A stretch of DNA of 64,000 nucleotides from Glaucostegus cemiculus (taxonomy: Eukaryota), in NCBI GenBank assembly GCA_976551045.1, contig CDPCPM010000059.1:6386001-6450000 (forward strand), read 5' to 3'. This document shows, one piece after another, positions 1 through 64,000 of this stretch. The notes under the pieces are model-generated. The model did not search any database. It had not been told where the DNA came from and was given only the letters and a program-made list of their open reading frames with translations. Within the stretch, counting starts at the first letter, position 1; each line of letters starts with the position of its first letter. The position numbers and the translations under genes are program-made.

Positions 1-283
1 CGAAAGCTCCATTGATTGTTGAAGAGACATATTTTACGTTCATTGTGAAAATTACAATTTGCCCATTCCTGCATAATGTGAAAAATAGAAATGCAGCATG
101 ACAAAATGTCATCAATACAGCAAGTGTTTAAACGATTAGTTCCAAACTGGTGTACCCATCCTGTTTCTTGACTGGAAAATAGATGGGATAATAAGATTTT
201 AAAATAAAACTGTGGTAAACCAATTGAACAGGGAAGGATTTATTCCAAACTCATAATGAATTGACCTGTACGATGGGTTTATA

Positions 284-343
284 AGACAAGCTTTTCACTG
301 TACCTTGGTACAAGTGACAATAATAAACCAATACCAATACCAA
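284..343 (+). mobile_element. Rex1/Babar-type LINE 3' tail
   Basis: cttttcactgtaccttggtacaagtgacaataataa followed by (ACCAAT)3. The same tail ends the Rex1-like RT copies elsewhere in the window. Confidence 0.65.
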
Positions 344-424
344 TAATTCAAATTCCAATTATTATGACTTTACAATATCTTGGGAAAGGGTAAGGGGAAA
401 TGGGAGATTTATTTACTTTCCCCC

Positions 425-770
425 TAACTTTAGTCTTCTTTAGAACAAAAAAGACTGAGGGGAAATGTAATTGAGGTGTGTAAAATTATTAGCAGCCTAA
501 ACAAATTGGATAGGGTTTCTCCTGGCAGAGATGCTCAAAGTTAATGATGGAAGGGTTAAAGGGGAGCTGAGGAAAATTAAGTACCCCAAGAGCAGTGGGG
601 ATCTGGAACTCATTGCAGGAAAGAGTGGTTGAGCCAAAAATCCTCAGCTATTTAAAACATAACTGGATAAGCATGAGAAGGACTGTAACCTTTGAGGTTA
701 CAGACCGAAAGCTGGGACTTTGGATTAACCTAACTAGCTCCAATTTTGCTGTTCCATAAATTTCTATATC
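425..770 (+). mobile_element. Decayed CR1 LINE 3' fragment
   Basis: agactgaggggaaatgtaattgaggtgtgtaaaatt...tggaactcattgc matches the CR1 ORF2 C-terminus (RLRGDLIEVYKI...WNSL) seen in better-preserved copies here. Confidence 0.6.
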
Positions 771-1874
771 CTCTGAACCTGTGATTTCCTTTGCTATGCC
801 TTCTTTCCAAAGTAAAGAGGTAAAATGGGGTAATCAATCATCTGCATAACTTACATAGCAAAACAAAGAACCAGGTGGTAATGGACCTTGATTCTGATGG
901 AATTTACACTTAATTAGTCTTTTAAAATGTAATTTTATTTAAACAATGTTTAAATTTGTGAAGCAGAAATTTTGTTTTGTTTGCAAATGTTAACAGGGAA
1001 TATGGAATAAGTTGCCTCTTTTAGTTCCTTCTTGATCTGCTTTTATGTTGATTTCATTGGGATTAAATGAAATGGTATCTTTTAAATTCCAGTGATCAAA
1101 GGTAAACTTCTGACTTTGTACATCAATGGATCAAATTGAAGTTTACTTTAAAAAGTAAAGGCACGGTGTTTCTGCTCGCCTATACATGCCCTCTTACTTA
1201 AAAACATCATTCTCTATTTTTCTTAAAAACTTCCAAGAGATGTGATCAGGAATGCAGATATGTCAGTGAGCCTTTGCTATTTCACAAACTTTAGCATAAA
1301 CTTTATATTTGCTTAGCATAAACTTTATATTCGGTTTATAATTTTCACACAGTAACTGTGCCCAATGGGGCACGATTCTCAGTGAGTTAGTTAAGGCCAG
1401 GTTTCATTCCAGTTTTACACCTTGGCGGTCTAATTTGAAATGCTCCCAAGATTCCATACAATATGTGATAGTAGACGACGAATGATTAATTTGTTCTTCT
1501 GAAATATTGTTCTGAGTAGCTTTATAGAGATTGGTATTGGTTTCTTATTGTCACAGTGCAAAACTTTTGTTTTGCATGCCATCCAGACAGATCATACCAT
1601 ACATACTTAGCAAACAATAGTTAACTGAAGTTTAACCCGTGTTTATATCTCCTAACCTAAAAGAGTGAGGCAGTGTTTGATATTTGAGATAATTTTAAGG
1701 TTTCATGTTTCAATGGCTGTAAGATCATCAGAAATTCTTGATGACAAACAAATCTGATCCTATGTAAGGAACCCCATAACTTAATATCATTTTGTATGAA
1801 CATCGCCATTTTGTCAAGAGAGATCATAAAATATAAAATGTAGAAGACACTCTACTGTGCTGAGCCAAGTTAGG

Positions 1875-2128
1875 AACATAAGAAATAAGAGCAGGAGTAG
1901 ACCATCTGGCCTGTCAAGCCTGCTCCACCACTCAATCATGGCCAATCTGGCTGTGGACTGAGCTCCACCTACCTGCCTTTTCCCAATAACCCCTAATTCC
2001 CCTACCATGCAAAAATCTATCTAACTGTGTCTTGGAATATATTTAATGAGGTAGCCTATACTGCTTTCTTGGGCAGAGAATTCATAGATTCACTACTCTG
2101 TAGGAAAAGCAGTTGCTCCTCTTCTCCA
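1875..2128 (-). mobile_element. CR1 LINE 3' end, same subfamily as 19260-19511
   Basis: Reverse complement is nearly identical to the 3' end of the long CR1. ORFs 1814..2008 and 19287..19643 share SRLDxPDGLLLLLFL. Confidence 0.85.
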
Positions 2129-2468
2129 TTCTAAATCTGCTCCCCCAAATCTTGAGGCTATGTCCCCTTGGTATATTAGAACAGTGGATTGGAAGATTGG
2201 CCCAATACTTGATTTGCAAGATCTTATTAAAAAGCCCAGGAAAATGGCTCAGTTCCCAAACAATGAAGTTCTTCAAAAAGCGCAAAAATGAAAGATATCA
2301 AAACAAAGGTTTCTGTGTAATCAACAGCTGGAAATGAATTCTTGTATGACAAGTTTCGTTTTGATAGAAGAACTATCAGAACTACGAGTGCATCTCAACT
2401 AATTTTGCATGGCATGTCTACTAAGTTTAAAAGCAATGCTTTCTAAACAGCCAGGTATTATTTTGTTA

Positions 2469-2482
2469 GTTGCCACAGCAAC
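2469..2482. promoter_or_regulatory. RFX X-box-like motif
   Basis: GTTGCCACAGCAAC versus consensus GTTGCCATGGCAAC, in non-repetitive sequence. Confidence 0.3.
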
Positions 2483-3169
2483 AGGAAAAAGATTACAACT
2501 ATCATTTCTACCCTTCAGTGGGACCCTGCTGTGTATCAAACCCATTTATTGTCCAAAGGACTTGCATCACAATCTTCAACTGACAGCTGCTGGACACACA
2601 AGTTAATCTGATTTAAGTCAGTTCATGTGGCCCAATAACACGTTTTGAAGGTGTGAGACAGAGTTCAGAGAATGAAGATTTGTTAGAATTGCTGATGCTA
2701 ACTCAGAGCCGGAAAGAGAGCAGGAGACAGGATATGGACAGGGTACCAGGAAGTGGGAATTCCTGTAGATTCTCTCAGATTTATTGGAAGAGATTGATCG
2801 TAATCTCAATGTGTTACCCACTCAATTGGCAGATAGATTGATGGACTGTTCTTATCTGGGCTTGGAATTGTAGTGAATGATAGGTAGGCCAAAATAACAA
2901 GGGGTGAGTCAGTGAGAGTATGGACATGTCAGGGTGTGACCAATCACTGAGTTTAATAGATAGCTTTGGTGAGAAGTGGTTTTGGATTACTGCTTCTACC
3001 TTGCCTAGAGCCAATACTACAATAGCATTTACCACACGTATCTGGCATCTTCTTGGACATGAGATAGAAGGTAACTACTTTATGTAGCCACCTTATCTAG
3101 TATGGTTACCATATTTAAGGTAACCATCTTAAAATATTTTGTTAATGTTCTGAAAGCAGGTTATTCACC

Positions 3170-3877
3170 CTGTGTGTGACACACTTTCATTTAAACCAAC
3201 ATTGGTTGCCTAGGATCAGGATATCATTTTTTTTTGTGTTTGGTTTTGCTTATGGTTACAGATATTGCAGCATATTGAAACAAATGTGACCTATCTTTTG
3301 GATTTGGAGGATGATCTTCAGACTTTCTGATCACTGTCAGAAAGTCCTAGGGATTCATTTTCCTCCAGGTAGATATCATCCTAATTTTTGTTGTTGACAG
3401 CTGTTGGATTCGACTGTTTTAATTAGTTTTTTAAACATGCTTTTAAACATGTTTAATACACCTCAAGTGGCAACACAAGGAATGGCCACTCACTAGCTTA
3501 TTAGTTCATCCATCATGTGAATATGTGGTTTATTTTCCATTGGCTGGTTTGGCCACAAGTGTCTAATAGGTTTCCTGATTGGACTATTGTTAGCTAAAGA
3601 GCATCTCTTATCTCAGGTAGAAAAGGTGTCATCTTTTTGTTAATCTCTCTCTTGTTACTTTCATCTTTTTGTTAATCTCTCTCTTGTTCTTCTCCCCTGG
3701 CCTGAGCTCATCTTTTGTTCCCTTTGTCTCAGCTCATCAAAGCTAGTGCCGTGTGCTCTGTGACTGTTTCTTTGTTTTAAACTTTTCCAATAAAACTTTG
3801 AAGCACCAAGTTGTTTTCAACTCATTCCTGGACTCCTGAAAGAACCTGTGGAGTCGAAAATAACTGGATCTGACACA
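3170..3877 (+). mobile_element. Possible solo LTR
   Basis: TG... start and ...ACA end, two ATTGG (CCAAT) boxes, an internal ~32-bp tandem duplication (3629-3690) and AATAAA at ~3789. No clean TSD found. Confidence 0.3.
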
Positions 3878-4060
3878 GCCACCAATCATGTGCATGAACC
3901 TCCCATCAATTATTTGCCTGAAATTTCCCACCAATCATCTACCTGACCCCCTCACCAATAATCCACTTGGAGCTCCCACCAATCATCTGACTGACCCTGC
4001 CCTCTAGCCCACCAATCATCTGACTCACACTTTACCAATAATCTGACCAAGTCCAACCTC
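3878..4060 (+). repeat. Degenerate minisatellite, unit ~ccaccaatcatctgactgaccc
   Basis: About 7 recognisable 25-30-bp units with a CCAAT core. Confidence 0.65.
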
Positions 4061-4109
4061 CACCATTTTGCCAACACACATCCCATCTATGACACAGTCA
4101 GTAAAATAT

Positions 4110-5040
4110 TAACTTGGCTAAATAACAGAAAACAGAGAGTCAAGACAAGCAGACATGCTGGAAGTAATGGGTATGACAGGGATCATTGTGCTAGGACTCA
4201 ACAGTTGCTATTTTATTCATGACCTCGATGAACAGACCACATGTACTATCGCTAAATTAGACAACATTGTTGATGCTGCAAAGATGAGTGGAAAAGCAGA
4301 GGAGGAGCAAGAGTCAGCAAAGAAATATAGGTAGGTAAAGAGAGCGAGCAAAATTTGTCAGTTGGTGTATTCTGAGGGGAAATGTTGGTAATAAGGACAG
4401 AAAAACAGAATATTAATTGAATGGATAGAGAAGGCTGAATATTGTGCTGCAAAGGGTTGTCCTTATTATATAAAACATAGAAAGTTAGTAAGGAGGTATA
4501 GTAAGTAATTAAGAAGCTTCATGGAATGTTGGCCTTCATTGCATAAAGGATAGGGTAAAAAAAAAGGTAGGAAAGTCTTGCTACAACTGTGTAGGCTTTT
4601 TGGTGAATATTATGCAGTTTCATCACTTTACTTAAAGAGGCATGTACTGAGGTGAAGGGGTTGTCTTCTGAGGAAATACTGTGCAAGTTATGCCCATATT
4701 CACTGGAGTTTTGAAGAAGGAAAGGTGATCTTACTGAAATATAAGATTCTGAGGGGGGTTTGACAGAAAAAGCTGAGAAGATGTTTTAGAATAATGGGTT
4801 GTAAGACAGACGAGAAGCAATTTTTTCTTTTCATAAGCTTGTATATCTTCAGAATTTTTGACCCTAGAGAGTTCTGGAGACTGAATCATTGAATATATTC
4901 AGGGCTGAGACAGACAGATTGTTCAATACTGGTGAGTTAAGGACTCTGGTGGACAGGTGTTGATGCTAAGTTCAGACCAGCAATGATTTTACTGAATGGT
5001 GGAGTAGGTTCAAGGTACAACATGGGATACTCTGTTTCTG
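4110..5040 (+). mobile_element. Highly decayed CR1 ORF2 RT and 3' end
   Basis: Remnants such as ggaatgttggccttcattgc and tcattgaatatattcagggctgagacagacagatt are colinear with CR1 18870-19400. Confidence 0.65.
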
Positions 5041-5054
5041 TGTTTTACTTTCTC

Positions 5055-5440
5055 ACTTCCCTTAAAATTCTCATTCCGGTGTTCAAACCTCTCCATGGCC
5101 CCATCCTCACTAACTCTGCAACCTCTTCCAGAATTCAACAGGAGCCGAGAATTGTTCTAATTATGTCCTTTGTGCATTGTTCATATTCATTACTTCGTGC
5201 TGGGTAGATGTCCCTCCAGCTAAGCTCCAGAATTCCCCTCTTGTAGTTCTTGAATTTTCTAACTTTCACTCCTTTAAGATGCTCCTTTAAAATTTATTCC
5301 ATTTTGGTCTAATGCCTGAGTGTGCCCTCCTTATACTCAGTGCTGTTTATTTGTTGAACTGAGCTCCTTGTGAACTGCATTGAGGAATACTTACACCGAG
5401 GAATACTTACACCAAGGAATAGACTGTTTAAATGCACCTT
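5055..5440 (+). mobile_element. L2-type LINE 3' fragment
   Basis: LKILIPVFKPLHG resembles the L2 C-terminal FKILxLVFKxLHG motif. Confidence 0.5.
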
Positions 5441-5627
5441 GCAACCATTAATTTTTTACTGAACCAGTAATAATAGTGAAAAACAATGAAAGAGAGAATT
5501 GTTATGATAAATGATTTGATGGCAAATCATTGAAATGTTAACTTAGAGTGAATTCCAGAAGCCTGGGCTAATGATTTGAAGATGTGAGGTCAGATTCCAT
5601 CACAGCTTTTGGGAAATGTCAAATAAG

Positions 5628-6145
5628 TACAGTAAAACTCCAACAATCTGCTCTCTGATTGCTTTGAAATCCTGAGGGTTCAGCATTTGGCTCATCAGGT
5701 GATGATATCTATGCTTTTTATAAACTCATTGGGGCCCCATTCTCACACTCCAATTAAAGTCACCAGGGACGCTTCCATATTCTCCTTTTAAACTCTCCAG
5801 GGCCCATTTCCCACACTTAAAAACTCTCCAAAGCCCCATTCCCAAACTTCTTTTTAGCTCACCAGGGCCCCTGTTCTCACTCTCCTCATCAGCTCACCAG
5901 GTCCTCGTTTCCAAGCTCCTTTTAAACTCAGTGGGCTCTGTTTCCTGTGCACTGTTTAAACTTGCTAAGTTCTGTTTCCCACATGGTCTTCAAGCTCACC
6001 TGATTCACTGGAAAATGTATTATACTACTGCATAATATCTGAAGGAAGTGAATTGAGAGTGGGTTGGGGTATTGATACAAGTAGCATCGAATAGTTCGGA
6101 AAATTTGCCAGTCTGTGGGTGCTCAATTATTAGAGTTTTACTGTA
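5628..6145. mobile_element. Non-autonomous pogo/Tigger (Tc1/mariner superfamily) MITE with internal ~35-bp tandem repeat
   Basis: TA|CAGTAAAACTCCAACAAT ... ATTATTAGAGTTTTACTG|TA gives 18-bp TIRs (16/18 match) with a TA TSD. Internal units ttttaaactcaccagggccccattcccacac span ~5715-6000. Confidence 0.75.
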
Positions 6146-6159
6146 ACATTAAAAGCACA

Positions 6160-6690
6160 GGGTCATAGAGTTATGCAGGACAGAAACAGGCCCTTTGGCC
6201 CAACTCACCAATGCCGACCAGGATATCTTCCTGAGCTAATCCCATTTGCCTGCATTTGGCCCATATCCCTCTAAACCCTTCCTATCCATGTACTTGTCTA
6301 AATATTTTATAAACTTTGTAGTTGTACCTGCATCTACCACCTCCTCTGGCAGCTTGTTCTACATACCCACTGCCTTCTGTGTGGAAAAACTTACCTTCAG
6401 CTCCCCTTTTAAATCATTCCCCACTCACCTTAAACCCATGCCCTCTAGTTTTAGACTGACCTACGCTGGGAAAAAGACTGTGACCACCCACCTTATCTAT
6501 GACCCCCATGATTTTATAAACCTCTAGAAGATCACCCCTCAGCCTCCTTGCTCCAAGAAAAACATCCCCAGCCTAGCCAGTCCCTCCTTATAACACAAAC
6601 TCTCCAGTCCTGGCAACATCCTTGTGGAACTTTTCTGCACCCTTTCTAGCTTTGCTATATCATTTGCACCCTCTCTTACTTAATCACTTC
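6160..6690 (-). mobile_element. CR1/HER1-type LINE 3' end
   Basis: ggccctttggcccaactc...ggcccatatccctctaaacc is the reverse complement of the HER1-type tail and the GLEGYGPNAGKWD terminus. Confidence 0.8.
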
Positions 6691-9019
6691 CTTGACTATT
6701 AAGCTCATGGTAAAATGTGGCACATCACAAAGGATACTTAAAGAAGACATTAAATTGAGGCTTACTAGTGAATGAAAAAGCGGTTTAAATTGTATTTAAT
6801 TCCAACTAAATTTAGCACTTTCAAGACATCATAACTCTTAAAAGAATATGGAAATGGATGTTATTTCTTTCCTACTTGGTGTCAATATATTTCGATACTA
6901 CTTTATATCTCAAGTGCCATTCTATCTTGCTACAACAATATTGTCATTTTTTTATATAACTTTATCTACATATAGTTCAAGTTGGTACTCTTCTCACTGT
7001 TATGAAGAGAGTGGTTGCCTTGTCCTGTTTATTGCAATTGCATTGAGGGATGTTCAGATGAAGAGGAGTTACCTAGCAAATAGTCATTACGTCTAATTTT
7101 GTCACTTTTGTAAGGGCCACAACTAATAGAGAAATAAAGAGGGGAAACAAAGGGAGCTTATCCAAGCAGTAATGACATTGCCACCGGAGTCCAATGAGCC
7201 CGCTGATTCAGCAATAGTGGTGGACCTCAAGTCAACTGACAGACACTGCACACATTTTCCTCTTTGCCTGAAGGTACTCTGATCTGGAACTGTGGATGAC
7301 CACTTGACAAAGCTCACAAGCAGATCTTCTGACTTTACTGCAACACTGCTCCATCCCCTGAAAGAACTTCAGTCCAATCCGTGCAGGATGGCTCAAGATC
7401 ATAGCTCTGCAGCTGGGGTGGAGCCAGAAGTCGAGGGACAGCAATTTGCAAGGCCTTTCTGATTTTTGTCTGACAAAGCTAAATTCGTAGAGATATAAAA
7501 ATTCATTCAGCAAGAAACACTCAGTTCAAGAAGCTCCACTTGAATTTTTGAGATGGTTTGAGTGACAATCCTGTAACCAGGGATTTCTCAGCTGTGATAA
7601 ATACAAATTGTTTTAGACATATTCTCAGTGCACTCAATTCATCCATTATCCCAAAACAAATTCCATTAAATAGAGAGATATTAATTAGTGTAAAAATATT
7701 TTGTTCAATGTCTGGGGATAAGGGGCTCTGAGAATTCCATGTTTTGTTATTCTAGTTCAGAAAATAGTTAACAGAGCTAAACGTGTTGCAGTTTCATTTG
7801 ACGACTTAATTTGCTTCTGTGTGCACAGGTGATTTAAAAGTTCTTTTAAACATATTTTCCTAGGGAGTGATTAAAATGAGGGGTTTGTTACTGTAAGGAA
7901 TTGTTGAGGAGAATGTCGCGGATGGATTGTAGCAGGAGTTGGATAAGTATTTGAGGAAGAACAGAGAGAAGGATATGCCGAAGAGATTGGATTACATAGG
8001 ATGGGAAGAGGTTCATGTGGAACATAAACACCAGCATTGAACATTTGAACAGGATAGCTTGTTGAATGTTGTCAGTTTTCTATGAAGGATTCTGATTGCA
8101 TGTAGGAGGGGGAAGGCTATAACTAAGAAAAAGCAAATTTTCAAGGCATTTATACTCTGGTATGTATGCCCATGACAATAAACTTGAACTTGTGAATGTT
8201 GCTTATATGATGCCATGTGCCTGTGATGCTGCTACAAATAAGCTTTTCACTGTACTTGTGCATATGTCAATAAACTCAACTTTGAACTTGAATTTGGTGG
8301 AGACTGAATAATAGTGCCAGATTAATCTCAAATTATCATTGGCATTTTCATAGAACATAATGCATAACCTGAAACTGCATTGCAGGTTTCTGTGTGCCTA
8401 TTGCATGTACAAATGAGGGCCAATGTAACATCAGTTGGAGTCCAAAACTGCTGCTGCAACTTTGAAGAATGTTGGAGAAACTGCATGGGCCTTGATAATG
8501 AAAGCAGGTCCTACCAGGTGCATTATGAGCTTCTCGGGTTAAAGTGACAATCATTGCCTGTATATTGTTGGGATGATTGCCCCTGAAGACAACCGTGAAA
8601 TCTACTCCAATGGACCTGAAGTCTCCACAAGTTTCCATTAGTGGGCCAGGGTGTTGGGCCACCCAGATATAGCCCCCTAGTGTCAGCCCTTGTTGCAACA
8701 ATGGCTGATGTTCTTTTTGAGAAAAGGATATCTATTCCTGGGCAATTCCTGCCACATGAGATTATGTTGGTAGATTCAGTCCCTCTATTGAAGGAGTGGG
8801 TCCTGTTGAAATAAATTGCCTCAAGAGGTCCTACCATTGGAGGAGGTGGCAGTAAATTGGTGGTACTTGCCATGTCCCTGAAAGTAAGTGGAGTCAATTC
8901 ATGGCACCACCTTGAAGATCTGAGATACGTGCCTATTATATGCACAATACCTTCAAGGTCGTACAAGTATGAGAATCCATCTTTCACAGCCCCAGAACAA
9001 ACTGACATGGAAACATAAG

Positions 9020-9606
9020 GGTAGCCTACAGCCCATTGTAATGAACATAGCATTTTCCATTTTCAGGTAACCCATACTCCCTGTGTTGCTTTCCCACTCC
9101 TACCAGCCCACTCAGGTTCCCTCTCCTATGTTCACCTTTTTCATCCATCCCACCCCCCCCCCCCCACCTTGTTACCAAGACTCATTACCCTCCCCTACCT
9201 GGTTCCACCTGCTCATCATCCCTTCTTTATCTGTTTCTAGAATTTGGTGGCTTGTTACAAGCTGCACTCTGCAGATCTACTCATTACTTCTATTATAATC
9301 ATTCTACTTTTTCATATTTAAATTCTATGTATTGATTTTACCCTGTGCTACCTCAAAACACTGTAATTGATCTGTACAAACGGTATGCAAGAGAAGTTTT
9401 ATCACTGTACCTCGGTAAAAGTGACAATAATATACCAATACCTTTGGCCTACCAGCCTCTGTGTCAACACTCCCTCCTCCCTTCTGCCCCAGCTGGATCC
9501 ATCTGACCATCGAGCCCAACTCACCTGATTCCACCTATCACCCACAAGCTCCTGTCTCACTCCTGCCTCTCACTTCTATACTCCATCCTATCCTGTAAGT
9601 TCTGAT
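9020..9606 (+). mobile_element. Penelope-like element 3' remnant, interrupted by a Rex1-type tail (~9292-9440)
   Basis: ctacagcccattgtaatgaacatagcattttccattttcagg matches the PLE terminus LQPxGMNIxFS, followed by a C-rich 3' region like the other PLE copies. Confidence 0.55.
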
Positions 9607-9611
9607 TCACG

Positions 9612-9780
9612 GTTTGTACGTTCTCCCGTGTCTGCGTGGGTTTCCTCTGGGTGCTCCGGTTTCCTCCCACATTCTAAAAAGATGTACGGGTAGGTTAATT
9701 TGGGGGTTTAAAATGGGCGGCGCGGACTCGCTGGGCCAAAGGGGCCTGTTACCATACTGTAAATAAAATTTATAATTTAA
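9612..9780 (+). mobile_element. 5'-truncated V-SINE (HE1-like) with CR1-type tail
   Basis: V-domain gtttgtacgttctcccgtgtctgcgtgggtttcctctgggtgctccggtttcctcccacattc. CpGs are retained, so the copy is young. Confidence 0.8.
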
Positions 9781-9807
9781 TTAAAAAAAACTTTATTAAC
9801 CCGAAAT

Positions 9808-10449
9808 GGAAAAACACGATGATGCTGGAGGAACTCAGCAGGCCAGGCAGCATCTGTGGAGAAAAGCAGATCATCAACGTTTCGGGTCAGGACTGAAGAT
9901 AGGAAAAGGGGAAGCCCAATGTATGGGAGGGAAAAGCAGAGCAGTGATAGGTGGACAACAGAGGGGAGGGAGGGTGGGCACATGATGATGATAGGTAGAT
10001 GCAGGTAAGAGCTAGTGATAGGCAGGTGTGGGAGAGGAGGGGAGGGCAGATCCACTGGGGGATGGGACAAAGGTAAGGAGAGAAAGGAGAAAAAAAAAGT
10101 AGAAAAAAATAGGTTAGGAAAGGGAAGAAGAGAAGAAGCATAGTGGTGGGGGGTGGGAATCACCTAAGGTGGGAGAATTCAATATTCATGCTGTTAGGCT
10201 GCAAGGTTCCAAGATGGAAAATGAGGTGCTGTTCCTCCAGTTTGCGCCTGGAATTCTCCTGGCAGTGGAGGAGACCGAGGTCTGTCTCATCAGTGATAGT
10301 GTGGGAGGGGGAGTTGGAGAGACTGGCAACAGGGAAATGTAGGTCACAATTACAGACAGAGCGCAGGTGTTCAGCGAAACGATCAACTCCCTTTTCCTCC
10401 ACAGATGCTGCTCGACCCGCTGAGTTCCTCTAGCAGTTTATTTTTTGCT
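9808..10449 (-). mobile_element. Penelope-like element (GIY-YIG C-terminus plus pseudo-LTR) with inverted terminal copies
   Basis: ORF 10160..10402 DRFAEHLRSV...RRKLEEQHLIFHLGTLQPNSMNIEFS is a PLE endonuclease C-terminus. 9822-9867 and 10391-10435 are inverted copies. Confidence 0.8.
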
Positions 10450-10949
10450 ATAAACCGGCCTGGGCTCACAGTATAGTACAATCTGAAGGAACATTACCAT
10501 AGTACATGTAATGTAGGTTTGAACAACTATGTTTTAGATTGGCTGTCATCCCTAAGGATTGAGTCATTAGTCTCTGGGTTGTATCAGTGTATATCAAAAG
10601 CTCCAGAGGCAGTCTGTGAGGACCCCTTGAATAAATTAAACGTATGATGGTTGAGTTCCTCATGTCTCATGGTGTAATGGGACAATGACACTGACTGTAC
10701 ATATTGCATCTACTAATACCATTTTTCAATTTTTCTTGCTGCAATGCATTGACCTCACTTTCAACACATTTACTATTGTATTGGAGCTGATCTACAGAGT
10801 TAATGGTTCTACCTCAATCATTTTCAGTCCAGAACTAATGCTTATCTCAGCATTGCAGCTGCGGAGTGCATGTGGCTCTTCCACTCATGCACATTCCAAG
10901 GACCAGCTCCAGGTCATTGTTGATTCATTCATTATTCTCTACTAATTGG

Positions 10950-11310
10950 GGACAGAGGGAACTTGGAGTTCAAATACATGGTTCATTGAACGTGGACCAC
11001 AGGTACACAGGGTGGTGAAGATGGCATGCTGGCCTTCATCAGGGCACTGAGTATAAAGGTTGGGAAGTCACGGTGCGGTCGTACAAGATGCTGGTGAAAC
11101 TGTACTTGGACTATTGTGTTCAGTTTTGGTCACCCTGCTATAGGAAAGATGTTATTAAACTGGAAAGAGTGCAGAAAAGATTTACAAGGATGTTGCAAGG
11201 TTTTGAGGGACTGAGTTATAGGGAGAGGTTGGACAGGTGAGGAGTTTATTCCTTGGAGTGTAGGAGACTGAGGGGTGAACAAAATCCTGAGGGGCATGGA
11301 TAGGGTGAGT
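10950..11310 (+). mobile_element. CR1 LINE ORF2 fragment
   Basis: Reads YCVQFWSPCYRKDVIKLERVQKRFTRML. Confidence 0.8.
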
Positions 11311-11339
11311 ATACATCCCCTCTAAAATTGCTGAACTGT

Positions 11340-11690
11340 GCTATGGCACAGTTCCAGTGCCTGGATTCAATCCTGACCTTGGATGTCATTGTGTGGAGTT
11401 TGTATATTCTCCCCTTGAACAAATTGGTTTCTCTCAAGGAGCTCCGGTTTCCTCCCACCTCCCAATGGCATGCCCATAGATTAATTGGCTACTATAAATT
11501 GCCCCTAGAGTGGATGGCCAGAAGGAGGATTAGTAGAAGGGAAGGTGTGAGGTCATTGGCATGTGAGGGAGAATAGGTTACAGGGAAAATAACTGCAACA
11601 GTGAGATTGATGGGAATGTTCTGAGAGATGTGAGGCATAGACTCGATGGGCTGAATGTCTCCTCCTAAGTCGTTAAGAAAATATGAAATG
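11340..11690 (+). mobile_element. Old V-SINE
   Basis: B-box-like ctggattcaatcctgac, then gtgtggagtttgtatattctcccc...ctccggtttcctcccac. Confidence 0.65.
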
Positions 11691-12114
11691 ATTTGTCATC
11701 TGTTTGTGGCAGTAGAGTGTTCTACATTCCCAGCACTTACGGTGATCCATCATGTCAAGTTCTCAGCACCATTAATTGGACAAGGTTAACAGATATCATC
11801 TTACTGCCAGCTCACTGCTGTGTTCCTCTTCATTTCAGCAGGTCTTTTCCTAAAATGTTTGGCCATTTCACCTTGTCAACTGTGCGAATTGGAGATTAAA
11901 GAGAGAGGTGTCTGTTATGAAGGTAGTGTTTCCAGCAGCAAGTGGCTGTGCTGTCCAGATTACTGCTCCGTCATTACTTCCACAGCATATTATCTATCTC
12001 TTTGGATAAGGAGCTCATTTCTGCAGTAGACAATAAACTTCCTTAGCCAAGATGAGGGGGAGGTTGTGGAGGGGTGCAAAATCAGAGGCTCTGGTACATA
12101 GACAGTTCATATTA

Positions 12115-12366
12115 ATTGGTAAATTGTTTATTATTATCAACTGTACCAACATACAGTGAAAAGCTTTTGCTTGCGTGCCATCCATACAGATCATCCCATA
12201 CACAAGGTAGTTTGATAGGAAAACTAAACAGAATGCAGGATATAGTATTAAAGCTACGAGAAAGTACAGTGCAGGTAGTCAAATAAGGTGCAAAGGCCAT
12301 GATGAGAGAGATTGAGAGATCAAGAGTTTGTCTTTATTGTACAAGAGGTCTGTTCAAGAGTCTAAT
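12115..12366 (-). mobile_element. Rex1/Babar 3' UTR and tail
   Basis: attggtaaattg...tttattattatcaactgtaccaacatacagtgaaaagc, colinear with 26158-26400 and 57400-57640. Confidence 0.7.
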
Positions 12367-12469
12367 AAACCCCTGCCTTTCAAGGTTGTTAGTGGAGTGA
12401 ATGAACAGCATAGACACAATTAACTAAACAATAGGGGGATTTGAAAGACCAAATTTCTTAGCATTCTGT

Positions 12470-13120
12470 AACATAAGAACATAAGAATTAGGAGCAGGAG
12501 TAGGTCTTCTTTGCCTTCAGGGCTCTTTCATCATTTATAAAGACCTTAGTGGATCTTGTACATCAGCACCATTTTCCTGCACTTTCCCTACTTTTCTTGA
12601 ATCCTTTAATATCCAGGTCGATCAGTCTCTGTTTTCAGATAACTTAATGACTGAGCTTCCACTGCACTTCAGGCTAGTGAATTCCTAAGATTTTGTAATA
12701 AGTTTCTCCTCATTTTAGTCCTAAATGGCCAACTACTTATGCAGAAGAGAGATACAGGGGAGTGCAGATGCTGGAATCTGGAGTAACAAACAATCTGCTG
12801 GAAGAACTCAGCGTGTCAAGCAGCATCTATAGGAGAAAAAGAATTATCAATGTTTCGAGTCGGATCCCTGATTTTGCTTAACTCACTGAGTTGTTCCAGC
12901 AGATTGATTGTAGCTTTACTTATTCAGAAACTGTGCCCCCTGGTAATAGACTCCTCAGCTTCCCTGTATCTATTCTGTTGAGTCCTGTAAGAGTTTTACT
13001 AGTTTCAGTATGATAACCTCTTATTCATTTAAACTCTAGAGAATAGCCTAGTCTTCTCAACCTCTCCTCATTCGGAAACCTGCAATTTCAGGAGCAAGTC
13101 TGGTGAATATTCTTTGTACA
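12470..13120 (-). mobile_element. Decayed CR1 3' end, interrupted at 12747-12916
   Basis: Begins aacataagaacataagaattaggagcaggagtagg, the reverse complement of the CR1 tail. Confidence 0.7.
12747..12916. mobile_element. Miniature Penelope-derived fold-back insertion
   Basis: aatctgctggaagaactcag ... ctgagttgttccagcagatt are inverted. Flanked by tacttatgcagaa / tacttattcagaa, a 13-bp TSD with 1 mismatch. Confidence 0.7.
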
Positions 13121-13155
13121 ACTCATAGAGTCACGGAGTCGTAGAGTTATATAGC

Positions 13156-13745
13156 ATGGAATTCTGGTTGCCCCATTATAGGAAGGTTGTGGAGGCTTTG
13201 GAGAAAGTGCAGGAGAGGTTGACCAGAATGTTGCCTGGATTAGATGCCATGTGCTATAAAGAGAGGTTGGACAAGCTTGGGTTGTTCCCTCCGATTATGA
13301 GAGGCATAGAAAGAGTAGACAGCCGGTATCTTTTTCCAAGAGTCAAAATATCTGTGTCAGTTTGTCTCTTCTGCTTGTTATTTAATGTGACGTGCACCTG
13401 TGGAGGATGGTATCTCGCTCCTATGCATACTGTGTGTGTGTATATGGTTGTGACAATAAAATGATTCTGATTCAGAGGGCATGCATTTGAGGTGAGAGGC
13501 AGAAAGTCAGAAAGTTCAAAGATGATGTGCAGGGCAAAGTTTTTACACGGGGTGATAGTGGAGGTAAATACGATAGAGACGTTTAAAAGGCTCTTTGATA
13601 TGCACATGAATGCACAGGAACTGGAAGGTTATGGACCTTGTGTAGGCAGAGGGATTAGTTCAGTAAGGCGCTTAATTACAAGTTTAATAGGTTGGCACAA
13701 CATTGTGGACCGAAGTGCCTATTCCTGTGCTATACTGTTCTACGT
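13156..13745 (+). mobile_element. CR1 3' fragment with a nested Rex1/Babar (CTGATT)n tail at ~13350-13473
   Basis: FWLPHYRKVVEALEKVQERLTRMLPGL. The insert ends gtgacaataaaatgattctgattc. Confidence 0.8.
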
Positions 13746-14448
13746 TTGACATCTTTGAATTTTTTCCTCTATCCCCCTGGCAATCTCTTCCCACGGCAGA
13801 GCTCAGAACAGAATGTCTGTCTTGGGAATCTGGTGTCAAATTTACACTGCCTGTCCGATGTAGCTCAATGAGTGTTACTAGAATTGCAATGCTTGGTGAT
13901 GTTGGTCTGGGAGATGATACTGACATGTCAGTGTCAAGGTTCACAAAATAAAAAGCGAGACAGATAAAGAACAGCTCTTTCCACATGCTTTCAAGCTCTT
14001 TGTCAGAATTCCTTTGACTCTGATCTCTGTGACCTCAGCATTAATGCACTGACTAATAGCATTCTTTGTATAGAAATAGGCATGGATAACTATTATAATG
14101 ATATTTGCAATCATTTACTGCCTTCTGATATTTCATGCTCATGTTGCAACACATTACAAGAATTAAAATCCTCTTCTTCCTAGATGGAAGCTGGTACCTG
14201 TGGTGAGAGACGATTCACTTTGTTATATTACCTGGTGATTGAACTTGGAAGAACCATAAAATGTGACAGTGAAGTGAATTTTATAAAGTCAATCTCCCCG
14301 TGCAGAGCTTCAGTAAAGGGAGTATATGTTGGGAATTTGGATCCTGGATAGCATTTCTTTTCATAATTCTGCAAGTTAGCATTAGGAGAAAGGTTAATTT
14401 GCAGTTGGGACTTAGAGAGAGATTTGGAGTAGGAGCTTTGAAAAGAGG

Positions 14449-15155
14449 TCAGAATCAGAATCAGNNNNNNNNNNNNNNNNNNNNNNNNNNNNNNNNNNNN
14501 NNNNNNNNNNNNNNNNNNNNNNNNNNNNNNNNNNNNNNNNNNNNNNNNNNNNNNNNNNNNNNNNNNNNNNNNNNNNNNNNNNNNNNNNNNNNNNNNNNAC
14601 CGTCCTCCACAGGTGCACATCACATTAAATATTAAACAGAAGAGACACACAGACACACACTGAAAAAGAACATTAAAACCACAAAAATTAAGTTAAGTTC
14701 TGCAGCTTAAATAAATAGTTTTAAAATGAGCTAAATAGTTTCAAAATGAGCGAACTGGCGGCGGACATTTAAAGTGCTGGTGTGTTACTGAGCGTCTAGC
14801 ATCCTTTAGTGTTGGCAGGATAGATGGAGGAATGAGAGAGTTCACTGATCTGATGGCTTGTGGGAAGAAGCTATTACACAGCCTGGTCGTTCTCGCCTTG
14901 ATGCATTTGAGCCTTCTTCCCGACAGCAAGAGTGTGAAGAGATGATGGGAGGGGTGAGAAGGATCCGACATTATATTTTTGGCCTTCCTAACACATCGGT
15001 CCTTGTATATGTCAGCGATGGAGGGAAGATAGACACCAATGATCTTGTCCGCTGCCCTCACTATCCTCTGGAGGGACTTCCATCCAGCAGCTGAGCAGCT
15101 CCCGAACCAGACAGTGATACATTGAGTTAGGATGCTCTCGATAGTCTCTCTATAA
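14449..15155 (-). mobile_element. Rex1/Babar LINE 3' fragment (RT C-terminal DUF1891-like region)
   Basis: ORF 14741..15202: YRETIESILTQCITVWFG...DPSHPSHHLFTLLLSGRR...RTTRLCNSFFPQAIR, with a (CTGATT)n tail. Confidence 0.85.
14465..14598. other. Assembly gap (run of N)
   Basis: 134 consecutive N. Confidence 0.99.
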
Positions 15156-15677
15156 AGTGAGTCTCTGTGCTTGTGAGTTTTACCTTGCAAGAGTCTAAAC
15201 AAGGCACATTTTCAAATTGTTAATAGTTGATTGGCTAATTAACAGCAGCCAATAAAAAAGAAGGTAGGGTCAAGCATTGTTGGAGTGGGAGACTGAGGTT
15301 TTGATGGGAAGAGGCTGAGTAAGTGGTTTAGGTGAGCAGCTCTTTTTAATAAAAAGGTTTCAGTTAGAAAGAGTTTTGGGAATGAGAGTGGGAGAACTGA
15401 AAAAGAGGTGAGTCTCCTTGCTTGTGAGTTTCATTTGTGGGAATTTAGGAGGTAAGTCAGTTAATTGTTAGTTAATAAGTGATTGGCTAATTATCAGCAG
15501 CTAAAAAAAAAAGAAGTTAGGGTCAAGTGGAGTGGCCACTTTGAGAGGGGGCTGCTGTCTAGTCAAAGTGCTACTGGTTGCCCAAGTGTGGGCTTTGCTG
15601 AGGAGGGTGAGCAATACTAAGGTAAGGTGAGGAAGGTTCTTATTCTACTTTTTATTTTTCCCTCAAAGCTTTTAGTC

Positions 15678-16545
15678 ATGGCAGCTGAACTCAGACCTGT
15701 ATCATTCTCCTCCTGTGCAATGTGGGAACTTGGGAAGGCTGCCAGTGTCCCTGATAACTATGTTGTGCAGGAAGTGTGTCCAGCTGCCGCTCCTGACAGA
15801 CCGCGTGATGGCACTGGAGCTGCGCGTGGATCCACTTTGGAGCATCTGCGATGCTGAGAATGTCGTGGACAGCTCGTTTAGTGAGTTGGCAACATCGCAG
15901 TTTAAAGGCCTAGGGAACGGGTGACCAACAGGCAAACCAATAGCAGGAAGGTATTGCAGGAGTCCCCTGCAGTCATTTCCCTCCAAATCAGGCAGCAGTA
16001 GCCAGGATCATGGCACTGTGAGTGGCTCTGCTGCACAGGAGGGCAGGGAAAAGAGTGGCAGAGCTGTAATAGTAGAGGATTCCATGGAACAGTGAATATA
16101 TAGGAGTTCCTGTGGCTGCAAACTGAACTCCTGGTTGCTGTGTTGCCTCCTGGTTGCAAGGGTCAGGGAAGTCTCAGAGTGTCTTGCAGGGCATTCTGGA
16201 AGGAGGGTGAACAGCATGTAGGTACCATCGATATGGGGAAAAAAGTGGGATGAGAGCCAACACACTGAATTTAGGAGTGAGACTAAAAAGTAGGACCTCA
16301 AAGGTAATAACCTCAGGATTACTGCCTGTGCCACGTACTAGTCAAAGTAGGAATAGCAGAATAGTTAAGACGAATATGTGACTTGAGCAGTGGTGCAGGA
16401 GGGAGGGTTTCCGATTTCTGTGGCATTGGAACTGGTTCTGGGGGAGGTGGGATCAGTACAAACTGGACAGTCTACACCTGGGCAGGACTGGGATCAATGT
16501 CCTTGGGGGATAGTTTGCTAATGCTGTTGGGGAGAGTTTAAATTA
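15678..16545 (+). pseudogene. CR1 ORF1 (Cys motif, coiled coil, SGNH-esterase-like domain), frameshifted
   Basis: SSCAMWE / CRKCVQLPLLTDRVMALE; CCLLVARV region; LKSRTSKVITSGLLPVPR; QWCRREGFRFLWHWNWFWGRWDQYKLDSLHL. Confidence 0.75.
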
Positions 16546-16689
16546 TCATGGCAGGGGATGGGAATCTGTGCAGAAAGACAGAGGGAAGCAAAGCAGAAAG
16601 CAGAGCAAAAAGTAGAAAAGAGAAAAAGAAGAGTGGCATACAGAAAAGTCAAACGCAAAAGACACAAGTTACTAGATTCTAAAAGGACA

Positions 16690-19395
16690 ATGAGTGTAAG
16701 GGTAGTTCATCTGAATGTCTGTAGTATTTGAAACTAGGTCAGTGACCTTGTGGCATAAATCAGTACAAAAGGGTATGATTTAGTGGCCATGACAGAATCG
16801 TGGTTGCAGGGTGGAGATAATTGGGAATTAAATATCCAAGGGTATCGGGTCCTATGGAAGGATAGGCAGGAAAGATAAGTGAGGTGGGGTGGAGCTCTTA
16901 GTTAAGAATGAGATCAAGGTGATAGTGAGAGACAATATAAGATCTAAGGAGCAGAATGTTGAGTCCATTTGGGTAGAGATTAGGACTAGTAAAGGGAAAA
17001 AGGTCACTGGTGGGAGTTTTCTATAGGCCATCGAATACTAGCATTTGTGGCACAGACAATAGACCAAGAAATGTTTGATGCATGTAAGAATGGAATGGCA
17101 GTTGTCATGGGGGACTTTAACTTGCACATAGATTGGGTGAATCAAGTTGGTTAAGGCAATTTTGAGGAGGACTTCATAGAATTCATCCATCATAACTTTG
17201 TTAGTGAACCTACCAGGGAAAATGCTATCTGAGATCTGGTCCTGTGTAATGAGACAGGTAAAATGAATGGTCTTTGTAGTTGGGGATCCTCTTGAAAAGA
17301 TTGATCATAGTATGATTGAATTTCTCATACAAATGAAGGGTGTAATAGTTCCATCTAAAACCCAGTGTTATGCTTAAACAAGGGAGACTACAATGGGATG
17401 AAAGAGAAGTTGGCTAGTGTAGACTGAGAACACAGGCTATATGTTGGGACAGTTGACAAACAGTGGAAGACTTTCAAAGATTTTTTCAGTGCTTGACAGT
17501 ATATTCCAGTCAAAAGCAAGGACAGTAAGGGTAGAGAGAGCCAGCCTTGGATAACTAAGGAAATAAAGGAAGGTATCAGGATAAAAGCTCATGCATACAA
17601 TGTTGCTAAGAGTAGTAGGAAACTGGAAGGTTGGGAAAACTTTAAAAAGCAAGCAAGAACCACTAAGCAAACAATAAGGAAATGGAAGATAGATTAGGAA
17701 GGTAAATTAGAACAAAATATAAAAACAGTAGAAGTTTTAATAATTATATAAAGCATAAAAGGGTGACTAAAGTTAACGTAGGTCCCTTGGAAGATGAGAA
17801 GGGGGAATTAATATTGGGTAATGTGGAAGCCTTGAACAACTATTTTGTGTCAGTCTTCATGGTGGAGGACACATCTAACATGCCAAAGAGAGATGTTATG
17901 GATGCGATGGGAGGTGAGGACTTCAATACAATCTCTGTCACTAAAGAGGTGATGATGAGCAAACTAGTGGGTCTAACAGTAGACAAGTCCCCTGGTCCTG
18001 ATGGGATGCTGGGGTACTAAAAGAAATGGCAGCGGTTATAGTAGAGGCTTTGTGATAATTTACTAAAATTCTCTGGTCCTGGCAGATTGGAAGACAGCAA
18101 ATGTCATGCCACCATTTTTTTTTAAAAAAAGGATTATGTAGGCAAAAGGCAGGTAACTATAGGCCAGTTAGCTTAATGTATGTTGTTGAGAAAATGCTTG
18201 AAGCTGTCATTAAGGAAGAAATAGCGAGACATCTGGATAGAAATGGTTCCATCGGGCAGATGCAGCATGGAAGGGCAGGTCCTGTTTGACAAACTTACTG
18301 GAGTTATTTAAGGATATAATGAGCGCATTAGATAGCAGGGAACAGGTGGATGTTGTGTACTTGGATTTCCATTGATAAGGTGCTGTCCATAAGATAGGGA
18401 TGCACGGAGTTGGGGGTAATGTATTAGCATAGATAGAGGACTGGTTAACCAACAGAAGGCAAGAGTTGGGATAAATGGGTGTTTCTCTGGTTGACAGTCA
18501 GTGGTGAGTAGGGTGCCACGGGGGTCGGTGCTGGGCCCGCAATTGTTCATGATATACATTAACGATTTGAAAGAGGGGACTGAGTGTAGTGTATTTAAGT
18601 TTGTGGATGACACTAAATTGAGTGGAAAAGCAAATTGTACAGAGGATGCAGAGAGATATAGATAAGTTAAGTGAGTGGGCAAGGGTCTGGGAGATGGAGT
18701 ACACTTGGTAAATGCAAGGTCATCCAGTTTGGAAGGAAAAATAAAAGATCAGATAATTAAATGGTGAAAAATTGCAGCATGCCATTGTGCAGAGGGACTA
18801 GGGAGTGCTTGTACATGAATTGCAAAAGGTTGGTTTGCAGGTGCAACAGGTTATCAAGAAGGCAAATGGAATGTTGGCCTTCATTGTTATAGGGATTGAA
18901 TTTAAGAGCAGGGAGGTTCTGCTGCAACTATAGAAGGTACTGGTGAGGCTGCACCTGGAGTACTGCATGCAGTTCTGGTCTCCTTACTTAAGGAAAGATA
19001 GACTGGCTTTGGAGGTGGTGCAGAGGTTGTTCACCAGCTTCATTCTGGAGATGAGGAGTTTAGGCTATGAAGAGTTTGAGTTGCCTGGGACTATACTTGT
19101 TGGAATTCAGAAGAATGAGAGGGGATCTTAGAAACATAACATTATGGAAGGGATAGGGGGAAAAAAAGATAGAGGCAGGTAGATTGTTTCCATTGGTAGA
19201 TGAGATCAGAACTAGGGGACATAGCCTCAAGATTTGGGGGTGTAGATTTAGGGCAGAGATGAGGAGAAACTGCTTTTCTCAGAGTAGTGAATCTGTGGAA
19301 TTCTCTATCTAGGGAAGCAGTAGAGGCTACCTCATTAAATATATTTAAGAGACAGTTAGACTTTTGCATGGTAGGGGAATTGAGGGTTATGAGGA
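16690..19395 (+). pseudogene. CR1 ORF2 (APE endonuclease plus reverse transcriptase), many stops and frameshifts
   Basis: DLVAMTESW; VVMGDFN; DKSPGPDG; AGNYRPVSL; KFVDDTKL; RLHLEYCMQFWSPYLRKD; LWNSL. Confidence 0.9.
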
Positions 19396-19859
19396 AAAGG
19401 CAGGTAGGTGGATCTGAGTCCACAGCCAGATCAGTCACTGAATGGCAGAGCAGGCTCGATGGGCCAGATGGCCTACTCCTGCTCCTATTTCTTATACTCT
19501 TATGTTCTTGTGATTCTGAGCCCAAGTTGCCCTTCGTCAGCTGTTGTAAAATGCAAAGACAATGGACTTCTATTGTTTTTCTAGCTGTGTTTGGTTTCTG
19601 TATTTATTCCACATGTTCTGAAGAGATTTTATATTTGCACTGATGGTAGGACAGGTTTGTCATTGTACCCAAAGTATAATCTTAATATAGCTTGCCGTTC
19701 TCAATGGCATGAGATGAGCCTTAAATACCGTCCTTGCCATCATTGCCCACTTCCCTTGATCAAATAATGAAAAACAAAACAAACCTTCCTGTAACTTGTC
19801 TTTAACTTTACTTTCTTAAGATTTAGTGTCAAAAAGGATTGCTACCATCTGAGTCATGC

Positions 19860-20180
19860 CCTATACTTGCTCCTATCGTCAGGCAGGAGATACAGAAGAC
19901 TGAAGTCTCACCATCAGGTTCAAGAACAGAACAGCTACTTTCCTACAATCATCAGATTCTTGAACCAACCTGCTCAAACCTAATCCTACCTTAGCAATGC
20001 AACACCTCTTGCACTAGTGTGGACTTGTCTCTGATTGTTTTTTCTCTTTTGCACGCTTCCTTTCTTCACTATCTTGTATAATTTGTTCTGTGTTGTCTGA
20101 GCCAATGTTGCTGCTGCAAGTTTTTCATTGTACCTGTGCCTCACTGTATTTATGGATATGACAATAAGCTTGACTTGCAC
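19860..20180 (+). mobile_element. Rex1/Babar 3' end with GACTT-type tail
   Basis: tcaggcaggagatacagaagactg (SGRRYRRL)...aacagctactttcct...tgacaataagcttgacttg. Confidence 0.7.
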
Positions 20181-20649
20181 ATGGCCTATAAACTGCATGC
20201 TTTGCCCATTATAATGAACAGGCTACAACAACTGTACATTAGTCCTGCTCCCAGGTGAAAAGCTCTCTGGGAGCAATGATAACCTCACTAGTGCAGGCTT
20301 GTGTGTATTTTATTTGAATATTTGCCATGCTAACATTGTGACAACTTTTAAATAACCTCCTGCAGCAGATGATAGTGTTCTCCTGTTAAGGAAAGGATGT
20401 GAAATTGTCATCAGTGGTTAAGATTAGGACTGCATGATCACTTAAGCAAAGGATTTAAATTGAAGTCATGGGTATTCTATCTTCTGATTCCTCGAGCATA
20501 TTTTAGAAGATGTGTATGGTTGTGGAATAGTTATGTGAAATGGGAAGGCTTTTATCCTAGGATTTAGAAAATGTTGCCACAGATGAGCTGTCTGCATCAT
20601 TGAGGGCAGATTGTTAAATCTAAATATTGACCATTGAAAGGAGAAATTA

Positions 20650-20940
20650 AAATCTGAAATAATAACAGAATACTGAGGATACTTGCAGGTCAAGCAGCGT
20701 TAATGGTGAGAGAAACAGTCAATGGTTCTTCATCACAACTGGAAATGTGTGAAAACAAGTGTGCCTTGAGTTGCAGAGAGAAGTGGGCAGAACAGAGAAT
20801 GGGATGGAGATTAAGGTTTTCCCAGGTGCCATCCAAGAGTGGGAAAGAAATGATTGTCAATCATAGACTGTCTGTAGGAATATAAATAGAGGAAAGTGAA
20901 TAATGGTGGCTGGAGAGAGGAAAAGAAAACGTGATGGAAC
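20650..20940 (-). mobile_element. Old Penelope pseudo-LTR remnant
   Basis: aaatctgaaataataacagaatactg...ggtcaagcagc...ttcatcacaactgg. Confidence 0.5.
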
Positions 20941-23452
20941 TGTGATTGCACTCTCCCCTTCCTTCCACCCACTAATTTCCCAGCCGGAATGCTCCTGTAT
21001 TATCTCTCAACACCCAGCAATCCCCATTCTCAACCACCCTTGAATGCACCCACCCCAAGTTAACAGCTCTCGTTAGCAGAAGCGCTGTTCTGTTTCTTAA
21101 CAGCATGCCCTCAAATAAAATACAGAAAGCTCCCTACACTGTGGTTCTTTAACTTGTCTTTGCAAATACCAATAAAATCCTAGGCATCAGCATTCAGATG
21201 TTCCTAGTACTAAGCTTAGAATAATTCACTACCTGATGTGCTTTCTTGATACTCAGAAAACTAATGAACTTGCCTGGAACTGTGTGCTGATTTGGGTCCA
21301 ATGTCAAACTATCAGCACAAGTGTAAAATCTCTTCATGATATGTGGAATAAATGCAGAAACTAGACAATCTAGAGCTAAAACAATGAAAATCTATTGCCT
21401 TTCACTCTGCATTAAGAAATTTTGAAACGGGAAAAGGCCATTCATGGTTCAATCAGTTCATCTGTATTGTAACTTTTTCAGTAAAGCTTAATATCTTTAG
21501 ATTTTTTATTGGTTTGAAAACTTTAATCTATCAGATGAAAAAATAACAGATTTTCAGTACAGTTTGTATGTAGTTCCTGACATCACTGAATCACTTCTCT
21601 TTAATTTTAAGGTTGTTCTCTATCACTCACTTGAGTAAATATTTTCCCTTTCCTTCCTCATCAAACTATACAGCTCTCTGTTAACACAGTGACAACTAAT
21701 AGTTACTGAACAATAAAATTACAAACCCACTATCTTCTGTGCCTTTGTACCCGAGGACCATGTGTATTTCATTTCTTAATTCTGCAAGTCAGCATTAGGA
21801 GAGATTATTTCTATTCTATGAGCCCAGGTTTCACTTAACTGCTGTTGAAATGGAGCAAAGACAATATGCCAGCTGTTTCTTTCCCTAACAGATGTCTGTA
21901 GGGATTCATCTAGACAAGCATACACCTGGTAAATCAGTGCAAAACACCCTACAAGCCATAATTCATTTGCATTATATTTATTTGGATTGCTGAGATTTAA
22001 ATTAAAGCCATTGAATCAATGCCTGCATTCCCTGGGTCAATGCACCACTTTGCTGTCTTCACATGAGAGAGCAAAATATATATATACACACACTGTTGAG
22101 CTTCTTACTAGAGATGCAAAATGAAGAGGTTTTCCATCATTGCATAAGTAGCTCATGCATTTTCCATGATAACTGTAGCAAAGACCAGTTGTTGCTAATA
22201 GATTGTTGTGTTACATGCTGGAAGTGTTTGTTTCATGATGTTTGTCACTTAACTCCATGATTTCAAAGGCTCTCAGGTAAAAACAATGCAGGCACTTTAA
22301 TGATTGTTCTTCATGTTGCTTCTGGAGATCCCCACCACAGTCTCACTGAATCACATTCATTCACTTTGTACAGTGGAATAATAGAAGGGGGGAGGAAAAT
22401 AAGAACAGGAAGGAGTGGAGTAATAGACCCATAGAGACACCTGAAGAAGAATGGAAACACAGCAAAAGTAAAAGGAATAGGAAAATGTGAGAAAACAAAA
22501 GACAAAGTAAAGAAGAGACCTTGGAACAATGAAAAATAAAAAAAAATACAAAGAGCTGTTAGGTCACAATGCATTTAAAAGCTGTGCATTTAATTAGAAT
22601 CATACTATAATTTATGCTTCCACTGATTTTTGACTCGCTAGTTTCAAAAAAGGAAAATACTCCATTTGCCTTACTGTTATCCATCACATCAATAAGTTAT
22701 TCATTGAAAGGAGTAGTTTATGAATCATTAAATTGCACTGAGATGCACGAGACCAGTGATGATGGGACATTATCCAAGAAATAAGGAAGCTGAGCAGCCT
22801 CAAATGAAGAACATTTTTGTTTCCCCTTTGTAATGTGGTGCAATTCCATGTACTATTGTCCATGGAGATTGTGAGGAAAAATAATCTGCTTTGGTAAGGC
22901 AATTGAAGCAGAACAGGTTTAAAGCGCGAGACATGTAATTCATTTTAAATTACTCTGGTAAAGAGTTTGTTTAAATACAATGGGAAGAATGACTTGCTCC
23001 TAAACTATAAATTCCTATGATTCCATAGTTATTATGTAGAGGTATGTAATGAATTTCATTAGTTCCTAAGCTAGGCCATTTCTGAACAAACAAAGGCTTT
23101 TTTTAAAATAAAGTTACATATACTTTGGCCAATTTTTCAAGGTTATAGATTATTCACATTCAGGAAGGCCATGGCAATTATTGGGCAATGATATTTACAA
23201 AGCTAGAGCGGTTCTAAATCTGGAATGTTATATATTTTAGACAGTAATTTTCTCATTGATAAGAATTGAAAGAACGTAGACACTATTTATTGAAAAGTTG
23301 TTTGCAAAGGAATAGATAGTGACCTTTTGTTGTTTTCCTTTTAAGCGGCTAGATTGAAGGATTTCTACAGCAAATATTGAATTAAATTAATTATGTCACT
23401 TATTTACTGCTTCATCAATTATACAAGGTTTGTTTAATAGTTAACTTGAAAG

Positions 23453-23525
23453 TAGTCTGATTTTGATGCTTTACTGCACATTCACGGTACCTTTGAATGT
23501 GCAGTAAAGCATCAAAATTAGACTA
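23453..23525. repeat. Near-perfect inverted repeat (hairpin)
   Basis: tagtctgattttgatgctttactgcacattca-cggtacctt-tgaatgtgcagtaaagcatcaaaattagacta: 32-bp arms with one G.T mismatch. Confidence 0.92.
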
Positions 23526-23849
23526 TTTTAACTTTAAAATTTATTTTGAAAGCAAAAGATCACTCTAGTGGATAAAGTGGTTAATAAGATGTTGTTCTGC
23601 TCACATTAGCTAAAAGCTGCCTTTGGAAGCACCCTGACAGCCTACAGTGAAAGAAAAATGGAAAAGGTGATTGAGCAGCCTTGGCTCCAGTAAAAAAAAT
23701 TGTTTATTTCCTTAGTACGATGGCATGCCAAGATCATCCATCCTTTCTGAGAGACTGGAATCAGAGGGGGAGAAATGAATGCTACCTGTGATGGGATAAA
23801 GCTGAGCTTTATGGGGTTCAGTGAGCATAAACACCACAACAGTTTCACC

Positions 23850-24010
23850 AAGTCATACCCTGCTTTGGAAATACATTGCCATTCCTTCATCATTTGGTCC
23901 AAATTCTGGAACCTCTACCCAGAATAACTGCAGTGATTCATGAAGGCAGCTCAAGGGCAATAAATGATGTGGAATAGAGACGTCAGCCTTGCCAACATTG
24001 ACCAGATCCC
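23850..24010 (+). mobile_element. Ancient LINE/SINE 3' tail (family of 30455-30700 and 27770-27910)
   Basis: ttccttcatcatttggtccaaattctggaac...gaaggcagctcaagggcaataaatg. Confidence 0.55.
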
Positions 24011-24629
24011 ACCCTCTGTAATTGTGACATTTTATTCTGCATTCAGTTGTTGCTTTTCCCCTGTACTACCTCGAATTTACTGATGTAATGAAATGCATGG
24101 ATAGTATGCAAAACAAAATTTTTCGCTGCACCTCAGTACATGTAACAATAATAAACCAATGTACCAATTTACCAAAAAGAAATTACAAGGCTTTGTCTTC
24201 AGGACTGAAGGATGTTCTGGAGCCTGCTACGTTGTCTTCACTCCGTAGTGCTAACCAATCAAGGACTCCACTGGGAGAGTGTAGAACAGATGGAGATCAG
24301 CTCAGTTATAACAGTATGAAGGAATGACTCTATTGTACTCATCAGACAAGACAAGAAAGTAATTTGGCAAAAGAAAAGAGGCACATGATTATTCCAGGAG
24401 GTAAAATAATTACTCAAAGGAGTATTATTCCCATTATCTTTGGCATATTATTCAAAGCTAACCTTTAGAGAAAGACGACTGAAAATACTTAGCTCCATTA
24501 GAAATGTTTCTTACCTAATGAAGATGGCATGCCAAGATCAACTATTTTTCAAACAGAAATGAATGAACACAGTAGATTAAAGAGAGCTCAGTGGGAAAAT
24601 GTTTTAAGCTGTTTATGGTTGTATTACGT

Positions 24630-25205
24630 GCAGAGTTGTTGGTAGAAATGTTGTGAGGTTGGAAGAAATATTGTGACCAGAGGAACATATCAATGGGGTA
24701 CAAGAGTCATACATACAGAGAGCCGAGGGATAGGCATTTTGAGGGACACCAGGACATTGTACATAAGGAGCTGAGAGCAGATGTAAATTGGATTCAGAGG
24801 TTATGTCATATATAGGAATCTGGAGGATAGACATAATGAAGCACGGACACAGAGATGGGGATGAGAGACACCAAATCATTTGGAAGTTGTATTCTATATG
24901 GAGAGCAGGCTGGCTGAGGAGTAATATTATACACTGGAATCGGGGAGAGACGCGTTGGAGGATTCAGATATAATATTACATTCAGAGAGAGGATATGCAG
25001 AAGCTTGGGGAAAGTATTTGGAGATTATGTTATATAGAAAGGGTTAGGGAGAGACACTGACAGGTTTGGGGGTCATATGTGAAGAAGAGCACCTTGAGGA
25101 GTTCTGAGATTATCTTAACAGAGAGCTGAAGGAGAGGTGTATTGAGTATTCAGGAGTTGTATGGTATACAGAATGGTTGGGAAGAGGAATTCAAGTGTTG
25201 CACAC
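24630..25205 (+). repeat. Highly decayed ~45-bp minisatellite
   Basis: Recurring gagagctgagggagagacac..ggaggattcagrggttatattatacac-like units. Confidence 0.5.
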
Positions 25206-25405
25206 AAAATAGTGGGAGGAGTTACCTTGAGTTCAGGGGGAAGGTTATAACTTTGTGGTTGTATGCACAAGCAGGAGGCTGAAAAATGAACAGGAAATCC
25301 AGTTTAACACTAACTCTAGATGTCAGAGACAAGTTGCTAGATCTCCTCTTAAAAGCTCCTTTGAATTTACACTTCCTCCCCACCAGCCCCATTCCAAGTC
25401 CCAGA

Positions 25406-25972
25406 GTCAAGTCAAGTCAAATTGAGTTTATTGTCATATGCACTAGTGCATGTGTGCACAGATGCAATGAAAAACTTACTTGCAGCAGCATCACAGGCAC
25501 TTAGCATCATTCACAAGAAAAAGCATAAATTACACAATTTTTACAAGAAAGAACACAATAAAATTCCATTTTAGTGTAGTCACCGTGTTGCTAAACCTCC
25601 TGCCTGATGGTAGCTGCAAAAAGAAGGCATAGTCTGGATGGTGGGGATCTTTGATGATAGATGTTGCCTTCTTGAGGCCGCACCTCCTGTGATACTACCG
25701 ATAGTGGGGAGGGACGTACCCATGATGTATTGGGCAGGGTCCACTACTCTCTGCAGCTTCTTGCGTCCCCGTGCATTCAAATTGCCATACCAAACCAAGA
25801 TCCAACCAATCAGGATAGTTTCAACAGTATATCTGTAGAAGTTTGTTAGTGTTTGGTAACAAGCCAAACCTCCTTAATCTCTAAAGAAAGTAAAATGCTG
25901 GTGTGCTTTCCCTATAATTGTATATATGTGCTGGGCCCAGGAGAGGTCATCCAATATTGTTAACACCCAGGC
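25406..25972 (-). mobile_element. Rex1/Babar 3' fragment, (GACTT)n tail
   Basis: ORF 25580..25867: LTNFYRYTVETILIGWILVWYGN...KKLQRVV. Confidence 0.8.
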
Positions 25973-25984
25973 ACCCCAAAAAAA

Positions 25985-27406
25985 AAGGGCACAAGTTTGA
26001 AGTGAGAAGAAGGAGTTTTAAAGGGGATCTGAGGAGAAAAATCTTTACACAGAGAATGGTTGATACCTGAAATGTGCTGCCAGAGGAGTTGGTGGAATCA
26101 TACAAACACTACACTGAAGAGCAATCTAGACGGTCACTTGAATAAGTAAGGCATAGAATTGGTAATTGGCTTATTATTGTCACATGTACTGAGAGACAGT
26201 GAAAAGCTTTTGTGTGTATGCCATCCAGATAGATCATTGCTTACATAAATACATCGAGGTAGTACAAAACAAAACAATGCTGAAGATAGTGTTACAGATA
26301 CAGAGAACGTGCAGTGCAGGTAGGCAAATAAACTGCAATAGCCATGATGAGGTGGATTGAGAGATCAGGAGTTCATCTTTATCATTCAGAGTCTGATAAT
26401 AGTGGGATTGAAGCTTAAATAATAGAAGAAGCTTAATAGGAAATAAAAACTCAAGCTTTTATATCTTCTGTCCAATGGAAGGGAGGAGAAAGAGAATAAC
26501 AGGGGTGGGAGGAGTCTTTGATTTTGTTAGCTTCTTCCCTGAGGCAGCGGGAGGTATAGAGAGTCATTGGAGGGGAGGCTGGTTTTCGTGATGGGCTGTG
26601 TTTACAACTTTCTACAATTTTCTCCATTCTTGGGCAGAACAGTTGCCATGCCGAACTGTGATGCATCCGGATAGGATGCTTTCAATAGTGCATCTATGAA
26701 AACTGGTGAGGGTCATCAGAGAGATGCTGAATTTCCTTAGCTTTCTGAGGAAGTAGAGGCACTGGTGAGCTTTCTTGGCCATGGCGTCTATGTGGCCGGA
26801 CCAGGACAAAGTATCTGTGATAATTACACCTAGGAACTTGAAGGTCTCCACCATCTCCACCTCAGCACCATTGGTACGGACAGGTGTGTGTAGTCCTCAC
26901 TGCTTTCTGAAGTCAATGACCAGCTCTTTTGTTTTGCTGCCACTGAGGGAGAGAAAGGTTGTTGTCTTGACACCATGCCACTAGGCTCTCTATCTCTTTC
27001 CTGTACTCCGTCTTGTTGTTATTTGAGATCTGGCCCACTAGGTGGTGTCATCTGCAAACTTGTAGATGGAGTTAGAGCAGAATTTGGCCACACTGTTGTG
27101 AATGTACAGGGAGTAAAGTAAGGGGCTGAGGACACAGCCTTGTGAGGCACCAGTGTTGAGGATCATCATGGCAGAGGTGTTGCTACTTATCCTTACTGAT
27201 TATGCTCTGTTGGTCAGGAATTCAAGGATCCAGTTGCAGAGGGAGCTGTTGAGTTCCAGGTCTAGGAGTTTGGAGATTAGTTTGTCAGATAAGGACCTAA
27301 TGCAGGTATATGAGATTAGTGTAGATAGGCAAAAAGGTCAGCATGGATGCGATGGGCTGAAGGGCCTGTTTTTCTGCTTTATGATTCCGTGGCTCTATGA
27401 CTCTAT
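25985..27406 (+). mobile_element. CR1 3' end split by the Rex1/Babar insertion at 26158-27283
   Basis: The CR1 sequence stops at ...ggcatagaa and resumes at gataaggacctaatgcagg...gaagggcctgtt...ctatgactctatga. Confidence 0.65.
26158..27283 (-). mobile_element. Rex1/Babar LINE RT fragment
   Basis: ORF 26612..26860: VETFKFLGVIITDTLSWSGHIDAMAKKAHQCLYFLRKLRKF. An FADD motif is at ~27045-27060 on the minus strand. Confidence 0.88.
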
Positions 27407-27424
27407 GAAATTACTAGATGGAGA

Positions 27425-27720
27425 AAAGCTGTGAATGCTGGAAATATGAAAAGCAAAGGTGGAATTACTGATTATCTAAAATTGTTGGGTTGAGAGTTGA
27501 GTCTGGAAGGTTGTAATGTGCTTAGTTAGAAGTTGGGATATTTTTCTGCTTTATTACAGCAATGAAGGAGGCTGTATACTGAGAGGTCAGAATACAAACA
27601 GGAAGAAGAACTACTGTGACAATCAGATAGAAGCTTGGGTCACCCTTGTGACTAAATGAAAGTGTTCTGAAAATTGATTAAATAATCTGTATTTATTTTC
27701 TCCAGTGTAACAGAGAGCAC
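27425..27720 (-). mobile_element. Decayed Penelope-like GIY-YIG C-terminus
   Basis: The reverse complement of gagagttgagtctggaaggttgtaatgtgc reads TLQPSRLN, as in the other PLE copies. Confidence 0.5.
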
Positions 27721-29299
27721 ATTGGTACACAATTGATTTGTTTCATATCTTATGTCCTTCATGGAAGGGAATCTTTCACCTGTACCTGGTCTGACCTTTT
27801 GGTAATTCCAGACCCATCAAAATGGCCCAACAAGCCACAGAGTTCAGGGAAAATAGGGATGAACAATCAAGGTTGGCCTTGACAGTGACATCTACAACAC
27901 TTGGATGAATAAATAATTAAAGCATGAGGTTACAATAACTTGGAAAGAATTACTTTTGAAATATCCTTTCTGTGCATTCCTGTGGGAGATTAGCTCTGTT
28001 AATGACTTTGCATTGATTGGTTATACTCAATAGTCATTAATCACTCCAAATTTCAACATTACTAAAGAATAGCCATTCATTTCATGCTCTTATTCCCTTT
28101 GGAATCTACTTACTATTAATTTAAAGATTTTTGACTAAAGTCAATGTCCTTTGTTCTGGTCAAATGGTTAAATAAACTGGCATTACCAATATATGTTATA
28201 AAATAGCAATGAGATTCCTTATCATTACTATAGTGCATACAATGGGAAAAGTGGAACAGAGTCCATTAATCATTGTCATCGGCTAGATCCGTTTCTATCC
28301 ATCAAAGCATTTTGTGTTCTATTACTACAACAGTTTAACAGCTGGCTAATTAGTTTTGATGTTTATTAACAGTCCCACGTGTGGCAATTTCATGAGATGA
28401 CTGCTGGAAATCTATGTGCATTTCAATCTTTGACATGCTTTCTTAAATAATTCCAATAAATGTATGAGGCATGAACTATTCTTTCAAAATCCATAGCGGT
28501 TATTTGTTACCATGAACCTTGATAGCTTGTTAGTAATGCCGTTGAGTGAGCATTTTGATAAAATCACAGAAATCCCCAGCACTGAAGGAAGCATTTGGTC
28601 CATCATATCCAAAGCAACGTGAAAGAAACTAGTATCCCTTCTCAGCTTTTTATATCATAAGTTATGGCACATCAAGGGCCATCCAGGTATATTTAAGTAG
28701 ATGGAGGGTTTCAGCTTTCACCAGCTTTTCATACAGTGAGTATTTTTTCTTCAGCGCCCCTCTCATCCTTTAACTACTTACCTTAAATCTATGCCACCTA
28801 CTTTCCCATTAGTGCTAGCGAACTGCCTAGCCCTTGGTATGGATTTTCCTTGCAGTAATTGCCACAGAACAGTTCTAGCCTCTCAAAACTGAGCATTCAT
28901 GAGGTGCTGTAACCCCATGGGTTGATGCATGCCTCACTTTGCTATTACTATCAAGCCAACAGGTTAACCCTGATTCAATGAAGGGTGCAGAAGGGCTTAC
29001 TGGGAATGACTCTATACATACCTAAAAAAAATATATGGTTACAGCTCAATGCAGCTAAGTATGGGACTAATTGCGTTTTAAAACAGCATGCAATTGGTAC
29101 AACCAATGGATCAGATTAAAGTTCTGTCATCTTATTATATCTAGTCATGGATATAATAATAGGATGGGGCTCCAAAAAATCCACTTATTGCAAGATGGTG
29201 GACTAGCAGGTCAGTGCTAAAGAAAAGGCTGAAGCATCTTTGTCTAGAAGTGCTGAAGAGATTACTCATTTTGGCTTTCTTTTGAGATCCTCCCCATCA

Positions 29300-30700
29300 C
29301 AGTCGCCAGTCTTCAGCCAGCTTGATTCACTGTTTTCACATGATATCAAGTAGCATCTGAAAGTAATGGATACAGCAAAGGCTGCAAAACCAGAAAACAT
29401 TTCAATGCATTACTGAAGCCCTGCATTTCAGAACTAATTACACCTCCAGCCAAGCTGTTCCAAATCAGTTACAACACTGGCATTTACTGCCCCCTTCATT
29501 AAAAAAAAGGACAAATCTACTCAATTCCCCACCCCCATCAGTTTATTCTCAATCCTCAGAAAAGCGATGGAAGCTGTCAGCAGTAGTGCTATAAAGTGGC
29601 ACTAACTCACTAATTACCTATTCACCAGTCCCCAATTTGCCTGTATCACTCACATCCAGACTTCATCTAAACATCCATCAAAGAGATGTACCAGAGAGGA
29701 GGTGAGAGTGACTGCCCTTGATATCAAGGCAGCTTTTGACCAAGTGTGACATCGAGGCAGCCTAGTAAAACTGGTCAATGGGTTCCAAAGGCATAACTGT
29801 CCAATGGCAGAGTCATATCTTGCAGAGGCCAAGCTTCTTACCTGCCTTGCAGTGTTTGGCCAGTGATCTTCCTTCTGTCATTAGTTTGTACATGAGGATG
29901 TTCACTGATGGTTGCACAACATTTAATTGTATTTGCAACCTATGGCCTTTACCACTAAGGACAAGGGCATATATAGAGAGGGTGCAGAGGAGGTTTACAA
30001 GGATGCTGCCTGGAATGAGGAGCATGCCTTATGAGAGCAGGTTGCGGGAACTCAGCCTTTTCTCCTTGGAGAGAAGGAGGATGAGGGGGGACCTGATTGA
30101 GGTGTATAAGATGATGAGAGGCATTGATAGGGTAGATAGTCAGAGGCTTTTCCCCAGGGCTGAAATGGTGGCCACAAGAGGAAATAGGTCTAAGGTGCTG
30201 GGGGGAAGATATATGGGAGATGTCAGGGGTAAGTTTTTTACTCAGAGAGTGGTGAGTGCGTGGAATAGGCTGCCGGAAATGGTGGTGGAGGCAGATACGA
30301 TAGGGTCTTTCAAGAGACTGTTGGATAGGTACATGGAGGTAAATAAGATAGAAGGCTATGGGTAAGCCTAATAGTGTGGGGACATGTTCGGCACAGCTTT
30401 GTGGGCCGAAGGGCCTGAATTGTGCTGTAGGTTTCTATGTTCTATGTTCTATCAGGTGCATGAGAACACCACCACCTACAAGTTAACCTTCAAGTTACAC
30501 ACGATCCTGACTTTAACATACTGTATTATCGCCGGTCCTTCATCTTCACTGGGTCTAAATCCTAGAGCTCCGTATCTACAGCACTGTGGGAGTACCTTCA
30601 CTAGAAGGACTGCATCAATTCAAGAAAGTGGCTTGCCACCACTTATTGAGGCCTGGGTAATAAATCCTGGTTTCTTGTTGACATTCAGATCCTAAATATG
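29300..30700 (+). mobile_element. Ancient CR1/L2-superfamily LINE RT remnant, interrupted by a young CR1
   Basis: DTAKA..PENI; AKLFQ.SYNTGI; ALDIKAAFDQV. The 3' tail resumes at ~30455. Confidence 0.65.
29970..30452 (+). mobile_element. Young CR1/HER1 3' end
   Basis: Open frame IERVQRRFTRMLPG...RGDLIEVYKMMRG...FFTQRVVSAWNRLP...EGYG, ending in (CTATGTT)n. Confidence 0.92.
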
Positions 30701-31969
30701 AACATAACATAAAAAGAGAAACTCAAAATCTTTCTCAAGGGTTCTCATCCTACTTTGCTCTGGGATTGAATCATTCACTGCTTGAGTTTGCACTGCAACT
30801 TCTTAGCATTAGTGCAAAATGGAACCACTTCACACCAATGGCACAGCTGTACTGTAAATGTAGCCTATAATTTCATGATTCATTTCTCATTCCTCTTCTG
30901 ACTATTAATTAGCAGCCACTATCTTCAGGGGATTAAAATTACTCATGTATGCTATTTGCAATGCACCAGCTGATATATTTGAACAAAGTCCCTAAGCTTT
31001 ATTCCAACAGAGTGTTAACCCTATCTTTCTCTACAGATGTTGTCTGACTCACTGAATATTTCCAGTATGTTCCATGTTTATAACAGAGGTAAAGTATTTG
31101 TAGTATTTTGCTTCCGTTACCTTGCTAACCCATTGGCTAAATTAATAATTTTTTAGAAGCATTTTGTACCTGCAGGTTGCAAGTAGCACACCAAGGAAAA
31201 TGATTCACAGGCTTTTGAGTACTATCCCAGTAACTCACCAGGGCTTTGATATTTGGATTCCTTGCAGACTAAAAAGAGTGAAGTTTACAAATGCTCTTAA
31301 CACAGGAACTTTCCTTGTGTGAACTGAGATATGCTTCTAATACAAGAGGCTCTGTACATGAAATATATCCTTGATTGTGTTTAAAATGTCTGTTGAGTTC
31401 TTTCTATGCCTTCAGACCTAGATTGTCTGATAGGAATTCTGAAGAAAAGTTGTTTAAATTTAGAACAGTTAACTCTTTATCCTCCATAATTATTCTATTT
31501 CTTAAAGGTTTCTCATAAAACCTGTTTTTATTTTTACATGGATACTTACACTGCTTTCATTGCTCCTGAGCATTTACTCTCAGATTTATCTGTCTGTCAT
31601 TAATTTTGCAGCTTTTCCCCACGTCTAGTTGTGATTCCTGCCTTTCTTTTATCTTATCAACATCTTTTGATGTCTTTATGTCTCATTTAACCTACATATT
31701 GATTACTGTGATAATTTGATTAATCTCTCCTTAGACTGTTTGATTGAATCAAATTTAATTCACATTTTAACTCCAAGTCACATCCTTGAACATCCATGAG
31801 CTCCCACTGGAGGTACAATGCAGTTGAACTAATTCAACAGTCTGAAACTGATCCCATGAAGCACGCTTAGCTCATTAGAACATTGTTGGGTGGGACAAAT
31901 GCATTTGTTCCATCAATAACTGGTGTAGTACTTCAGGTAAGGCCTGAAATCTCTAGGGGTGTTTCAAGT

Positions 31970-32295
31970 GGACAGCACAATGGCAGTGCAGGTAATCGAG
32001 CTGTATTGGAGTTCCAGCAACCCAGGTTTGATTCTGACTTCCTGTGCTAAATTGTGTGGAGTTTTCACATTCTCTCTGTGACCATGTGGGTTTCCCCTGC
32101 AGTACTTCATTTCATTCCAGGATGCCAAAGAGTGTTGGTTGTTAGGTTAAGGAGTGGAGGGAGAATCAGGGGTTGTTAATGGGCTTGTGTGGAGTAGGTT
32201 ATAGGGAACTAAATGGGGAATGGAATTGAGGGGGTTGTTCTGAGACCTGCCGGGGTTAATGGCCTCCTTCTATGTTGTAATATAATATGAAGTAT
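31970..32295 (+). mobile_element. Old V-SINE
   Basis: cccaggtttgattctgac...tgtgtggagttttcacattctctctgtgaccatgtgggtttcccc. Confidence 0.65.
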
Positions 32296-32509
32296 GAAGA
32301 GGAAGAACTGCTGAGTGTGCTGCTTTAGTCTCTCTTAATAAACTGAAAATGCTTGTCTGAAGATGACAAATTCAACAGTAGTGGTCGATGAACTTCTCAG
32401 TTTGGGGCACAGTTCTTCTTATTGAAACCAGGTGCTACTGGCTCGGTGGAAGGATGTGATGGAAGGATGCAATAGTGAGAGTAGATGGCAAATGACTGGC
32501 TAATAACAG

Positions 32510-33230
32510 TAATTTGCATTTATGTAGCGCCTTCCTTGATTCATCACAGGAACATTATCAAAGCTTGAGCCACAAGGAGACATTAGATATTGGTTTATTA
32601 TTGTCATATGCACCAAAATACAGTGAAAAGCTTCTGTTTTATGTGCCCTTTAGACAGATCGTGCCATACACGATTATATTGAGGTAGTAAAAAGTAAACA
32701 GAATGTAGAACATAGTGCTGCAGTTGCAGAGAAAGTGAAGTGCAGGCAGGTAAGTAAAGATATTGGGGACAAGTGCCTAAAAACTTGGTCAAGAGGGAGA
32801 TTTAAAAAGACATCTTAAAGGAAAGAGAGCTGGAGAGGCAACTCAAGTCACAGTTACCAATGGTGATGTGAAAAGGGGAAATACAGGAGGTCTGAATCAG
32901 AGGAGTACAGAGCTCTCAGAGAGTTGTAAAACTGGAGGAGGTTATCAACACTGAAGGATGGGGCTTTTGAAGATTTGATGACATTTTACAAATGAGGCCT
33001 TGCCAGATCATGGGAGGTTAAAGAGACCTGGAGGTGAGTTAGGATATGGATGACAGAGCACTGGATGAGTGGACTGCAGAGGACCCATATTAGGAGGGTT
33101 TCAGCCACAGAAGACCTGAGGTGGACAGGGTGATGAGTGAGGATGTTAGAATGATAGGAAAAGATGTACCATGAGTAGTAGTCACAGCACACAAGGAGAT
33201 AGATAATGTTGATGGGCTGCTGGTAAAGCT
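32510..33230 (-). mobile_element. L2-type LINE 3' fragment with nested Rex1 tail (32594-32757)
   Basis: aatttgcatttatgtagcgccttc is the reverse complement of the L2 tail. The insert is flanked by agatattgg at 32585-32593 and 32758-32766. Confidence 0.65.
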
Positions 33231-35639
33231 TAAGGAAATAACGTGAGATTTTGGATCACTGTGCCAATCAATTTCACTCTTAAATTTAAAGCAGCAACTT
33301 GCAGCCAGCTAATTAATATTGGCTCAACACATCTGGCTTGAATGGTACTTTCTCCTCTTCCCATATTCAGGATGGTCTTTGGCATTATTTAAGCTACTTT
33401 CCACTTGCTCTGAAAACCACCAGGAATCCTATCTGAAATTAATCACTAAACTTTATGTGGGTGACATATTTACTGCCATAACGTCCTCTCAATAGGGTCT
33501 CACGGGGCAGTCAATTAGACTGGCAGTCAGAATTACTGCTGGTGTTTAGTGCACGATGAAAAACACAAACTGACAGTAAATAGGCCAATGCTGTAATTAC
33601 TGTCAAATTTTAGAGCAAAAATCATGGTTATATCATTATGTCTCAAATGCCAAGAAGGAAATAAGCTCCTACTGTGCGGATATTGACAGAAGGGACACTG
33701 TCTCACTAGTTAAGCTCAGCATAGCATATGTTGAAATCCCTTTATGTTGCCCCTTGAATATATTTTCTGACTTTACTGCCAATCTTTAAGGAGTAGATTG
33801 CTGATTCTGACTGCTCCATTCTGCAACTCTTGCTTCTAATGAGCTCCTTCATATTGTGTGTCCTAATGCTTTGCTTAATACTTTTAAATTATTCTTAACT
33901 GTTTGATGATATATCAAGATAATGTCTGAAATGCAGACAAAAGTGATTTATCAAGACTAATGTTCAAAATGAACTTTCTTAACTGGTTTAAAAAGTGGAG
34001 CATATTCCATGGTGTTTTGTGCTGTTGTCATTAGGGGAGATTTTCCACTACAGCCTGGAGAACAGGGAATCTCACAGCAGCATCTAATGAGTTATCTATA
34101 ACATTACAAATTACATTTTTTCTGGAGGAGCATTTGGAATTTGCAGCATTTTGTCTTTTAAACTTCATTTCTCATTCTCTCACAACGTTACTGACACTCC
34201 CGAAATGTGAGCACAAACAAAATTATGCTCTTGGGGTCATATGAATGTGTAGGCCAATCCATGCTTTAATTATTCTTGTAATGTGGGAAATGTATTTAAA
34301 CTTGAATCCAGCTCTTTAATTTGTAGAACCATTAAGGGTGTTTGGAGGATAGATGTGAGCAATCTGTCACAATGTTGCTGCATAATACTTTTTGAACTTA
34401 AACTTCTAAATAATGCAATGGATTGGACGTTCTACTTTTTACTTCACAGCCGGAATTGATAGGATGAAAGTCACCAATCTGTTAGCTGTAAGGAACCTGG
34501 ATTTAGTAGGTTTAATTGCTGTAGGAAATAAATCTACTTCAGTAATGCTAGAGATTCAAGAAAAAGGGATCACTTCTATAAACTAGAAGTTAAGTGAAAA
34601 CGTAATAGCAATATTCAAAATTCTGAAAGGTTGTCGTAGTCCACTAGGGAGAATCTGTTACCATTGACAACAGAGTGATTTGGAAAACAAAAACAGATTT
34701 ATGATTTGTGAAGGAAGGTGAAACATTTTTATTTTAAGTTGTTATTAATTGGGCTGCACAACCTAAAAGGGTGGTAGAAGCAGATTCTATAGTAAGTTTC
34801 TAAAGAGAATTGATCGGCTTCAAACATAAGAGTCCGCAGGACTATAGGGAAGAGCACTGGAATGAGATGAACAGGATAGAATTTTCAGTGAGCCCAGCTA
34901 GGGTAAGTGAGCTGAATGGATACTTTTGAAGTGGTTGATTCCATAATTCTCTAACACTTTGGCAATATCAGCACATTTTGCCACTTCTTATAATCTTTTT
35001 TTCTTGTGTTTTTACTTAAGTCTTGTAATGAGCGATTATGATAGTGTACTAATTTAGAACATCTTTTGAAATTGCTTAAAAATTAGTGGAATGACCAGAA
35101 ACTTGCTAACCTTACTACAGCTTTTCTGATAGTGAAGATAATGTCTCCTTTGCTACAGGGGGTAAGTAGAACAGTGACATAGGTTCAGCCACCTTCAGCA
35201 TCTTCATCAATGAACTTCCTTCCATCATAATGTCAAAAGTGGGAATGTCTGTGGATAATCGCACAATAATCAGTTCTATTTACAACTGCTCTGTAAATGA
35301 AGCAGCCCATGCCCACTTCTAACAGACCTAGACAACCTTTAGACATGGGCTGATAATGGCAAGTAACATGCATGCTACAAAAGCGTCAGATAATGAGGAG
35401 AGTCACCACCTACTCCTGCTATGGCATTACCATTACCCCCACCATCCATATCCTGTGGATCCTATTGCCTAGAAGCTCAGCTGAACCAGCCACTTAAATA
35501 ATGTGGCTAGCAGAGCTGGACAGAGGTTGCATATCCTCTGCTCACCTTCTTACATTGCAAAGACTTTCCACCATCTACAAGGCACAAATCAGGAGTGTGA
35601 TGGAATTTCCTCCTTATAGACAGAAAGCATTCCGTGGCT

Positions 35640-37085
35640 GCAGCAATCTGAAGTCCACATAGGATGACAGACTTGAACCCTCCACCTTTCTGGCCACAAG
35701 AAGTTTCAGGTTCCACTGGTCCTCCCCCTCCATCCCATCTGATTCTGCATGCAATGAATAAACCTTTGTAATTTTCACTGCATTCGACAAGATTCAATCA
35801 CAAGACACATTTTCCTTCTCTTTCAGTGTTCCAAAGGATCCATCCCCTTAAATGTGAAAACAGTCCTGAGTTTCAGTATGTGGATGGTTTGATCAAATTA
35901 CAGAAAATCTGATTTGGGTAGAGTTTAACATTGTCTTAATTGAACTTATGTTCAAGAGCTTAAAAGACTTTTGGAAGGTTTTGGGATTTGATGTAATGAA
36001 CTCCCTGGTCTGCTCTTCCAGCCCCACCAATTACTTCCCCTCTTATAGCTCTTTCCAGTGCAATTTTAGGCTCAGTAGTGCCTGCTCTTTTACCTTTCTT
36101 TCCACCAAATAATCCGTCCAAATGAAGCAGAAATTCACTCACAATTCTTCCAGTCTAGTCTGAAAGTAACTGCAGATGCTGGAAATCTGAAAGGTAAACA
36201 GAAAATGCTACAAACACTCAGCAGATCTAAAATAAGTCCATGAAAAGTCTCAGTAATAGAAAATGTTCTTTGGGCTGTAATGTTAACTGTGCCCCACTTT
36301 CCATGAATACCTATTGACCTGTTGAATGTTGCCAACATTTTCTGGTTTTATACCAGTCTAGTGGATAGCACTCGGTGCTGATGATGTATTCTCCTCTAAA
36401 TTGGAAACCAAATGCAGATTGGGTGACAGCTTCGCAGAACATCACTGTTCAGTCTGTAAGTGTAACCCTTTGCTTCCAGTTTCTTGTCACTTTTATTCGC
36501 CACACCACTCCCACTCTGACTTGACTATCTGTGGATTCCTGCACTGTTCAAACAAAGCCAGGATAAGCTTGAGGAACAGCATTCTGCATTCCATCTGGGC
36601 AGGTTTCAGCGTTGAGGAATCAATATTGAATTCAAAAATTTCAGGAACATATTTTTCCGGTTTGTACAGAACTGGCCAGTTTTGCTGTAAGGTTATCCAT
36701 TTGCTAAATTAACTTTTTTTTCCCTCACACGCAGTGTCCAACCTGCTGGGCATTTCCGACATTTGCCTTTTCATTACATGTTTCAGCAACAGCTTCAACA
36801 TACATTTCACAAATTTAATGTTTCCCTTTGCTTGTTTTCCCTCTCTTTCTCTCACTCTTACTTTATTAATCTGTTCACCCAATGGTCTGTAAACACCCTG
36901 GCCTCACCCTATCAGGGATGTTCTCTTTGTCCTATCCAACATCAACTCTCCCCGCCCCCCCCACCGCCCCAATCCATCCACCATCTCTGTAACATCAAAC
37001 TAAGTTCTGATGAAGGGTCTTCAGCCTGAAATGTTAAACCTGTTTCCCTCTTCACTTAGTTTTTCCAGAATTTTCTATTTCCATT
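35640..37085 (+). mobile_element. Decayed Penelope-like element (GIY-YIG domain plus pseudo-LTR)
   Basis: QMKQKFTH.SSSLV...ETKCRLGDSFAEH...PVSCHFYSPHHS. CTGATGA...GAAA motif at 37007-37031. A mini-insertion at 36160-36352 is flanked by ccagtctagt. Confidence 0.7.
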
Positions 37086-37779
37086 GTAGTATGATCACAA
37101 AATTCGTCACTGACTCTGGCACTCAAGATTTTCTGGTTGTTACTGAATAATGGCTCTAATAGAATGGGTAGTAACACCTCAAGTGTTCCATGCGATGTTT
37201 ACAATACTGTGTCTGAGTCTGTGTCCTTCCTTAATTTTCTGGTATATCCATAGTAAGTTAAAAGTATTCACCAGTGCATCTGTCCCTTTACGTGCTAAAT
37301 CTATATGTTTGTTCAATCTCTGCTTGTGAGCTCCTGAGTTGTGTTTTCATTTGGCTTCTTTTTGCTCACATGGTCCTCAGAGTTTCCAACTGCACCCTAC
37401 AGGTTAAAGTCCAGAACAATCAAATTTAATTTTACTTAAAAATCTTGAATTCTTTTCCAGTTTACTTTTCCTATGAAGTAATTTGTAGCCTGTAATCAGC
37501 AGCTTCTCACTCCCACTATTAATGCATCTCTTTACGTTTGACTGGAGTTGTATGCAAATTTGCAATTAATGAAGCAAGTGAATTGGGCCAAGAAATCTGA
37601 ATACATATTTTCTTTCAAGCAGCATTAACATGAATTCTTAACCTTTGAGTTATGAATTACACAACTAAAGGATTAAGGACTGCCTAACCTACTTCTTGCT
37701 AACCTGTTCATCAGGTGTGTCTCAAATTGTGGACCATAAGCCCCTATCTATTTGCAGAGTTGACTTGAGTCAATGCTTT

Positions 37780-38070
37780 CATAGAACATAGAACGATACA
37801 GCACAGGAACAGGCCTTTCAGCCCATGATATGCTGAACTAAATAAACTGGTAATTAAATGCCTAACTAAACTTATCCCTTCCATCTACACAATGTCCATA
37901 TGCCTCCATTCAGTATATTTATGTGCTTATCTAAAAGCCTCTTAAACACCTCTGTCAAATCTGCCATTCCAGGCACTCCCCACTCTCTGTCAAAAACTTG
38001 TCCCACACATCTTCTTTGAACTTATGTCCTGTGGTATTAGACATTTTGAGCCTGGGAGGAAGATACCTGA
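37780..38070 (-). mobile_element. CR1/HER1 3' end
   Basis: catagaacatagaacgatacagcacaggaacaggcctttcagccc. Confidence 0.75.
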
Positions 38071-38337
38071 TACCTAAAAGACACCTTTCACCATATTAAT
38101 TCTGTCATGTGCTCAGCTGAGTGTGGATAAAGAGTGTCAGCTGTACTTGACAATCAATACACACAACAACCTGTCCTATGGTGTGAAATTTCTTCTAAGA
38201 TCTTCTAAGTTACAAGAATCAAGATACTATAAGGTATAGATCATTGTCTATGCAATTAAGATGATGTATATATAGCCACAAAGTACAGAAGAAGAAAATC
38301 TTTGAATATTAGACAAAGTATTCAAGCAACAGCACGA

Positions 38338-38655
38338 ATAGTGTAGCACAATGAGCTGCTGCCTCCCAGATTCAATCCTGACCGCTGGCGTTGTCTGTGT
38401 GGAGTTGCCATGTTTGCCCTGTGACCACACTGGTTTCCTCAGGGTATGCTGGTTTCCTACGGCATCCCAAAGATGTGCAGGTTGATCGTTTAACTGGGGA
38501 TTGTAAATTGCCCCTCCTGTGGGTGGGTGGTACAATCTGGGGGGGTGGGGGGGAGCGGTTGATGAAAATTAATTGAGATTATTGTTGGAGTAGTGGAAAT
38601 GAGTGTTGGTTGGTGTAGACTCAGGTGACCCATGGGTGTGTTTCCATGCTATATG
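38338..38655 (+). mobile_element. V-SINE nested in the Gypsy RT
   Basis: cccagattcaatcctgacc...tgtctgtgtggagttgccatg...ggtttcctc. Confidence 0.7.
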
Positions 38656-39214
38656 ACTTGAAAGCACAAACGAAAGAAGTGTGTATTCACACAGAAAGAA
38701 CTGATTTAGCTGGGATCAGTAGATGCACATGGCTTGCTGCCAAGCAGTCCTTCTGTTTGTAAGCAATTATGAAGAGACCTGAAAACACTGTAGAACCTAG
38801 GTTGTTTTCCGTCATTACGATCATACTCATGCCATTATATCAGTTACATTGTCTTTGGATGTTGACGCTTGCATGAGGTGCTTCAAATTATGGATTAGAC
38901 CTATCTCCAGTCATTGAATGGAAATTGGTTCGAAGAAAATAATCACTTATTCAAGTAAATCCAGTTGTATCTGCATCATGTTCATCACATTCAAAGAATG
39001 AATAACAATGCTTAAGTTGACAAAGAGGCATTAAAGATGTCTTTGGAGTGAAAAGATTTCATTAATTTCATTTGGACAGACCATTTCCTTTAGTCCCACA
39101 CTATAAATCTTTGTTAGAAATTTCTGGTGATGTCTACAATGTCTGTGTAGAAATTGCGGAGATGTACTATTCTCCTATCTCAGCATAATTACACAATTGA
39201 ACATTAAACTTTGA

Positions 39215-39430
39215 AACATTCTCCCCGTGTCTGTGTGGGTTTCCTCCGGATGCTCCAGTTTCCTCCCACATTTCAAAGACGTATGGGTTAGGAGTTGTGG
39301 GCATGCTATGTTGGTGCTGGAAGAGCGGCGACACTTGTGGGCTGCCCCCAGCACATTCTCAGTAATGCAAAAAGACACATTTCACTGTGTGTTTCGATGT
39401 ACATGTGACTAATAAATAAATATCATATCA
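39215..39430 (+). mobile_element. V-SINE with Rex1-type tail, nested in the Gypsy fossil
   Basis: V-domain, then atttcactgtgtgtttcgatgtacatgtgactaataaa. Near-identical to 48900-49095. Confidence 0.8.
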
Positions 39431-39544
39431 TAAATGCTGCTGCAGATACACTATCAAGAATCCTACATGAGAATTCAGACAGTGTGAGAACAACATCTTC
39501 ACAATGAAAGCAATAGACAATGATTTTCTAGTTACAGTGAGGGA

Positions 39545-40230
39545 TAGAATATAGAACATGGAACAGTATAGGACAGGAACAGGTACCTCGGCCAACCATG
39601 TCTGTACAGTTACTTGTCACTTTTATTCTCCATACCACTCCCACTCTGACTTGACCTAGCACTGATTCTTGAGAAAGACCACGTGTCACAGACCTCCAGT
39701 CAGGAAAAATTCCCCTCTACCACTGTCTTCTATGACCAAGCCAATTTTGTATCCAATTTACCAACTCACGGTGGATTCCATGTGATTTAATCTTCTGGGC
39801 CTACCTTTATCTATCATCTATATCACCTTCTCAACAGACTCAATCAAATTTGTGAGACTGGATGTTGCCTCACCAACCGCACCCCCCCACCCCCTCCCAA
39901 CAGAGCCATGCCGACTTTCCCCAATAATCCATGCTTTTCCGAGACCTGTACCTAAGAATCTTCTCCAATAATTTCCCTACCATTGATGTAAAGCTCACCG
40001 GCTCATAATTTCGTGGATTATCCCTGTTGCCCTTCTTAAGCATAGAAACAACAGTGGCTATTCTCCAGTCTTCCGGGGCCTCACCTGTGGTTAAAGAGAG
40101 CACAAAGATCTTGGTCAAGGCTTCAGCAATCTCCTTGCTTTCCATCCTCAATATCATGGAATAGATTCCATCAGGCTTGACCACTTGTCCATCTTCGTGC
40201 TTGTCAAGGCACTCAACAACTCCGCCTTAA
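39545..40230 (-). mobile_element. CR1 LINE fragments nested in the Gypsy fossil
   Basis: ORF 39870..40184: PDGIY...EIAEAL...PEDWRIA.V...KKG.RDNPRNYEPVS. Confidence 0.8.
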
Positions 40231-42449
40231 TACTGATGCTGCCATGAAGACACTAAAAGATATTTTTCAAAATAAGTCTATGAAAAATCTTTGATAGCCT
40301 GAATCAGATGAATAACCAGATATAGGCACAGGACTGTATATACTTAATGACAGCTTGAAGGAACAATGTTGTGTTAGATGGGGACACAGTTGTCGTACCA
40401 GTTGTTGTGGCAAAGACCGATTTTGGAAGAGTTTCACATTGAATGTATTGGTATAGTGAGCATGAAGTCGCATATCAGAATTTGTTTATTGATCTTGGTA
40501 GATAAAGGTCAAATCATTTGTAGATAAATGAAATATCTGTCAAGATTGCAGAGGCAAGCTAGTGAAGATACCTTTTTGGAGCTGGAAATGGCCAAAGAGC
40601 TCTTTCCAAAGAGTACATGATGATTATTGTGATAAACTTATTGCTAGCTTTCTTAATAACTCAAAATGATTGAAGTGAAGCATGTAACACATGCAACACA
40701 GCTTACTATATAAAAACTGAGATTCAATTTCTCATGTAACAGCTTAACTGAAAAGTTAGTCTTTTGTAATAGTCCTCAGTTTTGTTTATTTCAACATAAA
40801 ACAAAATAATATTAAGCACACACCTATTTCACTGTATCATCCAGTGTGAAATGGTGTGGTGGAGGGAATTTCAAAGAAGAAACCGATATAGCAGAGATGC
40901 ATTTATTTAAGGAGACCTTAGTTACTATTTTTTTGCTTAATTGTCAGATACCACATTCCATTACTGGTTATGTTACTGCTGAGATACTAATGCATTGAGA
41001 AAGTAATTGAGATTGCAGCAAAATCTTAAGGGATTAGTGGAAGAGATGTAGTTGAAACAGAAACCAAGTTATGACACAGCAATGAAGAAAGTGATTATAA
41101 ACAGCACAACAGAGTTCAGTATAAACATCACTTAACAAACCTGACATTTGGAAATGGGCTCTTGTCGTGATAGCGGAATATATGGTACAAAGATATATTT
41201 GTGAAAATGGGAGATAGAATGTGCACACTTAATTCCTTTGAAGATTATAAAAGAAACGATCAAAGAGTTATGCGATTATGAGAAGTTGATCTGGAGTAAA
41301 CTGCAGAAGTAACAATGCAAGATTCTACTGAAGTGATAGCTTCCTCATCAAGTTCTTATGCTTATCTTAAGCACATGATGAGAGAGAAAGAGGTGATTTA
41401 GTCACTTGGGCACATGTGAGCTCCCTGTGGAGCAATCCCATTCATCTCACTCCCCCTCTCCTTATTTCCCCATACTCCTGCCATCTATTCTTTCTCATAT
41501 ATGTCCATCAACACCTCTTTGATTCTTTTTGCCATTCACCTACAATAAGAAGTGATTTACAGTTGCTTATTAACCTACCAAGTTGATGTCTCATTCTCAT
41601 ACATTGAAATAATCAGGTAAAAGTAACATTTATTTAAGGACTTTTGAAAGACGTCAAGATGCTTTACTTTCATGCAATTTCTATTTCAATGGTTCACTGA
41701 AAATTTGCATTAAGCATTTCAATTTCAACCAGAATCTAACCAGAGAAGACAGCTGATGGTTTTTAGAGTGCCTTTTATGTTGTAAGGGAATATAGAACAT
41801 CTGAAAACTACATTGCAAATACACAAACTGAAATTTTGCAACAGAACTGCAAAGGAACACTGCCCTGTGCAGAAATGACTTTAGCATCATAATTAACACA
41901 TTAAGACATGCTTCCAAGTTCTATTCAAATGCATCATCCTTGCAACCCTGATGTGATTTCTCCATGCAGTGCTTCGTTTAGATCTTTGCTGGGAAACTTT
42001 AGACCATTGCAATGCATTCCTGGGACAACTTTCTCTTGCTCCCTTCATGTAAGTAAATCCTTGTGTCTGCTCAACTACCTGCACTGGACTGTCCTTCACA
42101 ATACCACTGATCTTCTACCATTCCCACCCTCCTCTCTTCAATCACTGATTGATGTCTTTTCTTCTCCTCAACCCCATGAGTTGGTCTCCATTACTGACCT
42201 CTCCCACTTCAGACATGATGTCCCTCTCCCTCACTGATTTTCTTCCCCCTTTCCTAATGCTGCTCTCTGGTATCCTTGAATGCCCCCAGATGTTGCTGGT
42301 CAGCCCAATGCCCAATCACCCATGTCCATGCTGCCTTCCCCTGTCCTAATTGCAGGCTGACATGGCAAGAGTACTGGGTGACAGATCTTTTCAGCTGAAA
42401 ATGTGTAACTTTAAGTTTCTTGTGACCAAGACCAAAATGCTGCTTGTCA

Positions 42450-43035
42450 GAGAGTTATACAGCATGGAAACAGGTCCTTTGGTCCAACTCGTCCATGCCA
42501 ACCAAATTGTCTCCCTTAGCGAGCCCCATTTGCCTGCATTAGGTCCATATCCCTCTAAACCTTTCCTATTTGTGTATCTGTCCAAATATCATTTAAACAT
42601 TGTAACTTTAAGCATGTCTACAGCTTGCTGTAGCAGCTCAACCCATATACACACCACCCTCTGTATTGAAAAGATTGGCCTTCAGGTCCCTTTTAAATCA
42701 TTCCCCTTTTACCTTCAACCTATGGCCTCTAGTTTTAGTTTCCCCCTACCCTGGGGTAAAGTCTGTGACCATTCATCTTATCTATGCTCCTCATGACTTT
42801 ATAAACCGCTATAAAGTTACCACTCAGCCTCCAACGCTCCAGGGAAAAAAGTTCCAGTCTATCCAATCTCTCCTTATAACTCGAAACCTCCAGACCTGGT
42901 AACATTCTTGTGAACCTATTCTGCACCCTCTTCAGCTTAATGACATCCTTCTTATAGCTGGGCAACCACAACTGCACACAATACTCTAAGTGTGGTCTCA
43001 CCAACGACTTGTCCCACTGCATCAACACCATCCCA
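42450..43035 (-). mobile_element. CR1/HER1 3' end
   Basis: LVRPHLEYCVQLW...RFTRMLPGL; GLEGYGPNAGKW. Confidence 0.88.
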
Positions 43036-43929
43036 GCACACCCTCTTCAGGTGATAATGTTATAATAAGATTTTATTCTTAAAATGGTTTCATTCTGTAA
43101 GTAGCTCTGTAAAGCTTCTCTATAAGGGTTTTCAATGACTACAGTTTGCAGTCGGAAGCTGGACCTTTGGATAACATTGTGCTTTGATATTAGTTGCTGT
43201 GAAAATGCCCAAATCATTTTGAGATAAACTTACACTCCTGAGTTATGTAGCTTATTTACACAATGTACACCGCAGTTATTAATGAAATATTTCTTGACCT
43301 GTTACAGATAAAAACTCCTTTACTTTTCAGGAGCTCTGTGTGGGTGGATGCAGGCAGAGAGTCAGAGATGATAATGTGGATTGGTATTCAGGGGATTCAT
43401 TCAGTGAAAGGGCTTCTCAGTTGCAGTCCTCAGTCCCTGGGTGAGTCTACGTGTGGAATGAAGAGTAAACAGCAAAGGAATCATAAACAATGAGAAGTTC
43501 ATAAGAGAGTGTTATAGAAGTAATATAAAGGTAAAATAGGCTAGGGGAATGAATTGTAGTGTGACTTTGATGTAAAATAATAAGTACATTTAAAAGCAGC
43601 AATTATAAAATGAAAACAAAGGAGGATAAGTATAAATTTTGCAGGAATTGGATCTTGGTGTAAGTACCAGCAATCACCAGCCAATGACCTTTAACAATAA
43701 GATTGGCAATGTTAGAGAAACAAGGGCAATTGGAGTATTTGAGTTCAAGTTTAATTTCAAGTTTATTATTGTCATAGGCATACATACGCAAGGTATAAAT
43801 GCCATGAAAATTAGCTTTTTGCAGCAGCAGCACAGTACATTACAAGAGAGAAAAAAGAAGTATAGCCTGAGGTAGTGTTAGGGTTTTGAGTGTGAATGTG
43901 AATACCTGGTGGCTGTGCTACTGGAAGAA

Positions 43930-44130
43930 TAAAAATGCAGAGGCTGGAAATCCATAACACAAACAGAGCTCTCAACATATCAAGCAGTGGGATAAGTAAC
44001 AGAGTCAACAATAAGGGTCGAAGACCCTTCATGGGAACTGGAAAAGTGACAAGAAAATCACATTTAGAGTTACTGAGAGGTGGAGAGAACAGAGGAAATG
44101 TCTGTGATAGGGATACAGACCAAGCATGAA
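43930..44130 (-). mobile_element. Penelope pseudo-LTR remnant
   Basis: tgcagaggctggaaatc...gaagacccttcatgggaactgg. Confidence 0.5.
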
Positions 44131-45024
44131 ACTCGTAAAACTGAGCTAGGTGGTTCTAGTTAGTCTCTGAAAGATAGGTTAATAGTGAGACAAACACCTT
44201 TATGAATTTTCAATTTTCTTTGAATTTTTGAGATATTTTACTCTCCTGATATTAATTTACTTCATACTACTTGACTTTTACTGCTGCTTAAATAGCATCA
44301 TAAAATGAAGCTGAGAATTCCAATGCTTTAGCCATGTTTTCATACATCGAGTTGTGAAAAAAAGACAGGTTGTGTCTTCTTACAAGTAAAGAATATTCAC
44401 ACTAAAACTTTTTGATTTATTGAAATAGGAATGGCATGTATTGACAACAGGCAAATGTCTTTGTCCATGTATCTGTTAAATATCTCAAGCTACTTCTGAA
44501 AAATAATATTTATTAATAAAGTCACAGTGTGAAGTTTAATGTTAAAATTCTCAACAGGACTGAGATAATAAATATTCTATCCTGGAAAAAAGTGTAAAAA
44601 AGAACACAATTGGGCAGTTTTTCATAATTCAACAGTGAATTGTGATAAACCACAATCTTCAACAGTTTTAAATTATTCACCCCAACCAAAGGCACATGTC
44701 AATGAACGCATTAAAGCAGATATTTTTAATGCTTCCCAATAGTTGACCTGTTGGCATTACAAAGTGCTGCAAGTATAACTGGATTATTTGATTGCCTGCT
44801 ACTGTAATTCTGCATTGTGAAGTGAGAAGTTCAAGGAATTTAGAAAATTATATTCTTCATTTTGTGGCTATCACATTGTATTGCTAACACACTGAAATTT
44901 AATCTACTTTCACAATACTTTAGTAAGGTTAGCTTTTCTCTCATTTAATGCAGATCAAGCAACATTGTTAAATGTGGACCTCGGTCTCATGTTCAGAAAT
45001 TCTTATTTTTCATATTTTCAAGAA

Positions 45025-45380
45025 AGTTGAGTGAGACATGAATCTAGGCTGACCCTTTAATACCATACTGAGGGACTGATGTAGTTCTGGCAATGCTGAC
45101 TTCTGCAGGAGATGTTCAACTGAATATACTCTTGGGTGAATGTAAACAATCTCACAAAACTACTTTCTGACCAATACTCATCCCTCAATTAAAATAATTA
45201 AAGTAGAACATTAGATCATAATCACATTGCTATCTGTGGGTGCTTGATCTTTGGAAATTGTCTGCTGACTTTCCAACATTACAATAATCAAGGCACTTCA
45301 AAAAGTGTATCATTGATTGTGCATTGCTTTTGGATGTGACAAGATCATAAAATGTGCTATATAAATGCACATACTTTTCT
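45025..45380 (+). mobile_element. Deu-domain SINE (SacSINE1/AmnSINE1-like)
   Basis: aatctaggctgac...tactgaggga...ccaatactcatccctcaa...atcacattgctatctgtggg...gtgctatataaatgca matches the recalled Deu-SINE consensus. Confidence 0.7.
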
Positions 45381-46350
45381 ATAGGCCAAATGATTGATGG
45401 ATCTCTAGCTTTGAACTTCATCCATCTAATGTGTTTATTTTAATACATTTAATTTGCAGTGCTGTGCGTTAAGACAACAGGAATGGTACAGCTGATTGGG
45501 CATTGAACAATTAGCTCTTATAAAGGGATCACAGAGTGAATGTCTTCCTATTTTGCTGCATCATTCTATTGTATGACAAAAATCAAAAACTGTAAATGCT
45601 TCCAGTGTACATGTGGGTCTCTCAACAAAAATGGGTTAGTGTCTATGGGATAGGACTTTAAAATGAGATGTAGTTAACACTTAAGGTGGGAATTATATAG
45701 AAGTATAATATATAAATGGGACCACCCTGTTTTCAGAGGTTGTTACCAATTCATTCCAGCAGCTTCTCATGACTGGCCTCTCCTTAGAATGGTTTGGTTC
45801 CACAGGTTTCAATAGTTAATTCCACCAAGAGACAATTCTTTGTTGTGATCTGTTCAGTGAGCATTAGCAGAAGATGGGCCAACCTTTCAAATGAGCTACA
45901 AATCCATGAGCTTGGGTAAATTATAAACAGAGGAGTGTGTTCCCAAAATAGGGCACTGGTCTGCTGTGAACAGATAGTCATCAGGTAGTCCCAAAATTAC
46001 AAAGAGAAAAGTCAACATTGAAGGCAGGGCAATTATCGTCCAGGTATTGGTACTTCAATGCATTTTGCAACATTTGAAGTCCCTGGTACCTCCATCTTTC
46101 TAGTAATGATTCAGATTTACCCTGGTTTGCTTTATTTTAATGATTGAAGTATTTATGATTTATCTGAACCCATGAACGCTACTATCTCGTTATTCCTTTT
46201 TTTGGCACTATTTATTTATTTTTGAAATTTATAATAACTTTATATCTTTGCACTGTACTGCTGTCACAAAACAACAAATTTCACATTGTATAAGTCAGTG
46301 AAAATAAATCTGATTTTATTCGAAATAAATACAATTTGCTGGCTTCCATT

Positions 46351-47256
46351 TCAGAATCAGAATCAATTTATTGTCACTTTCACGTATACATGAAGGCGAG
46401 ATATCGTTTCTCCACAGGCCAATGTGCAAAAGACATTAAAGACAATAAAGGACAACGGGACAAAAACATCAAAACATTAACAGCCCCCCAGCCTCACCCC
46501 GCACCGACGACCACCTCCAACCCCCGCAGTCCTACAACCTCAGGGCCCACAGTCCATCAACAACCTCCGGCCTGCAGTCCGACAGTCCGACCACCTCCGG
46601 CCCCGCAGTCCGACCACCTCCGGCCCCGCAGTCCGACCACCTCCAGCCCCGCAGTCCGACGACCTCCAGCTCCTTTGCCTCTGGCCTTGCAGTCCGACCA
46701 CCTTCGGCCCCGCAGTCCGACGACCTCCGGCTCCTTCGCCTCCGGCCCCGCAGTCCGACGACCTCCGGCTCCTTCGCCTCCGGCCCCGCAGTCCGACGAC
46801 CTCTGGCTCCTTCGCCTCTGGCTCCGCAGGCTGACGACCTCCGGCCCCGCAGGCCGACAACCTCCGGCTCCTTCGCCTCTGGCTCCGCAGGCCGATGACC
46901 TCTGGCCCCGCAGGCTGACAACCTCTGGCTCCTTCGCCTCCGGCTCCGCAGTCCGACGACCTCCAGCCCCGCAGGCCGACCACCTCCGGCCCGAGCAGCC
47001 CCCTCACTGCCCGCATCCCGATGCCACCACGAGGCTGCAGGGCCTTCGACACGCTGTTGCCTCCGATGAGCTCCGACGAGCCGTCGGAGCCGTCAGTACA
47101 GACAACGACTCCATAAAACGAACACCAAGCACACAAACATCAGGAGCAAAGAACACACAAAAAAAAAAGCACAAAAAAACACTAAAAGACTAACAAAAAA
47201 GCACAAGCACTACAGACCTGGGAGAGGCCGCTGCAACTATGTGCGCCGCCATCTTG
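46351..47256 (-). mobile_element. Non-autonomous element with GC-rich VNTR and Rex1/Babar 3' tail
   Basis: The minus strand starts CAAGATGGCGGCG and ends cctgtggagaaacgatatctcgc...gtgacaataaattgattctgattctga. Confidence 0.75.
46495..46992 (+). repeat. GC/CpG-rich VNTR (23-bp gcagtccgacgacctccggcccc plus 15-bp ggctccttcgcctcc subunits)
   Basis: Directly visible tandem units. Confidence 0.95.
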
Positions 47257-47414
47257 AATTTCCTTCCTTTGCATAATTTGGATGGTATTTGTCTTTTACA
47301 CACATGTTTCAAGACCTCTTGCTTGTGCCTTTGAGTATTTAAACTCCCCATTACTGCAGTTTCTTTATTCTTCAGAGGAGTTTCATTCTGTTCCCTCACC
47401 TTAGTGAAATATAA

Positions 47415-47750
47415 GAAATAGAAACAGGAGAATGCCATTTGGTCCCTCATGTCTACTCCAGCAATAAGATCGCAGTTGGCTTTTTACCTCAGCAACACTC
47501 TGCTGCAAAAATTCCATATATTTTCATTTCATTAATATATAAAATTCTAGTGATCTGTTTTGAAAATACTCAATAATTGAGCCTCTACAACTCTTTGAGG
47601 CAGAGAATTCCATGGGTGCATCACCGTCTGACTCCCGAATAGCTGAACCCTCATTCTGAGACTGTGACCCCTGGTTCCAGATACCCCAGCCAGAGAAACA
47701 TCAACTGTGTCCTGTCAAGCCCCATAAGATCTTACATGTTTCAAATAGAG
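47415..47750 (-). mobile_element. Decayed CR1 3' end
   Basis: ataagaaatagaaacaggagaatgccatttggtccctc...ggcagagaattcca. Confidence 0.6.
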
Positions 47751-48122
47751 ACCAGGCCAGCTGGGTAAGTGAGTTGCTCTGATTCCAAGTTTGTCTGAGA
47801 TAACTTTACTTTCAAACCTTTGTTTTGTTTTAATCATGCTCCTTCAATCATACTGCACTGAATTATTGATTCCAGGCACAACACAATTATCATGTGTGCT
47901 CTAGCGATCATTTTTTCATCATTGAAATTAACATTTTTAATCATGCTTTGGTAAATTATTGATCAGTCTTCGTATTGCAAATATCAGTTCAATCACACCG
48001 GAATGAATAGTTGTATCTCATGAAGATATCTCTGTCATTGAAGCCCAGATAAATTATTCCACCTAACTCATTCTTTCTCTACCCAACAATAATGGCACAG
48101 AATAGGTGGGGATTAATTAATC

Positions 48123-48290
48123 GAGACACAAGAGACTGAACTGCTGTAATCTGGGACAAAGAACAAACTGCTGGAGGAATTTAGTGGACGAGGCAGCATC
48201 TGTGAAGACAAAGGGATTATCGATATTTTGGGTTGAGAAGTCCTGATGCAGGGACCTACTCAGTTCTTCCAGCAGTTTGATTTTTGCTTG
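48123..48290. mobile_element. Miniature Penelope-derived fold-back insertion
   Basis: aaactgctggaggaattta ... cagttcttccagcagttt are inverted, and attaatc lies on both flanks. Confidence 0.6.
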
Positions 48291-48414
48291 GAATTGATTA
48301 ATCAACTATCCAATAAAGTCATTATGGGAAAAGTACATCTTCCTTTCACACGTACATGGCAGAGTCCTTGTCCTGCTTTCCTGTTGGATTTTGCTCAATG
48401 AGTCAAGTGAAGGG

Positions 48415-48820
48415 TGGCACACTGGCACAGCAGTCAGAGCTATTGCCCTTGCCTCACAGCTCCAGCAACCAATGTTCAACCCTGACCTCCAGTACTGCCT
48501 GTGTAGAATTTGCACATTCATGTCCCGACGGTGTGGGATTCCTCTGGGTAGTCCGGTTTTGTCCGCATCCAAAGGGACATGCTGGTAGGCTAACTGGTTA
48601 TTGTAAATTACCCCTACTGTAGATGGGTGGCAGGAGAATTAAATGTTATTGATGAGCACATGCGAGGGAATAGGCTGTAAGCCAGTAAGTAGGGCTGATG
48701 GTTGGAGAGGACTCAATGGGCTGAGGGGTCTTTTTCTGCGCTGTATCTCTTTATGGTTCCATAACTCTATAGAATGGGGCTGATGAGAATGCCCTGAGAG
48801 TCAGCAGAGTCTTGATGGCA
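48415..48820 (+). mobile_element. Old V-SINE
   Basis: tRNA-like head ggcacagcagtcagagctattgcc...tcacagctccagc, then the V-domain. Confidence 0.65.
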
Positions 48821-49095
48821 GGCACGGTAGCATAGTGGTTAACGTAATGCTTTACAGCGCCAGAGACCTGGGTTCAAATCCGGCCACTGTCTGTGAGGAG
48901 TTTGTATGTTCTCCCCATGTCTGTGTAGGTTTCCTCCCACATTCCAAAGATGTACAGGTTAGGAAGTTATGGCCATGCTATGTTGGCATCGAAAGCATGG
49001 CGACACTTGCGGGCTGCCCCCCAAAATCACTACACAAAAGATGTATTTCACTGTGTGTTTCGATGTACATGTGACTAATAAAGATCTTATCTTAT
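48821..49095 (+). mobile_element. Full-length V-SINE with Rex1-type tail
   Basis: A-box tagcatagtgg, B-box gggttcaaatcc, V-domain, and tail tttcactgtgtgtttcgatgtacatgtgactaataaa. Confidence 0.85.
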
Positions 49096-49165
49096 AATCT
49101 CCTTCCACATCTTAAGACAGAATGAGAAATATGAGTTGATCTGTAAAGTTGAAAAGCAAACTAAA

Positions 49166-51115
49166 ATTGGTAAATTAGTAAATTGGTTTATGGTGCCAGA
49201 GCGTGGTGATGTGTTTCAAGCTGCTCTCTGCATATCAACTCATTACTTTTACACTTTCTACACTTATAAATTTAAATTCTATTTCCCTAAGTATTGCTAA
49301 TAATGTTCCCTGTAGCTGTGACACTTTAATCTGTATTCTGTTATTTTACCCTGTACTACCTCAACGCACTGTGTAATGAATTGATCTGTATGATCTGTAT
49401 GCAAGACAAGTTTTTCACTGTAGCTTGGTACAAGTGACAATATACCAATACCAACATTGTTTTGCATGCCATCCATACAGAACCATGAAATCCCTCATCC
49501 CTCATCCCTCATCCCTCCATCCCTCCCGCCAACACCAAAGGATGCTAGGCGTACAGAAATGCACCAGCACTTTAAATATCCATTGTCTGCTGCCTCAGTA
49601 CGCTCACTTTAAGATTGTTTATTCGAGTCGGTATTTAATTTTGTGGTTCCAATGTTGTTAATGTCTTTCTGTCTTTGTGTCTCTCATTGTTTTTTTTATG
49701 TGATGAGCACCTTGATCTGTGGAATACGGTATTTCGCTCCTATGCATGCTGAATGTGTATATAGTAGTGACAATAAAACTGATCCTGATTCTGATTACAA
49801 CAGTGTACTGAGGTAGTACAAGGGAAAACAATAACAGAATGAAGAATAAAGTGTTACAGTTTCAGAGAAAGTGCAGTGCAGGCAGACAATAAGGTGCAAG
49901 GCCATAATGAGGTAGATTGTGAGGTCAGGTGTCCATCTTATTGTACTAAAGGAACATTCAATAGCCTAATAACAGTGAGATAGAAGCTATCCTTGAACCT
50001 GGTGATATGTGCCCTCAGGCTTTGGTATCTTCTGGCCGATGGGAGTGAAAAGAAGAGAGAATGTTCATGGAGAGTGGGGTCTTTGATTTTGTCGGCTGCT
50101 CTACTGAGGCAGCAGAAGTGTAGACAGAGTCCATAGAGGGAAGCCTGGTTTCTGTGATGTTCTGAGCTGTGTCTATAACTCTGTGCAGTCTCTTGCAGTC
50201 TTGGGCAGAGCTGTTACTATACCAAGCTGTGATGCATCCAGACAGGATGCTCTTTACAGTGCCTCTATAAAAATTCGCAAGGGTCCAAGGGGAGGTGCCA
50301 AATTTCTTCAGTCTCCTGAGGAAGGAGAGGTGCTGGTGCACTTTCTTGACCATAGCATCAATGTAGTTGGACCAGGATGGGCTATCAGTGATATTCACTC
50401 CTAGGTACTACCCTCTTGACCTTAGCACTGTTGATGTAAATAGAAATGTGGTCACCTCCCCCTTCCTGAATTCAATGACCAGATCTTTTGTTAACATTGA
50501 GGGAAAGGTTACTGTCATGTCACCATGTCACCAAGCTCTCTATCTCCTTCCTGGACTCCAAATCATCGATATTTGAGATTTGGCCCACTATGGTGGTTTC
50601 ATCTACAAATTTGTAGTTGGAGTAAGAGCAGAATCTAGCCACACACCTGTGGGTGTATCAGGAGTAAAATAAGGGGCTGAGGATGCAACCTTGTGGGACA
50701 TCAGTGTTGAGAATAATCGTGGCACAGGTGTTGCTGCCTATCCTCACTGAATGCAGTCTGTTGGTCAGGAAGTCAAGGATCCAGTTGCAAAAGGGAGGTA
50801 TTGTCTCAGGTCGACAGCTAGGTGGTTGAAGAAAAATTTGCTTAGAAATATGGTACTGTAGGTGCAGCTGTAGTCAATAAACAGTAGTTTAACATACTAT
50901 AGGCGTCTTTACTGTCCAGATGCTCCAGCAATGATTGTAGGGCCAGGGAACTGTTTCAGAGGGAGGGAAATTGCAATGGGTCAAAGTTATCCTGGAGGCT
51001 GGAGTTGATATGTGCCATGACCATCCTTTTGAAGCACTTCATGGTGGATGTCAGATCCACCAGGCGGTAGTCATTAATGCATGTTACCTTATTTTTCTTA
51101 AGTACCGGGATGATA
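49166..51115 (-). mobile_element. Rex1/Babar LINE RT fragment with two nested opposite-strand Rex tails
   Basis: ORF 50015..50398: SWSNYIDAMVKKVHQHLSFLRRLKKFG...FYRGTVKSILSGCITAWY. Inserts at ~49195-49455 and ~49490-49796. Confidence 0.82.
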
Positions 51116-51779
51116 GTAGATAATCAGAAATATTATAGCTAGAATATATATATATATGACTAATGCAATGTAAATTATAATGGTTAAAATGAAGTAAGAT
51201 GTTAAGAAGCTAAGCTACAATATGGACAAAATTGTATCATGAGTCTTCATGTGCTTGTATGTATAATAATAGTTAGTTTGATATGAGGCAGGTATAAATA
51301 AACAAAGTCTCTGCCGGGCACGGCTGAAAAATTTTAGTTTTCTTTAGTTTCAACAAGGATAGACAATGGTAGGTCTGTCAGTTTGAAAAGGAGGCCGTGA
51401 GCTGTCTGTTCTCATTAGCCTGGCCAAGAGTTGATAACAGTTTACTTTACAATCTTTTCAGATTGAGCAGAAAGTTGCTAATAGTTTGTTATTCAGTCAA
51501 GCATGAATTAAAAGACGTTCAAAAGCCTAATCCTCAGAACCCAGGTCCACAGATGCAGACTTAAAAGCCAAAGAGCAGATCGGTAGATTAGTCAGGGTTG
51601 AGTATATACAGTATGAGAGTCCACCATTCTATGGGCTGCCGTGAACTAACGCATTACTGATCTAGTGGTTAGTTGCAACATACAGTATGCTAAGTATATT
51701 CATGAGAAGAAGTGGAAATACTGGCCAGCATTTTGCCCAGTAAAACATGAGTTATTTTTATTTATTTGTTCATGCAATA

Positions 51780-52090
51780 TAAACATTGATTGCAGTACCA
51801 AGATTTATTGTCCAGCTCTAATTGGCGCTGAGCTGAGGAGCAGTTCCAAGTCAAATGGGTCTGGAGTCACATATAGGCTAGACTAATAAGATTTCCTTCT
51901 GTGAAATCACTAGTGCAACCGGATAGGGTTTTCCTTAAGACAATCCAGTAGTTGCATACTTACCGTTTCTGATTTATTTTATCACTTGGATTCATATTCT
52001 CCAGTTGCCAATATGGGATTTGAATTCATGTCTGTGGATCAGTGGTCCAGAACTTTGCCTGCTTGTTGAGTAACATGACAACTATGCTGG
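51780..52090 (-). mobile_element. tRNA-derived SINE (same family as 5548-5620 and 27770-27910)
   Basis: B-box reverse complement gggatttgaa; gggtctggagtcacatataggc; the tail matches 27790-27900. Confidence 0.6.
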
Positions 52091-53609
52091 GATATGAACA
52101 TATGAATTATGAGCAGGAGTATGATACTCAGATCTTGAGCTGATTTTGCCATTTAAATAGACCATGACTGATGTAATTGTTACCTTAGCTCCACATTCCC
52201 ATCTGCCCATGGTAACCTTTCACTACCTTATCAGGAATCTCAATATCTCTGCGTTAGAAATCATGCACTACACCCAGGTCCCTGTGCATCTCAGAATTCT
52301 GCAATCTCTCACCATTTGCATAACATGTTTCCTTTATGATTTTCATGCCAAAATGGATGATTTCATATTTTCTTACGTTATCCTCAATTTGTCAAACCTT
52401 TGCACTTAACTTGTCTATATTCCTTTGTAAGAACACACAAGATGCAAGAGGAACTCGGCGGGTCAGGCAGCATCCATGGAGGGCATGGAGGTCCACATTT
52501 TGGTCTGAGACCCTTCATCAGGACTGGAAAGAAAGAGGGCAGAAGCCAGAAGGAAAGGGTGGGGGAAGGAGGAGGAGCACGAGTTGGTGGGTAATAGGTG
52601 AGTCCGGATGAGGGAGGGGAAAGGTAGGTGGGGAAGTGGGGAAGGAGTAGAAATGATGTGAGAAGCTGGGAGGTGGAAAAGGCAGAGGGCCGAAGAAGAA
52701 GGAATCTATAGGAGAGGACAGTGGACCATGGAATCAAGGGAAGGAGGGTGGGGAACCAGAGGGAGCAAGGTGTGGGTGATGGGCAGGTCGGGTGGGTGGA
52801 GGAGGGGAAAGAGAAGGGAAAATAAGGCCGGAGGGGTAAAGGAAAACAAAGGGGGAGGGGGGACAGAGGGGAGCGGTTACTGGAAGTTAGAGAAATTGAT
52901 GTTGATGTCATCGGGTTGGAGACTACCCAGGCAGAATATGAGGTGTTGTTCCTCTAATCTGCATCTAGCCTCAATTTAGCAGTAGAGGCAGCCATGGACA
53001 GACATCTCAGTGTGGGAATGGGAAGTGGAATTAAAATGGCTGGCCACCAGGAGATTTTGACTGATATGGTGGATTCTTCCCTTTATTCCATGCTTCCTCC
53101 CCCTGGTTCTCAACTCCTTCCCTTTATTCCATGCTCCACTGTCCTCTCCTATCAGATTCCATCTTCTTCAGTCCTTTGCCTCTTCCACCTATCACCTCCC
53201 AGCTTCTCACATCATTCCCACTCCCCCCTCCCCCCACCCCACCTACATATCTTCCCCCTCACACGGACTCAACCACATTTTGGATGCTCTTCCGAGTGGC
53301 AGATACTGTGGAACAAAGTGACGGAATTCACTTTGCTGCTAACCTGTAGAAGAAAACAGGTATTTGCATGGACAGTCAACATACAAGGAGTTTTCAGGGT
53401 GAGAAAGTCACTACTGAGTAAGCCCTGAGTTGCACGCAAACACCTGTGTCCTTCTACAGGTTACCGACAAAGTGAACTCCACTGGACTACTCCAGAAATC
53501 CATCCACGGATTTTAGTGACAAACACAGTTACTGTCCTTCATCCAACGACAGAAACAAAACAGGCTGCCGTCTCTCCTTCTTCTCTCTTTCCTTCTGTTT
53601 GTCCTTCTG

Positions 53610-53848
53610 GTGAACCTGTGGAACTCCTTACCACAGAAAGCAGTGGAAGCCAGATCATTGGGGATATTCAAGAAGGAAATAGATAGATATCTAATTGGTC
53701 AAGGTATCAAGGGATATGGAGATAAGGCAGGGATTTGGACTTAGAATAGTAGGTTTTTTTTTCCCACGCTCCCTTCCCTTTGGAGCAGACTCGATGGGCC
53801 GACTGGCCTGCTTCTGCTCCATTATCTTGTGATCTTGTGTGATCTTGT
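53610..53848 (+). mobile_element. CR1 3' end nested in the PLE
   Basis: gtgaacctgtggaactcctta (VNLWNSL)...gactcgatgggccgactggcctgcttctgctcc and (GATCTTGT)n. Confidence 0.85.
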
Positions 53849-53926
53849 GACTCACCTATTATTCGCCAGCTCGTGCTCCTCCCCCTCCTCCCACCCTTTT
53901 AGTCTGGCTTCTGCCCTCTTTCTTTC

Positions 53927-53964
53927 CAGTCCTGATGAAGGGTCTCAGCCTGAAATGTTGACGG
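53927..53964 (+). ncRNA. Minimal type-I hammerhead ribozyme motif in a PLE pseudo-LTR
   Basis: gtc-CTGATGA-agg(gtctcag)cct-GAAA-tgtt-gac: conserved core, stem II, decayed palindromic stem III and stem I gtc/gac. Confidence 0.7.
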
Positions 53965-55414
53965 TTCACTTCCCTCCATAGATGCTGCCTGACCTGCTGA
54001 GTTCCTCCAGCATTTTGTGTTCCTCCAGATTCCAGCATCATTCTTGTGTCTCTATATTCCTTTGTAACTTTTTATGTCATTTTCGCAACTTAGTTTCCTA
54101 TTTACAATTGTGTCATTGGAAAATTTAGTAACCATACCTTCGATGCCTTCATTCAAATCATCCTAATAAATTAAAAAAGCTGAGGCCCAGCATAACTCCC
54201 TGTGGCACATTGTTTGTTTTATCCCTCCAAGCAGAAAAAGACACTTTTATTCCTACTCCCTGTCTCCTGTTATCCAACCAATCCTCTATTCACCCTGTGC
54301 CTAACCTTTTGTACCATGAGCTTTAATATCCCACAATAACCTTTGATGTGGCACAATATCAAATGCCTTCTGGAAACCAGTTGAAGGGTCTCGACCTGAA
54401 ATATCAACTGTCTATTTCCCTCCATAGATGCTGCCTGACCCACTGAGTTCCTCCAGCACTTTTTGACTTCTTCAATAAATTGGGCAAACGTGATTTTCCT
54501 CTCACAAAACCATGTTGACTTTCCAGGACTACCTTGATCTTTTTCCAAATTCTTTTCTGTATGTTGCCCAGTAGGAGAGACCCCCAATGCATATGCTCAG
54601 CTTGGTATCAAGAGGAGGAAATCAATGCCAAGCTGTGGTCATACCTCTAAGAAACTGATGCACTGCAGAAAGAAGTTTAATGTTTTGGCATGAATTATCA
54701 ATGTAATGGAGTTTAATCTATTAGCTACACCACTAGACCCAACCACCTCTCGATTTACCTTTCATTTAGACATGCTTAATGCAAAGCTCATCCTCCCATT
54801 TGCTCAGTGAATGAGTTGGTAGTGACCAAGAGCTTGGCCTCTGAATGTGTGCATACACAGGCCCCATCTGTGTCTTGCACTAAGTGGTGAAGGTTAGTGG
54901 AGGTAATGTGGGTTGAATAGCTTTCCATTTGGCCTGTATATCAGTGTTGCTCCACTGGGAATTTTTGTCTGGATGCAAGGTGCAATATTGTGGTGAGAAA
55001 GTGAGGAAAGGTTGGAGTGATGACACAGCTTTGTTTGATCCCAGTCTGCACTGGGGTTGGGTAGCTGGCAGACCAATTGGTGAGAATCACAGCTTGCGTG
55101 CCATCACATTCAGATGTAAGGTACCAATGAATCCCTGAGGGCAGATAAATTTGAGAAGGATTCCCTACAGTCCTTCTCAGTTGATAGAACAAGATCAAAA
55201 AAGACCATGCTGCTTCCTGCATTCTTCTTGGGGTTATTATGCAGGGAAGGTTATTTCCATAGTGTCCCTTGATGGCAGGGATCCATACTTTGAGGAACAG
55301 CTCGTTATTCACTTGGAGGAGGAGAAGAGAGGAGAAAAACACTTGTGGTGACTTTCCCTTAGGGAGACAACATGGAGACCCCTCTATGGTAACAAAAATT
55401 GGATTAGTCTCTTT

Positions 55415-55935
55415 AACCATAGAACCATACAGGCCCTTCGGCCCTCCATGTTGTGCCGTCCATCAAACCTCACACAATCTAACTCTTTCCTCCCACATAT
55501 CCCTCTATCCCACATTCCTCCATGTGCCTATCCAACAATCCCTTGAAGCTGTCCAACGGATCGGCCTCCACCACCACCCTAGACAGCGCATTCCATGCAC
55601 CAACCACTCACTGGGTAAAAAACCTCCCTCTGACATCTCCCCTGAACTTTCCACCCAATTCCTTAAAGCCATACCCTCTTATCTTGAGCACCTGTGCTCT
55701 GGGAAAGAGGCACTGGCTGTCAACTCTATCTATTCCTCTCAATATTTTATACACCTCCATCAAGTTCCCTCTCATCCTCCTCCTCTCCAACAAGTAAAAC
55801 CCTTGCACCTTAAGCCTCTCCTCATATTCCATACCCTCTAATCCAGGCATCATCCTGGTAAATCGCCTCTGTACCCTCTCCAATGCCTCCACATCCTTCC
55901 TATAATGTGACGACCAGAACTGAACACAGTACTCT
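55415..55935 (-). mobile_element. Young CR1/HER1 3' end
   Basis: EYCVQFWSSHYRKDVEALERVQRRFTRMMPG...RGRFFTQ. Confidence 0.9.
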
Positions 55936-55939
55936 CCTT

Positions 55940-56226
55940 CCTTGAAGATTAAGGTGAGAGGTGAAAGTTTTAATAAGAACTTGAGGGGCAACTTTTTTAC
56001 TCAGCAGGTGGCAGATATATGGAACCAGATGCCAGAGGAAATAGTTGAGGCAGGTACATTAGATACCTTGAAGAAGTATGTGGACAGGTATGTGGATGAC
56101 AAGAGTTTAGAGAGATATGGATCACATGCTGGGAAATGGGATTAGCTTGAATATACATCTTGGTCGGCACAGACATGTATGGGCTGAAGGGCTTGTTTCC
56201 GTGCTGTACAGCTCTGTGACTCTATG
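55940..56226 (+). mobile_element. CR1/HER1 3' end
   Basis: LRGNFFTQQVADIWNQMP...ERYGSHAGKWD. Confidence 0.85.
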
Positions 56227-57387
56227 TTAGCCATCATTATAGTTTCTCTGATGTCTCCTGGCATGTACTTTTCTTCCAAGATGAAGGAGACAAGACTGTG
56301 AACTTTCAACTGAAGTAATTTAGAATTTTAACAGAGATACTGTCAGTGTGGAAACCCTGTAGTTTTTCAATTAACAAATGCTTTTTAATTGTTTGTTGGT
56401 CTGAGGCAGGAGGCAATACTGGGCCTGATATTGTGCTGGATGATGGAGACAAGGACACTTGTGTCAAGCACAGTGCAGTGATTGAGGAATTCTTCGAGGT
56501 GCCCCACCTGGTGGGCTCTGACTGCTTTCTGTCCTTGATGAGCTCTCCCCTATTCTCTGCTCTCACAGGGGTGGACCTTTAACTACTGAGCCATAGGTGG
56601 ATCAGGCAACACTGAAGTATGCACACGTGCCATGATACTGGCTAGTTACTGGTTCCCATGCATTATTTTCCAATCCAGGAATACTTTGAGTTTGTAATTC
56701 ATTAGCTCTTTGATCGCTTGCTTATTCTCATCAAACTCATCCTTGTGTTTTTGGGTAAAGAAGCCAAAATTCTCTTCTCAGGTGCTATTTATGGTGGACT
56801 TCAGGGCAGTCAGGCGCTGTGAACACTGTGCTGCTCCTGTCAATAGGGAGTTGTCTATTGACATTGTTACAATGCCAGTTGTTTTTGCATCATTGGCACA
56901 TTTGGATATTTGGCTCATCATTTAGATTAATTATATTTATGGCAAATATTTGTAACTATGACATTGATCCTTTTAGGTCAATACAAGTCATCAATTATCA
57001 GTATGAATGCCTGCTGAGTATCCACCCCGCCTCCTGAAATCAATTTCCTACCTAGTTCATTGTCTTTAATGTTATGAGTGCTAATAATAACTAACAGTCT
57101 TTGATCATAAGTCTTTTGGAAGCTCACGTAAGTTGCACCTGTTTGTTCACAACCTCAGTCAAGTTTGTTAGGCAAGAGCTATTTGAGATATAAGCAACTC
57201 TTACTCTCTGGAAGACCTTGGGGGCTTCCATAATAAGGCAGTACACAAACTGTACACCAAGATAAAGGACAATTGAGAGCCACAATCACATTGACAGCAC
57301 TGAGCAATGAGGCCTACAGTCATATGATCATAGAAGGGCACCATTCGATCCATTGAGTTTCTGTTGCTCCTATATGAGCAAGGTATT

Positions 57388-57953
57388 CATTGGCATCAGT
57401 ATTGGTTTATTATTGTCACATACTGAGGTACAGTGAAAAACTTATACCGTTCATGCAGATCAATTCATTACACAGTGCATTGAAGTAGTACAGGGTAAAA
57501 ACATTAACAGAATACAGAGTAAAGTGTCACAGCTACAGGGAAGTGCATTTCAGGTAGACAATAAGGAGTAAGGTCCAACAAAGTAGATTGTGAAGTCAAG
57601 AGTCCATCTCATCGTATAAGGGAACTGTTCAATAGTCTTATCACAGTGGGATAGAAGCTGTCCTTGTGCCAGGTGGTATGTGCCCTCAGGCTCCTGTATC
57701 TTCTGCCTGATGGAAGTGGAAAGGAGAATGACCTGGGTGGGTGGGGTCTTTGATTATGCTGGCTGCTTCACCAAGGCAGCAAGAGGTGTAGACAGAGTCC
57801 ATGGAAGGGAGGCTGGTTTCCGTGTATTCTGTGGGCTGTGTCCACAACTCTCTGCAGTTTCTTGCGGTCCTGGGCAGAGCAGTTGCCGTGCCAAGCTGTG
57901 ATGCACCCAGATAGGATGCTTTCTATGGTGCATCGATAAAAACTGGTGAGTCA
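57388..57953 (-). mobile_element. Rex1/Babar 3' end
   Basis: attggtttattattgtcac tail; colinear with 26158-26710. Confidence 0.82.
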
Positions 57954-58844
57954 GTGTCATTCCCCTACTCTTCCCCCATGGTCCTGCAAATTATTCTCTC
58001 TCTCAAGTGGTCATATTTTAGATCCCAATTTGAAACCTTGCATGGCCATGTGGCACATTCAAAAAAACACCCGAATTTAAGCTCGGACCTTAAAATCGCA
58101 GCAGATCGTACAGAAGAGCTTCGGCCTGTTGATTAATTCCAGCCCAAATATGTACTGACAAGGAAAGTTTTATTCAAATACCCCTGAGGTTTTACCTATC
58201 AGCTGTGATTAGTAAACCACTAACTCAGCAGAATGACTCAGGGAATGAGAAATCCCACAAGTGTACAATCTGGCCAATATATTGAGTGTGGGGAGAATCA
58301 GCCAGCATTTACTGAGAAGATAACTAGAGGGACATGAACCATAGCAGCTACATCAGCTCTCATTAACTTAGCTATCAATACACTACCACAACAACAACTT
58401 ATTTACAACACCTTTAATGTAGGGAAATCCGCAAGCAACTGAGAAGTTAAATCTAAGCAAAGGTTGCTGAAGCAAGGGAGGAATCACCAGTAAAGCTGAC
58501 TAAAAGCCCAGATAAATAAATGGGCCTTAAGGGGGGATAAAGAGGTATGGAAGTGAAGATGCTTAAGGATAGTGTTCAAAGTCCAGGTCTTATATAATTA
58601 AAGGCATAGCTATCACTGAAAGAAAGAAAGAGCACATTTATATACTGTCATACACATTCTTTTTAGTATGTTACTAGCTGCTTTACACTCTTAAAGGGTG
58701 TTGAAGTGCAAGGAATGGAAGAGCGGGTATATGCCCAGCGAGAACATCAGGAAATAGCAGCAGGATTAGGCCATTCAGCCCCTCAAGTCTGCCCTGCCGT
58801 TTGATATAATCGTGGCTGATCTGCCCAAGGCCTTATCACTGAAG

Positions 58845-59150
58845 CTCCCACAATGAGTAATGATATAATAACTAGGCCATCTGTCTTTAGGATATTGTTT
58901 GAGGGATTTACCAGTATTGCCCACGACATGGAGGGAGACTTGCTTTTCTTCCTGTGATTCTGTGGAATTCTTTGCGTCTACTTGAGAGGGCAAATGTGTT
59001 CTTTGCTGAGGATCCCAGTTGAAAGACAACGGCTCAGAAAGTGTCACTCTCCTTCAGTACTTCACATTAGAAATCTTGTGTCTGAATCTCTAGAGCAGGA
59101 CTTGAACATTCGATGCTGATGCACGATTGCTTCCGCAAGGTCATGGCTGA
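58845..59150 (-). mobile_element. Deu-domain SINE (SacSINE1-like)
   Basis: Colinear reverse complement of the element at 45025-45240 (ctcccaca...tgagggat...gaaagac...ctccttcagtac...ggacttgaac). Confidence 0.65.
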
Positions 59151-59214
59151 TATGTGTACCTCTAATCCAATGGGTGCTGTCGCAGTATGATCTGGAATAA
59201 AGAAACAAACCAAG

Positions 59215-60512
59215 GGCTGATTAAGGATAGTCAGCATGGCTTTGTGCGAGGTAGATCGTGTTTAACGAATCTTGTTGAGTTTCTTGAGGAGGTCACCAAG
59301 AAAGTAGATGAAGGAAAGGCAGTGGATATAGTCTACATGGACTTTAGTAAGGCCTTTGACAAGGTCCCACATGGGAGATTAGTTCAGAAGGTTCAGTCAA
59401 TGGGTATCCATGGAAAGGTTGTAAACTGGATTCGAAATTGGCTGAGTGGGAGAAGACAGTGAGTGGTTGTGGATGGTTGTTTCTCAGATTGGAGGCCTGT
59501 GACTAGTGGTGTGCCTCAGGGATCTGTGTTGGGACCATTGTTGTATGTTGTATATATCAGTGACCTAGATGATAATGTGGTAAATTGGATTAGTAAATTT
59601 GCGGATGACACGAAGATTGGAGGTGTAGTGGACAGCGAGGAAGACTTTCAAAGCTTGCAGAGGGATTTGAACCAAATGGAAAAATGGTCCAGAGAGTGGC
59701 AGATGGAATTTAATGCAGAAAAGTGCGAGGTGTTGCATTTTGGAAGGACAAATCAAGGGAGGACTTACACAGTGAACGGTAGGACACTGAGGAGTGTGGA
59801 GGAACAAAGGGATCTGGGAGTTCAGGTACATAATTCCCTGAAGGTAGAGTACAGGTAGACAGGGTTGTAAAAAAAAAGGCTTTTGGCATCCTGGCATTTA
59901 TAAATCAAAGTATTGAGTTGGAATGTTTTGGTAAGGTTGTATAAGTCATCGGTGAGACCAAATTTGGAATATTATGTGCAGTTCTGGTCGCCAAACTACA
60001 GGAAGGGTGTCAGTAAGATTGAAAGAGTGCAGAGCAGATTTACTAGAATGTCGCTGGGTCTTCACGAGTTGAGTTACAGGGAAAGATTGAGCAGGTTAGG
60101 ACTTTATTCCTTGGAGCAGAGAAGAATGAGGGGAGATATGGTAGAGGTTTACAAAATGATGAGGGGCATAGACAAGGTTAATGCAAGTAGGCTGTTTCCA
60201 CCTAGGTTAGGAGAGATAACTACGAGAGGACAAGACTTTAGGGTGAAAGGGGAGAGGTTTAGGGGGAACATTAGGGGGAACTTCTTCACTCAAAGAGTGG
60301 TGGGAAAGTGGAACGGGCTGCCATCTGATGTAGTAAATGCAGGCTCACTCTTAACTTTTAAGAGTAAATTGGATAGATACATGGACGAGAGAGGTCTGGA
60401 GGGGTATGGGCTGGGTGCAGGTAAATGGGACTAGCAGAATAATGTTTCAGCACAGACTAGAAAGTCTGAATGGCCTGTTTTCCTGTGCTGTAGTTTTCTA
60501 TGTTTCTGTGGT
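59215..60512 (+). mobile_element. Young 5'-truncated CR1/HER1 LINE (RT domain to 3' end)
   Basis: SQHGFVRGRSCLTNL; DFSKAFDKVPH; GVPQGSVLGPLL; KFADDTK; GLEGYGLGAGKWD. Only a few stops and frameshifts. Confidence 0.95.
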
Positions 60513-62369
60513 TCACTACCTAAAAACACAACCCACAGTTTGAAACAAAAGTAACGAAATGGGGGTAAAAAGCTGAATTTTTGGCAAAGATACAACACTG
60601 GGGCTTTTCCATGGAAAACAAACAGTAGTTAATCAAACAATTTTACATTAATATGCCAACTAAAAGGGATATGACTGTTAGAAAAAGTTCTTAATATCAA
60701 ACAACATTCAGGAATCCAGTTCCATCAGTCCATTTGGTTGAAGGGGTTAACGAGGATTTTGTAATTTTAGATGCAATTCAGATTGTAAGCAGTTTTGCTT
60801 AGTATAGTTGTACGTGTCTTAAATTACTGCTCTTTTCAATCCACCAAATCAATTAGTCTGAAGTAAAGATTTTATTGGGAATTTTGTGTCATTTGACAAA
60901 GCAACATTTTTTAAAGAAGTATTATATCAAATTTAAAATATGAGATGCAAAATTGTAGAATACAAAATAAATGAGTAAATATGAAGCATTGTTATTTCAT
61001 GGATTGGTTTACAAGCAAGGCTTCAACCTGCAGAAAATACCATACATCTTGTTGAACAAATTGTCATCTCTCTGCTTGTCCTTGTTTCTTCTATTCTTCT
61101 GTGGGCTTGGATGGGCAGGCAGTCAATCCTTTCAGGGTTTATTGATTAGTTATACTAACTATTTATACTAGTTTACACATTCATCCCTGTCTCTGTCAAT
61201 TATGTTCACAATTGCATTCTTGTTCTTCTACCTTGGAAGGTAAATTAGTTCTGTTAAGGTCTCCTTATCTGATTCTGCCGTCTCAGTCATTTATGGGATC
61301 TTCTGTAACAATACATTCCCATTGTGAAAGGGTTTCAAAAATGACATTATGGAATGTGACTGGTATTTCTCCCAAGACTGATTGATGTTCAATCAGCTAG
61401 ATTTGTAGCATAATCTAATATATTGATTTCAAGTCTCCTTTGTAATATGTATTACACAACAGCAGGTATTTTGTAGATTTTTCCCTAACTAATTAAATTA
61501 GTGACTTTTTATCTCTTTTATCATTGATGTAGTATTAAGATTTATGTTTTGCTGTTTCTGATCAACAAAATTAGAATTATTTTTTAGACTAACTCTTTTA
61601 ATTGAAGATTTGATTGAACATCATGGAGTGATTCATGAAATTCAAAATGGTAAGGCATTAAGCAAGGTCAAACAAGAAGTCATTATGAAACTTTGACTTC
61701 AAAAGGTCTGCCAATTGTAGGAAGAAAACCATGGTCATAGAATTCAACAAAAAAAGGTTGAAAAATAAACTCTTAATATCTTTAATGAAATGTTGGGTTG
61801 TGTTAATTATGGTTTGTAGAAAAATATCTATGTTATTACAACATTATTACTTTATAAATATTCAGATTGCTCAACATAAAATACTCAGACAATGGCCAAA
61901 AATTCTAAATTCCAAGGAAAATGCACACAAATGGTGCAGTACAGACAATCCATGGCAATTTTTGGCAATGTCGCAGGGAAAGAACTTTCAACTGTGATGC
62001 AACCATTGTGCACTCGGGTGCCATAAACCTTAGCCCTTCAGTAATGCATGCAACTTAATGAGACGTGAGAAATGCAAACATAAAAGCATTATCACTCACC
62101 AATGCAAGAACTTTAAAAATTGACCCCTGTCTCAAGCAGAGACTGCAATTGGAGCAGCTGAACCAGAAGTGGACAGTCAGGAACATGAATGAACAATCTT
62201 TGTTCCCAACAAATAGCCAGGTTAAAGGGGCACTGGAATTAGGACAGAGGGGGAAGCATCAAACTGCTTGTCTCCAAATCCTTCAAAGAAAGAGGCTTTC
62301 TTTATGGAATGAACAGCATTCTGTCCAACTAGGCTATGCCAGTGTTATTGTATGGACTAGTTAGACAGA

Positions 62370-62830
62370 AGCTTCCTCCCATTTTCCTTATCTAAATCTC
62401 TCAGTGTAAGCCTCTATTCCATCCTTCCCCATATGCATGGCCAATATCTCTTTAAATGTATGTATCCTATTTGCTTCCATTAGTCCCTGTGGTAGGCTCC
62501 TCCACATTCTCATCACTCTTTTAATGTCACATGATCATCTTATATTGGTGTGCTCTTCCCCAAAGTTAAAATATTCCCTCTGCATCTACTCTATCATGAT
62601 CTTAGGGACCTCTGTTAGGTGAGAATTCTTTTCTCAAGAGAAAGGATATCCAGTTAGTTCACAATTTCCTGAAATGTACTTCTGGTATCATCCTTGTAAA
62701 TCAACTCTGATCATTCATCCATTGCTTCTTTATCTTATTCCTACTGTGACAACCAGAATTGTACACATATCCTAAAGTGCAGTCTAAACAATGTTCGATA
62801 CAGATTTAACATAATTTCCCCAATCTTCAA
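62370..62830 (-). mobile_element. Decayed CR1 3' fragment
   Basis: gtgacaaccagaattgtacacatatcctaaagtgcagtctaa is the reverse complement of RLHL.YVYNSG/QFW-type sequence. Confidence 0.6.
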
Positions 62831-63169
62831 AATAATTTTGAAAATAATTCATTGCATTAGAATTGTCTGCTCTGTCTGTTTCTGTTTCAAAAAACTCAGT
62901 AGTTTTGGGGTAAAGGAAGATTATCTGGGATACCTTGAGATACTTTGTCCTTTGGAGAAATATTCATTGGACCACCATCAAAACTAATGGAGACTAACAG
63001 TTTATTGAGAATGAATGCAATTCATGGGCAGTTCTTTGGTCACTTGGCGGAGATGGTGAAGAAGGACCCTGCTGATGACTTTCCCCGTGTCAGGCAACAG
63101 GGAAGCTCTGAACGTGTCTCTTATCTTGAAGATGGTTATGATTATGGTGTCTTTGAGGCCCCTTGATAT

Positions 63170-63268
63170 TTTTTTTTATTTGCAGCGTGGCAACAGGCCC
63201 TTTCGGCCCTTCTAGTCCACGCTGCCCATTTTTAACCCCCAAATTAACCTACCCGTACGTCTTTCAGA
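63170..63268 (-). mobile_element. V-SINE 3' fragment (family of 9612-9780)
   Basis: tttaacccccaaattaacctacccgtacgtcttt is the reverse complement of 9678-9712. Confidence 0.8.
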
Positions 63269-64000
63269 CTCTTCCTCCTCTCAGACATAAACAATGAGAT
63301 AATGCATTTGCGACAGAAGCTCTTCACTGCCAACTGGTGGGGATACCAATTGCTCCTGAGACATAGTTTATTTTTTAATTGGGATATGGCCTTCCCGACT
63401 TGTGATTTGTCAGGAGTATTGGCAAGGCTGGATCCAATGGACTCCTGTGATAGGGAGGCAAGGGCACTTACATCAAAGACAAAGTCACTGTTGTGTCTTT
63501 GAAAACTACACCTCAGTTATTGATTCTCATTGGGTTCAGGCCTTGGGTGTTTGGACCATTGACAGTCTTTATGTGGCTGTTGGTGAGTAATTGGACCTCC
63601 TGCACCCCCTAAAACTAAACAGTTTCAGACACCTCTGGTCACAAACAAAAGCAGAAAATACTGGAAATTATTATAGGGTGTATTGACTACTTCAATAGTC
63701 TTATCACAGTGGGGTAGAAGCTGTCCTTAAGTCTGACCTGGGTGAGCAGGCATGAATCTCCTTGATGCCCATACTGATATGATGTCGACAACCAGCTCTA
63801 CCACAAGTTGTGAATTACTTCTATAACCACTCAAGTTTTTGGGTATTTTGGGAATGACATGTTTCAGAATATAGGTCCAAAGCAAACAATTCTAGAGCTC
63901 CTTCAAAATGAAGGAAGCATTTGCATTTAACAATGAAGCATGTAATTTTGAAGAGTAACAGAAACCCTGTAAATTAAATACTTGTGATACATCGTACAAC

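Follow-up and report, generated by a model that had tools for sequence, protein, structure and literature searches.

The minus-strand element that runs from 47256 to 46351 of the window (the whole 64-kb stretch of DNA analysed here) is best explained, with a probability of about 0.7, as a bipartite, ORF-less and non-autonomous derivative of a Rex1/Babar LINE (a SIDE) carrying a VNTR. It is composed of a start motif, a T-rich leader, ~120 nt of GC-rich DNA, a ~500-bp array and a LINE tail (Table 1). Judged by sequence comparison, a single LINE clade, Rex1/Babar, has given both ends. About 145 nt of the parental 5' end and about 140 nt of the 3' end are kept, and the ~3-kb EN-RT ORF is swapped for the GC-rich segment and a two-unit VNTR. 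As a tandem repeat stands in place of the enzyme gene, the enzyme of the parent Rex1 must be borrowed for movement. Three of five SIDE features were found in the element, namely a 5' end of the partner clade, a 3' end of the same clade and no RT coding.

Both ends of the element are complete, and one copy was seen in the 64-kb window. No second copy of the head or the array was detected in the window, or in protein sets, GTDB contigs and phages, collections that hold hardly any vertebrate non-coding DNA. We give somewhat less than an even chance to the broader proposal that the element represents an undescribed multi-copy family of Rex1-derived retroposons in a fish (probably cartilaginous) genome, which would be transcribed by Pol II and whose GC-rich central array would be variable. 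Elements with this layout are presumably common in shark and ray genomes.

Table 1. Position of the parts of the element and of the Rex1 remnants that share its tail type.
Feature	Position in window	Strand	Basis or remark
Candidate 5-bp TSD, GAAAT	5' copy 47258..47262, 3' copy 46352-46348	-	Weak; 5 bp is reached by 4.4% of random flanks
Rex1/Babar 5' terminus: YY1-consensus start motif and second conserved block ~8 nt downstream	47212..47257	-	Presumed internal Pol II promoter and transcription start
T-rich leader, like Rex1 5' UTRs	47110..47211	-	T fraction; alignment to Rex1 loci
GC-rich, CpG-rich segment, origin unassigned	46991..47109	-	No match to Rex1 proteins or loci
Tandem array of two subunits, A (23 bp) and B (15 bp), first 8 nt common	46490..46990	-	AAB/AB higher-order blocks; 3' end degenerate
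Rex1 3' UTR portion, including 5' arm of conserved tail hairpin	46378..46489	-	Aligns with 13.4- and 49.7-kb tails
Terminal motif with AATAAA, followed by a hexamer microsatellite tail of about 2.5 units	46351..46377	-	Tail pattern
5'-truncated autonomous-type Rex1 copy, same tail type as element	14449..15160	-	N gap inside; ties tail to RT-coding LINE
Tail-only Rex1 remnant, same tail type, within CR1-type fragment	13353..13476	+	Tail alignment to element
Rex1 remnant (ORF end and 3' UTR), same tail type	49484..49794	+	Tail alignment to element

Origin of the two ends

The preliminary description of this DNA had reported a YY1-type start on the minus strand followed by a T-rich leader, and both were recovered. 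The motif lies at 47256-47245, where it is the sole exact match in the window, and the leader (~47200-47110) contains 67% T over 60 nt. The motif is identical to the YY1 site described for mammalian L1 starts (PMC5381506), and the YY1-consensus start of the element is a putative YY1 site. On its own the motif is not rare, a 9-mer match being obtained in 12 of 100 window shuffles.

The SVA-like composite of that description, understood as carrying a borrowed head, is not supported: comparison with Rex1 loci shows that Rex1 LINEs natively open with this start motif and a T-rich leader. Sixteen loci were obtained from 151 pattern matches, as apparent host DNA inside bacterial (GTDB) assemblies, and five of them extend to the N-terminal region. 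Three of the five (L002, L004 and L013) open with the same motif and a T-rich leader, with T fractions of 0.67, 0.52 and 0.43 respectively as compared with 0.67 in the element. L001 has no motif within 700 nt upstream and looks truncated, and the 5' part of L003 is cut off by the contig end. In L004 the motif is found at 509, followed by a single intact 975-aa ORF (599-3526) and a microsatellite tail; in L002 it is found at 65, with an intact ORF of 1043 aa. The motif occurs four more times in the 97.7 kb of loci, each time without a T-rich leader.

Similarity past the core motif was assessed at both the DNA and the protein level. With shuffled sequences as reference, DNA similarity was modest for L002 (31 of 2000) and not significant for L004 (296 of 2000) and L013 (96 of 2000). 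A profile made from these three heads ranked 47256-47213 first in the window, weakly (E 0.18), and a blastn comparison of the element with the 16 loci produced no match at E<=0.5. Among 122 proteins, eight reach the basic N-terminal motif and two of these start with a peptide resembling the translated first bases of the element. A search with the N-terminal region yielded 11 proteins among 186 candidates, and the head is present in 10 of the 11: nine proteins carry it in one reading frame and P0126 in a second, and P0130 begins downstream. The sequence upstream of the head is unrelated among P0070, P0124, P0125 and P0126, which indicates that the head marks the LINE boundary.

When the core motif is kept constant, 3-6 changes suffice for the following 24 nt of the element to encode the cyprinid Rex1 peptides, versus 11-12 in shuffles. 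In this conditional shuffle, 1 to 29 of 20,000 sequences did as well (P about 1e-3 to 5e-5); the peptide match had been spotted by eye before testing, and the 10 head proteins are close kin and not independent. We rely on it in preference to a regex shuffle (2 and 5 of 200,000), the patterns of which were picked after the match had been seen. A protein HMM of the fish heads missed the element, BLOSUM scans ranked it first with only 1 of 10 head peptides, and a degenerate head pattern had 0 matches in GTDB contigs. The head homology covers no more than ~36-45 nt and a low-complexity leader, and the relatives come from other hosts. No ribozyme or structured-RNA signal was found at the 5' end. 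As a by-product for annotation, divergent Rex1 LINEs share a YY1-consensus start and a T-rich leader that mark their 5' boundary.

The GTDB species-representative assemblies concerned (L001-L014, L016) contain apparent animal host DNA with Rex1-type LINEs, a probable contamination. At L013:129-1210, an intact 5' head is followed by a match to query residues 172-697 that occupies only 870 nt, which suggests one more Rex1 copy with an internal deletion.

At the 3' end, the terminal tail pattern of the element was found three times in the window and in 0 of 100 shuffles. The preliminary description had matched this end to Rex1/Babar tails at three places. The last ~135 nt of the element indeed align with the 13.4-kb tail (87/136, 64%) and with the 49.7-kb tail (96/146, 66%), both with 0 of 500 shuffles as good. 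The third place, 14449-14615, is mostly occupied by a 134-N gap and its alignment to the element is weak (48/78, 9 of 500 shuffles). The UTR of this 14.6-kb copy is itself homologous to the 13.4- and 49.7-kb tails and is joined to an ORF end with RT+PF09004 relatives. Besides the 13.4- and 49.7-kb tails, six were compared in the same way: the neighbouring tail gave 0 of 500 and the 57-kb tail 1 of 500, and four, the 14.6-kb tail included, were weak, with 9 to 72 of 500. A consensus tail hairpin of 15 pairs, 2 of them with compensatory changes, was derived from three sequences; single-sequence tails fold no better than shuffles (z -0.41 to -1.51). The local copies are just ~65% identical to the element in the tail, so that its true partner subfamily is absent from the window.

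The tail-sharing copy at 14449..15160 was used to place the partner. It is matched by 176 of 498 candidates at E<=0.001 and, among the matches listed, almost all are RT+PF09004 fish proteins; it is 77% identical to P0008. More generally, the best relatives of the LINE proteins of the window bear fish names. In a C-terminal tree of 108 columns the 14.8-kb copy falls in no well-supported group, with a warning of long-branch joining. Its identity to cyprinid proteins is 60-62%, versus 27-32% to L002/L004. As the copy that shares the tail is closest to cyprinid proteins and the head fits best to the cyprinid type, both ends of the element point the same way. Pfam RT+PF09004 were identified in 4 of 4 proteins of the partner clade, and EN in L002 and P0116. 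The name Rex1 follows from motif blocks that match REX-11_DR, REX-14_XT and REX-15_XT, by eye only (supplement of PMC3708506).

Other LINE sequences surround the element, decayed LINE pieces being scattered across the window. An older Rex1-type 3' tail at 46150-46330 (+) lies tail-to-tail with the element, ~30 nt apart, and aligns at 69/104 (0 of 500 shuffles). The 134-N assembly gap at 14465-14598 falls inside a Rex1 tail, at its hairpin/dinucleotide-repeat region. At least three further LINE tail types (at 315, 8173, 12139, 25436, 32606, 43774 and 57418) combine an AATAAA-containing motif with differing 5-6-bp repeats. Those at 25.4 and 57.4 kb stand behind Rex1 coding remnants, which shows that several Rex1 subfamilies coexist. 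CR1-type LINE fragments are located at 13476-13750, 29769-30434, 55608-56000 and 59463-60434, with an RT domain at 59463-59855, and the 13.4-kb Rex1 tail lies inside one of them.

The central segment and coding capacity

The window has a GC content of 40.7% and a CpG o/e of 0.22. Within the element, the region 47000-47130 reaches 62.6% GC with a CpG o/e of 1.08, and the array 71.8% GC with a CpG o/e of 0.94, its sense strand being 49.5% G. The richest 500-bp tile in CpG contains 56 in the element, versus 16 for the best tile outside it. The ~500-bp two-subunit GC-rich VNTR that had been announced was confirmed. Between 46990 and 46602, 19 regular units follow one another as AABAABAABABABAABAAA, 13 of them 23 bp long and 6 of them 15 bp long; four degenerate units come next and extend to about 46493.

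From intact CpGs the array had been called young. The CpGs are not intact: among 64 consensus CpG sites, 44 are intact, 16 have become TpG/CpA and 4 carry a G variant, as compared with 10 changes (5 of them transitions) in 261 non-CpG sites. CpG transitions are thus in ~6-fold excess per base. An excess of CpG deamination is the pattern of methylated DNA, and the array is probably methylated and decaying. The related proposal that the element deposits CpG-island-like DNA holds for composition only, with 16 of the 64 CpGs deaminated. The low non-CpG spread fits an array that is fairly young or homogenised.

The ~120-nt GC-rich segment and the array had no match among Rex1 proteins or loci. The GC-rich segment contains short words resembling the repeat units and is possibly the seed of the array. 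The array is flanked at either end by an identical 8-nt G-rich word (47003-46996 and 46488-46481, minus strand), a possible trace of its insertion or expansion. A 16-bp x 2.9 repeat precedes the LINE start at L004:331-377 and has a short word in common with the array, on the opposite strand; the repeat probably belongs to a neighbouring element and the shared word is taken as chance. A degenerate array of 4.8 units of 24 bp, most of which include a CCAAT-like word, was also seen at 3879-3994 of the window. No canonical G3 quadruplex motif is present in the element.

The absence of RT coding sequence, as previously described, was confirmed: the five ORFs of the element gave 0 Pfam matches and tblastn of the 122 proteins against it gave no match at E<=1e-3. 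We attribute the long open frames across the array to the scarcity of stops in a GC-rich repeat. No further copies of the 299-aa plus-strand frame were found among 8,000 scored candidates. The 199-aa minus-strand frame had two matches in 1.84 billion representatives; one was an unrelated repeat protein and the other a HEAT-like repeat protein, and both were set aside because the similarity is compositional. The best ESM Atlas score was 0.79, at lead level only. One weak GC-rich match of the element to phages was rejected, and two distant RT matches of a Rex1 protein to plasmids were irrelevant.

The lack of a tRNA head was equally borne out. ARAGORN detected 0 tRNA genes in the window, Rfam gave two chance-level snoRNA matches in 45500-48000, and no Pol III A/B box was found within 1 mismatch of the consensus. 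The first 200 nt of the element contain five runs of at least four T.

Proposed mobilisation and alternative explanations

Transcription by Pol II is proposed because Pol III boxes are absent and T runs come early. It would start at the inherited YY1-consensus 5' terminus, homologous to Rex1 heads and presumably active as a promoter, and would yield a ~0.9-kb non-coding RNA. The EN-RT of an autonomous Rex1 would bind the 3' hairpin and microsatellite tail of this RNA and insert a copy in trans by target-primed reverse transcription; here the tail homology is observed, and the mechanism is drawn by analogy with established L2/CR1-group SINE-LINE pairs. Being short, the element is copied up to its very first base, whereas the Rex1 coding remnants in the window all start past residue 550 of ~960-1010 and are 5'-truncated. 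Insertion may have been accompanied by a 5-bp duplication: no clear TSD had been seen previously, and the GAAAT candidate is a weak one, its length being reached by chance at the rate given in Table 1. After insertion the array would have been methylated, and its CpGs have decayed. Growth of the array most likely took place in a master copy, through slippage or unequal exchange. A non-autonomous element with a Rex1/Babar tail and no Pol III head makes mobilisation in trans by Rex1 likely, presumably as a unit. These features are what is retained of the composite retroposon mobilised by Rex1/Babar that was initially put forward; the SVA-like patchwork with a borrowed head is not.

A one-off deletion copy is a rather unlikely alternative. 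The GC-rich VNTR would then be native to the local autonomous Rex1, placed in the 5' UTR or at the beginning of the ORF, and the element would be a single internally deleted insertion and no member of a family that propagates itself. The single copy seen in the window is consistent with this, tandem repeats and CpG islands are known from L1 5' UTRs of other vertebrates (PMC5381506), and the Rex1 coding remnants of the window give no full-length local copy for comparison. The native Rex1 head also comes close to the internally deleted LINE against which the preliminary description had weighed its proposal. However, the VNTR is absent from the 5' UTR and ORF of the autonomous relatives read: their 5' UTRs are short (90 nt in L004 and 144 nt in L002) and have no such array between head and ORF, an argument limited by their other, probably distant hosts. 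The array therefore replaces the ORF and is not a standard part of these relatives; it remains an added or lineage-specific part. Moreover, neither junction retains a trace of the ORF.

We hold it improbable that the element arose as a single chimeric insertion, in which a Rex1 enzyme would have jumped template from the tail to an unrelated minisatellite RNA and then to a Rex1 5' end, or in which a minisatellite would have expanded in place after insertion. Template jumping has been proposed for the origin of SIDEs (PMC6740152), and this explanation would account for the 8-nt word on both array flanks and for a middle segment with no known source among Rex1 proteins and loci. Two jumps are needed, though, and both ends must be restored in order. 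In addition, AAB blocks share non-CpG variants and CpG changes are scattered, which fits an array older than the local decay.

An SVA-like composite of independent modules, made of a captured YY1 promoter, a VNTR and a borrowed LINE tail, is very improbable. Its architecture and GC-rich multi-unit VNTR do resemble SVA/LAVA (PMC4432496), but one LINE clade is the source of both head and tail, and the head homology largely refutes it; the SVA modules are all absent, and mobilisation would be tail-specific and not by L1. Finally, a host-gene CpG-island promoter or the retrocopied start of an mRNA, lying by chance upstream of a LINE tail, is hardly credible: an ATG does lie within the motif, which reads M-A-A and is not rare alone, but its frame stops after 20 codons, the CpGs are decaying, the homology to Rex1 heads runs past the motif, and no host gene was detected nearby (59 hand-picked ORFs, most from a set of 296, gave only 2 sub-threshold Pfam matches).

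Comparison with known systems

The Rex1-derived, ORF-less reading places the element among the SIDEs. Like Persaeus and the RTE-N, Vingi, RIME and R2 types, it combines 5' and 3' ends of one clade with no ORF and no Pol III head. In the accessible text of Kojima 2018 (PMC5786205), only RTE, Ingi, Vingi and R2 are listed as sources of ORF-less bipartite elements; Wang 2019 (PMC6740152), where SIDEs are called rare, added the CR1-derived Persaeus (from CR1 Zenon). The parent of our element, in contrast, is Rex1/Babar. The centre of Persaeus is unrelated to its parent, a precedent for the middle of the element. This middle is a ~500-bp two-unit VNTR, whereas the word "tandem" does not occur in the accessible text on Persaeus, and the element is ~0.9 kb long versus about 0.27-0.32 kb in rows of the Persaeus table (PMC6740152).

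Autonomous Rex1/Babar LINEs (L002 and L004; P0116, P0070 and P0008) have the start motif and T-rich leader in common with the element, and their 3' UTR ends, like that of the element, in an AATAAA-containing motif and an oligonucleotide repeat (PMC6274825). They carry a single EN-RT-PF09004 ORF, which the element does not, and its array has no counterpart in the relatives read.

The use of a LINE 3' tail is shared with tRNA-headed SINEs, such as HE1/HER1 of sharks and rays and SINE2-5_NV with Rex1-24_NV, the latter pair making Rex1 a known tail donor (PMC3747384). Unlike these, the element has no tRNA head or A/B boxes, and its T runs from +57 would stop Pol III. Having no Pol III head, it is outside the SINE class.

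SVA, LAVA, PVA and FVA are also non-autonomous, with a GC-/CpG-rich central array of ordered subunits (PMC4432496). The element lacks their CT-hexamer, Alu-like head, SINE-R and poly(A), its units are of 23 and 15 bp versus 30-50 bp, and its partner is Rex1 and not L1 (PMC4432496). With a Rex1-derived 5' end and a hexamer microsatellite Rex1 tail, it is outside the SVA class, and the resemblance to SVA/LAVA is analogy, not homology.

We found no account of a bipartite or VNTR element derived from Rex1 in the open-access literature, a scope that makes this absence weak, and if the family is abundant, automatic repeat libraries probably include it under a generic label. Should the element be just one deleted copy, it would be an ordinary fossil. 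If it belongs to an undescribed multi-copy family, no bipartite ORF-less derivative of Rex1 would have been reported before it, and it would parallel SVA/LAVA by convergence outside primates; CpG-dense minisatellites with a built-in YY1-type promoter would be scattered through a CpG-poor genome. A Rex1-derived SIDE with an ordered two-unit array would extend both the list of SIDE clades and the statement that VNTR composites are hominoid-specific (Lupan 2015, PMC4432496). Such a family would allow an independent check on whether the mobilisation of non-autonomous RNA is aided by a central VNTR, as reported for LAVA.

Follow-up and report, generated by a model that had tools for sequence, protein, structure and literature searches.

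A dead, 5'-truncated head-to-head PLE insertion bounded by a single target-site duplication

The window that we analysed, a stretch of DNA 64 kb in length, contains a dead, 5'-truncated insertion of a Penelope-like element (PLE) with two arms lying head to head within one duplication, and we consider it reasonably likely that a single event laid down the pair, reverse transcription having been primed inward from both nicks of a staggered cut. The structure is of a known kind, common locally and ordinary, and the locus alone amounts to one further dead PLE copy with the usual arrangement. It has modest value as a clean example, in which the asymmetry between the arms argues for priming from both nicks over fold-back.

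The duplication and the host CR1

The insertion is flanked by an exact direct repeat, the two copies of which are separated by 1620 nt (Table 1). A search of both strands of the window returned no third copy of the 17-mer, and among 2991 pairs of 30-nt windows drawn at random there was none with so high a score (17/17). The perfect 17-bp duplication claimed in an earlier note on this DNA holds. By comparison with related sequences, the original duplication may have measured 15-18 bp rather than firmly 17. The 17-mer opens with 2 nt that also stand at the ends of other tail-bearing PLE copies, so the duplication is possibly 15 nt plus microhomology; G52431 matches a CR1 paralogue at the same position, so it is possibly 18 nt, with a right copy that is short of one base.

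The target was a decayed CR1 LINE. We made the empty site by script, deleting the insert and one copy of the duplication, and aligned the result to CR1 paralogues within the window. The reconstructed CR1 spans the site collinearly with the paralogues at 18433-18821 (61%) and 59349-59821 (57%), and a paralogue ORF at 59463-59855 corresponds to Pfam RVT_1. The earlier note had the host CR1 reading through once the insert is removed; the two alignments bear this out as regards collinearity but not as regards an open frame, which is closed by stops and by the lack of one base immediately beside the right 17-mer copy. The stretch homologous to the 17-mer is single in both of these paralogues, so prior duplication of the 17-mer in the CR1 finds no counterpart in either of the two. 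The same host CR1 also carries a solo pLTR fragment at 54377-54470, where about 50 nt of CR1 are replaced and no duplication is seen.

Table 1. Coordinates of the features of the insertion, of its host element and of the other head-to-head pairs in the window
Feature	Coordinates	Strand	Details
Host CR1 LINE, RT region, downstream part, decayed	52258-52430	-	By alignment to in-window CR1 paralogues over the empty site
Target-site duplication, left copy	52414-52430	.	17 nt, exact
Left PLE arm, 5'-truncated (ORF end, 3' region, pLTR)	52431-53074	-	644 nt; tail-less 3' end
Minimal type-I hammerhead relic, left arm	52489-52526	-	G12 = A (52501); position 17 = G (52494); helix I down to 3 bp
C-terminal part of PLE GIY-YIG endonuclease	52880-53059	-	One in-frame stop; by homology to P0001/P0002
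Junction filler	53076-53094	+	19 nt; exact copy of 53117-53135; ends at short microhomology with right-arm start
Right PLE arm, 5' part	53093-53271	+	79.6% to 52599-52769 in reverse
6-nt duplication of nested insert	53266-53271, 53849-53854	.	Single in homologous left arm
Nested insert, head	53272-53609	.	338 nt; long hairpin 53323-53480
Nested insert, 3' end of a CR1 followed by a short tandem tail	53610-53848	+	62% to in-window CR1 3' ends 19287-19510 and 1874-2112
Right PLE arm, 3' part (pLTR and tail)	53855-54050	+
Minimal type-I hammerhead relic, right arm	53927-53964	+	Both boxes (C3-A9, G12-A14) retained; one extra base following A9
PLE tail, right arm only	54021-54050	+	About 30 nt; matched by the tails of the 12.7-, 36.2- and 48.1-kb copies
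Target-site duplication, right copy	54051-54067	.	17 nt, identical to left copy
Host CR1 LINE, upstream part	54068-54376	-	1-nt frameshift adjoining the duplication
Head-to-head pair under study	52414-54067		Duplication 17/17; chance P < 0.001
Head-to-head pair	12734-12929		Duplication 12/13; chance P 0.0007
Head-to-head pair	36150-36362		Duplication 10/10; chance P 0.0007; within older PLE ORF continuing across it
Head-to-head pair	48111-48302		Duplication 7/7 or 9/10; chance P 0.01
Fifth head-to-head pair	9794-10456		Duplication 7/8 only; P 0.48 (not above chance)

Two unequal arms and their junction

Two oppositely oriented PLE 3' arms are present, as the earlier note had described, and they pair in reverse over two stretches, one joining 52435-52604 to 53849-54020 at 84.9% and the other comprising the 5' part of the right arm (Table 1). 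With the nested insert deleted, the alignment of arm against arm has 286 matching, 46 mismatched and 17 gapped columns. The arms are unequal in length, the right one measuring about 375 nt (insert excluded) against 644 nt for the left, whose 5' boundary was set by eye from homology to the proteins P0001 and P0002. Each also has a part of its own: the left arm alone includes 52770-53074 (about 305 nt, with the end of the ORF), and the right arm extends about 30 nt past 54020, where left-arm homology ends. The 3' ends of both arms abut the duplication.

Because the arms share 56 of the 62 nt upstream of the hammerhead, compared with 56-71% for two other copies, they appear to represent the same PLE subfamily. 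Over the pLTR core the arms match each other at 51/62 positions and the right arm matches the 54377 fragment at 54/64, so that in this part they are no closer mutually. We also observed a 46-nt run of perfect identity to the left arm (53903-53948; P 0.027 against shuffles) over the 5' half of the hammerhead, which may reflect constraint on the source element, conversion or chance.

Three features had been overlooked by the earlier note, namely the nested insert, the remains of the ORF in the left arm, and a 19-nt duplication at the junction between the arms. We searched 53040-53140 for a palindrome at this junction, and the longest inverted match was 6 nt. At the point where right-arm homology starts, the end of the 19-nt copy agrees with left-arm sequence in 6 of 7 nt.

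The hammerheads

We called a relic of a minimal type-I hammerhead in each arm by manual numbering against the published minimal PLE motif (PMC4209133). The call rests on this numbering, since Rfam detects neither copy; no hammerhead was returned at E<=1 in the window or at E<=10 in 52400-54500, the only matches being sub-threshold ones to miRNA and lncRNA families. Motifs are thus present on both strands, as had been claimed, but both are decayed. The change from GAAA to AAAA reported for the minus strand is correct, and this loss of G12 sets the minus copy apart from the plus copy, which has the minimal type-I core boxes together with the extra base before position 10.1. The plus core had been described as intact; its two boxes are kept, but the remainder is not, with a G-U at 10.1-11.1 where a G10.1-C11.1 pair is expected, position 17 occupied by U and a single mismatch within helix I. 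In neither hammerhead is the 4-mer of helix III self-complementary, so both lack the palindromic 15.2-16.2 that serves dimer formation.

Judged by these changes, both hammerhead copies are probably inactive. The G at position 17 of the minus copy breaks the NUH cleavage rule. Even intact minimal PLE hammerheads fail to cleave as monomers (PMC4209133). In 7 of 8 window copies parsed by pattern, the three changed dinucleotides mostly alternate among CG, TG and CA, and the dinucleotide changes in the hammerheads would in large part represent CpG decay. At 11.1-12, one arm has TG and the other the reciprocal CA, so G12 was presumably intact on arrival.

The two relics resemble the minimal type-I hammerheads of metazoan PLEs in their core, in the extra base between A9 and 10.1, in the short helix I and in having no real helix III (PMC4209133). 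Opposite-strand hammerhead pairs 100-700 bp apart have been reported in the same paper; those found here differ in that both are decayed and the distance between them is about 1.4 kb, or 0.8 kb if the nested insert is discounted. As opposite-strand copies, they also cannot make a tandem dimer within one transcript.

Other PLE loci in the window

We searched the window with the arms and then read the flanks of each match. Seven pLTR-bearing loci were found, five of which are head-to-head pairs, four of these with a duplication at the arm ends (Table 1; the P values there were obtained with windows at the arm ends picked by hand). All four duplication-bounded pairs have a tail on one arm and none on the other; in the pairs at 12734-12929, 36150-36362 and 48111-48302, the tail is on the minus arm only. 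The fifth pair, at 9794-10456, consists of a long minus arm with a GIY-YIG end and a short plus arm; this pair is seemingly tail-less at both ends, and its junction contains a 7-nt motif common to the antisense ORF and the hammerhead core. A SINE-like element adjoins the left end of this pair. The remaining two pLTR loci are the solo fragment in the host CR1 and a 3' end at 37.0 kb. More decayed PLE ORF remnants were detected by tblastn at 27475-27724 and 35707-35814.

Proposed priming from both nicks and its alternatives

One duplication touches both 3' ends and the layout is repeated at four loci, which makes it very likely that both arms arrived in a single event. The claim of one event with a staggered cut is well supported, by the one duplication, by the two abutting 3' ends and by three more bounded pairs in the window. 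As to mechanism, two had been proposed, and they fare differently: priming from both nicks fits the geometry, but simple fold-back does not, since the tail and the ORF end are each confined to a different arm and no inverted match at the junction exceeds 6 nt.

We propose that the GIY-YIG endonuclease would have nicked both strands of an AT-rich site in the old CR1, 15-18 nt apart, leaving 3' overhangs. The top-strand 3'-OH would then have primed at the proximal (tail-less) RT start site, from which 644 nt would be copied, and the bottom-strand 3'-OH at the distal (tail) start site, with at most 2 nt of microhomology, from which about 375 nt would be copied. Since both cDNAs would be antisense and unable to anneal, their ends would need end-joining; joining of the non-complementary 3' ends via slippage or end-joining would have produced the 19-nt copy, and host repair would have filled the second strands. 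We infer that this copy, like the 7-nt shared motif at the 9.8-kb junction, reflects end-joining of cDNAs. Afterwards, a CR1-tailed element would have entered the right arm, and both hammerheads would have decayed, largely at CpG sites. 

A similar course of events is familiar from L1 twin priming, where cDNA synthesis starts from the two nicks of a single staggered cut and the outcome is an inversion within one duplication and a junction of the microhomology type. In that case, however, the second primer is internal and the inverted piece is not a duplicate, whereas here both primers would lie at the pLTR end and the arms overlap. For PLEs themselves, the anole Poseidon protein PAc (Anolis) nicks and extends both strands in vitro with an AT-rich preference; its reverse transcription begins at two sites that delimit the tail, a dimer is predicted, and hammerhead cleavage is dispensable (PMC11167929). 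Nicking and extension of both strands, an AT-rich target and two start sites would give the anatomy seen here. The choice of start site is without strand bias in vitro (PMC11167929), so a tail on one arm would not be obligatory. PAc belongs to the Penelope/Poseidon clade, whereas the nearest proteins here have a Neptune/Nematis-type Cys linker, and the main text of that paper, which concerns a Poseidon-clade element, does not address inverted arms or duplication lengths. Within the window, the 9.8-10.45 kb pair, which seems tail-less at both ends and has no duplication above chance, also speaks against a tail on one arm as an obligatory feature.

The alternative that survives best, although we think it unlikely, is fold-back or self-priming, in which one cDNA (or an antisense template) folds back and is copied into an inverted repeat, which the endonuclease would trim unequally, so that the tail stays on one end, and integrate at one staggered cut. 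Self-priming is the explanation favoured in print for head-to-head PLEs whose junctions are palindromic (PMC3846280), the tail has been attributed to resolution of an intermediate by the endonuclease (PMC8557442), and the 6/7-nt match between the end of the 19-nt copy and the left arm could be a fold-back priming site. Simple fold-back is nonetheless disfavoured, because under it one arm would have to be wholly contained in the other, and here each arm has a unique part: the left arm in its present state offers no template for the tail, nor the right arm for the ORF end. A palindrome beyond 6 nt is absent from the junction, and in the in vitro system the tail ends coincide with RT start sites (PMC11167929). 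Fold-back also predicts arms that are identical at birth. The arms differ at 40 of 317 non-CpG columns, compared with 0 of 36 for the duplication plus the junction copy (Fisher test, P 0.02), a comparison subject to ascertainment bias in that duplications are detected only if well preserved. With the duplication alone the test gave P 0.24, and pooled over four or five pairs, for which identities in the sister pairs were counted by hand, P 0.055 or 0.098.

Less probable still, and in our view improbable, are two separate insertions, the first arm arriving with the duplication and a second copy later inserting at, or recombining into, its 5' end in inverted orientation. The arms differ at 46/332 columns while the duplication is perfect (P 0.08), PLEs are able to target their own pLTR (PMC11167929), and nesting is frequent in this region, a graveyard of TEs. 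Against this, we found no remnant of a first element between the right tail and the right 17-mer copy, and no second duplication around either single arm; the coincidence would moreover have to repeat at 4 of the 7 pLTR loci in the window.

Least probable, and in our judgement very improbable, is that the locus now acts as a source of hairpin RNA (siRNA, piRNA or a substrate for ADAR) or as a pair of active ribozymes. The inner arms do fold in silico into a long duplex (303/352 columns of the plus strand pairable when G-U is allowed), and PLEs yield small RNAs in rotifers and Drosophila (PMC3846280). Perfect pairing, however, extends over no more than 46, 24 and 18 bp in its three longest stretches, and the right arm is split by 577 nt of insert. 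Substitutions between the arms show no asymmetry (11 T>C against 14 C>T; 3 A>G against 2 G>A), and we rejected an A-to-I signature. Both hammerheads have damaging changes, and minimal PLE hammerheads do not cleave as monomers even when intact (PMC4209133); the Pfam matches among the longest open frames, described below, are all of retrotransposon type. The long dsRNA that the earlier note had raised as a possible product is therefore a weak idea.

Returning to priming from both nicks, we can extend the reading, quite tentatively, to cartilaginous-fish pairs in general, in which a dimeric PLE complex might prime both nicks simultaneously on two different RNAs, using the tail and the tail-less start sites. 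If this were true, the arms would be non-identical at birth and one arm with a tail and one without would be the rule; there would also be many thousands of bounded pairs, enough to settle the origin of inverted pLTRs. Four duplication-bounded pairs per 64 kb suggest that a ray or shark genome could be a large natural dataset on PLE integration.

Relation to known PLE structures

The earlier note had presented the locus as direct evidence on PLE integration. We do not follow it in this, as the locus is one old copy and the layout was already typical for PLEs: inverted pLTRs within one 8-10-bp duplication, with a 31-bp tail on one of them, constitute typical Penelope structure (PMC3846280), the inverted-pLTR layout is a feature given in a curation guide (PMC8969392), and PLE duplications are stated to be variable in length (PMC8557442). 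The closest likeness in form is with Pen2a_Av and Pen2 on scaffold 304 of Adineta vaga, which have head-to-head pLTRs, one duplication (9 and 10 bp) and a 31-bp tail on one pLTR (PMC3846280). Compared with these inserts, the duplication here is longer (15-18 bp), both arms are 5'-truncated and a direct pLTR pair is absent; the ORF end is on the tail-less arm, and a 19-nt direct copy replaces the palindrome. Penelope of Drosophila virilis likewise has, in its most frequent form, inverted terminal repeats of varying size with an optional 34-bp extension at the end, the repeat of 34-37 bp being described in the same source (PMC2377424). The fly form is a partial tandem with intact ORF and promoter, whereas the locus described here is a short dead remnant from another clade.

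In our literature searches and the accessible text of the papers cited here, we found neither a survey of duplication lengths around inverted PLE pairs nor a statement tying the two start sites to inverted arms, and the accessible text of a recent preprint (bioRxiv 10.64898/2026.07.22.740005) adds nothing on inverted pairs.

Identity of the element and its host

The last 60 codons of the left arm are 68% identical to P0001 of Hypanus sabinus (E 1.7e-19) and 72% identical to P0002 of Mobula hypostoma (E 5.4e-19), and five of the seven protein candidates scored for the left-arm GIY-YIG end. The left-arm fragment itself has no Pfam match; P0001 and P0002 match Pfam GIY-YIG slightly below the curated cut-off and also hold RT-side regions. 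The GIY-YIG C-terminus, the inverted pLTRs, the tail at one end and a duplication of variable length are those of an EN+ PLE. The telomerase-like RT domain has gone from the locus through 5' truncation and is found only in the homologous proteins. These proteins also contain a CX4CX2C linker, which falls outside the truncated locus, and a CX2-5CxxC linker between RT and EN marks the Neptune/Nematis clade (PMC8557442). Taking the linker of the two nearest proteins as a proxy, the element would be of Neptune/Nematis type, and by the same nearest proteins the host is probably a cartilaginous fish.

A pattern scan for the shared hammerhead stretch in a collection of genome contigs without vertebrate DNA gave 0 loci. 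A protein scan of the same collection gave one locus among 38 candidates (L001, 49% to P0002), at which no usable inverted pair was found. The PLE-like ORF there, at 43-1111 on a bacterial MAG contig, is probably contamination of the assembly by an animal host.

Nested insert and coding content

The nested insert (53272-53848, 577 nt) splits the right arm and is younger than the PLE pair. Its head folds strongly, with z scores of -5.1 on the plus and -6.8 on the minus strand; none of 100 shuffles was equally stable, and the arms of its hairpin are 48 nt long. No further copy of the head was found in the window. For the frame at 53270-53425, one protein search was without a match and another gave two weak matches to repetitive unnamed proteins (E 6e-7 and 2e-4); two overlapping frames in the head had no Pfam match, and we treated it as non-coding. 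The insert may represent a SINE-like element mobilised by CR1, a chimera from template switching or a fragment that includes a MITE.

There are 207 open frames of >=66 aa in the window, and we searched the 150 longest against Pfam, a scope in which short exons would be missed. Four of the 150 matched, two to RVT_1 and two to ALKBH8_N, the latter of which we take to be LINE-derived; no host exon was detected among these frames, and ARAGORN found no tRNA in the window. A scan for bacterial promoters came out no better than chance and has no bearing on eukaryotic DNA. An assembly gap of 134 N (14465-14598) lies at a distance from the PLE pair. A long hairpin at 23453-23525 has a sub-threshold match to an miRNA family (E 0.0033; 32.9 bits, the cut-off being 80), and a GC-rich tandem repeat array at 46294-47193 contains long open frames on both strands.
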